64,000 nucleotides of DNA from Trichoplax adhaerens (taxonomy: Eukaryota; Animalia; Placozoa), in the NCBI RefSeq assembly GCF_000150275.1, contig NW_002060945.1, positions 4,451,397 through 4,515,396 of the forward strand. Reading direction: 5' to 3'. The translations under genes were made by a program, and so were the position numbers. The notes below the pieces were generated by a model, which worked only from the letters and a program-made list of their open reading frames with translations, had not been told where the DNA came from and did not search any database. Position 1 is the stretch's first letter. Each line of letters starts with the position of its first letter. Positions 1 to 64,000 of this stretch are shown piece by piece.

Positions 1-694
1 GACAAATCTGACCAACAAATAAAGTTATTGGACGATCGTACGCTTGTACTATGCCATTGTATTGAGATTCTATGTTTATATGAAGAACCGCATAAAGTTT
101 TTACGAAAATTATCTCGACTAAGATGTTCCCGACAATAACTCGATGGAAAAGTCATGCCCTAACACAGCGGTGGGTCAGAAGTCAAGCTTCATCACTTAT
201 CACAGTTGTATCTATTGTATGGATATTAGGTAAGTATATCTGCTATCATTACAATGTAATAATGATTATGTACAAATGAAATTAATATTTTGAAAATGAT
301 TACTACTCTGTGTCATTTAAAGGGAAAATTGGTAAGCAGTGGATTCACGATAACGCAACCACTGTAGACAAAATTGCCGAATTGTTAATTTCTTTACTGT
401 TGGAAGTAGAATTATCCAAAGGTATAGCTCATAATGTTTATACTTTAATTAAATAGTATAACTTGAATAAGCAGCTCTCAATTGCTAACGTCAATGGACT
501 TATGCTCATCGTTAGGTACTTATTCTATTCAAGCAGCAGCCGCTAGATCTTTGTTAGAGTTGCAATTGATGAGAAAAACATCCATCGAGAGGGTAGTAAC
601 AACTTGGCTTGATCGTGTGAATAGTCATGTTGACTTTTCTTTTTCTACGCCCTTGAGTATTTCAACCTTTTGTAGTTTAGTCAATTTCAACTGA
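1..694 (+). CDS. 3' end of a multi-exon gene, probable ICE1 (little elongation complex subunit 1)-like C-terminus; 5'-truncated by the window
   Basis: Phase-consistent exons <1-229, 323-421, 516-694 (GT-AG; stop TGA 692-694) give ...LCHCIEILCLY..KIISTKMFPTITRW...VVSIVWILGKIGKQW...VDKIAELL...YSIQAAAARSLLEL...VVTTW. This resembles the recalled ICE1 C-terminal domain (IISKELWPVMDKW...IASILRLIGRLGQLG...VKNISSVI...IQLAAVYALCDL...ILEAW). Confidence 0.5.
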
Positions 695-3600
695 GCCATA
701 AGGTTAACAGCATCGATTAAAGACATAATACTTCAATCTTGTTATCCTTTTATTATAGTATTTTTAATTAGTGAAAGTGTACAAATTGTAAATGATGTAC
801 TTTAACAGGCTTATTTCTGGCATATCTACAAGATACTATCCGTAATTACTTCCAGAATGTGTGTATGCCTTAAGAGATTTTAAATCTTGCTTTTGTGTCA
901 TTTGATATTTTTATGTATAATAAACGATCGTATAACTAAACTGCTGCTTCTCTATTAAAAGTGTTGCAATGGCGTCTAAAATACGTCCTTTGTAAAAGTT
1001 GATAAAGTACAAAGTTATTTTGTAAAATTCAATCGTACCAAAGCATTACTGTATATCTTTTCTACCTTTTAAAGTGACTAGTGTGCGCAATTCAACTATT
1101 ATTGTATCACCTTAGGACAGAGTCACATTCTAAATATTACTTTTTGATATATTTATACGATGACCTTAAATCAGTCTATTAAAATAAAATGATAAATGTG
1201 TACTGTTGCAATACGGCTTACATCTAATGGAAAGATTCTAAAGTTTTTCTGTTATCAAGCGTCTGTTACAGTTCACAATAGTGTGGTTTATCGGGTGTTG
1301 TACTACGGTACAACCTAACAGTTATTATTAATAGTATAATGATGCAGCTTGATAATAGTTTAATGGCTTAACCAAAGCCAAAGTAGTGAATCTGAACATG
1401 CTAATAAATATAAATTTTTGAATGTGATTATATTTAAAAGCTAGTTAAATACTTTACTAGAGGCTTTTGCAATTTACTTGACATCATCGACATAAAATGA
1501 AATGTGTATTTCATATTAAGTGATGTTATTAAAGGGTATTTAAAGTATTTCATCGAAACAGTAGTCATTTTTGTCGCCTGCGAGTACGATATAATGATCA
1601 CTTTAACTGTCGAGTTTCTTCCATTAATGATATTATCTATGTTATAAACATCAGATATATCAGTTATACTTCAATAACTAGGAGAAAGGTAAAATTAATT
1701 TCAAACGTCACTGAACAAATATCAATTTATTATTCGTCTGCCTTAATAAATGGGCTTGTTGATTGGTAAAAATCATTACATTTGATCAAGTATAGTAAAG
1801 AAACAATTTCATAAATGAAATTGTAGGTCTACTCCTTGAGAAGTAAAATATACGAACTACAGTGCATATACAAAAGAGTACGATATTCGTCCATACAAAG
1901 GAGGAAATAAACTTATTATAATTATTATAATTATTACTATTATGACTTGTATTAATATTATTAATATTATAGTTGTTATATCATTTCATAAGAACATTTT
2001 AAGGCTTAAATGAGGCTCACATAGCAATAGAGAACCATAGTGTATTGTAGGAAAGAGAAAATACGCCAAAATAGATGATAGCACTGTAGTATGGGCTCGA
2101 AAATTTATCCTAAAATATTCAGTAATCATATAGTTGTAAACACGAGTTCAAGAGTAATTATTCCTGGCCAAAACTTTTTGCTAACATTACAATATTTAAT
2201 GGCTTAAGTAACATCATATACAGCTAAAATGGAATACAATAAATAACCACAATATCAAATTTTGAAAAGTTATTGGCGTTAATGACAGATATTATATCAA
2301 TAATTACAAAAATGTTTCATTTCTAAGACATTGCATTGCAAACGAGAACCATTTATATAACATACAGGGATGTTACTTTTAACTCATGTAAAATTACATG
2401 TTAAATTGATTATTGAGCTAAAATGTATTATATGAGTGAAAAGCAGAGTATTCAACATTGCAAATTAATTGCGACAACATCCTTTTATTATAGTACCTAT
2501 AATGATATATTAGTATAAAAAGGGTTTGATATAGCAATAGTAATTCATACCATCCCATCACGCAAAGTTACTGTACAAGTTAATAATTACTAAAATGTCA
2601 ATTTATTTTGATCTCGTATGTTTCACACCATACTTTCAAATTACTGCAATATATCAAATATTATTAATAGTAAATGGGTAATAATTGAAGTTCATGATCA
2701 TGTACTTATGATCATGTCATTATTCTTTTCCAATGATGCAGGTTCATGCCTTGCATTATAATCATCATTTTGGTTTATATACAAGAAATTGATTAAATAA
2801 TCACGTACAAAAATATGAACCAGATGCGATGAGATTTCACCAATCTTCGCTGCAGAATTTCATCCCATTTACTATTCAATTAAAAAATGACAAAAAAATT
2901 ATAAATAATTACGCATTATATCAAAGCATCCTATGAGAAATTAAGAGTTATAAAAATAGATTATGAATGTAAAAATGTAAGGGTTAGGACAAGGGATGAA
3001 ATGAGATTATATTTTCAAGGTCAAGTCTATTTGGAATATTAGTTGAATAGTAACGTTTTTCTGTTATGGAGACCAAAGATGTCAAGGTCGCTATTTCTTA
3101 GTTGGGCCCTTTTGGGGCGTGTACAATATGTATAGTAATAAGCGTTTAATGAAAAGAGAAAACTTTTTTTCTTGTTAACAAAATTAGTTAGGGTGAATAT
3201 GTTGATGAACGTTAAAATTGCTATTGAATTAAATATTGTTGATTATAAAACATCAACATTTATCTTTATTCTTTCAAACGTTAATAATTAATGGGTATGA
3301 AACTATTCTTGTTCAACAACATCTTTACAATAGGAAATTAAAACCATCAGCGCTAATTTATATCTATAGTAGCAAATAGAAGCTAAAACTCACTTAATCA
3401 TTACTTCTTAATCATCAATCGCTTGTTAGTATAATACTTATCCATAACTATAATTAGTTTTCGTTCTGTTTAATTTTTGAATAATTAGTCTGAAGCATTG
3501 GAATATTACTAACTCAACTTTGTCACCTCATTTTACGAGATGATACATTATAGAAAAGTTTATTCAAAAAGAGAACATTTATATCTGTCATTTCATAGTA

Positions 3601-6001
3601 ATTCCTAATAAGTGATCATAATCGTAAGACGAATTAAACTTAGATTCCTCTATCAAATCATGATAATTGATTCATTAGCTAATTTAATGAATTGTCTTAT
3701 AAATTGGATTCACTTAGATTTGATTTTTTCTTATTTTTAGTTTTACTTTCATTTTACTGGCGTTACCAGATCTTTATGCTATGCTATAATTCTATTATAG
3801 ATACTAGTATATTAGGTAAAGTCACAAATTATAAAAGTTAGGTTAGATTAATATACCACTTCCTTTACTACTTTAAAGACATTACAATCTATAGCTCTCT
3901 ATTCGCATAAACCATCTGATTGGGCAGTTAGATGTTTATTATTTTATATGATCGAAGATCGATTCAATTTTAAGAATCGATATCTAGTGAAACTATTTTT
4001 AGCCTTTCGAAAATGCTACGTGACTTGATAGCGCAGTGCAAGGATAATTAATTAATTTGTAGACTTCAAAACGACAAAACTTATTTTCTATCATTAAAAC
4101 AATATAAATCAACTAATATTTTAAGCCTTACGTGAGTCTAGAGTACATTGACTACAATAACTTTATCTTTGCAGGATACTGTACGAGCAAGGTTACCCCT
4201 AGGTTGTTCCCTAATAATTGACGATGTAAAATGGCACGCATATAGTCAACGCTTGAACTGCGAAGGTCTTCAGCAATGTGTGAATGGGCTTTACAACATA
4301 GTATTAATTTACTAGGTTAAATTAATAACGTTCTATTACTCCCTCACTCTTTTATGAATTTGTTATTTAGTTTCATATCTATTTTGAAGGTAAATAATCA
4401 TTTCCTATCAAGATTAACTAAAAAGAAGTACATGGTATATTGAAAGGAGTTGAAAAATTAAATAAATAAAGTTCCCTTAGTTATTATATTACATGCCATT
4501 ATATCGAAATAATTTTTTCAGTGTCCAGAATGCGAGAAATCGGATGGAAAACTCTAGCTGCAGTTACCGTATAAATCATTATCATGTCCCAATTACGTTA
4601 ATGTAAATTAGTAACGACATAGTCAAAATTCTCTTTAGTACTAGAAATATGGTCTTCAACTACCATGTATCTATTTGCATTTGAAGTTTTTTGGAGTCTG
4701 TTAATTCACGCTAGATAAATTTCAATCGTTCTAACGGTTGAGTACATATTATACATTAAAAAGTATTACATGTTAACTTAAAACCTGATAATTTATGTAC
4801 AGTTGACTGGCTACATTTCTACTAATCGTTAGGGATCGTCCGTCTATTGTTCAATTAATCTTTTCATTTCTATTTCTATCTCTACATTAGCATGAAGTAA
4901 AAGGGCGGCGGGCCGCTTTTACTTTTATTGACTTAACCAAGGTAATATTCATCGATCATGATTGTTTCAAGTATCTTATAGTAAATGATTTATTTTCTAT
5001 CATGATTGAGTTTGGAATGAAAATATTGACATCAACATGATGTTTTACTTTTTGAATAGTCCCTCATGACCATGAAGTAGAACATAAATTTATGGAATAA
5101 TTAAGTTCATCTGTTTAGTAATTTGATATCTTATTACGTTAACTCAATATCATAATGTTGCAATTTACAGCGTTACTATCAAAATTGACGAAAAGATTTC
5201 AACTTTTTCCTATTGTCGAATGATTTTAGTCAGTTCCGCTTTGTTGACTACATAAGCGCAATCCTACACTACATTATTTTACAAGAAAAATTGTCGTCTT
5301 CGAATACTAAATGAGTCACGATGAGTGATTCAATTATCCCAAGTCATTTTATGTTCTACTGTATGTTGGGCATAGCTAGAGATAAGATTAGATCTTGAAA
5401 AAAAATTACGCCATTGTTTGAGAATATCATGGTCAAATAGACTAAGTCTTATGATACAAATCATACAGAATTTGGTTGTATTTTAAAGTAATGCCTACTG
5501 GATGATAGTTTAATGAAAGAGCTTTTAAAAAGTGGATAGTACACTGGTCCTTACAGTGCAAACAAGATAAGTTTGGGAGGGGGCACAATTATTATACTGT
5601 GTTCAAATTTCATGCAATGTTGTAAGGTATGACGTCGACATAAGCAAAAAATGAGATTTACTTTATACCCATCTTAATTGGATGATAAATAGACTGTATG
5701 TAGGTTATAGAGAAAATCATAGTAAATGAATCTTTAGTTCGGATATAAAAATAAAATTCCAACAGGCCGTTAATTAGTGCAAATAAAACATACTCTTTTC
5801 CTTTTTATAATAATATAATAGTACTATAGATTTAAAGAGGCTATTGTAAGTTAGCAATTACTCACGAGGCTGATTTTAGGATTTTTTTACGACAGGTGTA
5901 AGGGGAAAAAGAAATTACCAAAAATTAAAATTAAAATAATTACTAGTTGTAATCATTAGGAGGACCTAATTGGTATTGACAATCAATTATTGATAACTTC
6001 A

Positions 6002-7648
6002 TTACTCATCTACTGTACAATTTGGTGAACTTACGATTTTTCTGGCTTGTGATGCTGTAACCGAATCTTGATCGCCTTCTCCACGGTTAACTGTAAGGCG
6101 ACGATAGCATAATTTCCATGCAGTTACTGCTCGTTGCAAGCCGATCCAATAACTGCTAGCAATACCAAATGAGAATAAGGCGATATATTTGACAATAAAT
6201 ATTGCTAAATTAGGGGCATTAGCTGGTATACTAGTTGACGAACACGACATTGAGTATCGTCTACAATTTTGTTGTTGCCAATATGCTGTCCAACTGTTTT
6301 GATTACTAGCTTCATAGAGGTAGCAGGATATTACAATAATACCCGGGACAACATATAAGAAGGCAAAGATGCCAATTTTCTTTAACAGTTTCTCAAATTC
6401 GGCTGTTCCATCGCCTTGACGATGATCAGTTAGCATTTCACGGCGTATACGATAAAACGATATCAAGGTAGCAATTGAAAAGCCAAGCCCAATGAGTAGA
6501 AAGATACTTAACGGGGCAATTACAAAGCCATACAAATAATTACTGCGTGTATTAACAAAACAGATACCGCTAAGGACATCGCCTTCAATTTTACCCAAGG
6601 CCAAGACTACAATTGTCAATATCGCTGGTATTAACCACGCGGCTAAATGAAAGTAATGCGAGACAGCGTTAATGCCTTCTTCAACCCATTTTTTACCAGC
6701 AGCTAGATACCAACCGAGAGAGAAGACTACCCACCATACGCTGGAGGCAATAGTAAAGAAGTAATTGATTAGGAATAATACCGTACAACCTTCTTTACCC
6801 GAGCCTTGATGAACTGTTGAGTTAACCGATTGTGTTGATGGATTGCAAGCAATATTTCTTTGCGCCATAAATCCAACGATATAGGTTAATGATAAGACAC
6901 AGTAACAAAAGACTAAGAATATTACTGAACGCTCAGGATATTCATAGCCTTGACGATCGATTAAAAATGTAATAAAGATCAACAGTGTGCAACAGAAAGC
7001 AAGAATAGCCACAATACCAACTACTGATGATGCTAGTTGGATTTGATTACTATTAAAGTAGAAGTCATGGCAAGGTTTTGCACATCCTGGGATATTTAAA
7101 AATGTATATTCCGATTTTTGATTTTGTAGAATACCACAAGCACGAGTAGACGGTGATGTAGAAGTGTTGACGCTAGGTGGTCTACTGGATACACTTTGGA
7201 CAATTGTAAAATTTTCATTAATGCACACTAATGCATTAACAGGGGGAAAATTTTCACATTTAAAGCTATCGGACCATGTTAAGCCAAAGTTACTATTGGA
7301 CAGAAATTTCTTGCAATCATCTCGAGCTCGTATACATAACGGTCGACACGGTGGTATTGGTTTGGTTTGCGATGTTGGCGATATACACTTAGGCATGTAT
7401 AACGAGCATAAGAACTGGCGTATAACCGGTGAACAGTTATTGACAATCATTGGTCTATAAACATCCATTTCAGTCTGACTGATACTTTGATCTTTATGAT
7501 TGAAATAATTGGGGAAAAAGGTTTGGTTGTATTGCAATCCAGAGCACAAATTACTTTGTAAAATTTGACAATTTCCTTTCACAGTTAGGCACCAAGTAAG
7601 TAGGTGGAATAAACCTACTACTAGATAATTGCTTGAGTTCAATTTCAT
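6002..7648 (-). CDS. FZD: Frizzled receptor, FZD1/2/7-like, single coding exon
   Basis: ATG at 7648 (MKLNSSNYL..., signal peptide); the ORF track's longer start is a TTG. 10-Cys CRD, 7 TM helices, FLID..YPER, QGSGKEGCTVLF, ASSVWW, YFHLAAW and GDVLSGICFV, closest to the recalled FZD1/2/7 motifs QGTKKEGCT and GDVLSGVCFV. Confidence 0.97.
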   Translation of the reverse strand: MKLNSSNYLVVGLFHLLTWCLTVKGNCQILQSNLCSGLQYNQTFFPNYFNHKDQSISQTEMDVYRPMIVNNCSPVIRQFLCSLYMPKCISPTSQTKPIPPCRPLCIRARDDCKKFLSNSNFGLTWSDSFKCENFPPVNALVCINENFTIVQSVSSRPPSVNTSTSPSTRACGILQNQKSEYTFLNIPGCAKPCHDFYFNSNQIQLASSVVGIVAILAFCCTLLIFITFLIDRQGYEYPERSVIFLVFCYCVLSLTYIVGFMAQRNIACNPSTQSVNSTVHQGSGKEGCTVLFLINYFFTIASSVWWVVFSLGWYLAAGKKWVEEGINAVSHYFHLAAWLIPAILTIVVLALGKIEGDVLSGICFVNTRSNYLYGFVIAPLSIFLLIGLGFSIATLISFYRIRREMLTDHRQGDGTAEFEKLLKKIGIFAFLYVVPGIIVISCYLYEASNQNSWTAYWQQQNCRRYSMSCSSTSIPANAPNLAIFIVKYIALFSFGIASSYWIGLQRAVTAWKLCYRRLTVNRGEGDQDSVTASQARKIVSSPNCTVDE

Positions 7649-7758
7649 CTTGACTACTTTGAATGCAAATAGAATTGAGGATTTTAAATAGCTTGCCAAT
7701 AAGAATCAGGTACAGATGGAATCTGTTCGACGTTTGGATCGTGTTAGCTTGGCAGAAA

Positions 7759-7790
7759 TACACACACACACACACACACTACGCGCGCGC
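7759..7790. repeat. (CA)~10 microsatellite followed by a short (CG)n tract just upstream of the Frizzled start
   Basis: tacacacacacacacacacactacgcgcgcgc seen directly. Confidence 0.9.
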
Positions 7791-9439
7791 CCCCCAAAAG
7801 TAAAACTAAAGTGGATAAATTCAACGTTGGAACATCAACGGAATCAACTGTGTCAAATAAGCACTGCAATTTCAACTGGATCGTCGTTGAAATCTGTCGT
7901 CTCTTCTTGTATTTGTTGATTTTTAGATTGAACAGTCAACATGTAAATTAAACAACGCCTTTTGCATGCAATCAGTTGTGACACGATGCTATCTTCAGTT
8001 AGGATATTCTTGTTTGATTCTCTCTATCTATCATGATGTATGGGGAAAAAAAAAAAAGAATAATTAGCAATCAATCACGCCTTGTAGTGTAAAAAAAAGT
8101 TTGCTTGTTATCATCCATTGAAAGTGTCTCTTGTCTAATCAATTAACATTGTATGTAATCGGACGTTGCGGTAGTTAAGTGTATACTGACTACCATTGGA
8201 CTACTTGAGGCGAGAGTGCACTCTAGTCTGCTACCCTGACGTAACTACTGGATCGATTTGAACTGATATATTGGGTTGTATAATATTATGATTATTAAAT
8301 AAAACGGATAGTTTGAGTTGTAATAACAATATAATAACAAACTTCTCCTCGCTCCCAGTGAGGTAGGGAGAAAAAATGAAAAATCATGAATATACGTTCA
8401 GTACTGTGGCTTGTATAAAGAAATACGATCGCTTTGGTGGCATTTTGTTGAAAAGTATTGAATAAAATCAAGACTACCAAGTGGTTGATAGACTTGCGAT
8501 GATTTCGTCGACGACGCGATGTTACAAAGAGTACAGTATAGGAAAGAGGGTATTGGTGTAGTTTTTGTTGGAGGTATTTTTGGGGGGGGGGGGGAATGTC
8601 TAGCATTGGAGATCATTACTGTTCATGATTGAAACATCATGCATGCCATCAAAATGGAGTGTTTGACGGTTACTATCGCTATCAACAACTAGAAAATTGG
8701 CCTTCAATAACGGTAAAGATAAAGTTGCGATTAGATAAAAAAAAAATAATAATGTTATCCAATCGGATCAATGTCAGTAAAACAATAAGTTGATCATGGC
8801 GTTCATCTGTACTTACTTGATATCGAGTACATGTCAATGGTTGTTGTATCGTTGAAAAAGATACCTTGAAGGATAGTTTTACTCGATCGTTGGATGGAAT
8901 AGTTAAGACGTTGGATCCACATAGGAAAATAGCTTTCTTGAGATGGCTTGTTCAATAGGGTTTTGACGTTATTGCATTCTATTGCAGCCTTTTTCTACTC
9001 GACGTCTTCAATACTCTCTATTATTTTACTCGACTTGTCCTACTGTATGCGATCTCATGATGGCCCACACTACTGGTCGTAACTTGTCAATGGCCCCCTC
9101 AAATCACCTAAAGGCATCCAATGGATGTTTGTTATGTAAACTGCAATGACTAGCCACCACTAGATTGCGTTACTGTCGTATAGTCTTGACAAACAAAAGA
9201 AGAAGAATGATGCGCAATAGAATTGGGAAATTTCTCACAAATCTTTGTCTATCTATTCTCTACTAGCCAATTAGAATGGTCGCTGCATACAGTTCACGGC
9301 ATATGATTGACGTATCGGTCTAGTCTGGCGCCGTCGACTGCACCACTTTGTCTTGTAAATGACTCACGGAGAGGTACGATCGCCTCAACTTGAGTTGATA
9401 AGCATAGCGATTGAAACAAAAAGGGATGATGTAGCATAC

Positions 9440-11000
9440 CTACAGTGCTGTAGTGTGTGTACACTGTACAGTATACTGTACAGTGTACAGTACGGTAGAG
9501 TGCAGAAGGTAAAGGGCTGAAGGTACTGTATACAGTACTGTACAGTTCTGTACAGTACACTGAGTACAGGAGTACAGTACTTTATTGCCTCGTTGTTCTG
9601 TACAGTACTGTACTGTACTGAAAGTATGTACTGTAGCGAGTTGGATTGCTCTGTACTGTACTGTACTGTACAGTGTACAGTATATTGATATACTGTACTA
9701 TACCAATAATGACAATACAGTATCAGATGTGTAAAACAGATGTACATAAAATCGTCAATCTTGAGGATAATATATTACAATACTGTAAGCTGCAACTGTG
9801 ACATCGATTTTGCAGCAAACGAAAGCCCCTCAAAAATAAAGAATACTGTAGGTAAACTAGTGCTGTACAGAATTGACGATACTGTATCAAATGTGCAAAA
9901 TAGATATGCATCCATCCTAAAATCGTCAATGTAGAGGATAATACAGTATATTAATATAATGTACGCTGCAACTGTGACATCTATTTTGAACCAAACTAAA
10001 AATGTACAGCACAGACTGTACAGTATTGTACCCTGCCACTCTGCCGTTGTACTGTACACTGTACAGTACTATATGACAAAAGGAAGCAAGGTGATAGCTA
10101 TATAGATATATAGCCATCTCAGCGATGTTTAGTAACTTTGTAGAACTTAGCGTACGATATAACGGTAGATATTCCCTTTTAATGGGGCATACCAATTGAG
10201 TAAAAAAAAATAGGCAAAGAATATTAGGAACAGCTTCAAATGTACTATGCCGTTAGATTACACCCTAATCAATAATTACAGTTAATAAACTCCAATTTTC
10301 GAAAAAATTGACATTGCTTCCTTTTGTCATAAAACGGCAGCAGTAGTGACTCTACTCTACAGTACTGTACTGCAGATGACAGTATGGACTGCAGAGTACA
10401 GTATGAGTGTACTGTACAATACAGTACATCAAGTACGCGTAAATAATAAACACTGTGACAAAATTGAGCTGACTCCATTAAGGTTAACTTAAAGAAACAT
10501 TTCTCACTTTGAATGCTTCTTCGTATGAAAAATAATCAATAGATAGATCAATTAATCAATAAGTCTCCTCCATACTTGTCCTAGTTCAAATAGCTGATTC
10601 TATTATTTTAAGAATAGTCAATAGTTTCCATACCCTAAATTATGATGCAATTTTAATTTGTTTAATCCCAATTTTTTCCCCCATTGCTGAAGATATTAGC
10701 ACTACTTCAACTCTGTAGTCCCATATTGAACTGTAATTAAAATATGGGAATGAAAATCTCGATCACTTTTGATTTTCCAAAATTGAATATTGTATGGATG
10801 TATTATCCATCCATTCAAAAGAAAATAAAAATATTTCAATTCCTTCTTCCATGTTATTGATATTAGTAAAACAGATTCCCCTTGCTGCAGACTGGAGTGC
10901 TAAAAGACCGTACGCACAGACAGTACAGCAATTGTACTGTACACTCAACTGTATGAGTCATGATGTCAAGATCGAAACTACTGTACTGTACAGTACTGCA
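9440..11000. repeat. Patchy TACAG/TACTG pentamer low-complexity arrays in the Frizzled 5' flank
   Basis: Dense at ~9440-9720, 10000-10075, 10350-10440 and 10920-11000; these generate spurious YST/VQY/CTV-rich ORFs. Confidence 0.85.
9722..10000. repeat. Diverged direct duplication with ~165-bp period
   Basis: atcagatgtgtaaaa..aaaatcgtcaat..gaggataata..gctgcaactgtgacatc occurs at ~9722-9823 and again at ~9886-10000. Confidence 0.8.
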
Positions 11001-14000
11001 GTTTAAACTGGAAGCCAACTGCAGAACGATAGTATAAAACTTGGGAAAGCTGAACTGCAGCATCATGATGGAGGTGGCAAATGAAATCGTCGTTTCAAGT
11101 TGTTGAGAGCCAGTGAGTTCAAGAGAACGGCGTAACTACTTTCCGTGCACCAATTTCATTAATCGAAAGCTGACAGTAAGTAGAAATAGGAAGAATGTAC
11201 CGAGAATGACGTACTGTACTGATATCTTGCTATGATAAGATGCGAGTATTCTATCCTTGAGCTTACAGTAAAATAAGCGACCAAGTGGAAAGGGCAGTCT
11301 TGGAGAAAAGAGACCGTTCAAAAATGAATTTTACCTACTGCCTGCAGTAATGATAGCGGTATACCAACAGGAGTGGCTTGATTAAGCAATGGTAGTGGGG
11401 GTAGATGAGTTTATCAGTAGAAATACTCGCATGCTAAATAAGTTGCTTTAAGTTTTTTTTGTATTAACTTCCTTTGTTCATCTTCTTGTTTGTTATTCCT
11501 GTCGTATGTTATTGTTCGTTGGGCTTTCATTTTTCTATTCGTTCTTATACCAATAACTTTACCTTCTGCACTGTAAACTTTTCCAAATAATGTTCATCAA
11601 CTTCTCAAAATTGCGTCGCTCAATTCTATTTTGCTATACTTTTTTGGTAGTCTTGAATTCATATACTGTACAGTATACTGTATATATATTTCTCGTACAG
11701 ATGCGTACTGTATGTAATGTAGATTAGAGTGTTCGTTATCATTTGAAATATTTCTTAGCCACATGAAATTATTTGCATGAATTTTTTAAACCAGAGTAGA
11801 CGATGGAGAAAATTTTTTAATTTAGATCAGCGTATTGCACTCGAGCTACAGCTTTGCCATGGGTTCAGTATGTGGAATGATCGCTTTCGATTTGTTTCAT
11901 TCCTGCATTCCTCAAGGATAACAGTTTTGATCAAGAAGTAGCAGCCTTATTGATTACTACTTAATTCAACCATCTAATTATACCGTTGCAGTATTTTTAT
12001 TCTGTTCTTACTCCATGCTCACTGAAAGTAGGAGTTCCTATTTTCCATCTGCTCTATGTAGCTTACGGTTGATGGAACAGGTGACGACGTAAAAGCACTG
12101 TAGAACGAATACAGTGCAGCACAAGGAGTAAATTCTAGAATAAAATTTACCAATCGATAACACGAGTTCACTACTGTGATTCATTGGTAGCATAGTGGTC
12201 TACCGATCGGTGTTTGCTATACTGTAACAAGAAAGTAAGATAGCACGTAGCACTAAACCGCAGTGGACACAGGACAACTACCTACTGTGGCGAGAATTCC
12301 CTACCCTTAAGTCCATTTATTGCTGCGTTAGTAGGAATGTACCGCAGACTGCGGTCTTGAAGAGTTGTCATTTAGCAATGAATTAATTAATTTATTTATT
12401 TATCGCATTAACTCGATTTAAACATCTTAAGCGTGATTGCATGAGCATCAATTCAATAGCTCACACGTTTAAGTCGCTAGCTTTTATGATGCGGTGTAAT
12501 GTATTACGATAACTAAATTTGAAAGTTAAAAACTGCGCTCATATTTCGGATCTAATACCGTTTATGGTAGTCATTTAGCCACAGAATTCACAAATTACTA
12601 AAAGCTTTGAATTCATTGAAGATTCTCGCGAGAGCATTTTAAAGGTATACTTAATATACTGTACACTGTGCCTTGTACATGATTTAATACGATATACTGT
12701 ATCTAGTTATTAGTTTTCATTAAACCGACGTACAGTAGTAAAGCACTGGCATTATTTTATTAGTTTTTACTGTCTTTATTATAATATTATTATTATTGTT
12801 ACCTTATTATTTCTGTAAGTAATTATTAATTAGAATATTGTATATTGTTGTTAATAGTAAGGTTAATACGGTATATTGATCCAGCAAATGGGGGTAAAAA
12901 AAAACCTTTCTACCTTTAGAAATCTACCTTGCACTACAGTAGTCACGACTGATGGAGAAAATAAATAAATTGGGTGTGCTCATTTTTTCTATCCAGTCCG
13001 CTCATATTGTAACATGGCAATAAAATGGATGGGGCGATTGCGATACTTACATGCATACGTATTAGAAAGACTACATATTTTATTCTTACTAAAAGCCGAC
13101 AGAACTCTACCACTTTTAGAGTACTGTATCGCACTCTATTATACAGTAATTAGCTAATGTCGGTGTCCTATATCAGCATAAGTTAAACTCGAAATTTTAT
13201 TGATTTACCCGTATGTGGTATTTGGTTGATAAAATTGTTAATGCAGTACAATGCTCTGATATAAATTGCATCCAACTCTACATCAGTACTGTATAGAATC
13301 AACACGACTTTGTAACTTATCTTGGAATCGCAACTTATATAAAGTAAACTTTTCGGCTGATTTTTGTAGGAATACTTTAGTAGAGTACTTGAAATGTTTT
13401 ATTTATTATAATTATTATTTCTTACATTACTGCATAAGGGGAAGGAAATGAAAAGAAATAATTATGTGCTATGTCCTATATGCTTCTAATTACATTATAT
13501 AATTGACGTCCCTAAAAAGTTAGTGATAAATGACCGCTAGTAAATTATAACTTAACTCTTATAGTACTACTCAGTTGAATGTAGATTTTAATTTTTACCC
13601 AAATTTTTGTACTCTCTAGCTATGCCATAAAGGTACGTGAAATCTATTTTGTACCTATATGCTATACTTCTAGTCAAGATTTTATCCTCTTTTTTTTTTT
13701 TTTGTCATCGATCACCTCGAATCTTCTAGTAATTGCAATAGCAGTGGGAAGATAGGATACCAGATTGATAATTTAAAAAAAAAATAGTATCAAGATAATA
13801 CTAGCCCTTAGAACTTATAGGTAAAGTAGAAAGCACTCAAGAATCGAGCCATCTTGACCGATAAGTGTGTACTTGCTCACTAGATTGATGATGAAACGTG
13901 GATTTTAAAGCGCTTACAGTAGTGGGATAATAAAAATAAATAATAAAATAGCGAGCATATCAATGCTATCAAACGCGTAGCCGACGAGATTCCTAACCAA

Positions 14001-14265
14001 TTCTTCTCGTACTGTCTGTACTGTACTGTATAGTATGGAATAAACTGCTTTTATTGGAGACTATTTTTAGGTGGGAAATTAACAGATGATAGTAGTGAAT
14101 CTATCAATAAGAATAGAGTATCTTGCATACTTTTTCCCCTAATGTCGAATCAGTATGATTAATTATCAATATTATTATCATCGTTCAAGTTAGCTTCAAG
14201 TATTGCAATACCGCCTATTAAAAATCGAGTTGAAATTTATGGTGTGTGATAGCCTATTTCAGCAG

Positions 14266-15405
14266 CAATAACTACCAAATATCTACTACAGTGGAAGAAA
14301 TGCTTACAAAAATTTCTACTTTTCCAAGTACATTGTACAGTAGAGAGTACAAGTGCAATAGCACTGTGTGCTGAGTAGTAGTGTTTTTATAGGGTAGATA
14401 ATGAAGAGGAAAGTTGACCATATTTGTTATGTTAGTGTGTAAAATGAAAAGTCCCAACGCCATTGGATTTCTACTTGTTCTACGTAGGATAATAGGATAC
14501 TCAATAACTAACAAATATCTACTACTGTACAGTGGAAGAAATGCTTACAAGAATTTCTACTTTTCCATATGCATTGGACAGGAGAGAGTACAAGTACAAT
14601 AGCACTGTGTGCAGAATAGTGACAATATTTTTATAGGGTAGATAATGAAGAAGAAAGTTGACCATCTTTGTTGTGTATTTAGTGTGCAAATGAAAAGTCC
14701 CAACGCCATTGGATTTCTACTTATTCTCCGTAGGATAATAGGATACTCAATAACTAACAAGTATCTACTACAGTGGAAGAAATGCTTATAAGAATTTCTA
14801 CTTTTCCTTATGCATTGTACAGTAGAGAGTACAAGTACAATAGCACTGTGTGTGTGCTGAGTAGTGAAAATATTTTTATAGGGTAGATAATGAAGAAGAA
14901 AGTGAACCATCTTTGTTGTGTGTCGAGTGTACAAATGAAAAGTCCCAACGCCATAGGATTTCTACTTGTTCTCCGTAGGATAATACATTATACAGGAGAG
15001 AGAGTACAAGTGCAATAGCACTGTGTGCTGAGTAGTGAAAATATTTTTATAGGGTAGATAATGAAGAAGAAAGTGAACCATCTTTGTTGTGTGTCGAGTG
15101 TGCAAATGAAAAGTCCCAACGCCATTGGATTTCTACTTGTTCTCCGTAGGATAATAGGATACTCAATAACCAACAAATATCTACTTACAGTGGAAGAAAT
15201 GCTTACAAGAATTTCTACTTTTCCATATGCATTGTACAGTAGAGAATACAAGTGGAATAGCACTGTGTGCTGAGTAGTGAAAATATTTTTATAGGGTAGA
15301 TAATGAAGAAGAAAGTGAACCATCTTTGTTGTGTGTTGAGTGTGCAAATGAAAAGTCCCAACGCCATTGGATTTCTACTTGTTCTCCGTAGGATAATAGG
15401 ATACT
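14266..15405. repeat. Tandem array of ~240-bp units (about 4.7 copies)
   Basis: Units start at caataac: 14266, 14502, 14748, a 5'-deleted copy at ~14991-15163, and 15164. Shared blocks include cagtggaagaaatgctta, atagggtagataatgaag and aaatgaaaagtcccaacgcc. Confidence 0.97.
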
Positions 15406-16720
15406 GTGGAGAGAGAAGATTGAGCGGGTGACAGTTCATTTTGCGCACGATGAAGCTGTTAATTACTGCAAGTATTCAATTGTAATGAACCAACAATAAC
15501 AATGGAGGGGTGGCGAGTCACTTATTGTGTTGTACCGTACTGTAGTGTGTCCACTACTTTGCTGGGCAGGGTACAATGTTTGCTGTTCCAAAGTGATGTC
15601 ACCCTTGTATCCAAGCAGTATCATCAATCGGAAGCAAAACGAATGTCACCATACTACAGTATGAAGTGGTCGCTAATCGGTACACTGCCACACCTACTCT
15701 ACTCCAATATACAATCCAACACCTGTACCTGTTCACTTTGTTTTCTACTACTTCAGTAGGCTGTATAGAGGGTGTTAGTAAGCAAGCAAGTCCAACGACA
15801 ATTTACAATTATCCCCCCAAAAACGACAGGCATTGCACACAGACCACCAGCCAATCTCAACAGGCAAAAAAAAATCCCACATTACAATATAGTTTATCTT
15901 TATTATTGGTTTTACTGTTTGTAGTCGATCTGTAAATTATCTTGCCTTTGATTGAGCGTATCCATTCTTTTTCCTGGCTTACTGCTTCTTCTGTCCATAC
16001 AGATTGTCGCTATTATTATTGGACTGTCGTTGACAGACTCAAGGCAGCACTACGTAAGTAAAATGCGATATCCAATGCAAGACTAGGATGATTTCAGTAA
16101 TGGACTTTTCCATTCCAACTACTCCATTCCTTTCCACTACTGTAGAATAGCTTAAAATCTACCATGGTTTAATTACCAGCAATGATGGTCATAATAATTC
16201 TATCTAACGTCATTTAAAAGACCAACTTTAATGTCGTATCGGATGACTAATGTAATATTGAACTACGTTGGATAGGATACGAGCTCTCCATCTTTTGTGC
16301 TCTCAACGACACCTCTTTATTAACCACAACTTAAACAAATAATGACAGCATTTTTTCCACATTGGAAAATACTCCATCACTACTTTGAATAATATCGATC
16401 TTTTACTCATTTCGTCCTATCTTAACGGAAGTGTGATAGAGAGTTGATGAATTATTGATTCACTCCATTATTTCGAAACTGGCAGAACTGGAGTACCATT
16501 TATTATTTTGCTGGTTTTTTTTCCTTTATTCCTTTTTTGCGATCTTTTTTTACACTCTACATATATTGACAATCTTTCGTCATCAATGTTTGAAGATGGC
16601 CATAAGTAGAATACTACAGTGTGTGTACTAGATATATCATACACACGTGCATGATATCATCATCATCATCATAGTACTGTACTAACAGCTTTAAATTATC
16701 ATTCTTTTATTCTAGTCGCC

Positions 16721-19700
16721 ATGAAGAAACTAAGACGTCGACTTTCGGCCACCTTATTAGGATTGAATAGTAAGTAAAAGCGATTGATATCTCCTTCAAT
16801 TAACCGATTGATTGATTTATTTTCATTATCTTCAACGAGCTGTCCCCAATTGCATTGGCTATAGATTTATCATTAGTTCTACTAATATGTATTGCCTATC
16901 AATGCGAAGGGATAAGAAAGCACAATCACAGATCGCCATATTCCCATTTTTCCACATGCTACGATAACATTGATACAGTACTACTACTTATTGGAAGTAA
17001 CTCTAGCATAACTACCAACTGTGATCGACGGCAATACAAGCTGCTGTTACTTTGCTACGATCCAATCGACGTAAAAATTCTCAATCTTGATTCTGTCTCT
17101 TGTTAAATTTAGTTGATAAAATCGTATCATGACTATTTCCAACATATAACGTCATAAGTAGACTGTAGAAATGATCAATCTAGTCTAAAAAAATTAGATT
17201 GCAGTAGTTTACTTTATTGATTTAGTATACGAGTATACTAAAATGTACTATTATTGAGTTAATATTTTCCATTAACGTTGACTCTGATAAAAAGTGAAAA
17301 TATAATTATAAATGTAGATAAAATTACTAGAAAATTTTTATCCGATATACAATATACTGACTTGGACGATACCAATTATTTTTTTTTTCATTGCTCTTGA
17401 ACACCACTACTAATTAATTTACTATTGCAGTGCTTCGAAGATTTTGGATCAATTTTTCTTTCCTTAATCACCTATTTTTTATTAAATAATTTTTTCTCCT
17501 AGCTAGTGGAACTAGCCCCGATGATGATGATCAAGCCAAACCGGAGAATTTAAATCATGACGAAACTAAAGATCGACAAGTAAATAGAATAAAATAGCCT
17601 TCACTAATTTAATACAAGTGTATATTTTACAATAGTACAGTACAAATTCAACCTATCTTGGACGTCATGGAATACAGATATCTATCAGTCTGCATTGCAC
17701 TGCAAGTCAATTCGACCAACTTGTTACAAACTTGGATTTTATGATAATAAATTTTAGCCGTCAATGTATTAATACTATCTAATTTATCCCCCAAAATGAA
17801 AACAATAATTTCAACCCTCTTTTCTATCAAGTTAAATGACACCTAATACTACCTATACTTATAATTTACCTCTTTTCAATCCAACTTTTACTACTTAACT
17901 ATTTTACAAGGAGGACGAACAAACAGTCAATAGGAAAGAAAAAAAAGGAAATAGTTTTAAAATAAAATATCATCGCAATAATGTTTCTAGCCAAGATGAT
18001 GGATCAGCGACAGGATCCGCCTTTGGTACAAATACCACTTTTAGACCTAAATTATTTCCGTTTCGTCGCTATTCTTCCATGTATGAATCAGAAACAGTTC
18101 GCCAAAAAATAAATGCAGCTAAGGAAACTATTGAAAATAGTGGTAATAGTAAGCAGATTTCAAATCAACGGCGACACTCTGCTGCCATCGAATCACCGGT
18201 ATTGGTTTATTATTATTATTATTTAATAAGATATTTATAATTAGTCGGCGCTAATATACGTTGTGTTATATTGGTATTACAGTTGAAATTACACATTTTT
18301 AGGTAGAAGGAATATTTAATGTAATTAATTAATGTATTTTATGTATCATATTAGTCTACTAGTAACGTGTGGATAGACTGACTGTACGCATTGGTACCAT
18401 TTATAAATTATTGTAATGGTGTGCGTCAGTAATTCACATCTTGTTCCATTTTATGAAATGTTGTAAAAAATAGCTTGAATCCTTATCGTTTCTGCTATTT
18501 TCTGTACAGTCTAAAGTGTAATATCTTCACCGAAATGTGCTATTGTCTAATCGAATTGTCTGTTAATGTTATGTATGTATACTACCTATATATTTCGCCA
18601 CCTGGAATGAAACTTAGTGTAACAGCAATTGCTTATAGTATTTTTATGATTCTAAAGGCCTCAGTCTAGACATCATAATTCCTAGACTAATTTATAATTT
18701 ATGATGATCTAAGATTAAAGTTTTAAATTAGTCAGTCTTCCTTTAACCAAGTTACCTGAGCACTTGTTAAATAAATTAGCAGGATTGTTATCGAGAAATG
18801 AAGACTTTAAATTCAGTGTTTAAGATAAATCAAAAAAATTTTATTTTTTACAATGCTTAGAGCATACCATTTGGTACTGAAGATGCTTATGAAAAGTTAG
18901 AACCTTTAGGCGAAGGATCATATGCTACTGTTTATAAGGGATATAGTATGTAAGTCTATTTAATACACTTTTAATCATAGAGAACTCTTATACAAGCATA
19001 GAGCATCATTTTTTTACTGATCTATTACATGACAATACGACAAATGCGGTTTTTATTCAGTTCTATTTATAATTACGGTGTACATTTGTCCACCATATAT
19101 CGCTTACTGACGACGTCGGTAATTTTGCTTTTCTATCAAAAAAACTGTTTACCTAGAGGCCATCAAAAATTGGTAGCCTTAAAAGAAATCACTTTAAATG
19201 AAGAGGAAGGAACACCATTTACAGCTATACGTGAAGGTAAACTAATTATTTTCTCATTTCAGCAGTTATTTAGACCTAATTAAGAATTTTCTTTGTTTCA
19301 TTGTAATCATTGAAAGTATCCTTTTTTGTTTCAGCTTCTTTGCTAAAACAATTAAAGCACGCTAATATCGTAGTTCTTCACGATATTATACAAACTCCAA
19401 CGAAATTAACCTTTGTTTTTGAATATGTTGTATGTTAGAGCTTCATTACACTATTCATTTGCTACAATCCTGACTTCTTTTATAGATAGATTTTACTAAT
19501 CTTTACACATGACTATTTTAACAGACAACAGATCTTAGTCAATATTTAAATCTTCATCCAGGCGGTTTAAATATGAAAAATGTAAAAGTAAGCTTTCTGT
19601 GTTATTAATTTTAATTCATTCTTTATGATATTCGTAGCGATTAAAAAGAATTGTACTGTATTTTTATCGCATAGCTTTTTCTTTACCAACTTCTAAGAGG

Positions 19701-21133
19701 CCTTTCGTACTGTCATCAACGAAGGATATTACATAGGTAGTGTAAAAATCTAGCAATCACCTAGGCTATTTACAATAAAATCCAAGGAAAGGACTTATTT
19801 CTGTTAATAAATTGATCTTCACCTTTTGCTTTGCCTTTACCTACTATTAGGGATATTAAGCCACAAAATATACTTGTCAGTGAAATTGGTGAAATTAAGT
19901 TAGCTGATTTTGGTAATGAATAAAGAAGCAGTGACGGATTTTCACATCATTTTATTACGTTTTAATCATTGGTATCATTACTAAATAAAAGTACATATTT
20001 TATTAGGATTAGCTAGAGCAAAATCTGTTCCTAGTAAAACTTACTCACCCGATGTTGTGACTTTATGGTAGGTTAATTGACCCAATTTTTATATAATCCC
20101 ACGGTATCTGGATTTTAAAAAAATGATGAATTATACTTCAGGTATCGCCCACCGGATGTTCTGCTCGGATCAACAAATTATTCAACTTCATTGGATATAT
20201 GGTACACTTACTATATCTCTTATTGTGTCAATTGTTGTAGAAAACCTGAATCTCGATATAGTATCAGTATCCAATTGTAATAGCATCTTCTACAACATTA
20301 AAGGGGAGTTGGCTGTATATTTACTGAAATGGTATCTGGCATTGCAACATTCCCAGGCGTAAGAAACATTAGTGACCAGTTAGATAAAATCTGGCATAAG
20401 CTGGGTACGCCCACTGAAGAAACATGGCCTGGAGTTACAAGTTACCCTGAGTATTGTGCTGGTATTGAAAGATTACTTTGAATAAGCATTTTTATTAGTA
20501 ATTTTCTTTAGACTTTTAGGTCTTTAGCATCATTCTTAATGTTTCATGTTGCTCATGCGATGTTATTCGAACACATGTGGTAATTTCTACTGTTGTGTAA
20601 TTATTTTCTGTAGCTGAAACCATGTTTTATGAGTCACGAACCATCGCTGAAGTTATACCAAGGTTACAACTGCTCATATTTTACGGATTTTTATATTTTG
20701 AAAGGTATACAATGTTAACAGGCTATTTATCAATTCCATATAAAAATTTAGACTTATGAAGGACCCGGGTGCTGCTGACTTAGCTACTAAGATGCTGCAG
20801 GTAAATATAGCTTTAATTAAGTAGTTAAATCACGATAAGTACTTATATGATGTGAATTTCTCTAGTATCAACCATTTAAACGAATATTTTGCCAAGCCGC
20901 AATGAATCATCAATACTTTACTGACATACCTGAAGGAATCATAAAGTTACCTCCTAGTAAGAATTAGATTCCATGTAATAATATTTTAAAGCATTTTCTA
21001 TCTATCTTATATTGAATTACGTATGTTGTTCTTACCTTTTACAGCTGTTTCCATATTCTGTAATGGTTTGGTTAAATTGGCTCCAGAAGAAAATGAATTT
21101 GAGGGAGATTCGTTAACCTCTGTGATATCGTAA
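16721..21133 (+). CDS. CDK14: PFTAIRE cyclin-dependent kinase (CDK14/CDK15 family), 16 coding exons
   Basis: Exons 16721-16769, 17503-17579, 17911-18198, 18861-18949, 19157-19236, 19335-19429, 19525-19587, 19675-19736, 19851-19912, 20007-20067, 20142-20201, 20304-20461, ~20614-20662, ~20752-20800, ~20866-20956, 21044-21133. Motifs [67 protein letters not shown]. Confidence 0.95.
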
Positions 21134-24100
21134 TAATTTATCTACCCATCTATAAATTCCAAAGTTATTCAATAATTATTATTAATAATTGACCAAGCGA
21201 TTGACATAAACGTTAGTACCAACGTTGGACTTAATGCAAAAGTTTTAAATTACAGCTATAAAAATTGTACATGGTGAGCTGTAGGCTCGTGTTCCCCGAA
21301 ATACAGTATTTGTATGGGCAAGAAATAACTAATATCTTAAAAATTTCTTATTCTGTTTCAATTTCGTAAAGCTGATATTTTATAATTAACTGATTTGGGC
21401 TTACTTCTGCTATGTAACCGACATATCACACGTTACCAATATAAATTAATGGACAAAGATACCATTATGATTAAGTGTTGTATATCATTGTTCTGTTCAA
21501 TTTTTGTATAAGAAATATTTAACATGTAATAATCCTTTAAGGAAGAACAACCTATTTAAGACTCGGTATATTTCCTTTCACCTAAAAATATTGTTGTTTT
21601 ACTCAAGTAAGTGGCAATATTTAAAATTCTGACGCTATATTAATTGACGTCATTTAAATATCGGCTATGTATTTTACTTGCTTACGAAATACGCTGTCAT
21701 AAAATATAGTCGTTATTTTTTACGAGAGAATGATAAAATATAGCTTATCCTAACATTAGCGGTTACTTTTAATAACTAAAGCTGACGTTTCTGTATACAA
21801 GATAATGGTCTAATGAAAACATAACGATATTGTACGCATTAACACTCGTGCTAATCATTTCCTTTTACATTTCATGCACGACATTACGTATCGGTGTAAG
21901 AGGACGGCTGCTGTAAAATAAATCTATCTCTTTATTTTAATTGCAATTCTAAAGGCGTATTTATATCTTGTTTCTTGAGATAAACAACAGGTGTATCAAT
22001 CTCAAAATTGTAAGCTCTGCTATTCAGAACATAATCGTTACAATGCGATGATATTTTTTATATTATCAAGTGAGTTTATTGCTCTTAACTTTTTAGGTTG
22101 AAATACCTAAATAGTATAGTCCACTTTACTTACAGCTATGTACGCGTGCTTCATCAGAGTATCCTGATGAAAGAAGCCTATACTTACTATTAAAATTGAT
22201 CATCACCAGTCTATACTATTTAGTACATGATATTTTCATCAAGAATAACCTATAATATTGTTTAATATTGATACTGTATCTACTTCAAGTTTTTACTACC
22301 ATATACGCATACATATACATACATGCTTACATACGTACCAATCACCTGCAAAACAATACTTAATTCTAGTTGAAAAGGTATATAGATAAATAACATAATT
22401 AGATGATACAAAATATTATCTATACACGGTATTATCATTTAATTCAGCTGATAAGCAAATATTTTAGTGTGTGTAAATTATAAATATTAATACTGATTTC
22501 AAAAGCCTGCTTCTATCTTAAAAGTGTGAAAATGACCGGATGATCCCCAAAACAGTATTTCAAGTATACGATACTTTCATATAATTTACTAGTCAGATAG
22601 ACATTTGAATAATGTAAATTGTCAATGTCAATACTGATTTTAAACCTATTTCTAATTAAAAATTTACGAAGACGACCGATATTATTTCGTATAGAAATAC
22701 CTTGTGGAAGTATCAACGAATATCTAGGGAATTTTATTAGACGTGGCAATGTGTTACCCAGCTGAGAAGCAAAGAATACATAGCCATACTATAAGAGAAT
22801 ATGATACAGCATTAAAAATTATTTGGTCCTACATTTTCCTATCAGTATTAAGCACTGTATATATGAATTATTTATCTGCCAACGTTTAAATGCGATTATG
22901 TGACATACATCAGATATGTGCAACTCAGATACTTGTACACAAGAGAGAACTTTTCTATGTCTATATATACGCCAGCATTCAATTCCATCAAAGGTATTCT
23001 TTCTTCAGCTCACTTAACTACGTACACGTATGAACATTAAAATGATGTGTAAGTTTTGATATCTAAATTATAATAGACATTCTTTCTTGCAATTTGTATC
23101 TGCTATAGCGCTACAATATCAAGCCTATAAATTGATACAATACTTTAGAGGCACGTAGCCTCCAATTATGTAACAGATTTCTTTACGGTAATTGATCTAA
23201 TATATTTGTAGTATAGTAGTTGAGACCTGATAACACTCACAATACGAGAAAAGTAAAGCTAAATTGAAATTAATATGTACGATAATTCACTTGTACTCTA
23301 GATTGATCAGATGTCTACGAAGTTATAATTAAACATGCATCAGCAGAAAATGATATTTTATTTTTTATACTATCAAAAATAGACGCAAATGCATAGTAGA
23401 TTATTTAAAGAGGAAACCATACAAAATAATGAAATGAAAATATTCAAGCGACGATTAGAATATAGACTAAATATAAAGTTAAATAAGAATGAAATACATG
23501 CTAGTTTTTCACTATTGGAAATTGTATTTTGTACTTGTATATAACACGTACAAAATCCAAAACAAAGTAAATCCAACAATGATGTATAGGATCATATTAC
23601 AATCTTATAACTATAAGCAATTTTTTACTAGCATAAAATAGACCCAAATCAGTTACTACTTAACTTTACCCCTATATATATTTGGAGTAATATATGATAT
23701 CAACTAATGACATCACTGTCTTATATTCAACTGCGAATTTCTAGTAACTACCTAGATATTTACCGGATATTTTACATATATGTAAGTGAATTATGTAATC
23801 ACTATTTCAATTTTTAATCGAATACGAGTAAGCCCGTATCATTAAGATATAATATAGTTATGAAAAAGAAGGTAATATGTTACCCAAAAAATATAGAAAT
23901 GAGGAATACAAAGCTATATCATAATAAAAGTAGTCTACTGTTAATAGCTAATTTAGTTGAATATGAGAACATCCAGAGTACTGCATGAAGAAACATTCGA
24001 CACAATGCGATCATATCGATGATACGAAGTACAGTCTAGACATGTAAATGAATACATTACTGTAACATCAATTAAAGAGATTATACGAAAGATTCGAATA

Positions 24101-25145
24101 TATGGCATGTGTTAGTAATAGAAATACTATCGCGATATCATGATTTGATGTTCATAGCAACTAATACATATTTCAAAAAATACTTCTAAATGGCATTTCG
24201 TAATAACATTACAATAGCCAGTTTGATTGCAATTAAATGGACTCACAAATATCCGGTAGCTTTAGGATATTAATGATAGTAGTATATAGCTAATACATCA
24301 ACAATGTTGTAAAAAATATACCCTTATTTTGTTAGCCGTTTAGATATAATATTGTTTCACAGATCTGATCATAGGAAAGTCAACGAATTATGAAATAGTA
24401 GAGGCAATTGCAAGAGTTTAGAAATAGAGAGCTATTTAGCAGCTGATTAAATTGGTATGATGCGAAATGTTACGTCATTCAATTAAGCAATTCTCAAATT
24501 CTCCTGTTATGTTTATCGATAAAAAATACACAAGTTATTTTTAGGTTACAAAGATATGATCACTGCGTTATTTGACATGAAGTTGGTGTTATTTTAAATT
24601 CCAGCATGTAGCCAGCTATACGCTTAAAGATTAAAAATTTTATCAGACCATGGAATAATAACTAATGGTAGTATGATGTGGTAAATTGATGGGATACAAT
24701 TAATTAATGATATATTATAAAGGAATACACTAATGAAAATCGAAATATGAATGCTGGAGTAACTTATATTTGATTTCGTTGCGACAACTCATGTCCATTT
24801 TCAAAGCTTTGCATTCAGTACAATAGTTTATAGATATCTTGTTACTGCTTATCGGTTGTACTAACTATCCAATATAGTGTCTTTCAATCTCACTAAAACA
24901 TAGTTATAGGACATACATCGAATTGATGAAACGGTAACAACTAATTTTATATTTAGGTTATAGTTCATCGTATTTCAAAAATCTCTAAAAGAATGCAGGA
25001 CTTGATTCTTATTCGGTATCCTGACCTCAAATTATGATTTTAATCCATTTTAGAAGTCTTCACAGTAGTTTTAATTAAAAGACTTGCCTACTGTTTTCGC
25101 CATGATTTCTGTTACGTCAATTAATTAGTAACTTTGATTATTAAA

Positions 25146-28100
25146 TCAATAAACTAAATCATTGCTTGACGTATTTGAGTTTTGGCTAGAGTTAGCATTA
25201 TTGATACTATTTTCAACTTCCAATACCATAGGGCTCGTGACTGAAAGAGTAGATTCGTCAAAGTTGACGGTAACCGTCTTCACTGATTGGCCATTGCCAT
25301 TACTTACGATATTGGCATCATGATTTCTGTGTTGATTATCAATTTGAGTACTATCGGGCGTTGTCAGATTTGTCTCTTGGAAAGCTGTTTCAGCATTTTC
25401 TTGTGCTATATTCTCAACTATAATGTTATTTACCACAGACACTTCTTCATCTGTTGCGTTCTCGCTGTATTCCATCTCATGATTTTCAGAGTGATCTTGA
25501 TTTATGTCACCATTATGATTTGCTTGTTTAGTAATAATCGTTTGAGCATTTTGTGGAGTTTGTGGAAGTGAAGTAATTAAAAGGTTAGGATTACACCTAG
25601 GCGATTGACTCAAGTAATGTCGAACGTCATCAGCTTGAGCTAATCCTTCAAAAAATGGAATGAGATCCAATAATTCATTGTCAGCAGGATCATCGAACCA
25701 CGAGCGTATAGGAACCTTTACAATAAATTAAATAATATTAAGAAGCAAGTTTAAAAATTAAGTAAGATTAGTTTATTTATTTCTCTCGTCGATTGAAAAT
25801 AGGTTATTTATTTTAGAAGTGATTTAATCGCTATCTTAATATTTTAGCAGCTATGTACAAATATAAATTTCTTCTTGTTTATCTCATTATTTATTGACTA
25901 TAAAATAAGTTTCGCCGACGATTGCATAGCTCCGTTAAATGGCAGATTATTAGCTGTGATCAGGTAGATATACATTACTGTGCTATTCAATTTTCTGTTT
26001 TCGGATAAAACTCTAATAAAACTATTATCCTATATATCTTTTTAGACTCGTTTTTACGCAAAGACCTACCGCATTCTCGGGATGAAAAGCGTAGGAAGTC
26101 GGAGAGTTATCGAGTATCACGGTTGATTTTAAATCGCGACCAAGTTTACTTAAATCCTAGTTGCCATTAAAGAACCAGATGATAAACTTAAATTACAGAA
26201 ACATAAGTTATAGAATATATGTATGCGTTTAAAAAGGTTCAATCTCTATGGGTAACATTCTTCATAGCGAAAGACTTTCATAAGTAATATTTCGATTATC
26301 TATAGATTACTAAAAACGCTACGGTATAATTATTGATTTTCGAACTATTGAGAGCTTGTTACTGTAAATATCGCTTCACTATAACGCAATAGTTAGTTAA
26401 CTTTATAAATAAAGGAAAATATAAAATGTTACCTTAACATAAAATCCACGATTATAAACGCAAGATTCTCGATATAACTTGTTATCAAAGACGTTCCATT
26501 TGTCGAGTAACTTCGATACGGGTTCGGCATACTGAATAAAATATAATGAATTTCAAATTTTTATACCTAGAAAAATCTATAATTATTGTATGAAATATGT
26601 CGGACCAAGAGTAAAGCTAGCCACAAAAGATTATAATATCAAAATTATAGGGGTATTACTTTCAATAGTAGTTTTGTTTACATAAACGAGATAGATAAAT
26701 CTGATAAAGGACTGCAAAATTTATACGATTGTCATCATTCTTCTGCTTCGTACCTTAGAAACACTAGCTGTAAATAAAACACATTCAAACAGCTGACCCA
26801 TCCGCTCTAAAAACTTGTCAATGTGTGGTCTCTTCAAGACGTAGACCTATTAATTAAAAATAAATCAATACCATTGGAAAGGTGAATTTTATACCAGAAA
26901 TTGACACAAGTACAGTAGTATCGTGTTATTTATGATACTATAAAATCGCAACTAGATTAAAGAATCATTCATCATATTATAAATCGTATCTGACCAAATA
27001 TTTTCCAGCAATATACTATCCCAATCATTACCGTGTGAACGATATTGTCAATCTCTACCGGTACGATATAGTCCGCATTTTTAACCGGCTAATTTTTCGA
27101 TAAAGGAGGCAATGGTATTGGCATTAGTTCAAGAGTAAACATGTATACAACTGATATATTATTAACAAATCGTAGTTTAAACTTCAAAATCGTATTGAAT
27201 AAGTGGTAGAAATATCAATTCTATCAGCGTTAATAGAACGAGAAATATTGTACTATTCAAATTAAGCTACTTTACTGGTATAATTTATTATAACTTTGGC
27301 CTAATATTCGCTTAGTAAATCAATCCATAAGCCGATTGCGTAATAGCTGATCGAAAAAATTATAGTATATAGCAAAAAACGAGTACTGACTCTAATGACT
27401 GATTATGATAACTTACAATATTACTAAATTTTTAACCTCCAAACTAATTAAACAACCTTTGTTCTTGACAACGTAAAATATTACTCTTTGCTACTATTAG
27501 CCAATACCGCTACTGATTGAACCTCTCTATCGCTAGATAAAATGACTTACTTTAAAAGAGCTATGGACTAATGTTTCATCTAAATCAATTATAACACATT
27601 TCTTCTTGTTGGCCAAATCTTGCTGTGGAGGCAGAAGATATCTCTGTTCACCCTAAGTCAATAAATGTCGAGAGAGGGTACCATTTAGAACAATTACTTT
27701 ATCTAAAGTTCAGCTGTATTCCACTTTTTGACTATACAAATTTATAACGGTTCGTTCCCTTCGGTGTACAATATAGAAATTTAATTTAATTAACAGCCTT
27801 TCAATTAGTCAAATACCACCGTGGTACTGGGAGAAGATTTTAAGCTATCTTATTTATCTTATCGTACTAATAATAACTCCGTGTAATCAATTTGAAGTTC
27901 ATCTGTGTCGAAATTTTCAAGTTCATCTAGGTCGAGATTTTCAAGTTCCTCCCAAAAGGATGTAGGTACATTGCTTGTATTGGCCTCCATCTACGGTAAT
28001 AATAGCTACATAGTCGTAATCCGCAGGAAAACTTAAAGTTTGGATGGTTAAGGACGCCGTCAGTTATAACAATCGTTTTCAAATATTTTCAAATATTTTT

Positions 28101-31100
28101 TGCCCGTTTTCAGGATTTCCCTATACAATACTTGCTCGTGTTATGATGCAAATTTGAAGCAACCGTTCCATTTAAATACTTGACCATGGCCAAAATAGAC
28201 AGGTAATGATCATAATTAGCTATCGCACTTTAAATTGCTTTAAATAGTCATGAATAATGATCTATTTAGTAGCCGGTATAATTGGTATCATTGACGTACG
28301 ATACTGGCCTTAACGTTTAATGGACACTGCCTAGGATTGTAGACCCATTTTGATGGTAAGAATTAAAGGAATAAACTAGAAATATAATTCTTTTTAATAA
28401 TCTGTAAGTGGTTCTACTATGATGACTTAGAAACCCCATTCTTCTGAATATTTTACTGGAAAGAGTTTCATATAAGGCAAAAATTGTGATAACATAAGAT
28501 GGTTATCCTAACCTATGTTATCAATCGAAATGCTCTATTCCTTTTCTATATTTTCGTCAATGTTAGTGTTAAAACTCATTTTAATAAAGTACATCTGCGT
28601 CAAGTAACCGGTTAATTTAATTGAGAAATTGACATTGAATGGGAAAATTTCCGATTTGACGCTGGCATATACGCAAGTGTGTATACTGTTCTATAATGAT
28701 TGATTTTCTAATATACTGTACACATATAGATTCCAAACAATTTTTTATTCTATTCGGGCTATTTATCATTTTCAGCTCTAGAACACCATAGATTATTTTG
28801 AAAAAATACAAAGAAGTTTTAGTAGTACATTAAAAATGTTAAAATAGTTGTTTCCAGTAACTTGTACTTGAAAATGGATGAAAAAAACATACAATAACTT
28901 TCTGTTCCTGTTATTCAAATAACATAAGGAAATTTTGATACCTCAATATTCCACTGTACTTCAGTAAAAGTGAAATTTTACGACCCTTATTTTTTAGCAA
29001 ATAGTTTAACATGGCTGTAAATGCTAAATATGGTAGTTTTTATTCGTGCTGAGACAAATCAGAACGGGAACAGGAACAAAGAATATTTTAGAATCTTGTT
29101 TCCCTCTTATGTTAATCAATATTTTAGTTACAGTAGAACATTTTTATTCTTGAGAAACGTTATTAATTTCATTAAATTTATTCGTTAAGGATAATAAAAG
29201 TAACAGTGACAGATAGTCAACTAATTAGGCTAGTGTATTTCTAAAGTCCAGATAACTGCTATACTGTAAGGTAGATCTGTGCAAACATACAGTACAGTGA
29301 AGAGAAAGTTCTATTTATTGTTGAAGATATGTTACCATCATTAGCCTTAATTTAATTTGTTCTTTTTCTGTATTGCTATCGTGAATTTTTGACTTATTTC
29401 CTTTGGTGTAGTGACGAAGAATATATTGTTAAAATATAGATAACCGTCTTATATTGTAATAAGGGAAATAACACAAATTCATCATTGAAGACATTACTTC
29501 AGATAGTCTTGATCGCTATACAGTACATTAAAAATTGGTTATTTTTATGCATTGCTGCAGTCAACTTGATCCATTTCCTTTATTTTAGTGACTTAGAGTA
29601 GATAATACGAAGAATAATTACACTAGAGTATGAATTGACTATCTTATGAACTATAGTAGAGCTGATTTGGATTGCTTGACATGTTAAATTGGTTACTTTT
29701 CGTGTATTGCTATCATAAGTTTGATACATTTCTTTTGACAGTGATGACTAAGAGTGACGGATAACTACAGTCCTGTAGCCATCATTAGGGACAGTCATTC
29801 AGTTTGCATTGCTCGTCATATATGATTACAGGACGGTAATAGCTTAGCAAAATCAAAATATGGATAGAGTCTACACAACTATCTATATGAATAAATATTG
29901 AATCTTTCGAATATTATTAAGGTTATGATTAATTTACATAATTTTTCGAGATATTTTATATAAATTTGATGCAGTTTTTATAGCATAAATAATTAAAGGT
30001 AAGTGATGTTTAACAGATTTTTTTACAGTGAATAACACTCAACCGGCTGCAATAATGTTTAGCGTCTAGATAACTTTAATGAAAATTGCATGATGAAACA
30101 AATAACTCCATACGTAAATATTATTTTTCCCTTTTTTCTATCAGACGTAACTTTTGACGTATTTTCTATAGCATCCGTAAATAATCGTGACCGATGACGA
30201 ATAAGTAATCAAAAATAATATCAAAGTGATTGTTCGTCATTGTTATTGAATATCAATTTCTTTGACTTTTATTGTCTTACTACTTCAAATTTCTATTCGT
30301 TTCCTATGGTATTATTAACCAATGACGACTGATTGGCATTAAAAATTTATTATATTGAACTTGTTGTTAATCTTTCTAACTTTTTAGAGGTATTTTTTAT
30401 TTTTTACGTTCTTATTTTAAATTGAATTCAATTTTCATGCTGGTGGCAAATAACGAGTATTAGAAAATCACGCTCACTGTTAGATCTGAGTTTAAACTAC
30501 TTCTGAATTGTAAAGGGATTGGAAATACCCAACCAATACGTAACTTAGCCAATTAATATCGTAACCATGACAAACAATTGGCAATGCATAACTACATGCC
30601 TACTAGCTAGCTAGCAAACCATCAATAAATTACATCGAACTCGATACATAGTATAATATTGGTTTATCGCTCATAAAAATAACCAATAATGAATTTCGAT
30701 GGTATTAACAGTAAATCAATTCTGACGTCCAAGTATTGAACGATTCCGAACCGCTGATTCTCTTCTGTAACTGTAATACTTAACATAAATTCACTTTTTC
30801 CTTCAAATTGTTAAATCAGTGTTTAGAATATGAAAAAAATAGATACTATATTCTGAAAGTAATCCCTACTAGAAATCTTTTGTCACCCTTTTAACTTTCA
30901 ATGATTGAGAAACACTATAGGATGCACTTTTGAAGGTAAAGTGTCGAAATTGATCGGAAAATTTTCGTACGATCTGCGCGTTTTATAGTAACCTATTTGA
31001 CAGTAATGAGAGCGAATGGAGCGAATTTACAATTCCCTTTTCAAGATTAAAGTCTTAATATATGAGAATCTTCACTGCCATTTTTTAAATAGCTCTTAAT

Positions 31101-34100
31101 TTAATTTTAAATGACTTATGAGTACAATAATTAATTTAATCTCCAATTTATCCATCCAGTAGCTTTCACTTTATCTTATAATGCGGGAACAACTAAGAGT
31201 AATTTTTTAAATAGCGTCAAATTTAGAAATCGTAAGGCATCTTTCTTATCATTTATTCTTTAAGATATTCATATGCCAATGCAACGTATTGAAACAACCC
31301 TTGTTTTGGTGCCTGTATGAATACTGTATTGCCTTAGATTGGGCATGTTTTAGTTCTTAATATTATTTTGTCCTTGTTACGAGAAAGACTACATTAGTAG
31401 TATACAAAAAGTTTCGATAAAATGCTTCCAGCCGAGCGATATTTTAAGTAGTTTTATTGTACAAATATCTTGATCCTCAAATTAGGGAGCCCTATTCTAC
31501 CCTATCGGAACTGATTTCGCTGCATGAAATAACTTTAATTTCTTTCATTATCTCCAGATATCATATTATCAATCACAGATGTGGCATTGAAGTCATAAAC
31601 TTTGATTGAACTAAGTGCTTTGGGGCATCATTGAAAGCATTTGCAAATAGCGCTGACTGGAAGATTAAATGCAGTTACTGTGCTATGAGACTATATGATG
31701 CCTTCATCAAGTGCATAACGTAGAATAACATTGGAAGTGAAATTTGCAGGCCATTTTAATCGTAGAATTCAGCTGTTATATTGGCAATAAATCACTCATC
31801 ATTTTCATCGATAATTTAGCCAAGAGGATTCTTAAGTATAGCACATTCTTAATTAGTAAAGTGGAACAGTAATTGCATTTTATTAACATTAATATGGTAA
31901 ATAGTTTTAAGATTGGGAGTAATGTTGGCCTATTATTCAATAAGATTATGTGGTGTAATTTTATCTATATGGGGCTATGAATCATTAACTTCGAAGGGTT
32001 TTACAAATGTTTTGATTGCTACTTGTGTATTACTATTATCGGTTGATTGATTTATTTAACTTATTACAGATATCCAGTTCAGTGTAAGACTAATAATTTT
32101 CGTTAGCCTATTCATTATACTACCGATACTTACATTAGATGGCGGAGGTCTGTCTTCACCAAATTCGTTACGTGGACGTCGCGTAAAAGCACCAGTAAAG
32201 CAGCAGAAGATCGAAGCCAATAATTTATGATGTTGCTGTTTTTTCTTTCGATTGGTTTGCTCTGAAGGAAACATGATGAATTAAAATAAAATCCTTAACC
32301 AATTTATGTGATAATGCATATATATATTTTTTTCAATCATGAATACTGGTAAAGAATACATTAACCTATTAATGTGGTTATACTGGTATGATTGATGTGA
32401 GATATAGACATAATTCTTCCTGACAGTTAGTTTGGATATATAATTGTATACTGAACAATGAAATGGTGACCTTTCGAAGAAATGCTATTTTGATATTAAG
32501 TTCAATTTTTGAAAGGACTTTTACTAAGTTAACGTCACTTCCGTACGGTACTAAAATGCTGAAGTCAATGTATAAGATGGGAGTCATCAATAACATCCAA
32601 ATTGTAAACACCTATGATGTCAGTAATTTTGACCACTTTCTTTTTAACAACTATAAAATTTTCCCATTTCTCTATTTAATTTGGGATTAAATTACTAATG
32701 AAGTTGACCATTAGATACATTTAGTAAATTGTATTAGCGTATTAACTTAAAACGGAGATAAATATTTAAGTAGAGTATCATTGGATAGTTAGCCCATCTA
32801 CAAATTGTTTTACAAGAGAAGGTTATCGCAGCTGCGGACAATTTGTACATTTATTATTTAACACGCAATCTGTTAATAGTATAATGAAATATGCGAATGT
32901 TATCTATCGGTGGTATACCGTATACGTATATACCTTCATATTTTGTAATTTTTTTGTTTGTCCCTGATAGCCTTAATACGTAGCAACAATAGATGGAGAG
33001 ATATTATTTTACTTTTTTCAATTCTATAGTAACCAAATGAATACTCAGCATTGATGTAAGAAGGAACGATTACTACTGTTAAGGCTGGATTATGCTATGA
33101 AATAGAAGCTTATTCGATTTCTTTAGTCACGTCGAATGATAAGATAAGTCTGTTTCGTTGAGATTTCTCGTAACCGTGACCCGTAATATACTATCTTGCA
33201 TATCTGCATCGTTTACGCAATGAAAGCTTCTATTTTTAAAACTGATAATGCTATCCGGATAACGGAAACTGTAGAATTATACTGACACAGAATAATATTG
33301 ATATAGAAAATGTAATAACCAACATATATACAATGACAGATAAATACCTTTTCAATTTTTTAATATATATAACATATGTCTTAAACAATTTCATACGATA
33401 CATCGTAGTGGCCTTAAGCTAAATTAACTTCTGAAAGATGGATAGAGTGTAGAATACTCTTTTCACTCTAGGTAAAGAGTTTGATCTCTTACTATCTTTT
33501 AATATCATGTATTTTATCTCGCTGCTAAAAAATTTTCATGAAGATATTTTTATAATTCTGTCTTGAAATTTATAATAAGAACGGGTAATGTATAACGTGT
33601 AGTATGGCTGTAATAATAGTTTAATCTAGTATTTATTTAAGGTTTTTTTGAGCAAGAAAAGAAATAAAATGATACAGGAAAAATTAAAACCGGATGAGGT
33701 CAAAATAGAATTTTAATATGTAAAAGGGTGCTATTAGTCAAAAGTAAAGAGACAGCGATCCATCAATCTACGATATAAGGGATTAGTCAAGAATGGAGGT
33801 TTATCGTCTATGTGAGGCATGATTGTATACTAGATTGGATTAGATATTTAAGAACAATAATAAAGTGTTTTGAGCATAGCACAGCCCATCAGTTAATTAA
33901 AAAATATACGGCAATCAGTATCAAGGATAAGATGGATAAAATGTTTATGCGTCTTACTGCAAACATGTAGTAGTCATAAAGGTCAGCAGTAGATCATTGA
34001 CTTCAAGAAATCTAAGATAGCATAATGAATAAAATAGGCGAATTTCACCTGCTCTCTAAACTACGCTACGTATAACCATATATGGAGAATAATATATATA

Positions 34101-37100
34101 TACTACGTATAACATTAATAAAGCCCTTTATTTTTTTTAGAATCAACGCATTAATGAGAATGTATTGGAGGGTACCGATCACTTCCAATATTACTTAGTG
34201 TTATTTTGTTTTTACTTCGATAAAAGTTATCTATTTATTAAGACAGTTATAAATATAAGTCGAAGTAGTACTAGACGTGTAATGACTAGCCAGAAAAAGT
34301 AGACACAAATATATTTTTATTCAGATAATGAGGGTGTAACTGAAAATAGTTTGTAAAGAATAGACTATAGATCTCGTCAAAAATTCACGGAATTCATAAC
34401 TCTATTTTCTACATATTAAAGTACAGAAAATCTCTCTAAAATATAAAAGAAGTTGAATTAATTTCAATATTTTAATCTATAAACTGGTTAATGTGCTAAG
34501 TAATACTCGATTTTAAATCAATGCTGGTAAACTGATAATGAATAGAAAATCTAATAAACTGTAACAGTAAACAATTACTCTTTGCTGTGCTGAAGAAATA
34601 GCGAGAAAGGCATTGAAAATTAAAATCTATCAATTGTATTGTTAAGTAGTCAAATATCACTTTAAGGCGATTTCTACTGGGTCAACCTGAATGCAGAAAA
34701 TACGATACGAGCGTATCTATTCGTATATAAAACTATTGCGAACATTGATGCAATAATTATTACCAATCATAGTCATACAATCCAATTTGCTATCGTAAGC
34801 ATTTAGATTGCATCGACCGTAATAAGAGAAATTCACTGATATTAATAAGATCTACAGTAATTAGGATCCTTTTTGAATACTGTACTTGTTTAATTTCAAG
34901 ATTTGAAGAAGAAAGTAGGAGGGCAGGAGCTAACTTAAAACTGAAAAGAATGCCGTATCTATTGAGCATAAATTATACATATACGAGTATAATTAAATCA
35001 ATCGTTATCGATGCGAATATAACATACAAAGTATTTTTATTCTTGCTTGCAGCGCTAGAATTATCTCTTTTCATTTTTACTTTACTTAGTTCTAGGTCAA
35101 AGTAATGTCGTTCGTTAGTCTATTTCACGTTAGTAGCGATGGCACTGATTGTACAGTATTACAGTATAACAGTCAATTCCATCGATGAATAGTAACATAG
35201 TAATCGAATCAAGTATGCCATATAAAATGGGCAAATTAGATGAAAATTAATAAACAGAAAAGAAGTCATTTACAATCGCTTATTCAGGTGTTGCTAACGT
35301 TAAAGGTAGTTGTGGGTCTCTTTCTTAGAGTTCTCTAGTTATAAAGTTAATCACTCCTGATGTATAATAGTATAAAGTCATATCCTAAGTTGAAATCGAC
35401 ATGAGTAAGAGAGTAATAAATCAACGTTGAGATATTTATTCTTTCTTTCGCTTTGTCTGGATCAATAAACGTAGTAAGTAAAATGTAAAATTGCTCGCTA
35501 TGTAAAATTTAAGTAGTGCCGCCGCCGACATTGCTTATACAGTAGAATAGCTCGTAGTTTAAATAAGCAATAAAGTAACCTTTCGTATTGTTCATTTATT
35601 CAAATTTTTTTTTGTTGTAACTTTCGCTCATTCTACTCCTTAGTAATTAGAACAAGTCATCAGTTAGTTTATCAATGTCCAAATAATTTTGAATAAAAAA
35701 ATAAGCGGTGATAACTTTGCTAACGCGTACGAGGAGAGAAACATTTTCAAGACGATTGCTAATTAATGGTCATAAAATAATATCTAATAATACATAATTT
35801 TTACATTAGCGATAGACACACCTCATGATCAACGAGATAGAGAATACAGTATTGTGTCATCGAATAATAAAGTCAATGTTAGTATTTACAACGAGACGTT
35901 CATGATGTATTGTAAGATAAATTCACCGTGTAAGGGCAGAGAAATAGAAATGCAAAAGAGAAAAAATGACTCCATTACATAGTACTACCTATAAGTATCA
36001 TTGTAGTTGAATGAAAAAGAAAGATACTATTCCAAAAGTCTACAGTAGATGGAAATAAGCTTGCAGTCCGTATATCGAATGGTTGTATGACCGCAATATA
36101 AATAGCTAGGATAAAGAAGTATTTAATCTTTAAAAATATAAATAGAGATTTGAACTTTCAGCAAGTAAATATAAATACTTACTATAAATTTATAGCAAGA
36201 CGCTAAATGTTTATGCTAACGATATGCGTAAGTCATTAAGCAAAAAAAATTACCCACATGAGAAGAAATAGCTGCAAACTCTTACCAATGTGAAGTAAAA
36301 CAGGAAACGTTGCTATCAATTTTATATATAGATAAACAATTCGTATTCCATTTTAAAGTGTAGGAAGAAGGCATGGTTACTAGAGGAAAAAATACTAACT
36401 AACTGTAGAACTTCAAAAGTTTCAGAGGAAAATAATACTAACTAACTGTAGAACTTCAACAGTTTCAAGTTTACATGACTACGTCGCAAAGTTATCAATA
36501 GTAGTTCCGTAATTATAGTCGTTTGTAAATTTAAAGAAACAGATACATGTCTATTTTAAGCAGTATCATTAGGCATTTGCCGAATGCATGACCTCTTTCG
36601 AATGGCTACTTCATTAATGCAATAACAGGCAGAGCATTTTCTCGAGTTCTTATTTTTTTGATTTTGCTTACTCGCTGGGTGTTCATTCTTATTAATAAGC
36701 AATTCTTAGGGCAAATTATAAAAATTCCATTCTAAAACGTTATTGTCAGTGATATCGGGTGTCATTAATACACGAACAGGAAAGATTGCAAATATTTAAA
36801 ATCTTTCGCCCCTGACATTTGATTCTTAATCCGCCCTCAGGGCTTAGAAGATTTTGTGTACTGAGTAGTTTTAATGATGGTTTACAGATCTACAAAATAA
36901 AGTAAATAACTTTACGTAATTTAGCGCTAGTAACTGGAACGGATCTAAACCAACGTAGATGTTAATCGGTATCAAGGCGATCTCAGCAGAAGGTTATACC
37001 GTTATACTTGTATCGCTATACTATGATAAAAATAACGTTCATGTTCAACTTCGCTGTCTTACACATATCATGCAGTACATTGTAATTTAATAATTCATCA

Positions 37101-37676
37101 AGTGAGTAACGAGTTGGAGGTCATTTTTTTTACTTGATATTGTTAACATCTTGTCCGTGTAGAATAACTTGAGCACTCTATAAGATGGGACTGCATTGAG
37201 TGTAAAAGTATCGACTTGGCATACAAAGTCGTATCATGATAGGGATGAGATGGAGTTTGTAGTTCAAACAAATCAGTTTTTCAATGGTACGACATCGTGC
37301 CTTAATTGCTTCTCTATTACAATGATTTACGAAACGATGACGATATAAGCTTAGTACACATTGGACTACACCAATCTTAGCCTATCGTATAAGCTATTGA
37401 TGGTACTTGCATACTGGCTAGAGTACCTTCAAGACGATGATAGCATGAATTTTTTTCTTCATTTCCAAAAAATAAAAAGTAAGATATAGATAGAGTAATA
37501 TTTAGCAGCTCTTTACCTTCCCACTTGGCTACATTAATTAATTAATATTGATATGGCAATCATAACAACTTACCTCTTTGAAGATCAGAATTGGATTCGC
37601 TGCTCATATCTCGTAACGGTTGCTGGTCTTCATTTTCCTTGCTAACTTGTGCAATAATGGATGTTTCATCATCCAT
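25146..37676 (-). CDS. CTDSP: Small CTD phosphatase (SCP/CTDSP1/2/L family, HAD fold)
   Basis: Exons 37676-37574, 32261-32134, 27652-27551, 27088-27032, 26846-26754, 26531-26433, 26156-26070, 25715-25146, all phase-consistent. N-terminus [19 protein letters not shown] palmitoylation-type motif, catalytic [44 protein letters not shown]. Confidence 0.95.
27868..27990 (-). CDS. Candidate alternative or cassette exon of CTDSP (41 aa, acidic, internal 24-nt repeat)
   Basis: ttattaccgtag|ATG...TTA|gtacga; 123 nt, phase 0-0, stop-free: [41 protein letters not shown]. Confidence 0.5.
36382..36467. repeat. ~43-bp tandem duplication in CTDSP intron 1
   Basis: agaggaaaa(t)aatactaactaactgtagaacttcaa(a/c)agtttc occurs twice. 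Confidence 0.9.
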
Positions 37677-39683
37677 TATCTAGCATTAAAATGTTTCAAA
37701 TAATTCTAGTTTATTCTTATCTACTGTAATAAGTAGAGAGATAAATAGTGATTTTCAACGGACAATTTTTAGTGGGTGGAACGCAATCCAACAAGGTAAA
37801 GGTACCGTTCCGAACTGTAATTTTCTTTTGTACGATTGAATCTTATCTACACATTCACTCACTCCAACTTTGTTCAACGCCCCAAAACTGTAGACGTACT
37901 CTTCAAGCGGATCAAGAATTGTTGAATGTTGAAAAATCGATCCACTACGAGCTTAATGACTACTGTAAGCTACGACTTGAAGGAGCCAATTAAAAAAAAT
38001 AATAATAATAGTGCGGGGATGCTTGGGAACTCTTCTACGTCGCGATCGCTAATATTGATTAATTTATTTATTATGCAGAATATTATAATCATGATGATAT
38101 TGTAGTGCACTGTGGCGCGGTCCGTCGAGCACAGTGGTGCACAGTGGTGCACAATAGTGCGCAGTAGGTACACCACATTCGTTGTTACATTGCATTGCTC
38201 TTGGCTACTGTACTCTGGCAATTGCACGAGACTGTACACTAATACAATCACTATTGCAGCTAGCTGAATTCACTGTCAACAGTGACATTGTTTTTGGCCA
38301 TGGATTAATGTTCTATTCACATTTTGAGAATTCCACCAGCTTCTAATGGTTGTAATATACCATCGTCGCCACTGTAGTGGCTAGCAAAATTAATGTCACT
38401 ATTATTACCAAACAGTGGAAAGTCAGTCGCCGTGGCCATGGGGTGTAACTCTACCGTACGGACACTACAGTACTTATACTGTACGTTGTGTTACGCTGCA
38501 GTACTGTACTTTTAGCAGGCCTTCTTGGCAGAATCCTTGGCAAAATGGCTTAACTGGACATGGACTATTGGATGTTAATCCATGTGCTGCGTTACAAAAC
38601 TCAATTTACGATACTTTTAGATTACTCTTTAGTCGACGATTGAACTTAGATTACTACTATACTGTACACTACAGTCATCACACAAGTCAACTGTCTTGGA
38701 CCGTTGTGTACTGTACTGTACTATACTTATCACCGAATAGAATTAAATTCATTAAATAACTGGAAAAGATAATCCAGCAGCATCTATCAGCAATAAATAA
38801 GGTTCATCAACTGTAAATAAATACTAATCATCTACGTTGTAGTCATAGATTGTCTAAAATTGATGGCTAAATATTAACGAAACACACATTCTTCGTTGTA
38901 TTGCAATACTTGCAATAACTGATCATGGTATTTAATAATAACATCATTGATCAAGCTTTTATCACTATGCGTCTTGCTGTGTACAGTCAGAAGCTTCTGT
39001 GCGTTAAAGCAGCAAAATTAAAGCCAAATGTTTTTATTTTCTAACAATTGCTAAAAGATTACAAAAAGCTGTATTACCGCAAATTGCAAAATTCTAAATT
39101 TTACTCTACTGTACTTTTAAAAATCCAATGAGAGTATCATGAAATACTCATATATCTGGTTAATGCTGTACTATTGGCATGTAATAATTTTGCAAAAGCA
39201 TCCATCGAAGATGGATATCCAAGATATTTAGCCCAGCAAAGGATAAAGTACTGTACCTTTACTTTAGATTAAGTTTACTGTTGTGTCAAGTTGTACAACT
39301 TGGCGGAATGTAAATTATATTACAGTAAGCATAATAGATATATACGGCATTTTTTTATTTACTGTATATGTTTTAAGAACTTGTTTACGTAGCTGCATCT
39401 ACCTACTCAAGAATATAACTTTTAAAATGTACAACAATTAGCAGCTGAAACTATTAGAATAATAAACATAGTTAAATTGGACTCATGAAAATAATACATA
39501 CAGAGTGTAAAGAATTTACAAATCCACGAAAAGTGATGTTTTTAGTAAATGAGATAATGCCCTTCATTAGCCAATCTTACAGTCTCCATGAAACAAAGAT
39601 CTTAAACGGCTATCATTCAAATAATAGGCTTCGGTTGCTTTAGACCTAACGCAATCTAGGCGGTGGCACTCATATCTTCAATA

Positions 39684-42261
39684 TTAATCTCTTCGTAGGT
39701 TGTCCAGCCTATAGTTTAAGTTGATTATACAATCATATCAGTATGAACAGTACGTGTATCCGAATGAAGATCCGTCCAAAATAGTAGCAATCACAGTATT
39801 AACTAGAGAGCTAAAGAACGAAATTCAATTTAGACAGCCTGACATACCTGGCTTGTAGGTCTGCATCTAAATCACTATTGCCACCACCACCAGCAGCAGC
39901 AACCTGCGGTTGTTTTGCTGCATGGGATGCTGAGTTCAAGGAAGTGCTGCTTGCTGGAAGGTCAGCAAGCTAATAAAATCGAGGTAGAAAGGGTTAAAAC
40001 TATAGCAGCATAATTTTTAGAGGGAGTGCATTGAATCATGTAATAGTAACACAATTACCTGATCGGTAAGCGTCAATCCCAGTTCGTCAAAAACTTGAGC
40101 CACTATAGCATCGCTAATAAAGCACAAATTTGACATTACATTTAAAGTTTTTACTCGTAAAAGTATTGAAACGCTAAAAATTTAAACTGCAGTTTTGATC
40201 ACACCTTTCTTCATCATCCTCTTCATCGCCTATAACATCATCGATAGCGTCATTCATCATTTCTTCCTTCATATCCATTACTTCAGATTGCTTTTCAAAT
40301 TCCATCATAATCTTTTGTATTTGTGGCAAGTTTAGCTGCTTATTCATTCTACCTAATGCTTTAGCTACGCCTTTCATAGCTTGCGCCATGGAATTGGTTG
40401 AACGAAGAGTCTATAAAATCGGTAAGTACAAAAGTCTTTTGTTAGGCCAGTTTAGAGTTGAGAAAGATTGCAATCTTTTTCATGAGAGTTGAGATGTCAT
40501 CAACATACCTGTATTTTTAAAGAAACCGCCTGCAAATTGGCTTTCATCATTATAAATTTTTTAACATATCGACGTGTTCGAACTAAATCTTTGGCCATGA
40601 TTTTGGTAGCGTCCTAAAAGATGGGTAATCAAATAAATTGGTTCAGTATGGCTGCATCTGTATGCGTGTCGACGTGAAAGGTACGTAACTGGGAAGTGTA
40701 CGTCTATATTTGTCACATCGTTTGAATCATTGCATTTTAGCTTCAAATTTCACATATCGTAGCGAGCCAATAGAAATATAATCTATGTAAAGAAATTGAT
40801 TACTCATAGTTACCATTTGTCCAGCCTTCGCCATCTTTTTAATATCAGCAATGACTTTCTTCTCTTGTTGTTCTAATTTTACTCTTTCCCGATCTAAATC
40901 CCTTTTAATATTAAAACAGAAACATTAACACATTGATAAAGGAGGCAATAAAGATATTATTTTGCACATACTAAAAGATACTTTCTGAAGCTATATTAGA
41001 GGTCCAAAAGACTAGAGTACGAGTTTACACTTTGCAGTACGGCGTAACTGTAGTCTATAGCTTGATATTTCAGTCGAGTACCATAAATACTATACATACT
41101 GCACATGTAAAGATTCATTGATATGAGCGAAACTAAAATTTACAATTGTTCCATGGCAACAACATCGGCTCATCAACTCCAAAGACTCTACCTCTACAAT
41201 TCTTCGTTTTGTTTCAGTAATTTATCTGAATCTAGTATTGCATGTAGCACAATGTGATATTCGCCAACGAGTATTGTAGGTAGGCCATCGCTATCGATAT
41301 TTACTGTCAATATAAGGTACTAGTGGGGGCTACGTAGTTCTTTACGTTTTGTTGATCAGATAAGGTTCCTAATTGGCCAAGAGGGAAGACTTTCAAGGCT
41401 AGTAGTAATAACTACATGAAAATTAAATTACAATTTGTGATTTATTATTCATCTATCGTTAGTACCTACATATGTATTGTAAATAGATCATGAATTCTTC
41501 GTTGGAGCATATTAAACATGACTCAACATCCATAATGCAAAATTTTAGCCTTGAGGGGTATTTCATTTACATGCTACAGCAGTCACATTGTTGATGAAAG
41601 TACAGATTTTGTCAGTGTCCTCACTAATGACTAATTTCAATAGCTTCGGGTAAAAATAACAAGAGACTGGTGTGACTAACCGGTGTACGCAATAGAACTG
41701 AAGATTCATCTTGATAATATTTTACTCTACTATACCTGCGCCTTGTACTGTTATACTGTCGTGAATCCGCATATGAAAGTTTATACAGATCAAAATCAAA
41801 CAGCGTAGGTTGTAAATTATTGTATTTTATCAAATGTCGAACTGTGAACATTGGAAGAGGATCCCCAAGTTTCCCTGATTTTATGCGAAAGGGTGAGGTC
41901 GGAAAATCAATATTTCCCCATGAAATATTTCATAGTTAACTGTTAGCAATATCGATCTGGTTGTAGCCAGTGGACATTGCAGTATTTATTTGAATGCTAA
42001 CTTTGCGCTATACGTAGTTGATATACTGTAGTTTTATTTGGTATTGGCTATTACGTTTCTTTGGAAAGTCGCTTCCTTGATGGACAACTATTGTACATTG
42101 CATCAAGCTTTCTATCTTGCTGTACAGTACATAAAATGTTGTTGCTATTACCGCACTGTTTAGTGATAAACCTACCGAATCGCTTTATTTAAAGCGCGCT
42201 GGTTTTGCTTCAATAACTCTTCGGGAGTTTTCTTTTTTCCAAATAAAAATTCCAGTGGCAT
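39684..42261 (-). CDS. CHMP2A: ESCRT-III subunit CHMP2A (Vps2)
   Basis: Exons 42261-42176, 40901-40814, 40613-40509, 40410-40205, 40113-40059, 39969-39848, 39708-39684. Protein MPLEFLFGKKKTPEELLKQNQRALNKAIRDLDRER...MAKDLVRTRRYVKKF...MIM tail DADLQARLDNLRRD. Confidence 0.97.
41700..41930 (-). pseudogene. Possible decayed non-LTR reverse-transcriptase fragment in CHMP2A intron 1
   Basis: A stop-free frame reads TSPFRIKSGKLGDPLPMF...YKLSYADS, loosely matching the RT motifs F.I..GVRQGDPLSP.LF and YADD in the right order. Confidence 0.3.
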
Positions 42262-42459
42262 GTCGTATTATTGTGGTAATGTTTTGTAGGATAGTTGAAA
42301 TCAGCAGTAGAATGGAATCAGCCCAAGTTAGCAGTAATATTGGACGATCAAGTGAAGAACCTTTTAGCAAGAAATTGGCAACGACTTGGAAGTCAATATA
42401 GTCCAGTCCAGTCCAGTAGTTTGAGAAATGTGGCGATTGGTTTCAGTACCTGAAGTTAT

Positions 42460-42745
42460 ACGTACTGTACAGGTACGGATGGTTTGTTCGACTTCTGGTA
42501 CTGTACAGTATAGTACTTTTGGAGGGTCTGTACAGCACCCTTTACTGTACTGTACAGTGTACAGTACAGTAAGTACAGTGTACAGTACTGTACAGTACTG
42601 TACAGTAAGTACAGTGTACAGTACAGTAAGTACAGTGTACAGTACTGTACAGTACTGTACAGTAAGTACAGTGTACAGTACAGTTCATTGTAGTCAATTG
42701 TCAGCATACTGTACACTGTACTGGATAAAACCTCTACTGTACTGG
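42460..42745. repeat. TACAG/TACTG array containing a 57-bp higher-order repeat (~2.3 copies)
   Basis: TACAGTG TACAG TACAG TAAG TACAGTG TACAG TACTG TACAG TACTG TACAG TAAG repeats over ~42553-42685. Confidence 0.9.
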
Positions 42746-43499
42746 ATGACTGCGAGCGCGATGACGACTGATTCTATTTTTAGGTCTATACGTCAGTTGT
42801 ACCATCCCCACCTAGACCTGACCGAGCCCACCAGGCGGAGGACTTGGCCAAACCTAGTGAAAGTGTGCATTTTGTTGATACAGACTCATACAGTTCTTTC
42901 ACGCCACGGACGGACCACTGGAAGAATGTGGACACTACACTATAGGACATGATTTACTTCTGGCGGTCTAAGGTATTACAAGTCTTGCGATGGCAACATG
43001 ATGTTTGTTCTAAAATATCTGTATCACAAGTGATCAAGTTGTAGAGAATTACGATTGCATATATCGATATTGAGCACTGCAAAATTGGAGAGCAGAAATG
43101 CTGTAATGTCGCCCTCAACCATGGTTTGCAGTTTCTTAAGGTGGCTGTGAATGTCAAGGTTGACCCTGCACTGCAGCTAGGACTTGCAAATAGAGGATGA
43201 CGAGGGTAATGGTTTTTCTTTGAGTAATGCCAAAGACTACTCAAACTTGCATTTTTCCACGTTTTTTTCATACAAAGTACTTTAACCTTAATTGGTATTC
43301 ATGGTATATTCCTGGCCAAAGTTAGTCCCTTACTCTATAGAAACATGTTACGTCTCTGACTCATGCTATTATTGCTATCGTTGTACCGCATAGTGGGTCT
43401 AGGACAATTAGACGCCGACAATTGACTGCTGTACTGTACATTAAGTGTACAATGGAGTAGTATAGGATGCAAACAATATCAATCTCGATTTGATATAAC

Positions 43500-43655
43500 G
43501 AGGATGAATTGATTACTTTGCAGCGTTCAATCCTATACGCCGTAAAATGAATGAATCGAATGGAGTAAAGTATCTCTTTTGATAGGATGAGGGTGGATTG
43601 ACTATTTTACAGCATTCAATCCTATACAGGGTCCAATCAATTTAATGGAGTAAAT
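43500..43655. repeat. Diverged direct repeat with ~89-bp period
   Basis: gagg.tg.attga.ta.ttt.cagc.ttcaatcctatac...aatggagtaaa at ~43500-43569 and ~43589-43654. Confidence 0.8.
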
Positions 43656-44127
43656 AAATAAATTATCCCATTTGGTTGTAGATTGTACCATATTAGCTAC
43701 ATGTCGTATCTACACATTCAACTGGACCAAACTGAGTAGGTTTAATAGGGTGGTTTAGCATCGATTTCAGACAGTGACCTCATTCGAGGTCAAAGAACAG
43801 ACATTCTACAGTACTAATGCTACAATACTAATTCCAATGAAGAAGACGCAGTACAGTACAGTACAGTACGTAATACAGTATACTGTACTAATAATAGGAA
43901 TTCTACAGTACTTACTCTACAGTACTTTCGCTACTGTACAGTGTACAGTACGATCCTCAGCCCAGCAGAATGTTAACTTTTAACCGTACTGTACACTGTA
44001 CAGTACAGTACTTTAACCGCTATCATTATTGTGTAAAGTCAACTGTAAATTAACAAATAAAAAATTGACAATATTCAAATTCTTATTTCCAGCTTAGTGT
44101 TATTAGAAAGCGACTAAAAAAAGGAAA

Positions 44128-47100
44128 ATGAGTGGCTGTCTAGATGATATTAGATGTATTGAATGTGATATTGGCGAATATAGGAATCCCATCGCTGCTT
44201 CGATTGCAGGAGTTTTGGTAAGGATATAGAGTAGTTGCAACGATCAACATACTCGCTCGATTAGAAAATAGCTGTTGTACACTGTACGTAGTAAGTAGAT
44301 GAGGTAATTTTATTCTCCATACTTTATACTCAGTACAAACATTGCTTTGGCCGTACCAACTACAGTCAATGAGTGCCTGGTACCAGATATGAAAAATTCT
44401 ATTTCCAATTTTGTTAGTTTATAAATCTGAACCTTGACAACTTGATTCAAGTATATGACGATAACATATTATCAACATTGCCAATACTGTAGTCATTTTT
44501 CTCCTTTTTCCAACAAAAATACTCATCATACGGTCGAGTGGCAATAGTGTCGAAGATGATGCTATCAAAAATAGGATATTATGAAGCTATATTTACAGTA
44601 TGTTAACCTTGCATGGATGATGACGGTGGACATATATGGACAATATATGGAATATGGTACCGTCTTGATAGTTCGTAGATGTTGACTTGGTACTTACTTA
44701 AATTAGAATTATCGGTCTTGTTTCTACGTGATATAACATTACATATTTTTATTCATTGGCCGTCAAGAGAATTCTTTATTTTTTGATACGTTTTGTCCTG
44801 ATCAATGTACTGTAGACCGTATTGATGATAATGCAATTATTACAACTGGAAGGGCGAACCTACGAAATTGGATAGTCAGTTTGATGTAATCCGATAAAGT
44901 CTGGGACGCGGGCTCATAATTCACATTATTACAGTACTACAGTATACTGTATTGAATAGCAATTTTTCTGTTATCGACATTACCATAGAAATTAGGCCAT
45001 TAAGTTCTGTCTAATAGATGCCCTTCAATTATCAATGTACTGTAATGTGAGGTTATACCATATACTGTACACTAATATAATCTTATCACGATTATTTTAC
45101 TAATTATAAAGTCGATATAAATAAAAGCACGATATTGTACATTTTGGAGCCTAGAGAATTGGATAGAAATCTCTGATAATTAATTTACTACGACAATGCA
45201 ACTGAACACGATATACCTGAGTCAGTACGAGTTGGATTGGAACTACAGGCAGTAGTGCATGGATATTATAATGCGGTAACACTGCACGAGTACATATACA
45301 CGTATATCGTATTAGCTATAACTATAAAAATCCTCTATCAATCTCAACCTCTGTTTAACGAAAGTGTATAACCGGAAAGAACGAAAAACTTTATAAACAA
45401 TCCAGAGTTTAACGTATACTCGTGTGCGTATCGCTTATTTACGTCAAGTTCTGGAATATAGGCCAATATGGGTTCATTCTTTATCCAATATGAAAAGTAG
45501 AACTTGAGTATGCGAAGCGTAAAATGATAGATACGATTTATTTTCATAAGATTAATCTTACGGTATTAAAATGTAGTCTATGCTTGTAGATGGAACAACT
45601 TTCCATATGAAACATTGCCTTTATTAAATTGAAGCTTTGCTGTGATAGTAATTTAGCTGTGATCACCAAGGCAGTAGTTTAACGTTTTATACACTACTTT
45701 AGATACTGAAATGTAGATAGCATCGAAATAATTATTATCAGTACCTTATGCAATTATCTATAATCTATACTGTGCAATTTACAGCTATTATCTAATTGTA
45801 TGGATCATATAGGGAGCCGCCGGATGGTGGGTTTTTATTGACGCTGCCACCACAGACCAATTCAATCCAGCATTTTGTGTTTGTGGGATAGTTTCTATGG
45901 TCGGATTGCTTATGTAAGTTTCGGTATCCAATCTATAATGATATAATTAGAACAGAATGTGATGCTGCTTAAAATATGCTAGTATCATATACTGCAGTAT
46001 TTAGGCGCTATTGATCTAAATTCTCGTATACGTGTATAATATCTAGGTATTTTTGATACGGCTAATGCAGTGTATTGCCATGTATAGTAGGATTACTGTT
46101 GCACGTTTTATATGTCCGTCTTGCACTTTAAATAGAAGTACTCAATTAGGATTTTCCCTAGTTTTCGATATTAGTTTATTATATGCGGAAGCAGAAATTG
46201 CAACCAAGACGATACGCGTCTAGATCATTTCTTTAGTCAGAACTCAGACATCTTAACTCTATTCTATATGATCTATACTGACTGTAGTATATGATTGAAG
46301 TCTTAAATGTAGTATGAAGCGATTAGCTATTATACTATATCACTTATTTAGTGAATTAGTCATTAAGCTAACTATATGATCTACTATTATATAAAATATC
46401 ATAAAAGGATCAATGCTATTTCGACTGGACAGTTGCACGGAGATGCTTATTCTGGTGGATGTTTAGGACAGACGGGTAAGATTGCTAGCTCATAATTTGA
46501 AATCGCCAGAAAATTAATGCTTATCAAAAGCTATGTCCAACGGATTTGTTAACATGTGACCTATTTTAATACCTAGTATTGCGGTAGTACGCTATAAAGA
46601 TAAATTTTCTGAATAGTGTCTCAGCTGTTGTATATTTTGCAATGCGATAGCTTTATAGTATCGTAGGTACAAGGAATTAAATAGTGTAAAACTATACGGC
46701 AACAAACAATTCAGAACTTACAGAAACTGCCTTTAACGCAATAAGTAGTACTGTTTTGCTAGATAAGTATTTGTTAGACCAAAAATTGGACTAAGCTCCC
46801 GTTGTAGATCTATGCCTATTCCTTTGAATATCATGCTTGCGAAACGCTATCAAAATACGTATATGTACACTGTACAGTAATCTTAAATTGACGTAATATA
46901 CTCGTTCCTAAATTATCTAATTATATCTTAGGTTCACGTATATGGTTCATCTTTGGATTTGGATGCCTTTTTGGAGGTTTAATATCATCTGGATGGATTT
47001 TATTTGCCTCTTATGTTGTCCCCCGTAAGTCATAAATGTATTCATACTGTCAATATTACAGTACACGAGTTTCAAGATTGTATTCGTAGTTATGCTTTAC

Positions 47101-47401
47101 GCGACGTGTCACATATTTCGGAATGTAAAAGTTGATCTTTAACTAGTATCACTTTTGTCATAGTCTGATACTAAATGCATCGTCTTACTCTTGTTAGATG
47201 CAAAAGATGTATGGCCCGGTGTTGCTGTCTTCCTCCAAAATGTTCTGCTGTTTTTCAGGTAATATGAAATTAAACACTTTCTGAACAATAATTAATGACA
47301 CTATTTAAAGCAGTATCAAGAACTGACATTGGTATATTCTTATCTTATGTAGCGCTTTAACGTTTAAATTCGGCCGAACGGAAGATCCATATAGATTTTA
47401 G
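44128..47401 (+). CDS. TMEM50: TMEM50 (UPF0220/Vps68 family) four-TM endosomal protein
   Basis: Exons 44128-44217, 45813-45913, 46408-46475, 46932-47024, 47198-47258, 47353-47401. Protein [79 protein letters not shown]. Confidence 0.95.
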
Positions 47402-49317
47402 ATGGTTGGTTTGGCAGTTAATTATTGTAAAGTAGTGCATTTTCCATTACCAAAAATGCTATTTCAAGGTAGCATGACTATTGCTTCTTCTAATGTACAG
47501 CAAGAATTAATATCTTGTACGTTTACGCATTTATTACTATACGTATACGATCTTCTTGTGTAAATCCGGTAAGATAGTATATGTTTGTGGAGTAAAATCT
47601 TAAGGGTACGCTACTCCATTCTATGAAAATTAGTTTTAAAGAATGTTCCATGTTGAACCGTCACCAGAAAGTAGAGACTCTTGAAAATAATTGATCGTCT
47701 CTTTTTGGAAATATAAATTGCGTATAGATTAAATTCACAAAGCGTTACGAATTAGGTTTATAATTAAACAAGAAGGAATCAGAAATACTGATCCTATTTC
47801 CTTTTATATAGATCTCTATTCTGTATGTTCTAAAGATTAAATATTCCTAACACATAAATTAGCGATTGGTAGAGTGTAGATTATCCATTGGGTTATTGTA
47901 CAAGTTGCAATTTTTTGGTAATTTTTACGGTTATATTTCGCGCATAATATTGAACACTTCAACTGTTTATTATAGTATATCGTTAAGTTCTATTATAACT
48001 TCTTATCAACTTCTGTAATGTATAAAGAACTATAAATCTTTGTAGACTAGATAGAGATTGAGACCTTATGGTCAGTTATCTTACATTTTATCAAAAAAGC
48101 TATTACTGGAGTGCGGTAGCTTACGTATATAATCACGTCTATCTGTGTATTAGCTGGGAATTCAGGATAAATTATTTCATAACTTCGTATAAAACCGCAA
48201 ATACAACTATTAAAAGTTTTCGATTTGCACACTTCATGACTTGCAGCGCTCACTGGTATAGAAGGAATTAATGCACTACTTATACATGTACAGTATATTA
48301 TAATAATGATAGTTATCAATTCATTTATCTTTGGCTTGATATTAAAACTTGCAATTTGCGGCAAATTTTATATGCTTTCTTTGCAGCTGATACAGCAAGA
48401 CTGACCTGTTAATTAGGGATAATCGACTTAATTGGAGTATGGTCGAACTGAATACTTTATCGAGCTGCTAATAACAAGTTGTAAAAATGTTTAGCTAACT
48501 ACAGTACTATCTCTAGTAAACAATACTGTACGATCTACGAGTGACAACTATAGTCTTAAGTAATCTGTAAAATATCCGTAAGTATAAATCGACTGTTGTA
48601 ATAAGAGGTTTATAAAACTATACAAACAGCATCCCAAAATCCTAAGATTTTGATATTTAATTGCATTCATGAATCTACTGTACTGTCGTAGATTCAATTT
48701 TGGTATCTATTTCATTACCGTCCACTTTTACAGTATTTAAGCTTCGTAACTTGAAATTATTGAATGTGCCTCATCAATCAGCCATCATGCAACCGGATAA
48801 AATGATACAAAGCCAGTAAAATATCATTGGCAAGCACATCATGATAACTATCACTAATTATTTTCATACAGTACAGTATATGATATCCTGCAAAGCATAT
48901 TAACTGTACAGTAGTTCCACGATAATATCTTTAAGTGGGAACAAAAACTTGCATAAAAACACTATCTACAACTTACGTTTGAATTAGATACGCCTATCAG
49001 CAAATCTCAACTGTAATTACTTATAATGACAGCTACTTTATTTGTATAAAGCCAAGAAATAACTTCAAAAGTAGAGAAGATATTTTTGAAATTTTATTTG
49101 CAATATATTTTAGGTCAACAAAATCAGGGATCGCTTAAAATATCTACAATATTTCTTTTTAAGTAGAGATGATAGCAATATACAATACAATTGCACATCT
49201 TTAATAATTATTACTACATAAACATTCGATTTCATAGTCGCACGGTAAATAGCATCGCTGCATGATGGTTGTTAGTATGCGTTATTAATAATGTGAAAAT
49301 TGCGAATTGTAGCATGT

Positions 49318-50944
<1,627 letters not shown>

Positions 50945-51694
50945 GATTGGTACTGTATCAATTGTCCTATTTTTACGAGAGATGAAAAGTTGATGAGAAA
51001 AAATGGCCATGTAAAGTTTCTGGTAAAATTGCAGGCATACTGGTACTAATTTCAAATGATATTATATTCACTTTTCTACTTGTTTAGTTACTAAGCTTCA
51101 TACAATGATGGCACTATAGCTATCTGACATGAAGAACTAGCAAATGATACAAAGTAATCCAAGTTAATTTTCACAACTACAGTATCCGCTCCACAAGGTA
51201 AAGGTGATCAACTGCTTGTATTGATATTGTCCACTACTGTAGCAATCGGGAGTCTTTTTCACCACAACAAAGACATTATTACAGTATGAAACTTTGCAAT
51301 CAACGCTATACCACTTCTCCATTTCATCTTTATCGCATAAAATAGCAATAGCTTAAAGAAATTAAAGTCTAAATTGCCAATTATGTCAGTAAAAAGTTGT
51401 TTTGCATCCAGAACTACTTACGTGGAATGCGGGAAAGAGGACAAGCGACCGTATACCAGAATGACGCCAGCAATGGTCTGACTTCACTTTATATTGATCG
51501 TTGACGCCGCTGTAAACAATGCATTGGAGCACAAGTCATCCGCTTTTAGCATGACTTGCTTGTGGAGAATTGTTTCATCATCACGCTGTTCATTATTCAA
51601 TTGCGTACTGTGTTTCTGCGCAGCATCCTCAAACCCATGAAAGTCACGAGTTTTTCACGCTTCTGTTGAAGTGCGAAGTGAGACTGTTAGCCGT

Positions 51695-52120
51695 GTTACT
51701 GTACGCATGTACAGTACTGTACATGCGTACAGTACAGTATGCATATTTGAACGGTACAGTACATTCATACAGTACATTCATACAGTACAGTGTACAGTAG
51801 TACTGTACTGTACTGTACTGTAGTAGAAATTCATGGAGTTTCTACAGTACTGTACTGTACTGTACGTAGAGTCTACGATATTCATACTGTACTGTATTCA
51901 TATTACGAGTGCTGTACTGTACAGTACAGTATACTGTATGATAGGGTATGTACTGTACTGTACTGCATGACCTGTAAATCTGTAATTCTCCATAAAAAAT
52001 ATACTGTACAGTACAGTACAGTACAGTACTGTACTGTACTGTAAGAATTTTTTACGCTGGCAATATTCTTTCCATTGACTCAGCAAATATCCAGTACAGT
52101 ACAGTACGTACAGTACAGAA
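51695..52120. repeat. Dense strand-switching TACAG/TACTG pentamer array upstream of cathepsin L
   Basis: For example actgtacagtacagtacagtacagtactgtactgtactgt at ~52003-52042; smaller patches at 55360-55410 and 55620-55695. Confidence 0.9.
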
Positions 52121-55100
52121 TGTCTCGTGTTGCATTGCACGCTGCAGTGAGTGTGTAAATAAGGTAAACAACTCTGGTCAGTCAGCCAGCTCGCGACATG
52201 CACAAGTTATTATTATCCAACATGAATGTCGTCATAACAACGACGATCAAGTAATACTATATTCAAGCTAGTGAAATCGGAGAGCCACCTCTCCCTTTCC
52301 TCTTGCCTTCCAAATTTATAATATATTCATCAAGCAATACATTACTGTACAAAAAATCGGAAATTAAAACAAGAGCGATCATCAGTTGAACTCATGACTT
52401 ACACATGCATCTATCACAAATTTGCGAAGTAATGGGTGGATTGTTGCAGGAGGATCGACGCACAGGTTGTAACGAGATTAGATTAGCAATACTTTGCAAT
52501 GCAGGCATTGTAAAGAAGAATTTCCAAACTACCTAAATAATAAAATCAAATCGAATAGCAGGAATATCAATCACTGCTAGAAACTGAGTAATACTTGTGA
52601 ATTGTAATAACGTGACAGTTGAGGTATAGCCAGGCGCCAGGGCCTGAACAACTATAAATAAATCGACTCTCGATAAACCGATGCTACCAATAGATTGACG
52701 GTATGACAAGCCCATAAATATATATGTCACGATATACTGTATACAGAAAGTAGAAGCCGATTTTTATGTAATACCATCACGGCCAAACGAAGAATAGGAG
52801 GAGAAAACTATGCATACCTCTGAAATCAGCATTAAGCGTCGATATTCCTCGTCGACTTTAAAACGCCGAAAGAACTTTGATAAAAAAGTTTTAAAGCTCT
52901 AAACTGCTAACTCTATAGTCAAGCAGCGTGAAAAGCTACTTGAAAGTTTGGGCGATAATGCTCGGCTACGCGGGTTGTGAACATAAATGCCATATACATA
53001 CTGTAGATATTTTTATGTCAAGTAATAGATTCACACGTTTTCTGCAAAAATACCCGGCTACCGGGCTTATACTGGCTAGTAAAGCATATCGTGGAAATTA
53101 TGTTCCATACAAATAAGACATGCCGGTATTTCCCAAATCATGTCCATGGATCTATACGAAATTAAGATAGATTCGCGTAGTTTACAACGGATTTACCTCT
53201 AAACCCTGAAAAAAGCAGCCTTTTGAATGGTGGAAATAGAGGAAATTTCCTCGAATTCAGTTGAAATTAAATCAACAAGGAAAGCAATACTCGTATCTAT
53301 GGTTGTGTGTGTATATTGCACAAGTGATGATTATAATTGTATACCAATATTAACCTTAATGTTGTGAATACGACTTCAAATTTATACTCGTAAAAGGCCC
53401 TACAAATACATTCATGTCGCAGCTAAATCGAACAATTTGCAATGTACTGCTAAGTTGACTGTATAAAAATAAATGATTGGCGTCATGTTTGAGTTGAATA
53501 ATGCTTGCTAAAGGGTTGTAACATTATTTATTTTTATCCGCAAATGGAAACCTTAAGCCATAACTATACTGTCGTGGATACTTGAGCACAAATTTATTCC
53601 CTTATAATTATCCAAAATGCTCATTATCTCTTGTAACTAACTGTTCGATAAGCTATTGCAGAGATGGTACTAGTTCTCAAAGTAAGATTGCTTTTAAATT
53701 ATTATAACACTTTGTTGTATGATGTGCTTCCTTAGCTTGCATTCTAAAGTACAATCTCTTGAGGATACTGCGCAAACTGAGGTAATTAAGTGACAGAGAG
53801 AAGCGATAATAATTATAAGAATAATGTGCTCATATGATCATTGCGAATAATGGAACAACTTCTATTTTCATTGTAATCTTTACGATTCGGTGCCATTTCG
53901 TTTTTGGCAAAATCTTCCGCAAGACGTTACAATTGCCTTTGCTCCTGGTTAGTCCAGACGAAGCTGTTATGTATGATAGACTGGTAATGTCTAGGAATTA
54001 TTGCGTGATTGACCTAGTATCGCGATAGAGAACATAACGGAAGCTAGCGATTTGATTAAATCTGTTTTATTTTATATTGATGTAAAGAGCGTTGACTGTT
54101 CTACAGCGTATATTTGTAATATTGAGTACAGCCTTTGAGCATCTGTAGACATATACTGTACTAGTCAGCAACATATATCATGTAAATTGAGTAGTAATGC
54201 ATCGATATCATGTTAGCCGAGTGACTGAGCGGGATGGGACAAGTTTATGAGTAGCTGGAAATTGAGTGGACCGATCATTTTATTGGTCATTTTACTAAAC
54301 TGTCATCGTTCACGGTACATCGTACTGTGCACTAGCCCAGGGCAATTAAAATGTCCAGTCAAAAATAGTAGTTGGCGTATTAACTTAGTAGAATTTTCTC
54401 ATTTACTTTTTGTGTGTACATTCCTGAATGACGAGTGGAAAAGGAAGGAAGTCATCGTTCACTGCCATGGTTTGTCTGTCCGTCAAGTTTTCGGCAGATA
54501 CTATCAGGGAATCCTGAGACAAATACACTGTTTGAGAAGTCCTTGGTATTTGTACTGTACAGTACACCAAAGTCAATTATTTTGGATAGCAAAATCAAAA
54601 AATAAATTTGTATATGCTTGTACACCTAAATTCAATGGTATAAGTTTTATGAGGGAATTCCTGCAGATTTTATAATTAGATTGACGCTGTCATTTATCAA
54701 GGAAAATAATCACCCTAGTAGGTTATTGATTTTCCTTGCTGTACTGTACAATATAGTGACTGCGCACAGTGTACAGATTGAGGGTTCTGCTGTATTAGAA
54801 TAAGGAAAGAGAAAGTCTCTTGTATTCGTTCTTGACAAATGAATGACAGTACTGTTGAAAGACAGTTGTACATTGTACAACCAGTGTGGACGGGAAATTT
54901 TCAGTGATTAATGTGAAAATATATACAACTGTTGTGCTTCTTGAACAAATTTTCTATCGAACGATAAGAAAGAATTAATTTAGACTGTACTGTAACAGAC
55001 TCGCCAAGTGGGAGAACTTGGAATCGATATGGCACAGTTACTGTACATTTGAGTGTAGAACAGTAAGCAAAGATTTTGCGCACGAGTACACTGTACACGG

Positions 55101-55965
55101 AGTGTACAGTAGTCAGAAGAGGGGGATTTGCCGTACGCTAAATAAAGCAGACTATGATCCACACTAGAGATCCTTAGAGGAGGGTCTCTAATCCACATCA
55201 CAAACAGTATAGTACAGTAGTCTGTTAGGCCCAAAGTAGATCAATTCTATATGTTCTACGGGTATATACAGTATAAATATTATACAGGAATTTGAAGGAA
55301 ATCCTACTTTGATTTTTAAACGAAGAGTGCCATGGAAAATAGCGATTGATCAGAGTCAGTGTACTGTACAGTACAGTATAACAAGTAATACAAATTAGCT
55401 ACAGTACAGTGTGGACGGGCTAATTTCTATGATTTTTGTGCAAATAGATGGATCTAAATTTATTTTTATTTTTTTGACAAATTTCATATCAGTCGATAGA
55501 GAAAGAGTTCATTTACACGAATCTATCATTAAAATTCACGTACGGCGTTTACTTTCGTCGTAATTATGAATTAAAGCACGCGAGACGCTACAGTACAAAG
55601 TAAAAATGAAGGTTTTGTAACCCTGTACAGTACAGTACTGTACTGTACTGTAGTAGTACTGTAGCTTTCTCCACGACAATTGTACTGTACTACAGCAAGG
55701 AAAACTTGCTGTCATTTTATTTAGGGACACTTAAATATCATCCAATAACGTTATTAAAACCGGAAAACATCCATTGCAACGAGATTGATCATATCCATAG
55801 TGCAAGTAATCTGCCCAGGTTGTAGTCGTGTCATTTCTAGGTATCATTAGTGACTAAAACGAGACTATTTGCAATGGTGAATTCATACTAATCGAGAAAA
55901 AGATTATAGCTGCTCCGATGAAAAGTTGAGATCCTCCTGATAACCTGTTGGCCTCTGTCAACCCA

Positions 55966-58900
55966 ATGGAGAACGCAACCAGCAATGATCCTATTGAAGG
56001 CATTATTTGCCCGGAATGCTTGTCACGATTTGACACCATTGATCATTTACTTTGGCACTTTGAATCGATCCATCCAGAAATCCAAGTATCAGCAACACCT
56101 AGCGATAATGACGATGATTTAATCGATGTCACACACTCCTCTACAGGAGAAGAACAACAATCTCAGGTAATTGAAATAGCTTCCGCAAAGTACCCTTCCA
56201 ACCAATTCCAAGTAGTATTCAACTAATGCATTAAAATCATCCTCTTTCAGTGTACTGTATGTATAGTCACCAGAATACAATCCAATCATAAGTTATAGTT
56301 TAGTTGGAGGCTTAGCCGTCGATTGTCCAAAGTACAGTGCTGTATTTAGCAGGATATTATAAAATACTTAGAAAGCGTCAGCGATCTTGCTATATCAATA
56401 ATCGACTGGATATTTCCCTAGCTTTAGTTGCTACGATAGGCGTCTTTCAAATTCAATGCATCGTGCATAAACGTTATGTATATCGATTTTATTCTAAGTT
56501 TCATAGCGTTAAAACTTGGTAGTTATTCTGTGATCGTTAAGGAAGACATCAATCTGACATTGGATTCAGTTGGTGGGATATACTACTGTAGTTTTGTGAC
56601 TATACTTGACCCAAAACAGCATGCCTTATTTTCGTAACGTCTCCGCCAAATAGCCATAGTTACATTATCCTGCAACTGCTTTGAATGCTTCTCACTGATT
56701 CTATTCTATTTCAATGACACCCAATTGCCATCTCTTTTATTTGGTGGTAATCATTTCCAACGATCTTATCCATGTGTTATCGTTTTATTACTTTGCAATG
56801 CTAAGGACCTAACATGAAATCACAGTTAGGATTTCAATCATGTCCCACTTCTCAAGTGCATGCCACGTTCATACAAGTGTTCACCACTATAAAAACGCTC
56901 TACTTGAGCCACGCGTGTTATATGAGTCTTACATCCATTTCCTTTTACTGCCTAATGAGGCTTAACATTTGAAGTCATCCAGTTTATCGGTATATCTTGA
57001 ATTAGGCTTTACTTTACATTGTAATAATATTTTAAAAACCAATATTATTCCTTAACATCAATTAGCACAGTAGAATGAACGTTATCACAATAGAATAATT
57101 CAATCGTTGTAGGAAATAAAACACAGTTTTTACTGAACTGTGTTGCAATCATCGATAGAATAGAATCTGATTATGACTCTATACTCTACTCGTATTGATT
57201 TGCTATTATTTTACTGTCATCAATGCCCTTCGATGGGTGTTATTACTTTTTTGAGCTAGTACTGTACTTTAGCAAGAGCTTTTCAAAAGTTACAAGCATG
57301 CATTCAATTACAGTAGAATGTACGCGCCATTTTGCCATCCTGACTACGTTTACTCAATCCTTCAACATTTGTAGTATTCGTTCAAATTATTTGCAAATCT
57401 AGTAATGACGCACTACAGTAGATTGTTGCATACCCACTGCGTACAATGATGCAAACCTTCTTTGACTGATTCTGTGCAATTTACTTTGGATGCAATAGAC
57501 GTACCCAAAATCAATCAATACTACCGGTAATCTTTGCTGTACCATCCATGCGATCCTTTAAGTTTAATTTATAAATTGAAATAATATTCCACTATGATTG
57601 CTCATTTGTTTTATTGTCAATAGATTACTGCATACGAACGATACAAATCGGTCGATCAATCTACAGATAACCTTTACTCTATATTGATAATTGCGAAAAC
57701 TAACAATGTTATTTACTCGTATACAAGACTCTTCCTCCTCCGAAAAGTGTCTCAAATCTTATTAGACGCATTATAGCCAGGTAAGCAATGCTAAGCGTGA
57801 ATTGCAGTAGCGTTGAGCGGATTGTAATTAAAAATAGAGTTATCTCAAATAATTTCACAATAAATAGTAAAAAAAAATAACTACAGTATTGCAATTTAGG
57901 TTGTATCGTATGATTTCGTAAGGATCAAATTTTATTATTGAATTAGGGGAAAATATAGATACATTGGTGATTCATATGACTTAGATTTAACTTATATTAC
58001 GGACAGAATTATTGGTAAGTGACGAGATAATCCAATGTCTAAATTTACTGTACATCTTACCTCCAATAGTAACAACGAGTGTTTTTACGTGCTAGGCCTC
58101 TTATGAGTGCTTATTGATTTTAAATTTAAAATGATTAAAGCTATTATACAACCTAAATGCAGTTAGATGCCTAGTAATTAAAATTATATAACCTTGTACT
58201 TGTAAAACCAAAATAGTCATGTCAATACCTGGTGAAGGAATCCATGCCTTATATCGTAATAAAATTGAAGATGTTGTCGGATTACTTAATCACAAACATG
58301 GGAAGAAGTATATCGTATTCAATCTATCCACTGAAACTTATGATTTTAATAAGTTTGACAACCAAGTCTTAGAATTTGGTTGGCCTGATCATACAGCTCC
58401 GCCTTTAGAGAGATTATGCAGGTCAGCTCTTTATTGTTACTCATTAAGAATTACATACTTTTGACTCTTTACAGATCATAACAATAATGCTATTTATGTA
58501 TAGCTTATTTTAGTACAATTAACGTAAGTTTGATGCTTTTTACAGCATTTGTAAATCCATGAAATCGTGGCTAGAATCTGATGATGAAAACGTGGTTGTT
58601 GTACATTGCAAAGTAATCTATTGTACTCATTATCCCGTCTATGTCTTGTACATATTTTGTAGCACAGCTATACATACATTTAGCATAAATCAAGCCATTT
58701 ATGTTAAGTTAATGGATAAACATTTCATAGAATTTGGCATCGTTTGGCTTCGTAAAATACTGATGCTATACAATGTTAATATAAGTCGTTATTATATAAC
58801 TATATTGAACAGGGTGGTAAAGGAAGAACTGGTGTCGTTATAGCTGCTTACTTGCAGTATTCCAAAGTTTGCTCAACGTAAGGATCAATTACGGCCTAGT

Positions 58901-61900
58901 AGTTAACATATTGTACTCAATAAATATAGCAAAATAATCACCTTAGATACAATCACTCTTTCTTTTATCGAATATGTCTACATTCCAACGATATCCATCT
59001 TTATTAATACAGGCCTGAAGCTGCTTTGGAAGTTTTCAAGATGAAACGATTCCATAATAAAAATGGTGGTGTAACTCAGCCGTCCCAAATTAGGTAAAAT
59101 TTTTTCTATCTTTGGCGGTAAAGCAACTTTCAATAATGCATCCGGATTTATTGCCAAATATTTCTTTACATTAAAACTGTTAATTGTAATCTTTTCTCTT
59201 GCTTTATTCAAGATATGTTGGCTACTTTCATGATTTTATTTCTGGAAAAATGAACCTGCATAAAAGGTAAGTAAAAGCAAATTAAATCAAATGATACCAT
59301 GGCTAACTAGCCTTGCTTAAAGAGAAACATTTTTGATTAGCTTTGAAAGTTTTTGTATAGCTTTTAGTATTGCGATGTTTTGTAAATTACAATTATCTCG
59401 CAGTATTAGGGTATCTTGCTGACTACTGTTGATGAGATACTATATAATCATACATTTTTATTGTTATGGCAGCCCTGTCTATTTGCGACAAGTAGTTATC
59501 CATGGTGTGCCAAATTACGAACATAAAGGTAGTAAACTTAATCAATAATTCATAAACTTACAGCTGGCAATTTTAATTCTTAACAATACTTACTCTAATA
59601 TAGGCTGTCGCCCTTATGTTACTATCATGGACAACCATTCCGAACACCCGTACGAGACTGAAACTCAGTAAGGAAGATAATATTCTATATTCATAATTGC
59701 CACTGGTTTACTAACGACAATTTGGAATAAGTGACTTAGAACTTTAAGGCTGTGAATACTGCATTTCTTTAATAGGATTATTACAGAAAGGGATACGACA
59801 ATTCGTTTTAACTTTCCTCATAATTTTAAACTGTTCGGTGATGTTATTGTAAGTGCTAGCATTGATTTAGTTCGCGCTACTGAGTACCGTATTAGTGGCC
59901 AGTTTAGACATAAGTACAAAGTATATAAAGTGGTTGTATTCTAATTTCTCGTTAATATGATTTCTTGGAATAACAGGTCCGCTGTTATCATCGAAAATCA
60001 CGTGCAAGTCCAGAAATAATTTTTAGATGTCAATTCCACACTGCAATGCTTTCAAAATTTCCATTGGTGTTAGGAAAGCATGAATTAGACGATGCGCGCA
60101 AAGACAAAAGATTTGCCAGTAACATAAAAGTTGAATTTAATCTAGTCCCGTCAGATATCTCTGAAACTGGTGCTGAAATTTTTTACTTTTGGGAACGCCA
60201 TTGCGTACCTAATCATGATCTATAACTTTTCTGCTTGCAAAATTCTTTACTATTTACGTATGGCTATTTTATAATAATTAACAATAGATGCACCCAATGA
60301 TGACAGCAATAAAAGAAATTCGTTATTATATTCTCTCGGAATCTCTCACGAAGAAGGTACAGGTAAGCATAATAAAAATACAGTATATTTAAATATTAGA
60401 ATATATTACACCTATGAAATGTGTTACTGAATTACACGTACGTTTGTTATTTCTGCTACGGTTTTTTGACTATAATATAAGATATCGACCAAAATTCGAA
60501 ATCAGCTAATAGTGAAGGTAAGTTATTGCCATATTAGTTTTTACAATATAGGTACGGATTTATTATTATTAAGGTTCTGCTTAAATTTTCAGAAAATACC
60601 AACAGTGAAATTGCAATAAAGAATGAAATTGAGCGCTTAATCTCGTTCGAAGAGCCAAATATCGATTCGTTTTCAGAAACTGTTAGTCTTCAGAATAAAA
60701 TCCAGAATAGTGGATCGTTACAATACTAACTAGATATACGAAGGATCTCACTACGGCTTACATTACCCTTAATAGCAGTGCAATATTTATAACCAGTTCC
60801 ATAGCTTAAGTATTGAAAATGACCACGCAATCATGTTAAACTTGTCAATTATGCATGCAGGTTTAACAACTTAAATAAGATGATACTTTTGTCATGAAGA
60901 AAAAGGGATTTATTGTATAGACTTTACCCTAAATTTATCAAAAATATCAGCTGCCTTATATTCGTTACAATTTTCTGCAATAGTTGATATTCTTTATAGA
61001 CAACTATTGATTTTAATTCGTATGGTAATCAAGTTCATATTAGACTAGTAATACGCATTATGTAACCTCTAAAATGTTGTTTTAAATGTTTGCAATTCTA
61101 GAGCGATGCTCACGTAGCTGCTGTTTTGCAATCGTGTTCAAGCGAGCCTTTGAAACCATCTCGGACTTCGATTAGCAATGACAATAATAACACTATTTCT
61201 GCGTCTACACATGTAAAAGATGTGAATTCAGATAATAGGTTATTTAATCATCGCCAATTCCAGTCTAATCTTTTGAACGAAACTGGATTGTCCATGATAT
61301 CTGGATCGGTTACCAAACGAAATATTAACCCATTTCGCCGCAATTATGATAAAATAGAAGACACAGGCACACTCGATAGCACTAAGCCATTTTATTTTCC
61401 AGATGGCTTTTCCGCAGCCACGACGACGTACAACCCAAATAATCCTTTTCTGGTTGATGAAAGTGCTGACCAAAGTACTAGAAGTTCATCAAGTAGTTTT
61501 TCGCACGGACAACATTCACAATCAGATGCGATTTCAAGCGATGGCTACGATCACTTATACTCACTGCCAATTTGGAACTCTCCATATAGCCCGATAGCTC
61601 AAATAAATAGCAGCGATTCGAAAAGGTTAGTTAGAAAAGTTTTAATTTTAGTTCTTAATAATCTGGCCATCCTTTACGTCCAATTTTATCTTTGTATCAA
61701 ATAGACACAGTGGTAGCTTTGTTTGTGGAGAGAACAGTTCAAATTGGAGCAATTCGCTATCAGAACCTGTTACTGAACTAGATAGATCTCTTTCCAATAA
61801 TGATTTGGTGCGTTCTAAATCGGGTGATATAAATTATAACATCAGTGATGGAGTTGATAACTCCTATGGTAGTGAGCAATACAAGTTGGAGAAAATGATG

Positions 61901-63977
61901 ACAGACGATAATAATAATAAAAAGGCATCAACAAAGAATGACAACCAACTAACCGAAGATCGGTCAATAAGATCGTCCGATAGATTTGATTATGAAATGA
62001 AAAATGATGTGCACAATAATAAGAATCAACTGAATACTTCGCAATTAAATGAACGAGATCATCGTGAAAATTCTTCACATAGTATGAATAATTTGCTAAG
62101 AGAACTCAATGTAGAATTTGTAGATCTTCCTAGGATAGAACAAGAAAATAATCGATCCAGATCTAGAGGTAAGTTTTCTAGCAGATTTCATTTGTTCTTA
62201 ATCATTTCCTGAAACCACTATGCCAGGAATATTTTAAATGTTATTTCTGCTATTGCAGCAATTTCGTTACCAATTGTTTGGAGTCAGAAATCTAAAACTG
62301 ATAATATACTGGATACACAAGATATGTCGATGCTCGTGAAAAATGCGTTGAACTGGTACAAACCAACGTTGAGCCAAAAAGAGGGTAGGAATGTTAATGA
62401 GCTCTTTTCCAGTTCACTTATGCAATTTAGTACTTATATGGATCGCTTAGCAATTAACCTTTAAAAACTTGTTTCATGATCAATTACTAACACCGGAAAA
62501 GTTGTTGTTTTCATATTTCATTTACATTCTGTATGTCTTGCCATTTTAGTCACGGATATCCTAGGTTCATCTTCGATAGGTTCGTTTGTTGTCCGTGATA
62601 GCACGAGTTTTAAGGATGCCTTTGACTTAGCGATAAAATCAGGTAATGATAAGATATATACTGTCTTTAAAGTAATTAAATCCAACAACTAGTAACTAAG
62701 TAATACACTTGTAAGGGCTCACATAAATGCACAAGTATATAATGTTTCATTTTATATGTTTCCAAATATATTACAACAGTTTTTGTATTATCTTGTTAGG
62801 TTTCAACAAAACAGAGCATTTCTTAATTGAGCCTGTGGAACTTGGTGTACAAATAAAAGGATACGACAACGAGCCTGCCTTCTGTTAGTAGTAGATAATG
62901 TCATTGAATTTCATTGTTTAATTTGAAAAGTAATAAAGAATTCATTAAATATTTATACATGAGATATATTTTGGATTTACCGTATAACTATAGGCAGCTT
63001 ATCGGCTCTCATACAGCAGCATACACTGACCAGTTTAGCTCTTCCATGCAAATTATCAAGACCTGAATCAGGTACGGAATTTAGATTAGTAATATTCGAT
63101 GACTGTAATTTGGAAACATATCATCATCTCTACGATTTAAGTTTTATTTTTAACTGTTCTACTTTGTAGCTAATAATGTGATAGAGTCGAAGTTCAAACA
63201 TTATGGAAGTCCAAGTCACATAGAGCGGACGCCTGAAAGGCTCCATCAAGGAATCGGCACGTTTACTATTTATAAATACATTAAGAATAAATCGCATAAA
63301 ATATATATTTGTGTTTCTAGTCATTTTTATTTTCTTAACTGTGCTATGTTTTTTTATACAGCATTTAATGTTATGTATCTGGGGTCAATAAATGTCGAAC
63401 GTGTAAACGATTCAGAGACTTTAAACTTGTGTATAAGCAAATTTATGTCTTATTCATCACGTGATGAACCGATTCCTGTTAGTTTTAAAGCATCACTGGA
63501 GGGCGTAACTCTGACAGACGTCAACAAAATGTAAGTAGCATAAAGTAAAACATGGCAACGATGACAGATTTCTCATTTTACAATTGCAACCGTTATGAAA
63601 TTTAGACAATTCCTTCGGTTATTCTTCCCGATACACTCAATAAGTTATTGTGCAGTTGATCCTAACGAGAAAAGGTATGAAGTAATATCGACACGAAGAT
63701 AAAATTTTGTAATTTTTTGCAACACTTATATCTTTATACATACTTGATAATTTATCATTCCTTTGAATCATGCTGTAGGCAATCTGATGTCTTAAATCAA
63801 GCGACAAATAATATAAATCCAAAAAAATTACAAGCTTCGCAGCATTTTGGATTTGTTACAAAGGATGTATCACAACTTTTTGATACTTGTTGGTTATTTA
63901 CGGATATAGATCCATCAGAATCCTCATCGACTATAGCTGAGCTTGTTAATTTCCTATTGCCTTTTCATACAAGTTGA
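55966..63977 (+). CDS. TNS: Tensin-family protein: (C2H2 finger)-PTEN-like phosphatase-C2-low complexity-SH2-PTB
   Basis: Exons 55966-56166, 57728-57780, 57947-58014, ~58217-58421, ~58546-58612, 58813-58877, ~59012-59092 and further exons to stop TGA 63975-63977. Motifs DLDLTYITDRII, FNLS, GWPDHTAPPLE, HCKGGKGRTG, PSQIRYVGYF, IFRCQFHT, WYKPTLS, GSFVVRDSTSF, HFLIE, LALPCKL, GVTLTD, ISYCAVDP, FGFV. Linkage of the first exon is inferred from phase only. Confidence 0.92.
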
Positions 63978-64000
63978 AAAATAGCGTGTATAAAATGCTT

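What the first reader, a model, noticed from the sequence alone, without database searches (positions are those of the whole stretch)
55966..57780. Tensin apparently begins with an EEA1/Rabenosyn-5-type (Rab5-binding) C2H2 zinc finger
Seen: the exon at 55966-56166 encodes EGIICPECLSRFDTIDHLLWHFESIH (55996-56073), has an upstream in-frame stop at 55927, and ends at a phase-0 donor. That donor fits the phase-0 acceptor of exon 57728-57780, which in turn fits the phosphatase exons. Known: the motif aligns gap-free to the EEA1 Rab5/Rab22-binding finger EGFICPQCMKSLGSADELFKHYEAVH, with E, I and P kept and F>I, M>L, Y>F at the contact positions. Vertebrate tensins have a C1 domain or nothing at this position. 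Inference: a domain architecture I do not know from any tensin, which could recruit it to early endosomes instead of, or besides, focal adhesions.
Basis: partly seen in the sequence, partly recalled or inferred. Interest (0 to 1): 0.85.

Follow-up and report, generated by a model that had tools for sequence, protein, structure and literature searches.

The report
Tensin's overlooked ancestral EEA1-type zinc finger
The first coding exon of the Trichoplax tensin gene really does encode a zinc finger of the kind that lets EEA1 and Rabenosyn-5 bind the endosomal switch protein Rab5, and the same finger heads tensins from choanoflagellates to sharks, so it is an old and apparently undescribed part of this cell-adhesion protein and not a placozoan oddity.

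Summary
Observation confirmed. Transcript contigs from three runs in three studies splice 56166>57728 with GT..AG ends and continue into the phosphatase exons. The public model TRIADDRAFT_54505 starts with exactly this exon.

The finger is of the EEA1/Rabenosyn-5 class:
- A profile of tensin fingers hits the EEA1 finger (PDB 3MJH) at E=4e-8. That is 10 bits above the best single-stretch generic C2H2 match.
- In the Trichoplax genome the same profile finds only tensin, the EEA1 orthologue and the Rabenosyn-5 orthologue.

The same N-terminal finger heads tensin-like proteins of choanoflagellates, three sponge classes, a second placozoan, anthozoans, a tick, a hemichordate and amphioxus. A diverged form heads shark and ray tensin-3. 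It is therefore ancestral to the family.

It was not seen in the bony-vertebrate or mollusc isoforms sampled. Pfam gives it no family, and I found no paper describing it.

Rab5 binding is inferred, not shown. The positions matching EEA1 F41/I42, which are needed for Rab5 binding, are I13/I14 here. The scan had not reported this before on other DNA.

The parts
55685..55965 (+). 5' UTR of the tensin mRNA. It holds two short upstream ORFs (ATG 55874, 5 codons; ATG 55918, 3 codons) and the in-frame stop at 55927.
   Evidence: Transcript contigs begin at 55685, 55700 and 55730. uORFs and stop.
55966..56166 (+). Coding exon 1 (67 aa): start Met, finger, acidic linker. Phase-0 GT donor at 56167.
   Evidence: Identical to residues 1-67 of TRIADDRAFT_54505.
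55996..56073 (+). EEA1/Rabenosyn-5-class C2H2 finger, E11-H36. Zinc ligands are C15, C18, H31 and H36, with spacing C-x2-C-x12-H-x4-H.
   Evidence: The AlphaFold model shows a beta-beta-alpha fold with mean pLDDT of 82-91 per 10-residue block over residues 11-40.
56167..57727 (+). Intron 1 (1561 nt, GT..AG). I saw no C1-domain exon in it.
   Evidence: Joint. No C1-like ORF among the ORFs listed.
57728..57780 (+). Exon 2 (TLPPPKSVSNLIRRIIA, plus 2 nt).
57947..59266 (+). Exons 3-8 of the PTEN-like phosphatase domain: 57947-58014, 58217-58421, 58546-58612, 58813-58877, 59013-59093, 59213-59266. The intact P-loop HCKGGKGRTG spans 58604-58833 across an intron.
59977..60162 (+). Main exon of the PTEN-type C2 domain.
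   Evidence: tblastn of sponge and coral tensins. Pfam PTEN_C2 E=6.5e-26 on P0320.
62558..63064 (+). SH2-domain exons.
   Evidence: Pfam SH2 E=3.4e-7 on P0320.
63358..63977 (+). PTB-domain exons and the end of the CDS. The last codon ends at 63974, followed by the stop.
   Evidence: Pfam PTB is weak, E=0.009.

Best explanation
The exon at 55966-56166 is the true first coding exon of the single Trichoplax tensin gene (public model TRIADDRAFT_54505). The domain order is finger, PTEN-like phosphatase with an intact HCKGGKGRTG loop, C2, long linker, SH2, PTB.

The finger is a single C-x2-C-x12-H-x4-H C2H2 finger of the EEA1/Rabenosyn-5 class. It is the ancestral N-terminal module of the tensin family and dates to before the split of choanoflagellates and animals. 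Most lineages have it followed by a C1 domain. Trichoplax and the sponge Oscarella have it without C1. In many animals it sits on one of several alternative first exons. It was not seen in the bony-vertebrate isoforms sampled.

Inferred mechanism: the finger binds the GTP form of a Rab5-subfamily GTPase (Rab5, Rab21 or Rab22), as the EEA1 finger does. This would bring a catalytically competent PTEN-like phosphatase and a phosphotyrosine/integrin adaptor onto early endocytic membranes.

Shown: the splicing, the class of the finger, and its distribution. Inferred: the Rab partner and endosomal targeting.
For: - Splice 56166>57728 in transcript contigs of three studies.
- Exon-by-exon open frame.
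- The public model is identical.
- The EEA1 finger 3mjh_B is the top PDB hit for the tensin-finger profile: E=4.2e-8, 35.7 bits in a single stretch. The best other hit matched in a single stretch scores 25.8 bits, and individual fingers of generic arrays score about 13-14 bits.
- In the own genome the profile finds only tensin, the EEA1 orthologue (FYVE 12 kb downstream) and the Rabenosyn-5 orthologue (FYVE and Rbsn domains downstream). The next hit is at E=0.69.
- The finger sits at residues ~5-50 of tensin-like proteins of Monosiga, Hartaetosiga, Oscarella, Sycon, Oopsacas, Nematostella, Actinia, Porites, Pocillopora, Oculina, Ornithodoros, Ptychodera and Branchiostoma. A diverged form sits in shark and ray tensin-3.
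- A second placozoan keeps the exon, with all zinc ligands and the motif EGFICP, at 44% overall identity.
- EEA1 F41A/I42A is impaired in Rab5 binding (PMC10397212). The matching positions are F-I in most non-bilaterian tensins and I-I in Trichoplax.
- The AlphaFold model is a confident beta-beta-alpha finger.
Against: - No binding or localisation data exist for any tensin finger.
- Trichoplax has Ile where EEA1 has Phe41.
- In bilaterian tensins the E-G-F-I motif has decayed (amphioxus LGSV, Ptychodera SSFT, tick AAFV, sharks RRFA). Either the partner is not strictly conserved or the constraint is loose.
- Tensin lacks the FYVE domain that accompanies the finger in EEA1 and Rabenosyn-5.
- Structure search cannot separate the EEA1 finger from DNA-binding fingers. 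All hits have E>0.6 and 3mjh_D ranks 6th.
Confidence: 0.55

Rival explanations
1. The finger is a real, conserved N-terminal domain of tensin, but its partner is not a Rab5-family GTPase. It could bind another protein, serve in autoinhibition or dimerisation, or bind nucleic acid or lipid.
For: - The EGFI motif has decayed in bilaterian tensins while the zinc ligands, F22 and L28 stay.
- Tensin fingers carry their own signature, HW after the first His, which is not seen in the EEA1 or Rabenosyn-5 fingers.
- There is no FYVE partner domain.
- The fold is generic C2H2.
Against: - The residues that lift the score above generic fingers are those of the EEA1 N-terminal strand (EGFICPxC), including the two whose mutation impairs Rab5 binding.
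- In the whole Trichoplax genome only the two known Rab5 effectors share the signature.
Confidence: 0.35
2. The finger exon is a recent placozoan acquisition, by exon shuffling from EEA1 or Rabenosyn-5. This would make it the lineage-specific novelty the first reader implied.
For: Trichoplax has EEA1 and Rabenosyn-5 genes with related fingers that could have served as donors.
Against: - The same finger stands in the same N-terminal position in tensins of choanoflagellates, sponges, cnidarians and deuterostomes.
- The tensin-finger profile, which includes the Trichoplax row, scores the tensin exon at E=3e-19 but the Trichoplax EEA1 and Rabenosyn-5 exons only at about 1e-5.
Confidence: 0.02
3. 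The exon is transcribed but not translated as part of tensin. It would be 5' leader, with translation starting downstream, or an annotation artefact.
For: Two short uORFs precede the ATG. The single-sequence AlphaFold model was poor, with pLDDT 57.
Against: - The frame is open from ATG 55966 through all the joints checked.
- The next in-frame Met lies inside the phosphatase domain.
- The finger ORF is kept as the N-terminus across phyla and in a second placozoan at 44% identity, with all ligands intact.
Confidence: 0.03

Closest known systems
EEA1 N-terminal C2H2 zinc finger (PDB 3MJH, complex with Rab5A-GTP)
   Same: Both are single fingers near the N-terminus with identical spacing C-x2-C-x12-H-x4-H and the motif EGF/I-I-C-P-x-C before and in the first strand. 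It is the top PDB hit of the tensin-finger profile (E=4.2e-8). The Trichoplax exon alone gives E=3e-4.
   Different: EEA1 continues into a long coiled coil and a C-terminal FYVE domain, whereas tensin continues into C1 or PTP-C2...SH2-PTB. Trichoplax has Ile for Phe41, Leu for Met47 and Phe for Tyr60. Most tensin fingers have Trp after the first His.
Rabenosyn-5 (RBSN/ZFYVE20) N-terminal C2H2 finger
   Same: The finger sits at the extreme N-terminus directly after the start Met, as in tensin. The Trichoplax orthologue (MEADMKEGFLCPECKK...) is one of only two other own-genome hits of the tensin-finger profile.
   Different: It is followed by FYVE and Rbsn Rab-binding helices and has no phosphatase, SH2 or PTB.
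Vertebrate tensin-2 (C1-TEN) and the long tensin-1/-3 isoforms
   Same: They share the PTP-C2...SH2-PTB body and have an N-terminal zinc-binding module encoded on upstream exons.
   Different: Their module is a C1 domain, preceded in bony vertebrates by MGCTVSFICCED... or other leaders. Only cartilaginous-fish tensin-3 isoforms keep a finger before the C1, and it is diverged. Trichoplax has the finger and no C1.
Tensin-like proteins of non-bilaterians and choanoflagellates (for example Oscarella P0009, Nematostella XP tensin isoform X2 P0293, Monosiga XP_001750585 P0010)
   Same: They carry the same finger at the same place. Oscarella has the same finger-to-PTP layout without C1.
   Different: Cnidarian and choanoflagellate proteins insert a C1 domain between the finger and PTP. 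Choanoflagellate fingers have 2-3 extra residues in the hairpin, and Pfam found no PTB in the Monosiga protein.

Membership tests
Tensin family | PTEN-like phosphatase domain directly followed by a PTEN-type C2 domain | tested here: met
   On P0320, which is identical to the window gene: Pfam Y_phosphatase E=4.5e-8 and PTEN_C2 E=6.5e-26. Exons mapped.
Tensin family | C-terminal SH2 domain followed by a PTB domain | tested here: met
   SH2 E=3.4e-7. PTB is weak in Pfam (E=0.009, below the cut-off), but it aligns to the PTB region of coral tensin.
Tensin family | Closest relatives are annotated animal tensins | tested here: met
   Searches with the PTP exon and with Oscarella and amphioxus tensins return tensins. 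P0320 is listed among them.
EEA1/Rabenosyn-5-class Rab5-binding C2H2 finger | Single N-terminal finger with spacing C-x2-C-x12-H-x4-H | tested here: met
   C15, C18, H31, H36. Beta-beta-alpha model.
EEA1/Rabenosyn-5-class Rab5-binding C2H2 finger | Sequence closer to the EEA1/RBSN fingers than to generic C2H2 fingers | tested here: met
   3mjh_B is the top PDB hit, 10 bits above the best other hit matched in a single stretch. The own-genome search finds only tensin, EEA1 and RBSN.
EEA1/Rabenosyn-5-class Rab5-binding C2H2 finger | Hydrophobic pair equivalent to EEA1 Phe41-Ile42, needed for Rab5 binding | tested here: inconclusive
   Trichoplax has Ile13-Ile14. A second placozoan and most non-bilaterian tensins have Phe-Ile. 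Bilaterian tensins vary. Whether Phe to Ile is tolerated is unknown.
EEA1/Rabenosyn-5-class Rab5-binding C2H2 finger | GTP-dependent binding to Rab5/Rab22 | not testable with these tools
EEA1 / Rabenosyn-5 proteins (as whole proteins) | FYVE domain in the same polypeptide | tested here: not met
   No FYVE hit in P0320 or in five other finger-bearing tensins. Tensin shares the finger only and is not a member of either protein family.

The most novel reading that the evidence does not exclude
Tensin began as a Rab5-subfamily effector. The EEA1-type finger would be its original membrane-targeting device, placing an active PTEN-like phosphatase and an SH2-PTB adaptor on endocytic carriers of integrins or tyrosine-phosphorylated receptors. 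On this reading, the C1 domain and the Met-Gly-Cys N-terminal leaders of bony-vertebrate tensins (a possible lipidation site, untested) are later replacements for that function. The known links of mammalian tensins to receptor and integrin trafficking would then be the remnant of an ancestral endosomal role.
Probability: 0.3. Interest if true: 0.8.

Novelty: new variant of a known kind. Interest (0 to 1): 0.62.

Why it matters
Tensins are described from mammals as focal and fibrillar-adhesion proteins with a PTP-C2 head and an SH2-PTB tail. A conserved finger of the Rab5-effector type at the very N-terminus, in lineages from choanoflagellates to sharks, means the ancestral protein had one more domain than the textbook one.

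It gives a concrete and cheaply testable link between the adhesion/phosphotyrosine machinery and the early endocytic Rab system at the origin of animals. It also adds a third protein family to the two (EEA1, Rabenosyn-5) I know to carry this finger.

Pfam has no model that detects the finger, so a family model would be easy to build.

Tried and rejected
- The single-sequence AlphaFold model of exon 1 was poor (pLDDT 57). It was replaced by a 9-row alignment model.
- Foldseek against the PDB cannot tell the EEA1 finger from DNA-binding fingers. I dropped it as a discriminator.
- The ESM Atlas gave only generic C2H2 clusters.
- Pfam on exon 1 gave only sub-threshold C2H2 families: FBX41, SUZ12, ADNP.
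- The search for homologous proteins restricted to the 45-residue finger region found only four coral proteins, because it needs shared 5-mers. I surveyed through the PTP region instead and scanned N-termini locally.
- The own-genome search with the single exon found only itself. The profile was needed.
- Mishra et al. 2010 (PMC2890723) is not held, so only F41/I42 could be sourced.
- The look-up of encoding contigs had no record for the Porites and Branchiostoma proteins, so I did not compare exon structure there.
- A placozoan-specific exon-shuffling origin was considered and rejected on the distribution.
- I did not build a joined spliced protein myself. The frame was read exon by exon. The only full-length protein used was the public model P0320, returned by a search.
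- I searched no mammalian genomic DNA for a finger exon.

Full report
**What is in the sequence**

The window is AT-rich animal DNA. An earlier scan note had named the genome as Trichoplax. Here the NCBI protein TRIADDRAFT_54505 (P0320), returned by a search, contains exon 1 exactly and matches the other mapped exons at 98-100%.

The stretch 55927-56166 reads TGA, then 12 codons, then ATG (55966), then 66 further codons ending ...EEQQSQ, followed by GT. Residues 11-36 (55996-56073) are EGIICPECLSRFDTIDHLLWHFESIH, a C-x2-C-x12-H-x4-H finger.

**Is the exon spliced to tensin?**

Yes. I laid contigs of four public runs on 54000-59300. In X5 (RNA-Seq on record), X8 and X13, which come from three studies, one contig begins at 55685, 55700 or 55730 and runs to 56166. 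It then jumps to 57728-57780 and on through 57947-58014, 58217-58421, 58546-58612, 58813-58877, 59013-59093 and 59213-59266. Every joint has GT..AG ends. X4 covers introns and intergenic DNA without joints and so behaves as DNA.

Reading exon by exon with the split codons, the frame stays open from ATG 55966 into the phosphatase domain. The P-loop is HCK|GGKGRTG. I did not build the joined protein myself. The public model P0320 came back from a search. Its first 130 residues read the same as my exon-by-exon translation, and it was used by id.

Pfam on P0320 gives PTP, PTEN_C2 (E=6.5e-26), SH2 (E=3.4e-7) and a weak PTB. It gives no family for the finger. I saw no C1 exon in intron 1.

**What kind of finger is it?**

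- Exon 1 alone hits the EEA1 finger of PDB 3MJH in one stretch (E=3e-4, 24 bits). Generic finger arrays reach similar totals only by summing several weak fingers.
- A profile of six tensin fingers, taken by reference from the window and five loci (A1), puts 3mjh_B first. It scores E=4.2e-8 and 35.7 bits in one stretch. The best other hit matched in a single stretch has 25.8 bits, and individual fingers of generic arrays score about 13-14 bits.
- The same profile run over the whole Trichoplax assembly finds four places.
  - Tensin, at E=3e-19.
  - C1414:9859898-9859993 (GFICPQCM..., E=1.8e-5), with a FYVE domain 12 kb downstream. This is the EEA1 orthologue.
  - C1411:1486607-1486702 (MEADMKEGFLCPECKK..., E=4.7e-5), with FYVE and Rbsn domains downstream on the same strand. 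This is the Rabenosyn-5 orthologue.
  - A fourth hit at noise level, E=0.69.

So in this genome the signature marks exactly the two known Rab5 effectors and tensin.

With a 9-row alignment, AlphaFold gives a beta-beta-alpha finger with mean pLDDT of 82-91 per 10-residue block over residues 11-40. Foldseek confirms a C2H2 fold but cannot rank the EEA1 finger above DNA-binding fingers (3mjh_D ranks 6th, rmsd 1.1 A).

**Is it peculiar to Trichoplax?**

No. A search of 1.84 billion representatives with the PTP exon gave 150 tensin-like proteins. Ten of the 38 that are 700 aa or longer begin with the same finger at about residues 5-50. Names place the finger-bearing proteins as follows:

- Choanoflagellates: Monosiga brevicollis (XP_001750585) and Hartaetosiga gracilis.
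- Sponges: Oscarella pearsei, Sycon ciliatum and Oopsacas minuta.
- Anthozoans: Nematostella, Actinia, Porites, Pocillopora and Oculina.
- Other bilaterians: the tick Ornithodoros, the hemichordate Ptychodera and Branchiostoma.

Several of these are single transcript contigs with one ORF running from the finger through tensin (L002, L003, L006).

A second, divergent placozoan contig (L013) keeps the exon. It reads MERSTSEDRYEDEGFICPACFIKFDDDDQLFSHYELNH...QQSQ|GT and is 44% identical overall, with every ligand and EGFICP intact. Its PTP exon is 91% identical.

Shark and ray tensin-3 isoforms begin M..RRFACPACLVVFCNLEEMHFHSKLFH. This has the same spacing and position, lies before the C1 domain, and aligns to anthozoan fingers.

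The bony-vertebrate isoforms sampled begin MGCTVSFICCED... or with other leaders followed by C1. The mollusc and spider isoforms sampled lack the finger. Because alternative first exons are common, absence from an isoform list is weak evidence of loss.

The 60% consensus across 24 lineages is GFICPxC..VxF.....L..H...FH. The neighbouring residues are E before the GF and W after the first His in most lineages. Choanoflagellate fingers carry 2-3 extra hairpin residues.

**How it most likely works**

In EEA1 the finger is the N-terminal Rab5-GTP binding site (PMC5902227), and F41A/I42A impairs Rab5 binding (PMC10397212). These positions are F-I in most non-bilaterian and choanoflagellate tensins and I-I in Trichoplax.

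I therefore take the finger as a Rab5-subfamily binding site. It would bring tensin onto early endocytic membranes. Tensin here is a phosphatase with an intact CX5R loop (as in nearly all finger-bearing lineages except chelicerates) plus an SH2-PTB adaptor.

This step is inferred. Four points argue for caution:
- the Phe-to-Ile change in Trichoplax;
- the decay of the E-G-F-I motif in bilaterian tensins;
- the lack of a FYVE partner domain;
- the tensin-specific Trp after the first His.

I give the structural and evolutionary part about 0.9 and Rab binding about 0.5.

**Comparison with what is known, and novelty**

The gene model with the finger is already in NCBI, UniRef and EukProt, named only 'uncharacterized protein TRIADDRAFT_54505'. 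RefSeq isoforms of other animals also include the finger.

I found no description of a finger in tensin. Searches on tensin with Trichoplax, EEA1/C2H2/Rab5, Monosiga/SH2/zinc finger, and choanoflagellate/domain architecture returned none. Neither did a TNS1 domain review, a phosphotyrosine-domain review or an adhesome-evolution preprint. Pfam does not detect it. The paper library covers open-access papers only, so a description elsewhere cannot be excluded.

I class the finding as a new variant of a known kind: a known family with an overlooked ancestral domain, and a third carrier of the EEA1-type finger.

**Limits**

- Contigs cannot give expression levels or exact 5' ends.
- I searched no mammalian genomic DNA.

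Noticed in passing
window 55623-55663 (also 51697-52043): A (CTGTA)n microsatellite lies just upstream of the 5' end of the tensin transcript contigs. Very many unrelated contigs pile up there, with odd joints between about 55380 and 55624. This fits an earlier scan note on CAGTA/TACTG microsatellites near the 5' ends of genes.
   Followed up: partly
window 55685 / 56281-57129: The X5 transcript contig carries 849 nt of intron 1 in the opposite orientation, joined to 55685. This may be an assembly chimera or an antisense RNA in intron 1.
   Followed up: no
window 56104-56130; L013:457-663: An acidic patch DD[DE]L[IM]DV after the finger is kept in both placozoans, although the rest of the linker has diverged. 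It may be a short linear motif. Unexplained.
   Followed up: no
proteins P0213-P0290: Long tensin-1 and tensin-3 isoforms of bony vertebrates, and some of sharks, begin MGCTVSFICCED... From memory this resembles a myristoylation/palmitoylation leader; I did not test it. In sharks it looks like an alternative first exon to the finger exon, since both continue into the shared ...PEELVSSSHTF C1 exon.
   Followed up: partly
window 58604-58833: The tensin P-loop is intact (HCKGGKGRTG), unlike vertebrate tensin-1 (HNKGNRGR). Among the proteins fetched, finger-bearing lineages keep CX5R, except chelicerates, which have HSKGDKGR. Counts are inflated by isoforms.
   Followed up: partly
G000:C1414:9859898-9871931 and G000:C1411:1481492-1486702: These are the Trichoplax EEA1 and Rabenosyn-5 orthologues, located through their fingers plus FYVE and Rbsn domains.
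   Followed up: partly
window ~49600-51055, minus strand: A cathepsin-L-like cysteine protease gene ([11 protein letters not shown]...) is the upstream neighbour, divergently oriented.
   Followed up: no
window 55874 and 55918: There are two very short uORFs (5 and 3 codons) in the tensin 5' UTR.
   Followed up: no
L004 (ENA ERZ20067936) and P0307-P0315: A group of about 1006-aa finger-PTP-C2-SH2 proteins in which Pfam found no PTB. P0016 is encoded by one uninterrupted 3-kb ORF on L004. One member is from the glass sponge Oopsacas minuta.
   Followed up: no
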